Assembly (NCBI GenBank): GCA_024626585.2
Contig: JANKJI020000004.1
Coordinates: 167,612,669 to 167,633,764, forward strand
Source of the DNA: Ginkgo biloba
Lineage: Eukaryota; Plantae; Ginkgophyta
Length of the DNA: 21,096 nucleotides
Direction of reading: 5' to 3'
How positions within the stretch are numbered: position 1 is the first letter of the stretch; each line of letters opens with the position of its first letter. The notes under the pieces are model-generated. The model searched no databases. It saw only the letters and a program-made list of their open reading frames with translations, and was not told where the DNA came from. A program made the translations under genes and the position numbers. Below are positions 1 through 21,096 of the stretch, one piece after another.

Positions 1-1029
1 TACAAAACTTGCACTTTCACGTGCACCATAGGGATGCTTCTACATCATTTACACTTAAAATAATTAGGCTTAGTAGAAGAAGAAGGAGAGTGATAAGATT
101 ATCTAGCTAGTTATTAAATTGTGAAGCCCTTCTATGGAGTTCCAATAAACTTTTATAATTCTCTCCTCTATAATTATTGAACCAAGTAGTGAAGTGCATG
201 TAAATATCAAGTAGTAGTTATGTACCTATTTTATTCTAGCTTTTTTGTCTCTTAGCTCATTGACATGGCTATGTGCCAACATATCATCATGCCAATGCAG
301 TTGATCTTACTATGCTTAAATGTCTTAAAATCATTTTGGTCATGTTAGGGATTTTTATCCTTAATAGGCTAAAGTTCATGTATGATGATTATTGTAAGCT
401 TAAAGTATGCATTAATAACAAGGGTTCCCTTGTGGCCACTTTAAATTTTCCCAAACTTTAGATGATTTCGCTATCTTTCTTCTACAATGCTTACACCATT
501 AGGTAGTTTAATTATGAATCTCTATTATAGGGAGTTTTCAAGAGAATCAAGCTAATGTATTTTCATGTTTTATCGCTATGGATAATTTTTTTGAAGATGA
601 GTTATTGCTTGAGTTTATGTATATTATTTTTCACACTTAAATTCATGGTGATCACCCCCGTCGGGTCTAGGTTTTGTTTTCATTTTATGTTAGTCATTAG
701 ATCCTTCTGCTTAAATCCTATCTAACCATATTCATTAATGTAAGTTTCTTAGTGTCAAGCTCAACTTTACTCCATTAGGTCAAATCAAGCATAATTTCAA
801 CCCTAACACCAAATCTCACCTCTGACACAATGTCTCCTTGTTGTATTAGCTTTTCCATTATTAGGCTTCAGAATTGATCTAATTGTATTTATTGGACTTG
901 AGTTGAACCTTAACACTTAGTCAATTTACCTTACAAACTTTTGTTTATGTTGGATCTAAACTCAATGTGCTCGAACCCCTCAGACCTAAGGTATATCCTG
1001 AGGTTAGATATATTAGGAATAGATATCAA

Positions 1030-1732
1030 TGTTATGAGTGTCACATAATGTGTGAAATAAATAGATTAGAATTAGTGATTTATTATATTCAATAAATCAA
1101 TAATTAGTTGGTAGTTGGTTAAAGGGTGGTTCAATTTCATGAGAATATATGGTTTAAATTGGAAAGTCTCAGATTGCTTGAGATAGTAGTTTGTATTGAT
1201 AGTCACGTTAATACAAATCTTTCTCATTTGTATTCTCTCCATATGGTATCAGATCTATTGTGAAGAAAACTTGGAGCATGGAGAAGATATGAATATTGGA
1301 GAAACCTGAAGAAATTTACGGGTGATTTTTTACAAGCAAGAAATTTGGGAGGAGGTGAAGTTGTGTGAGAGAGAATTCAGTCATCCATTTGTTGGAGAAT
1401 ATTATTTGTTTGAAGAAGACCAAGTTATAGATTTGAAGAACCAAAGTTGTGAGATTAAAGAAGACTAAGTTGTATATCTAAAAGAAGTTAATCTTTTTTA
1501 GAAGATAATGCTACATAAAGTAGAATGCCGAGGAGAAAAGAAGACATAAAAGTTATATCCAAATGATTTGATGATAGGAAGTGGATTTTGTAGGTGAGAT
1601 TCCTTGGTATATAGATCAAACTTTGTGCTACTATGGTGAGACACATTAGAAGTGAGGCACACTGACCATGGAGCCTAGAAAATGTAACACCCAAAGAAGA
1701 AAAGATGTAGGCTAGTGTAGATTTGTAAGAAA
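1030..1732 (+). mobile_element. LTR retrotransposon 5' end: short LTR, tRNA-iMet PBS and decayed internal region
   Basis: TG...CA bounded segment (TGTTATGAG at 1030, CTCCA ending 1241), then 2 nt, then TGGTATCAGATC at 1244-1255 (11/12 match to the canonical PBS TGGTATCAGAGC). A purine-rich internal region runs into the gap at 1733. The LTR start is tentative. Confidence 0.6.
1409..1487 (+). repeat. Degenerate tandem repeat, about 22-24 bp, 3-4 copies
   Basis: Units TTTGAAGAAGACCAAGTTATAGA / TTTGAAGAACCAAAGTTGTGAGA / TTAAAGAAGACTAAGTTGTATA / TCTAAAAGAAG. Confidence 0.65.
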
Positions 1733-2599
1733 NNNNNNNNNNNNNNNNNNNNNNNNNNNNNNNNNNNNNNNNNNNNNNNNNNNNNNNNNNNNNNNNNNNN
1801 NNNNNNNNNNNNNNNNNNNNNNNNNNNNNNNNTGCAAATATCAAAGAGGTTATCTTCAAAGTTTTGAAGGTAACTCCAAACACATATGTTTGCACATTAC
1901 TTGGATAGTTTCATTCAAATCAATAAGGTTTCCCACTCCTTTAACCTTCGCTTACATACTTGCATTTGTTGTAATTCAGTTTATAAATTTTCTCGAAAAC
2001 AACATATTTATTAGCAAAACCATGCACTGATAGGTTCACTACGTCTATATTTTTGTTTATTTACATAAAAAGATAATTTCTTTTGAGATCCTCTTGTGGA
2101 AGCAACTAATGTTTCTGTTTGCGGTCAAACGTTACCTACCCTCCTGCCTTGTTTGTAGTATTTGGACATTTGATTATCCAAATTCTCCTTGCGAGAGCCA
2201 TCTCAGTTCATTTTCTCATTTGTGACAATCCTCGACGTCCTTACATTCTAGGCTATGATGCTTGCTTTTTCCATTATTGACCATAGTAGCAAGGTTCTCG
2301 AACCCAATTGACTTGGTATCGGAATCGGGTTCTTGAACTTGGTTTGCGAATTGAGTACTCAAACCCAATTTGGGGTCTTGGGTTTGACATTGTTTGAAAA
2401 TCATTGTTAGTAACTTATATTTAGATGTCAAACTTTGGTCAAGGAATATTTTAGACTGCAAGATGAAGATTCTTGTTCCTCAGTGGTGAATTTTAGACAA
2501 TTGGAGGCAAATATGAAATTTGTTTCCAAATATCTGTACATGTATATGTTGACGAACCCAATTCTTGCAAACTCGGCTTTTCAATATGTCAGACCTAAA

Positions 2600-2629
2600 C
2601 TTGCACTTGCACTTGATCTTGTACTTGCA
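2600..2629 (+). repeat. Degenerate hexamer array (CTTGCA)x5, possibly part of a MITE-like remnant
   Basis: CTTGCA CTTGCA CTTGAT CTTGTA CTTGCA followed by CCCACGAACCC. Confidence 0.6.
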
Positions 2630-3838
2630 CCCACGAACCCTAGTAATTTTACTGGCTATCATGGGGAGCCATGCTCGTGCTGTTATTGCTGGCCACAAAC
2701 ATTTTCCTTTTCCTATATTTTTGGACTCTATGTTTATTTTTGTTCACTAGACTGTTAAATTATGTAAAACATAACAGTGTCAAGAGCTTCAAAGGATTCA
2801 CTACTTTGAAAGTGCTAGTTAGTGTTTGGATTCATGATTCTTTCTTCTTTTGAGAGCAGTTCATTTGGGTTTAGAAAAGGAATTGACTTTGGAGTGAGGA
2901 GCTTGTGAATTTCTTCTTTAGTTGCTTCGATATCCTATTTTAGTGCATGAAAGTGGTTTGTGTTTGTATTAGTGTTTTCCATTTGTCTCATTTGGGAAGT
3001 TTGTTTTTCCCTTCACCAAATCCCAATTGTCTATTTCATTTGACTAAATATTATCCTTGCATGTTTCTTTCCTTCAACCACTTTCCTTATTTATCCGATC
3101 ATATTATTTTCTTTCCATTTCTTGTTCATATAGCAGAATGTAGTTTCCACTTTTGTTGTTATGTGTACATTTCCATCTTGTTCTTGGTAGACCCATTGTT
3201 CTTTTGTATTACCGTGGGGAGAGCCTCTAGTTTCTTTATCTATTTGTTTTGCATTACCATTTTGAGCAAAATGTAAAAGGAGGAAATGTTATCATTTTTA
3301 TTAAGTAAAAAATGTAGCAACAAATTTCTTTGCTTGCCACATCAAAATCTCTAAAGAAGTAGATTCTCCACTCCAAAGCAAAGTTGTAGATCTATCTGTC
3401 ATCTTCGCAACGCACCAATGAGCAACCAAAATAGAGTTACGGTTGGAAAGTTATGGCTATTTTACAACAGTCTGCCCTTATTTTTGGTAGAATTGTAGAT
3501 GGATTTAGCTGGGAAACTAAACTGTTCATTTCTCCTATTGTATTTTTAATATAAAGAATGAAGATAGAGAACTTGAGTCTCCTTGGATGGTGTATTCGTG
3601 CATGCAAAAGTGGACAGCAAAGAGAAGCAAAGTGCCTCATCCTACCAAAGCATAATTAGAGTCTGTTACATGTTTCATAGCATAATTCGAGTATGCTAGA
3701 GGACAAGGCTTCATATTTCTATATGCAGTACTAATTTTNNNNNNNNNNNNNNNNNNNNNNNNNNNNNNNNNNNNNNNNNNNNNNNNNNNNNNNNNNNNNN
3801 NNNNNNNNNNNNNNNNNNNNNNNNNNNNNNNNNNNNNN

Positions 3839-5130
3839 TTAGGAGACATTCTTTCAAGGTCTTCGAAGACACTTGCATACTTATGAAGTATGCCATCAAG
3901 TTGTCTTTGTTGTGCTACATCTTGGACAGTTGAATTTGCATAATTTGCAAGAGTTGTGTCATTCAATCATCAAGGTGTATTTGGTGTTGGTCTAGGCCTT
4001 TCTCTAAACGACCATCTCGCTCACTTTCATCTTCTTCTGTAGATCTTTCGGGCCATTCACGTTAATCTCCTCCTAACCTCTTGCTCGATTGAGCTTCTTC
4101 TTGAGCTCATTAAGTTGGTTAGTTCTCATATATGTTAGTAACAATGGATTTTGTAGTTACTCTCCTTCTTGGTATTTGGAACAAGTTCAAACCATTCAAG
4201 ATTTAAATCATCACTCAAGTAGTATTGAATCTATGGGTATGATATCAAAATATAATTAAGACTTAAGAATTGTTTGTTTCCCAGTATTAGAAAAACTAGG
4301 GTCTAATACCAAAATATGATCCAGAACCCAAAATGTGCAGAACAGGAGTAAGTTTGAATTTTTAAAAAATCACATTCGCAAGTAAAGATCATATTTATAA
4401 CATATTACTTAAGTAAAGCAACAATGAATTGTTCTTTATATAAAATATATGGGTGGAATCACAACCCACAAATCACAGAGTTCTTTATCCCTTGAAATGG
4501 GATTAAAAATCAGAGTACACAAGAATGTTGCATCATCCAAGGATCAACTCGCATTTGTATATAGATTTGGAAGCTAAATTGCTTGGAAAATCGTAGGCTA
4601 TCGCCAAGAACATAGAAATTGGAATCGTAAGATTTTGCTTGGTGAAGAAAAACACAGGAAGTCTCAACTTGAAAAATCTAAACCCCCTACTTCTGAGCTC
4701 TCGAGAGCTTTTATCCTCTCCAAAGGCAACTCTTGAATCAATTATAAAAACTGTTTGTTTCAATTTCTTGAAGTTGGTTGATGTAGCATTTCGTAGCCTT
4801 TTTGCCATGTCGTAAATTTTTAATAGTTTCTTGCGACTTAGGTAATCTTTTGCAATAGTGCATATTTGGCATTGCTTGGTGCTTGTTGCGTCACTTTCGA
4901 CCATATCGCAGTTGTTTGGCTATTGTTCGCGATATTGGTTTTTTCATGCGACGGTGAATCTTGAGTCATTTGGCACTTATGGTGTCACTTTGACCATATT
5001 GCAGCCTTTTGGGTATTGTTTGCGATATTGGCTTTTTCATGCAATGGTGAATCTTTAGCGCTGATATGATGGTGAATCTTTAGCGTTGCTAGGAACTTAT
5101 CACGTCACTTTGACCATATCATATCATTTT
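3839..5130 (-). mobile_element. Decayed Ty3/Gypsy-like LTR retrotransposon fragment
   Basis: GGTCTAATACCA at 4300-4311 is 10/12 to the reverse-complement PBS GCTCTGATACCA, with LTR-like DNA to its right. The minus-strand peptide ILHKYASVFEDLERMSP (about 3840-3890) resembles the protease-RT linker (LL.EF.DVF.EP.GLPP) of Ty3/Gypsy pol. Boundaries are approximate. Confidence 0.5.
4890..5120 (+). repeat. Tandem repeat of about 94 bp (two copies plus the start of a third) with a nested 25-bp-period duplication
   Basis: GTCACTTT(C)GACCATAT starts at 4890, 4984 and 5104. ATGGTGAATCTTTAGCG occurs at 5044 and 5069. Confidence 0.85.
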
Positions 5131-5999
5131 CTTGCTTTTTACTAAACTGGCACATTCTTGCGATTCGGTGACTTCTTTGTGACTTGGGCAAATTGTTGCG
5201 ACGAGCACTTTTATTAGTAGAAAATCATAGAACTTTAAGATTTCAAACTGAAAATAGGTCTTACGGTTCTTCCAGGCTGCAAAGCCTAGACATTCGCCAG
5301 GGGCATTCCCCTTGAACCTTGCAAAGCAGAACCTAGAAAAACATTGGAAAATTGGGTACCAAATCTGGCTATTGAATGGGGCCAATTTTAAGACCATTTT
5401 TGTGGCTTATTCATGAGATTATCAACTTCTTGCCACTTCTGAAATGGAAGCTGACAAGTGTCCTTCCTCTTTAGTTCCAACCCGAATCATCTAGATGCAA
5501 TGGAACCTATATCTTGGGGACCTGTTGGATAAGGTGCTGAAACAGTGTTGGAGCATTGGAGTCTACATTGCCTTCAGAGACTTGGCCATCAGTTAAACTA
5601 TCTTTGGCATCTGATGTTCTATAGGGCAATTGTAACTTTCTGCAGTTCCTCCTTTGTTCACAAGTTTACTTGCTTATCTTTGAATGGTTGTTGATGCTTT
5701 TCGCTTTGATCCTTATTGTAACCAATAGATGCCTAAACATCTCTTTCTTTGTAATTTTTTTGCAACATAATGAGCTAGAACTGCTTTTATAACATCATTG
5801 TTTAGGGTGGTTCTATTGAATTTCCTTTATTGGATCAAGATGCTGTTTCCTGTTGTCATTGTTGTTCTTTCCCTTTTATATAGATATTGGCAAGAGCAAG
5901 GCCTATCATGGTAGACCAAAATTGCTATCAGCTTGGATACATTAAATTGCTTGCTAATAAGTCTGCCCATGCTATTGTTTTTCTGCAGGACCAAAGACA

Positions 6000-6188
6000 A
6001 TGGGGCAAGCATTATGCTGTGTACAAGTTGAACAGTCGACAGTGGCCATGAAAGAAAGATTTGGACGGTTTGAGGAAGTCCTTGATCCGGGGTGTCATTT
6101 TGTGCCTTGGTGCTTTGGTAGCCAAATTGTAGGTCGTCTTTCCTTGCGAGTACAGAAACTGGATGTACGCTGTGAAACGAAGAGCAAG
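6000..6188 (+). CDS. HIR: HIR (SPFH/band-7) first coding exon, copy A
   Basis: Translates [63 protein letters not shown], matching the plant HIR N-terminus I recall (MGxxxCCVQVDQSTVAIKE.[36 protein letters not shown]). Acceptor TTTTTCTGCAG ends at 5988, with a CTAAT branch-like motif at 5954-5958 and an 11-nt leader. Donor AAG|GTATAT at 6188/6189, phase 0. Confidence 0.9.
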
Positions 6189-7453
6189 GTATATGGTTGT
6201 TTTTATAGGGTTTCATGCAACTTAATCTTCAAGGCTAGAATCCTTGAATGTATACTTTAGATCACTATTTGTTTTGAAGGCTTAATAAGCAATTGCAGCT
6301 GCTAAGGTAGTGTCGCTATTTATTGTGACTGCTGACAATTTTGTTTTAGTTTAGTTCAAGAAAGCGAGTTTTGTTCATTATATTTTTCATGGCATTAATG
6401 CTACTGTTGTTAGNNNNNNNNNNNNNNNNNNNNNNNNNNNNNNNNNNNNNNNNNNNNNNNNNNNNNNNNNNNNNNNNNNNNNNNNNNNNNNNNNNNNNNN
6501 NNNNNNNNNNNNNTTGCCTCTTAAGGAAATGGGAGTCATGGTTGGTTTTCTGGAAGGTTCTTGAGTACTGAACTTTGAAGTTTAATAGAACCACTTTTTT
6601 CTTTCAAAAAGGAGAGAAAGAAGATGGGGATGTGATAGAGTGTTCCAGTTAATACAAAGGGTTTACAGCTTCAAGTAGATTTTTCTTTAGATACAGACTC
6701 TAGAGTCTATCTATTGGGAGTGTGGTGTGTTCTTGATGCTGCATATTTGATGCACTGTTCACAGCCTCTAGTTGCAACTATCATGGAATGATCTTTGGTC
6801 GGAAGAAGATTGAGCTGTCTGTCTTCAGTTGCAACAATATAGATAATCTTCAGTGGCAGCAGGTTGCCAGTCGCANNNNNNNNNNNNNNNNNNNNNNNNN
6901 NNNNNNNNNNTGCATTAGTGTCTAGTCACAACACCTCACTTGGTCGCTATGCAGCATATTATACTTCAGTCATCAATATTTAAGGAAAACTAGTTGTAAT
7001 TAGATAAAATGAAGGATAAACAAATGAAGATGACTCTTTGTATAGCCATTATGAAAAGACATGCAAAATGTATTTATATCAAGTTATCAATGTAGACAGG
7101 CATCCATCTGTTCATTGACTGTATTCTTATCTATGTATGTATTTATGATGTACTCTGATTGGAATATAAGATAATCCATTTTCCAGACTTCAACCTCGAG
7201 ATTCCTAAAGGATGCCATGCGGTGTTGGTGAAAGCAACACGGCATGTCTCCTCTTCACATGGCAAGGGTATGCTTGCAATCATGTTCTCTGCACATACTC
7301 ATTGGCAGTTGGTTAACCTTGCTGGAGCAGACTGCAGAAAACATGTTCTCTAGTTAATTTGTCTTTGAGTACTTCCATTTGCAAATTCTCTGGTTGTTTA
7401 TAAAATGGTCATTAAATCCAGTTATGTTGTTGCGTGGATGTAGAATAAGCAAT

Positions 7454-7642
7454 ATGGGGCAATTATGTTGCTGCATACAAGTAGAACAGTCGTCAGTGGC
7501 TATGAAAGAGAGATTTGGACGCTTTGAGGAAGTTCTTGAGCCAGGATGCCATTGTCTGCCTTGGATTTTTGGGAGCCAAGTAGGAGGGCACCTTTCGTTG
7601 CGCGTACAGAAGCTGGATGTGCGCTGTGAAACAAAGACCAAG
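7454..7642 (+). CDS. HIR: HIR (SPFH/band-7) first coding exon, copy B
   Basis: Translates [63 protein letters not shown]. Likely acceptor TGTAG ends at 7443 (10-nt leader). Donor AAG|GTATAA at 7642/7643, phase 0, followed by a 289-nt intron to the next exon. Confidence 0.93.
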
Positions 7643-7931
7643 GTATAAGATCTTTTTCTATTTTAGGATTTAGTACAAGCAGGGCTTAATTGAAAAATTC
7701 AGTCTATATGTGCTCTTGATGGTACCAATCTTTGTGTTTAACGAGCTTAATTTTTCCCAGCAAAGTGGGCATCATATTTGAAAATAAAATGAAAATCAAG
7801 CTTAGTCTACTTAAAAAATGTGAAAACTGTAAGCATTGTTGGAATTTCCTATAGTGTCTTGAGCTAGGTGGATGGATATTAGATGTTTTTAGTGAAACAT
7901 GACCTTACTTGGAAATTATGTGATGTTGCAG

Positions 7932-8052
7932 GATAATGTGTTTGTGACAGTGATTGCATCTGTGCAATACCGTGCCCTTTTAGATAAAGCAAGTGATGCC
8001 TTTTATAAGCTCAACAATACAAGGGAGCAAATTCAAGCCTATGTCTTTGATG
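7932..8052 (+). CDS. HIR: HIR second coding exon
   Basis: Acceptor GTTGCAG ends at 7931. Reads [40 protein letters not shown] plus one G, the canonical HIR continuation after ETKTK. Donor G|GTAAAT at 8052/8053, phase 1. Not in the ORF track. Confidence 0.95.
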
Positions 8053-8747
8053 GTAAATTTTAGAATATAAACACTCTCCCTCTATCTCAGACGTGTTGTT
8101 TACCAGTAGAAGAAGTTTGCACAAAGCGAAGTCTGAATACTCTTTCCTAGCAATTCTCTCTACTGATCACTGTGTTTCACAGATTAGGGTTTCTCTCTGC
8201 CAAATTTAATAGATTTATGACTGTTCTTTTCCTATTTCCTGAAAATTGAATTCTTGAATTAAATAGGCGAATAAGTGTGTGTGTGTTTCAAATTTAGTTA
8301 GGGGGTCATAACTACTCCCCTCCTCATAGACCTCATTGTTTTAGTTCAATCAAAGAACTCTGGAAGCTTCTATGGGATGAGAATGTTTCCATGTATTTAC
8401 ATTTCTTGAATGTTTTCCCAGTTGGTGAGGAACTGGTGCAAAATGCTGTTTCTAGGTTCTTTTCATGTCAAATTGTTATTTTCTCTAGATTAAATTGTAC
8501 TTCACCTTTTTCATCCAAAATTTGTAGCTCTTGGGCCAACGTTTTTATCATTGATTTGCGAAATTCATCATGAGTCCTGATGGTTGCTGAAAGCTTCAAC
8601 CTGTGAGTTCTTTAGCCAATTTTGTAATTGCTTAAAAGGATCTGAAATACCTAAGCTTGAAGTTTCTTCATTGACTATACTCTAAGTGAAAAAAAAACAA
8701 AAACAAAAAAACTCAGCATCTACTTTGTTATGAACCTAAACCTTATT

Positions 8748-8860
8748 TTAGGTCATATGCATATCAGTCACAGATAATGTAGATGAGTAACTAATCAGAT
8801 GTGTTAGGTCACATGTATATCAGCCAGGGTCAATGTAGATGAGTACCTAATCAGATATAT
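8748..8860 (+). repeat. 56-bp tandem duplication, possibly inside a solo LTR (about 8726-9037)
   Basis: TTAGGTCATATGCATATCAG...AATGTAGATGAGTAACTAATCAGAT at 8748 and TTAGGTCACATGTATATCAG...AATGTAGATGAGTACCTAATCAGAT at 8804. The surrounding segment starts TGTTATGA (8726) and ends TCGTAATA (9037), an imperfect terminal inverted repeat; no TSD seen. Confidence 0.8.
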
Positions 8861-10367
8861 CAGGACTCTTACCCATGGAGCTTTAATCAATCAATCGGGA
8901 TCTTATTAGCTTGCAGATTTGATTAGGCTTTTAGTGTTGATGAGGGAAAGGTGGATAAGGTCACTATTCTTGGTTCAGTTTTATGAGGGTGTTTTGTTAA
9001 TATAGCTAGCACGAATATTTCCCAGGATCTCGTAATAATAACTAAAAACTGCGAAAAAAGAAATTTGTTGCACATTTGGAACTTTGCCTGAGTCGAACTA
9101 CTTGGACTGCTGTTTAACTATTATAAACAATACTGAGCTGAACATTTGAGTAAATGAGATACATGTTCTCTGGTATGACTCTCATCTGTGCCCTGTTTTC
9201 TGTTCGTAGAGTGATCATCACCTAGTGTATCGGTAGGCTGGCATTTTATAGTGTCTGCACCTGCTATTTAATAGAGTTCAGGGAATGAGTAGAGCAACTG
9301 GCCATTTTCTTACAGCATTGCTTTTAAGAAGCTGATGGCCAGTCATGCAATTGTTTCATCATCATAGAGAATAAGGTGGCACGGAGAGAATTATTTTATG
9401 ATCAATTTCTATATTATTGCAATTCTATGTTCATCGCAGACCAAGTAGCTGCAAGCTTTACACAAGTAGCCCCTAGGCTTAGTATGTCCTGCATGAGATT
9501 TTAACTCTCGCCATTTGGTGAAAGGGATTGCTCTTCACCAGTTGGACTTAACTGTGGGGACTTGAAGTTAGTCACTCATTAAGTCATCTTTGTCAAGTTT
9601 TTGTTTCTTGAAAAAGATGCTTGCTTTAGTCTGAGCTTCTTGATTACAAGCAGCACAATTGAAGCTAAAGCTAGATTATGCTATTCTGTGGAGACAAAGG
9701 TTTTAATGACTGCCTAATAGAAATTTGTACTCGTACTTGAAGCATTCTAAGTAAATGCTTCTGGCTATTTAAACACACAGAATTTCTGGTTATGGTATCT
9801 TCTAACCAGATATCTATGACATGGAGGTTAAAATGATCAATTGAAACAGCTTAGAATCAAATTACTTGTCATCGTGCAAGGGGATTTAGAGATTTGCATC
9901 CGTTCTCTTTTCCATGGTTTGGCCTGCTAACAGGATAACTTCCATTATATCCCCAATGTTCCATCATAGCTTGTTTTGTGTCTAATTAAATTTCAAATTT
10001 GTTGGAACTTTAATTGTGTTCTAGCAAAGTGATCATTAGGTATTGAGTTTAGAACCTGACAAGGAGTTTGAGTGTGTGTTATCCTTTTCTTGATCAAGGG
10101 ATCAAGGTGCCTTCCGTTTATAAGGACTATATTCTAAAGCTTAGGAACATTGGTTTCTTCAGAATTCTAGGATGCGTAACATGTCACCTGCATGTATCTA
10201 GCTCTCCATGGCAAGAATCATGAATAGAAACAAACACTCTGAAGAATATCTCCTCGAGTAAGTGCTATTCATGCATAGTAGCATGCACAGCAAATACACT
10301 ATATCACAAATGTTGCCCATTGATTGACATTCACATGAACACTCATTTTATGACATTGAAGGACTTA

Positions 10368-10838
10368 TGTAGTGGCCTTTTAGGGTTTCACTTCTCAAAT
10401 GGACCATAAAACAATATAATTCCTCCAATTATAGAAGAATACGCATGAAACATTTACTAGACAATGATAAAGCCACAACTTATCATAAGGGACTCATTTG
10501 AGTCCAAAAGATCACAAGGGGCTCGCTTGATTTCAAAAGTTCGAAATAACTAATAAGCAAATGCTCTACAAAATATATTCTAAAGTTACAATTATGATTA
10601 CAAATGAGGCTCGAGTGGCCTTATATGGGCCACCACTTATGTCTACATAATCATCACAATTAGCCACAATCATATACATGGTTTGGGAGACATAATATGC
10701 TATCTACTTCTAATATGCCTTTCCTTCAAAGTCTATGTCTCCATCATCCAATCACACTTCCACATCTATAAACTATAGTATTGGCTAATTCAGGGTCTCG
10801 GGTGCGAAGCCCACCACTAGCAAAGGGTTAGCATTATA
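10368..10838 (-). repeat. LTR copy (3' LTR of the 10368-17301 element)
   Basis: Shares blocks such as TAGGGTTTCACT.CTCAAATGGACC, CCAATTATAGAAGAATAC.CATGAA, ATCATAAGGGACTCA, GAGTCCAAAAGATCACAA and TACAAATGAGGCT with 16732-17301. Confidence 0.85.
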
Positions 10839-11660
10839 ATAATGAGGAATGCATACATTAAGAATAAGAGATTCATAAAGCATGGAGATAAATGGACACA
10901 CTTGTGGGGTACAATCCTCATTTATTATCATTGATTACATGGTACATTGTACAAATGCCTAAGGATAGGCCCCTCTCACACCTAACTATAAACACTTGTT
11001 CTCAACTGTCACATCTTACGTTGTTTTTCTCTCTCCTATTCGTATTGATTTATCTCTCATAAATGATGTATGACATGTCTCTTCTCTTTATTCTAAGTGT
11101 CATAACCCTAAAAGTGACTCCATTAATTACAAGATCATGGTTCATTTAATGCCTTATTAACCGCTTCATTAATTGCCTCTTTAGTGTCTCTTAAATGCAT
11201 GCACTATTATGTCTTTATTGTATGAAGAGATTGTACGGTTAGTGCGGGCAGCCTGTACAAATCCATATCGATAGGTGTATGGACATCTTATAGATTGCAC
11301 GAATCGTACATGCATACGAACAACGATAATCTATTGCCATGTCATTAACAATCTACCATGTCATTATTTGGTCTTGCTTTGTCATCATTTCTGTTGCTTA
11401 CATCATCATGCAAACCTACTTACATCATCATGTTGGTTTCATCCTATCATCTTGCTTATTTTACCATGTCATATGCAAATTTTGTCGTGTTATCTACTAA
11501 TTTTACCATATCACATGCTTTTCATCATGTTGGTTTCCATGTCATATGCATCATTTGCCATCTCATAGTTATCCTATTAACATCTCGTGGTACACTATTA
11601 TTTCAACTGTCTTTGCTCAAGTAAGATGAGCAAAAGGTTTTGGATTTGTAAGAGCTTAAG

Positions 11661-11794
11661 CATTAGGTGGGGTTAATATGTCTCCTATTTACCTATTAAT
11701 ATGGCTCCTATTTACCAATTAATATGCCTCCCATTTAAGTTATAGGAGCTACAACTTAATATGTCTCCCATTTACCAAATAACCCCACCTAATG
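11661..11794. repeat. 15-bp perfect inverted repeat enclosing four 23-bp direct repeats
   Basis: CATTAGGTGGGGTTA (11661-11675) and TAACCCCACCTAATG (11780-11794). Units TTAATATG.CTCC.ATTTACC.A start at 11673, 11696, 11719 (truncated) and 11756. Confidence 0.9.
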
Positions 11795-12881
11795 TGCTCA
11801 AAAAGAAATTGAGCCTTCACTGCTTGAAGTCCCTTTGCCTCTTCTCTTAATCTTTGTGCTTCTTCTCTTTTAGCTTTTGCCTCTTTTTCAACTAATTCAA
11901 GTGCTTCTTTCATTGCCAGAAAACAATCCTTCTTTGTTTTAGGATTTGGAAAATTGGTCTTGGTCGTGATAACGGTTTTGGCCTTCTTTCCAATATGTGT
12001 TCGTTGTGCATTGTCAGGCATTTTACTAACTAAATATACTCCCTTATTCTTCTTTGAACAATTTTTAGAAGTNNNNNNNNNNNNNNNNNNNNNNNNNNNN
12101 NNNNNNNNNNNNNNNNNNNNNNNNNNNNNNNNNNNNNNNNNNNCATTATTTCCACCATTATGAATGTTGTCTCCGTTGCAAGTACCACTATCATTAATGT
12201 TGCCTTTGTCATTGTTACAATTAAAGTTCCTTGCACCATTGTTACCATTAAAGTTACTTTTGTCATTATGATTGTTGTTATTGAAATTATTGAAGTTGAA
12301 GTGACTACCAATGCTAGATCTACCATTATTTTGATTGTTGCTAAAATATTGGTTATCAAATCCAACAAANNNNNNNNNNNNNNNNNNNNNNNNNNNNNNN
12401 NNNNNNNNNNNNNNNNNNNNNNNNNNNNNNNNNNNNNNNNNNNNNNNNNNNNNNNNNNNNNNNNNNNNNNNNNNNNNNNNNNNNNNNNNNNNNNNNNNNN
12501 NNNNNNNNNNNNNNNNNNNNNNNNNNNNNNNNNNNNNNNNNNNNNNNNNNNNNNNNNNNNNNNNNNNNNNNNNNNNNNNNNNACATGAATACTAATTGAG
12601 CTTGCTAGCTCCTTACAATCGTAGGTTGAATTGTCGCCATTGGGGCTATTATCAATTTTGATTTCACCCTTATAGTTGGGCTTATGTACTTCAGCTTCCA
12701 CGGTCTCTGCTACACACTGGTGTGATGATTCAGATTATGAGTTTGTAGTAGACTCAAAAGATACTAATGCACTTGGTAAATTGCCCTTAATGCCATAGCT
12801 AATTTTTGTAAATGCAAGGCAGTCTACATCATAAGTAATAATATTGCTTTTCCACTTTGGCATAATGGAAAGGTATAATGC

Positions 12882-13198
12882 CCACCAATCTTGCAAGGAT
12901 TTAGTCCTGTGTAACCACTCTTGGCCTAATAGTGCAGGATATGACCTACCTTAGCNNNNNNNNNNNNNNNNNNNNNNTACCACCTTTGCAATAGTAATGG
13001 GAACATTCTTGATAGTACGAAGGGTTGTACTCAGGATTAATCAATTATGGTTAAGGTATAATTTGCAGGTATCGTGGTTGGACTACTAATGGCTTTTCAC
13101 ATGTTTTTTGCAAGGACATTAATAGAAGAACTGCCATCAACAATTGCCTTGTCCACTATATAGCCCAAAAGTTGCATGGATACATAAGGTTCATGATC
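12882..13198 (-). pseudogene. Retrotransposon aspartic protease (retropepsin), decayed
   Basis: Minus strand reads DHEPYVSMQLLGYIVDKAIVDGSSSINVLAKNM*... (catalytic Asp codon at 13136-13138, cf. VDGGSSVN), then IKNVPITIAKV, and after a small gap SYPALLGQEWLHRTKSLQDW (cf. SY..LLGRPWL). In-frame stops are present. Confidence 0.85.
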
Positions 13199-13549
13199 CA
13201 ATTTTGGGTTTATGTGTCAGAATGGAAGTGGTTTTTACATTTTTAAGAACACGTATTATCTACTGCAATTGTGTGGGTTCCTAATACTAGATTAGGATGG
13301 ATAATGGAATGCTTAAATTTAAATCGTTAAGAAATTGCGTCAAAATTGCCAATTTCCACTCCTTGGTTAATATGGTGGGTATTAATGGCTCCATTGGTGT
13401 TGTTGCAATTACCTCAGGAATTGGTGTCGACATCTCAAGTTCGATGGAAGAAACTGTCGGTGTTGATGTCTCTTTTGGAGGTTTATTTTTTATTTTTAAG
13501 TACTAGGGGAATCGGTAGGCAAAGCCAATTTTCTTGCCACAGATGATGG

Positions 13550-13682
13550 TTCAAGCTGGCCCACCCCTATAAACCCTAGTCGCGGGCAAGTGACCCCTCA
13601 CTATCCACGGGTGGTAAATTGAGGGGAATGGAACCTCAGTCCGGTGGGTATCAACCCAAAGCCGCGACCGTTGCGCCAAATC
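13550..13682 (-). mobile_element. tRNA-derived SINE-like element with Pol III A and B boxes; 5' end lost in gap
   Basis: Minus strand has TGGCGCAACGG (13678-13668), a full match to A-box TRGCNNARYGG. After a 32-nt spacer comes GGTTCCATTCC (13635-13625), one mismatch to B-box GGTTCGANNCC. A TGGGT/ACCCA stem sits at the anticodon-arm position. GC- and CpG-rich relative to flanks. Confidence 0.6.
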
Positions 13683-16600
13683 NNNNNNNNNNNNNNNNNN
13701 NNNNNNNNNNNNNNNNNNNNNNNNNNNNNNNNNNNNNNNNNNNNNNNNNNNNNNNNNNNNNNNNNNNNNNNNNNNNNNNNNNAAATGTGCATGGAGGCCC
13801 CATTGCAACATTCCTATCTATTAAAATAAATTAATGTTTACATGTTGTCATTAGGTTCATAACCCAATGTTATAGGACCTTGATATTTAATGTACTATTA
13901 AAATGTAAAAGGGGTGAGTCGTCTTAAGGTCGGTCCTTAGGGTGACATGTGTCAGGAGTCATTGAACAAGTGTCAAGTCCAGAAATGCCAATTACAAAAC
14001 CCCTTGTGTATATGTGTACCGGTCTTGTACATTTTATCAAATGAGCATTGAGGATGGTCATGGTAGACCAATTCTACCTGAACTTGTCTTGTTTCTGTGT
14101 GCTTATTGATTGTTTGATATTGGATTAATTCTGGTATTAGTTTTAACATTTGTTGTCAAAGCTGATGGTTAATTCCTTAGCTTGAACTATGTGAGGATCA
14201 ATTCTCAGTCTGATTCGAATTTAGAGTTTAGAATTAATTCTTAAGCTTAGTTTGTGTGTTAAGGTGGTTTGTACGTGCAGTTTGTTGGGAGAATCAAGTT
14301 ATGCGGAGTATGAACGTGTTTTGTACATGTTTAATGTGGGAAATTGTGGAGTTGTGGTGAAGAATCGCCTGTGAGCATTGTTCATCGTTTGTAGTAAAGA
14401 GTTGTTCACTGTTTATAGCCTATACCTTGAGTGCCCTTTGGAGAGAAGAGGAGCCATGATCTAGTGATGCTTGAGGAATGACGTATCAATGGTGAATTGA
14501 GAAGTATAGCTATTTGTTGTGAACAAATGTAGTAGCTGAAGAGCTGAAGCACTTCACCATGCTTGGAGAATGCTGTAAAGAGAAATTTCAACGTACATCT
14601 GAGATCAGTTGGTCGCTGCATAGAGGAACGTGTGAATCGGAAGAGTTGGTTGTCGTCGTTCGTTGGTAAGCGAGATTATTTAAAACAAACAAACGTCATG
14701 GAACTGCCTGTTCGCCAATGAGGAAAGAGACACAGTGAGGCTTGTGAAGGTAGTGAAGCCGTGTGCCATGGTGGTTTGAGTAACGGAGGCTAATTATTCG
14801 AACATCGTTGGTTTATGGATGCTGGTGGTGTGAGTCATTCGAACATTGTTCAGGACTAAGCTAGAGCATCGCTATTTGAAAGGATATTGCAAAACGCTGT
14901 GTAAACCTTGGATGCTAGCCCATGGAGGTCTGTGAAGTCATTGTGAGGCAGAAGGATTTTGCTTGACGGAGAATCACCAGAGGAGATTGCTAAGAATGTT
15001 AGTAGGAGGAGCAATGCCACATAAAGGGTCTTAGGTGTGATGAGTGAACATTTGTTCATCATTGGTATTTCTACTTTTTGCCAGGAAGTACTTGTGTTGA
15101 TGACACGACGATTTTGGAACTAGAGCATGCTGACAGAGGGGTATGGATTTAGAATCGGATCGGTGAGCAATGGTCATGTCTTGTACTTATTCTCTTGAAT
15201 TACTTTTTGTATTTTCTTCTGTCTTTGTAAAAATGATTGGGTTCAAGCCTATCTACTAGTCATTGCGTCACTAGTAACCGTAGGTTACTTGTATTCTATG
15301 TATCGGCCAGTCACTTGGTGACTAGAAAGACTGCTATGTAATTTCACAGGTTATGATGTAACTGTCGTCATTAACTGTTTCCAATCTGTTGCGGAGAGTT
15401 GAGCTAACCATAAAAAAAATAAAAAACTTATACCTGAAAGGAGANNNNNNNNNNNNNNNNNNNNNNNNNNNNNNNNNNNNNNNNNNNNNNNNNNNNNNNN
15501 NNNNNNNNNNNNNNNNNNNNNNNNNNNNNNNNNNNNNNNNNNNNTCCTTCAACGTTAGTCTTGCAATCAGTCTAAGAATTTGAAAGAGCGCTATGGGAAT
15601 GACCAGGGGGGATAATGGCAAATTTATCTACCATTATTAGGGTTGGCCTCCCTAATGGGCGGAATTAAGACCACCTATCACTGAATTAAAAGCAAGGGTG
15701 GTGGAAAATCTACAAGCAAAGTTGGAAATCATACGAATTGATAACCTTTGACCCGCACAGATTTCCTTAACTTCCACTAACCTTTCCTCTCCCTCCTTTA
15801 CATTCCTCTCAGAGCTCCTTCGACTGACATTTGGACTTTAACATTTGCTCTCCTTTTTTCATTTTTTTATTTTGTTCATCATTATCGTGTGCTTCTTCTT
15901 TTTATCCAACTTCGTGTTCCATCACTTTTTTCCCTTGCTTGGGAATTGGTGGTATATGCCTTCGTTTCTCTTGCAAACTCTGAATTGTTTCCCACATTTA
16001 TTTTTTATTTGGCTGTTAAAATCTTGTGCATAATTTTCCATGGCTTAAAAAATAACCCTTTGGAGTAGGCGCAGTTACATATATACTAGGTGGAAAATTT
16101 TGAAGTTCTTGAAATTAGAATTGACTAACAAGATTTGATCAACTTGAATATGCAAAAATATCTAGGAAATTTTGACGACTAGTCCCAAAAATTTAGTTGT
16201 TTGAACTCAAGCCTTAAAATAACAACCGATTTGTTTGCAATGGCACAGGAGCTTCTTAAATCCAAGAATGAGGATAAATTTATTTTTGATTTTGACTATC
16301 TTAGACTGAATTTTTCGACTTTGGAACAAATATTTTAGAAAAAATGGANNNNNNNNNNNNNNNNNNNNNNNNNNNNNNNNNNNNNNNNNAGAAAATAAGA
16401 ATCTAAATTTACTCATTTTTTGAATTTGTGTGCCTTGATGTCTGCTTTCAAGATATGTGAAAATATTCTATAAAATCTGTTGAATTTCCCATCAAAACTT
16501 CCATTTTTTATGAAACCCTTCCAAAATAACATAAAAAAGAGCTAAATTTTAGATCAAATTCAAATGCTCTTTCGTAGAGTTTTTAGACTTGAGGTAGGAC

Positions 16601-16731
16601 TTTGTTATAATTGCATAGCTCGATCTGATCTTTTTGAATATGCAAAAGAATCATGGAATTCTGACATTTGAAGTCACAAATTTGATAGATTAACTCACAA
16701 CAAAAGAACTTAAGTTTAGCTTTGATTCACT

Positions 16732-17301
16732 TGTAGTGATCCATTAGGGTTTCACTACTCAAATGGACCCTAAAATGATATAACTCCACCAATTATAGAA
16801 GAATACACATGAATCATACACCATGCAATAATAAAATCTCATTTTAAAATCCAAAAGCTCAGAATATGGTCGTTATTCATATCATAAGGGACTCACTAGA
16901 GTCCAAAAGATCACAATGGACTTTCCTGAGTCCAAATGTTCAAAATGAGCGAATGCTCCACAAAATATTCTAGAGTAACAATACAAATGAGGCTTGAACA
17001 CCTTTATATACCTAAAATGGCCCCCTTCAACCTAAACCTTAGCGTACCTTTGTATAGGCCTTAATATATCTTTCTAGAGCACTATTTGTGGTTACCCTTA
17101 TAAATATGGGCACTATTTATCCCTACATAAATTTCACATTTATTCACAATCGTTTATGTAGTTTGGAGGGCACAACATGCCATCTCCTCTTAATATGCTT
17201 TGGCCTCAAAGCATGGGTCACCATTGTCCATTCACACTTCACATCTATGGACTATAGGAACACTTACTAGGATCTAGGAGTTTCCCCTTGGGTTCATTAC
17301 A
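16732..17301 (-). repeat. LTR copy (5' LTR of the 10368-17301 element)
   Basis: TGTAGTG...CATTACA termini, adjacent degenerate PBS. About 100 bp longer than the other copy because of indels. Confidence 0.85.
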
Positions 17302-18498
17302 ACTTACATAAGAGTTGTCCTATATTTTTCCATTAAGTGGCAATTTACATAAAAGTTTCATTCTTTGTATATTGCTTGTATACATAGTTGAAGGTACCTA
17401 TGGAGAGTCAAAATTGTTGACTAAATATGAACCCCACGCATTAAATCCATAGTTAGCAACTAAGTTGGTACCATTGGGATTATACATGCACTTATTCATT
17501 ACACGTACATGTCATTTATTACACAACACAAGAATACAAACATGATATGGGTATAGTCTTATATATTTATTGTTATTAATNNNNNNNNNNNNNNNNNNNN
17601 NNNNNNNNNNNNNNNNNNNNNNNNNNNNNNNNNNNNNNNNNNNNNNNNNNNNNNNNNNNNNNNNNNNNNNNNNNNNNNNNAATCTGTTGTAGGTGCCATT
17701 GGAGAATTTTGACTTCTCCACTGGAAAACAGATCAATACCTAATTGTAGGATTATGAGATTAATTAATATTTAATAATTAATCGTTATTAATGATAGAAC
17801 ATAGCGTAAAGGCCTTTCGCTCTTGGCACACCTTTATCCTCACTTTTCTCTTTTTTATTATAACCAGCTCTCTCTAAAACTCAATGGATGCAACCCATTA
17901 TCATAGAGTAACACAACTCTCAAGACAATGCTTCTACTTAATGCACTTCTAAATCAAAGTGCTATGTCATAATTATGATGTTGACATCATCTTGTGTCAT
18001 GCTACGATCATCCTATGTGGACTACATGTAATGACTGTGTACATATGTACATACTATTGCATCATAAACACATTGGAATCTTCTTCGTACATGATGGACT
18101 TTTCTTGGATCAATTCTACCATGGATAGAACATCTTTGATGCTATCGTATATTGAGGTAATCTTTGTGGAATCACCTTGTTAGTTGTTTGTCCCCATGCA
18201 TCACATAAACCCTAACATGTTAGCCACTATTATATTATGTCTCCTCACTCAAGCAAGATGAGTGGAAAGCCTTAATTTTTAAGGGGGGGGAACTTGGGAA
18301 TTAGGTGGGCATATTTGGTTATTAACCCACTTTGTTAAATAAATACACATTTATATTGGTAGTAACCTATTTATTTTTTGCTTTTTCTAATTCTTATGTC
18401 TTTTTTATTATCTTCTCTGTGTTTATGGATTTTTGGATTTGTACCACTACTATCCAACATGTCTATGTACAATCATTTGGTAGTGATGGAGCCGAGCC

Positions 18499-18900
18499 TT
18501 AATAGAGCTCGACACGACTCCCATTTACCAATTTGGATAAAAGTTTATCATCTAGTTGTCTCAAATGTACTGGTCCAATCTTGTTCATGGTTTGGATGAT
18601 GCATGGTCTATGCCATTGCATTTTTAGCTTTCTTGGCTTGGTATGAAACTTTTAGTCGCATAATAATGCTTTGTCACCTTCTTTGAATACCAGTGCTTTG
18701 ATGTGCCAGTCGCACGATGCCTTTCGATGTTGCTTTTCATCTTTGGCTTGTTCTTTTATTCTTGGATTCATTCTCTATGACTGTCGATGAATTGGTTTAG
18801 CTCCTCCCATCAACTTGATATGATGTATATAGATTTTGTGGGGTATACTCTTCAATCCTTTGTACGACCAGGCGAACACGTCTCAATATTTAGAGAAAAT
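18499..18900 (-). pseudogene. pol remnant: RT N-terminus fused in frame to integrase C-terminus
   Basis: One frame reads IFSKY*DVFAWSYKGLKSIPHKIYIHHIKLMGGAKPIHRQS*RMNPRIKEQAKDE-KQHRKASCDWHIKALVFKEGDKALLCD*KFHTKPRKLKMQWHRPCIIQTMNKIGPVHLRQLDDKLLSKLVNGSRVELY*. DVFAWSY...H.I.L..GAKP....RMNP is the Tat/Athila-type RT start. F.EGD..LL.D...KLK..W.GP...VNGSR...Y is the integrase GPY/F tail. Confidence 0.88.
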
Positions 18901-19784
18901 CATTGTGTTTTGAATTATTTGGCCACATCCGAATAATTATAATTTGGATGTTGTTTTGTCTTGATATTCATGGTTTGTGTTTATAGCACCTATTCATGGA
19001 TCTCCTTTTGTCTTCATTTAGGAGGTGTCCTAGCACATCATCAACATTCCAACCTTCGTAATTGAACTTAAATTACTCTTAACGAAAGTGAGACATTTGG
19101 TTGCATTGTGGTTTCTTTTTCTTCTGTATGATTTTTCATCCGTCTTCAGTTCTGGTTGTTGGTCATTTTCATTATCTCATTGTTGGACAAGGACCAACGT
19201 AGGCTGAAGTAGTTCAACACAACTGTCTTTTCATGATCTGGTAGTTGTTTTATTTTCTGCAACATGGCATTTATGGTCAGCGTCTTGGATTGGCACATAC
19301 ACATGGAGACAACCTATTTTTCAAACATGCTCCAATGTTATTTTTGCTATTCCTCATATTGTGCGTACCATCGTTTCAACTGATTGAGTGGTAATGATGA
19401 TAGAAACAGGTGTATCCATATTGTGTGAAGTATGTTGCATGTCTTCCATATCTGTTTGCATAACTCTATATGTTCTTTTGGTNNNNNNNNNNNNNNNNNN
19501 NNNNNNNNNNNNNNNNNNNNNNNNNNNNNNNNNNNNNNNNNNNNNNNNNNNNNNNNNNNNNNNNNNNNNNNNNNNNNNNNNNTGTTATGGGTAGCAGTGC
19601 CGCACACCTTTCTTCTTCTCTAATTACTGTTCTTATTGAATTGCTATATATTCTTATTTGTGAAATTGTTAATTTCTCTATATTATTTACTAGTTTCTTG
19701 TTTGGGTCACCACAAGTAGTATCGAAGTTTTAAACAATCCTGGACCCAAGAAGGTAGATGGTATAGATAAGACAACAAAAATAA

Positions 19785-20216
19785 ATGGAAGGAAAGATCC
19801 CAGAATGGCACACCTCCACCTATGATAGATTGGATTTCAAGATCAACCACATGGATGACAAAATTAAGGGCATGAATAGTGAAATGAAAGACATAAAGAG
19901 GAATGTAGATAACATGTTAGACCAACTCAATCAAATTCTCGAACAACTTCGTACACGTCCAAAAAGAATAAGTAGAAGCTCAAACAACCAAGGCAAGAGA
20001 CAACTGGTATCAATAGAACGACTACAAGCCAAATTACTGCATGAATGGAAGGAGGTTGAAAAAGTTGCAACACATGTAGAAATCCATGCTGAGATTCATC
20101 GAATGTCCAAGGGCATACTCGAAGAACAATGCGATGAAGATGTAGCAACTCAAGAGAATACTCATCAATCTAATGATCATGCACCGCCTGTAATCTTGAG
20201 GTTTGTACAGTTCTAG
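19785..20216 (+). CDS. 143-aa ORF with N-terminal coiled coil, probably the gag N-terminus of a + strand LTR element
   Basis: True ATG, no gaps, heptad-like LDFKINHMDDKIKGMNSEMKDIKRNVDNMLDQLNQILEQL. Preceded by CACCACA (possible LTR end, 19708-19714) and TAGTATCGAAGT (8/12 to the iMet PBS). No family recognised. Confidence 0.35.
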   Translation: MEGKIPEWHTSTYDRLDFKINHMDDKIKGMNSEMKDIKRNVDNMLDQLNQILEQLRTRPKRISRSSNNQGKRQLVSIERLQAKLLHEWKEVEKVATHVEIHAEIHRMSKGILEEQCDEDVATQENTHQSNDHAPPVILRFVQF

Positions 20217-20349
20217 AAGATGGGAAAAACCAAGGAATGTATTCAATCAGGCTTCCTAAAGATCTGAGGCGTATAGAAAGAAAATCTGAAAATCAAAACC
20301 ATGCAATTAGTTTAACCCATATAAATGCGCTATTCAAACCATTTATAGT

Positions 20350-21020
20350 GTCCTTTGGCATCGTTCACACCATTTTTTACTTCCCTTTACTTTTGTTGGT
20401 ATTTTGCTTCCCGCNNNNNNNNNNNNNNNNNCGAATCTTTAGCTTTTCGGTTTCCTCCAATAGTTTTTCAATTTTTGCATCCTTCGTCTCTTCTTTAGGC
20501 TTGGGATTTTTGGATTGCATAGCCTCTTTACTGACGTTCCAACATGAAGGATCTCCACCTACAGAATATTTTCTTGTCATACTTTTCTGTGGTTCGACCT
20601 AGTCTTCATAAGTGAATGCTAGGTCTCGACCTTGTTCATAGGTTTGCATAGGTAGTAGTCTAACTTTCTCCTAGTAAATTGGGAGTAATCCGTCTGCAAA
20701 ATTGTTCATTAGTGCTACTCTACCGNNNNNNNNNNNNNNNNNNNTTTTTTCCACTAGCACTTGTAACCTTCTGTTGTAATTTCGTATAGTCTCATCCAGG
20801 CCTTGCTTGATCTGTAAGATCTGATATCGATCCAAGAATAATTCTCTCACTTTGAACCATGGCTTGCACTGGATGCATTCGAACCATTGTAATGCGATGC
20901 TGCACAATGTGGAGAAGAATTTTCTTTTGATTAGGTTCTCGTCTTGGATCTCGTATTGCTAAATGTAATTTTGGAATAGGGCTAGATGCTTCAATGAATC
21001 TTTGTGCCCTTCATATTTTA
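20350..21020 (-). pseudogene. Retrotransposon gag (capsid domain plus degenerate Zn-knuckle start)
   Basis: KYEGHKDSLKHLALFQNYI*QYEIQDENLIKRKFFSTLCSIALQWF...WFKVRELFLDRYQILQIKQGLDETIRNYNRRL...FADGLLP fits the retrotransposon gag pattern (Y.G..DP..HL..F; F..TL...A..WF; IKQ...E.+..Y..RF; F..GL). WCERCQ near 20355-20372 looks like the start of a CCHC knuckle. Stops are present. Confidence 0.85.
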
Positions 21021-21096
21021 ACTGGTTTATAGAATTGTCGGAGATATTAACAGGTGCCATACCCTATTTAGGAACTTGATTATTTCCCCCAAAGTT

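Follow-up and report, generated by a model that had tools for sequence, protein, structure and literature searches.

The window analysed here, 21,096 nucleotides of Ginkgo biloba DNA (GCA_024626585.2, contig JANKJI020000004.1, positions 167,612,669 to 167,633,764), contains two homologous HIR (Band 7/SPFH) first coding exons, referred to as exons A and B, followed by an HIR exon 2 (table 1). The two share one architecture, as described in the first-pass annotation, comprising 189 nt of coding sequence, an AG acceptor (5987-5988 for A, 7442-7443 for B), an ATG start codon and a phase-0 donor (AAG followed by GTAT). Recomputation returned the same divergence as reported there, with 12 of 63 amino acids differing and 16 synonymous codon differences, and neither a stop codon nor an indel. 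At the nucleotide level A and B differ at 34 positions over 189 nt (blastn E 1e-51), and the comparison of nonsynonymous and synonymous rates that had been proposed as a check gives a dS of 0.70, a dN of 0.11 and an omega of 0.16 (Nei-Gojobori).

Table 1. Features of the HIR locus and its surrounding gaps (window coordinates)
Feature	Position	Strand	Description
Exon A	5989..6188	+	11-nt leader, then HIR first coding exon (CDS 6000-6188); acceptor strong
Post-A stretch	6189..6413	+	225 nt, GT...AG, ending at the gap edge; possibly the complete intron 1 of a paralogue A
100-N gap	6414..6513		100 N, true length unknown; parts the piece with A (3839-6413) from the piece with B and exon 2 (6514-13682)
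Sized gap	6876..6910		35 N; at face value too short for HIR exon 2 (121 nt)
Degenerate echo of the exon B start	7419..7445	+	27 nt, 41 nt upstream of B; 21/27 identical
Exon B	7444..7642	+	10-nt leader and first coding exon; CDS 7454-7642; weak acceptor
Intron 1 of the B gene	7643..7931	+	289 nt, GT-AG
HIR exon 2	7932..8052	+	121 nt; 39/40 identical to Gb_35019

Both exons match the Pfam family Band_7 (PF01145), A with an E value of 2.9e-06 and B with 8.1e-04, the latter scoring below the curated cut-off as a 63-aa piece. They are assigned to HIR on the strength of the N-terminal Band_7 match and of their high identity to HIRs already annotated. HIR genes are laid out as a UTR intron, a 189-nt exon, a phase-0 intron, a 121-nt exon and three further exons, and the first two coding exons of the window match those of two HIR loci (L001 and L002). 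In the protein searches the window exons were entered singly rather than as a joined spliced model, and in one alignment (A3) exons A and B were paired only with a C-terminal part from Amborella. A profile search weighted to exons A and B returned Ginkgo biloba Gb_35019 (EukProt EP01018) as the best non-query match, which is identical to exon B at 63 of 63 positions (residues 1-63) and to exon A at 51 of 63. Gb_35019 makes no use of exon A and differs from the window at codon 91, where the window has AAC (Asn), Gb_35019 has Ser and four relatives have AGC. Asn91 occurs in none of 202 other HIRs, all of which carry Ser or Thr at this position, and can be an allele, a base error or the mark of a second gene copy. 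HIR exons 3-5 are absent from the window, with no exon 3 found in the 4 kb of gap-free sequence after exon 2.

The first-pass annotation described a single exon 2 shared by A and B. Just one is visible in the window, although as a statement about the chromosome this is not confirmed given that a 100-N gap intervenes between A and B. Seven 100-N gaps occur in the window and bound pieces of 1662-7169 nt, whereas the sized gaps leave pieces as short as 226 nt (permutation p 0.007 for the difference in piece length, a post hoc comparison). The large size of the pieces makes the 100-N gaps look like placeholders joining separately built pieces, while the 35-N gap upstream of B looks like an ordinary sized gap. 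The window has one gap per 1.5 kb, as against one per 15.6 kb for the assembly of Guan 2019, and may therefore derive from a different assembly or tree. Findings spanning any 100-N gap in this genome should be treated as unjoined. The piece carrying A ends directly after an AG, 225 nt past the A donor, precisely where an exon 2 belonging to A would start; of the 14 left gap edges in the window, no other ends in AG. Intron 1 measures 87-523 nt in 34 HIR loci and 225 and 237 nt in two relatives. Scored with an acceptor matrix built from 34 sites, the gap-edge AG ranks in the top 1.6% of window positions, yet at only the 12th percentile among true acceptors. Its position is suggestive of an acceptor for A's own exon 2 but not decisive; the piece could instead have been cut short by a transposon.

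The introns flanking A and B had been described as showing no visible similarity, which holds for the 3' halves of intron 1 and for the upstream introns, where none was detectable. It does not hold for the first ∼100 nt past the two donors, which are homologous (z 3.2-3.5 against dinucleotide shuffles, p 0.002-0.004, for a segment picked after viewing the alignment). Judging from this alignment, the duplication reached at least ∼100 nt into intron 1. The acceptors of the two exons are of very different strength, that of A ranking in the top 0.02% and that of B being weak. The best non-self match within the window is the degenerate echo of the start of exon B, which contains B's apparent acceptor AG together with an in-frame upstream ATG at 7424. 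Since the echo supplies the apparent AG, the true acceptor of B may sit elsewhere, for example at 7337 or 7421.

An old duplication with both copies under purifying selection, as proposed in the first-pass annotation, is supported by a codon model, by the divergence between A and B and by residue conservation. Fitting the codon model to seven exon-1 sequences gives A an omega of 0.14-0.19 across three trees, significantly under 1 (p about 0.001 or less) and no different from the background; a weaker four-taxon fit (omega 0.34, p 0.17) is not distinguishable from 1. Each of the 12 residues specific to A is found in some other HIR, and A, like B, conserves 30 of the 31 near-invariant columns. 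Simulated neutral exons of this length survive intact in 22% of runs at 0.05 substitutions per site and in 0.4% at 0.2. Selection, residues, acceptor strength and simulations together indicate that exon A was functional through most of its history, though it may have died recently. The A/B split runs deep: the internal branch lying above the split from other gymnosperm-type sequences has a dS of about 0.07, and A and B are about as far apart as either is from the conifer-type orthologues, whose genes are compact. Monophyly of A and B is neither established nor rejected (p-AU 0.166). Equal length and phase, intactness and selection are the features expected in sequence of homologous alternative first exons, and A and B have them all. 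The evidence for selection fits an alternative exon and a separate gene alike.

Conifers offer a close comparison. In Cryptomeria japonica a single chromosome bears four members of this clade (XP_057832335, -336, -351/-353 and -358) that differ along their whole length; the three that were measured span 2.3-4.3 kb each and lie more than 10 kb apart, with no other complete copy within 10 kb. These copies and the 3.7 kb Taxus gene KI387_017216 belong to the same gymnosperm clade as the window exons. Among the Cryptomeria copies, exon 1 is variable (48-53/63 identical) and exon 2 nearly constant (39-40/40), as in the window, and the divergence of A from B falls within this tandem-array pattern. 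Unlike the visible arrangement in the window, the annotated conifer genes are complete and separate. In three conifer-type transcripts exon 2 is also the part most alike at synonymous sites (pS 0.04-0.15 versus 0.15-0.31 in exon 1, from few sites). Whole-gene copies are found elsewhere too, with two in Amborella bearing adjacent locus tags and two whole genes at each of two further loci (L075 and L080), while Taxus additionally has a degenerate partial copy. The A/B arrangement itself was not found in relatives, the conifer orthologues being whole-gene copies. A lone second exon 1 was seen at none of 84 related loci, a survey of limited power in that ∼34 were genomic, many with short flanks, and most were angiosperm-type or transcripts, with no cycad genomic DNA. 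The Cryptomeria “isoforms X1/X2” are not exon-1 alternatives as they differ only by an N-terminal extension, and one candidate member of the gymnosperm clade (P0036) proved not to belong to it. The Cryptomeria annotation (GCA_030272615.1) also includes a 286-aa Band_7 model running from the start of the first gene to the end of the last, which is probably a chimeric annotation across the array, the alternative being real cross-array splicing. The closest relative at hand is a transcript (L004, Logan SRR10765199), possibly from a cycad, encoding a protein 95% identical to Gb_35019 with one extra N-terminal residue; its 5' UTR has no match in the window.

In the reading we favor, A and B each open the coding sequence of one of two old HIR paralogues arranged in tandem, the remainder of the A gene being unassembled; we would put its chances at about even. 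Exon B and exon 2 would be the start of Gb_35019 or of a near-identical copy, and A the start of an upstream sister gene with its own exons 2-5. These exons, together with the promoter and 5'-UTR exon of B, would lie in the 100-N join or elsewhere in the assembly. The gap edge, the nature of the 100-N joins and the whole-gene arrays of conifers favor a paralogue remainder hidden in the gap, without proving it. A and B sit on separate pieces bounded by 100-N gaps, the piece with A ends in an AG at a distance within the range of HIR intron 1, and homology between the copies continues into that intron. Cryptomeria, Amborella and the two further loci all have whole-gene copies, and the loci surveyed hold no lone exon 1. 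The age of the A/B split near that of the conifer-type split points the same way, as does the abundance of tandem clusters in Ginkgo (PMC5118899). Against this reading, the best 120 matches of a search tuned to rank a full-length A-type Ginkgo protein at the top include none. The reading also requires that 1-4 kb or more of gene sequence, presumably unique, be absent or misplaced together with a promoter, although A and B are neighbors in the same orientation. Among true acceptors the gap-edge AG would rank low (bottom 12%), no homology to the intron after B is detectable in the 3' half of the one after A, a transposon could equally have ended A's piece, and the gap could be short.

Other searches for products of A were also negative. 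No transcript or protein with exon A was found at any length searched, a weak negative since Ginkgo sequence derived from reads seems to be sparse in the collection. No public Ginkgo gene model matching exon A was found, the gene model on record having the B form only, and the read-through ORFs of A and B had no match in an exact look-up. Expression of a gene beginning with exon A is, like the content of the gap, a prediction of the two-paralogue reading, which itself draws on the observed exon identity, selection, gap-edge position and conifer arrays.

The arrangement proposed in the first-pass annotation, one gene with two N-termini in which A and B are each spliced to the single exon 2, is a clearly less probable alternative. 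Its likeliest origin would be the collapse of a tandem array that deleted exons 2-5 of A and left the promoter. Because A's promoter would be retained, the choice between the exons would be made by alternative promoters rather than by classical mutually exclusive splicing, and given the weak acceptor of B, transcripts from the A promoter would skip B. This is in keeping with the intactness of A and its very strong acceptor, with the low omega of A in the seven-sequence model and its 12 HIR-like specific residues, and with the lack of a visible second exon 2 or of a full-length A protein among the matches found. Inclusion of both exons would shift the frame, with a stop after codon 90 (frame read from the joined sequence), and such a premature stop would suit exons that are alternatives, although the frame shift is automatic given the UTR leader. 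A gymnosperm precedent exists in the DAL19-clade MADS genes of Picea abies, in which mutually exclusive first exons on a shared core were established by three RNA methods (PMC6243048). As in the one-gene model of A and B, these are homologous alternative first coding exons, but in a different protein family. Speaking against a single gene, no transcript joining A to exon 2 was found, the arrangement rests on a gap of unknown length and it was seen at none of the other HIR loci examined. A separate gene would lead one to expect selection on A just as much, and a scan of the window revealed no convincing inverted repeats of the docking/selector type.

It is rather unlikely that A is an orphan, a first exon left over from a paralogue whose downstream exons were lost recently, and no longer in use. 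The four-taxon fit and the simulated intactness at 0.05 substitutions per site leave room for a recent loss, and the partial copy in Taxus illustrates such decay. The stretch from B to exon 2 could in turn be a recent, truncated copy of Gb_35019, in line with the unmatched Asn91 and the lack of an exon 3 in the gap-free sequence that follows. Exon A nevertheless has no lesion in its frame, start codon, Gly2, Cys6/Cys7 or splice sites, and simulated intactness becomes rare by 0.2 substitutions per site. Asn91 may be an allele or base error, and as 12% of Ginkgo introns exceed 20 kb, a distant exon 3 would be normal.

Very improbable is a two-exon cassette, in which a short gap hides a second exon 2, and A or B, each with its exon 2, feed shared exons 3-5; the piece with A ends in an AG at a distance typical of intron 1, a gap of a few hundred bases would fit, and exon 2, which varies least between paralogues, could have interrupted an assembly from short reads, but nothing past the gap resembles intron 2, no HIR locus provides a precedent, and both a hidden exon and alternative splicing are needed.

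On any of these readings the products would, to judge from Arabidopsis HIR2, be SPFH scaffolds with a lipid anchor. Exons A and B both keep Gly2, Cys6, Cys7 and Cys58, and with Gly2 and Cys6/Cys7 both carry the lipidation motif. They differ in three other cysteines, Cys5 and Cys34 being found only in B and Cys38 only in A. Arabidopsis HIR2 has the same four residues in the same N-terminal SPFH segment and, unlike the pair in the window, a single first coding exon as far as described. S-acylation of HIR2 at either Cys6 or Cys7 is enough to target it to the plasma membrane, and oligomerization is driven by the C-terminus (PMC13157961). Under the favored reading of two tandem paralogues, each gene would thus be predicted to encode an ordinary plasma-membrane SPFH scaffold anchored through Gly2 and Cys6/Cys7.

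Two tandem paralogues would add an unannotated, selection-maintained HIR gene to Ginkgo, and would be a warning that an exon pair lying on either side of a 100-N join in this assembly can pass for alternative splicing. Were a junction from A to exon 2 to be found instead, the locus would represent a tandem gene array turning into an alternative-exon gene. One locus would then yield two SPFH subunits whose membrane-facing N-termini differ at 12 residues, including three cysteines, on a common oligomerization tail, and the two nanodomain scaffold isoforms could co-assemble. No report of HIR genes being alternatively spliced in this way came up in literature searches. Even if real here, mutually exclusive first exons are not a new kind of arrangement given the spruce MADS genes, and the finding would extend that precedent to an immunity-linked membrane family.

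Elsewhere in the window, three ORFs (11752-12591 on the reverse strand, 19785-20213 on the forward strand and 20380-20958 on the reverse strand) have a transposon-derived look, being Asn-rich, coiled-coil and gag-like by eye, with nothing above the cut-off in Pfam. Positions 10368-10778 and 16732-17257 form a diverged direct repeat pair with segments 68-80% identical, probably transposon ends. Upstream of exon A, positions 4855-5120 consist of short degenerate direct repeats with a period of about 90-100 nt.
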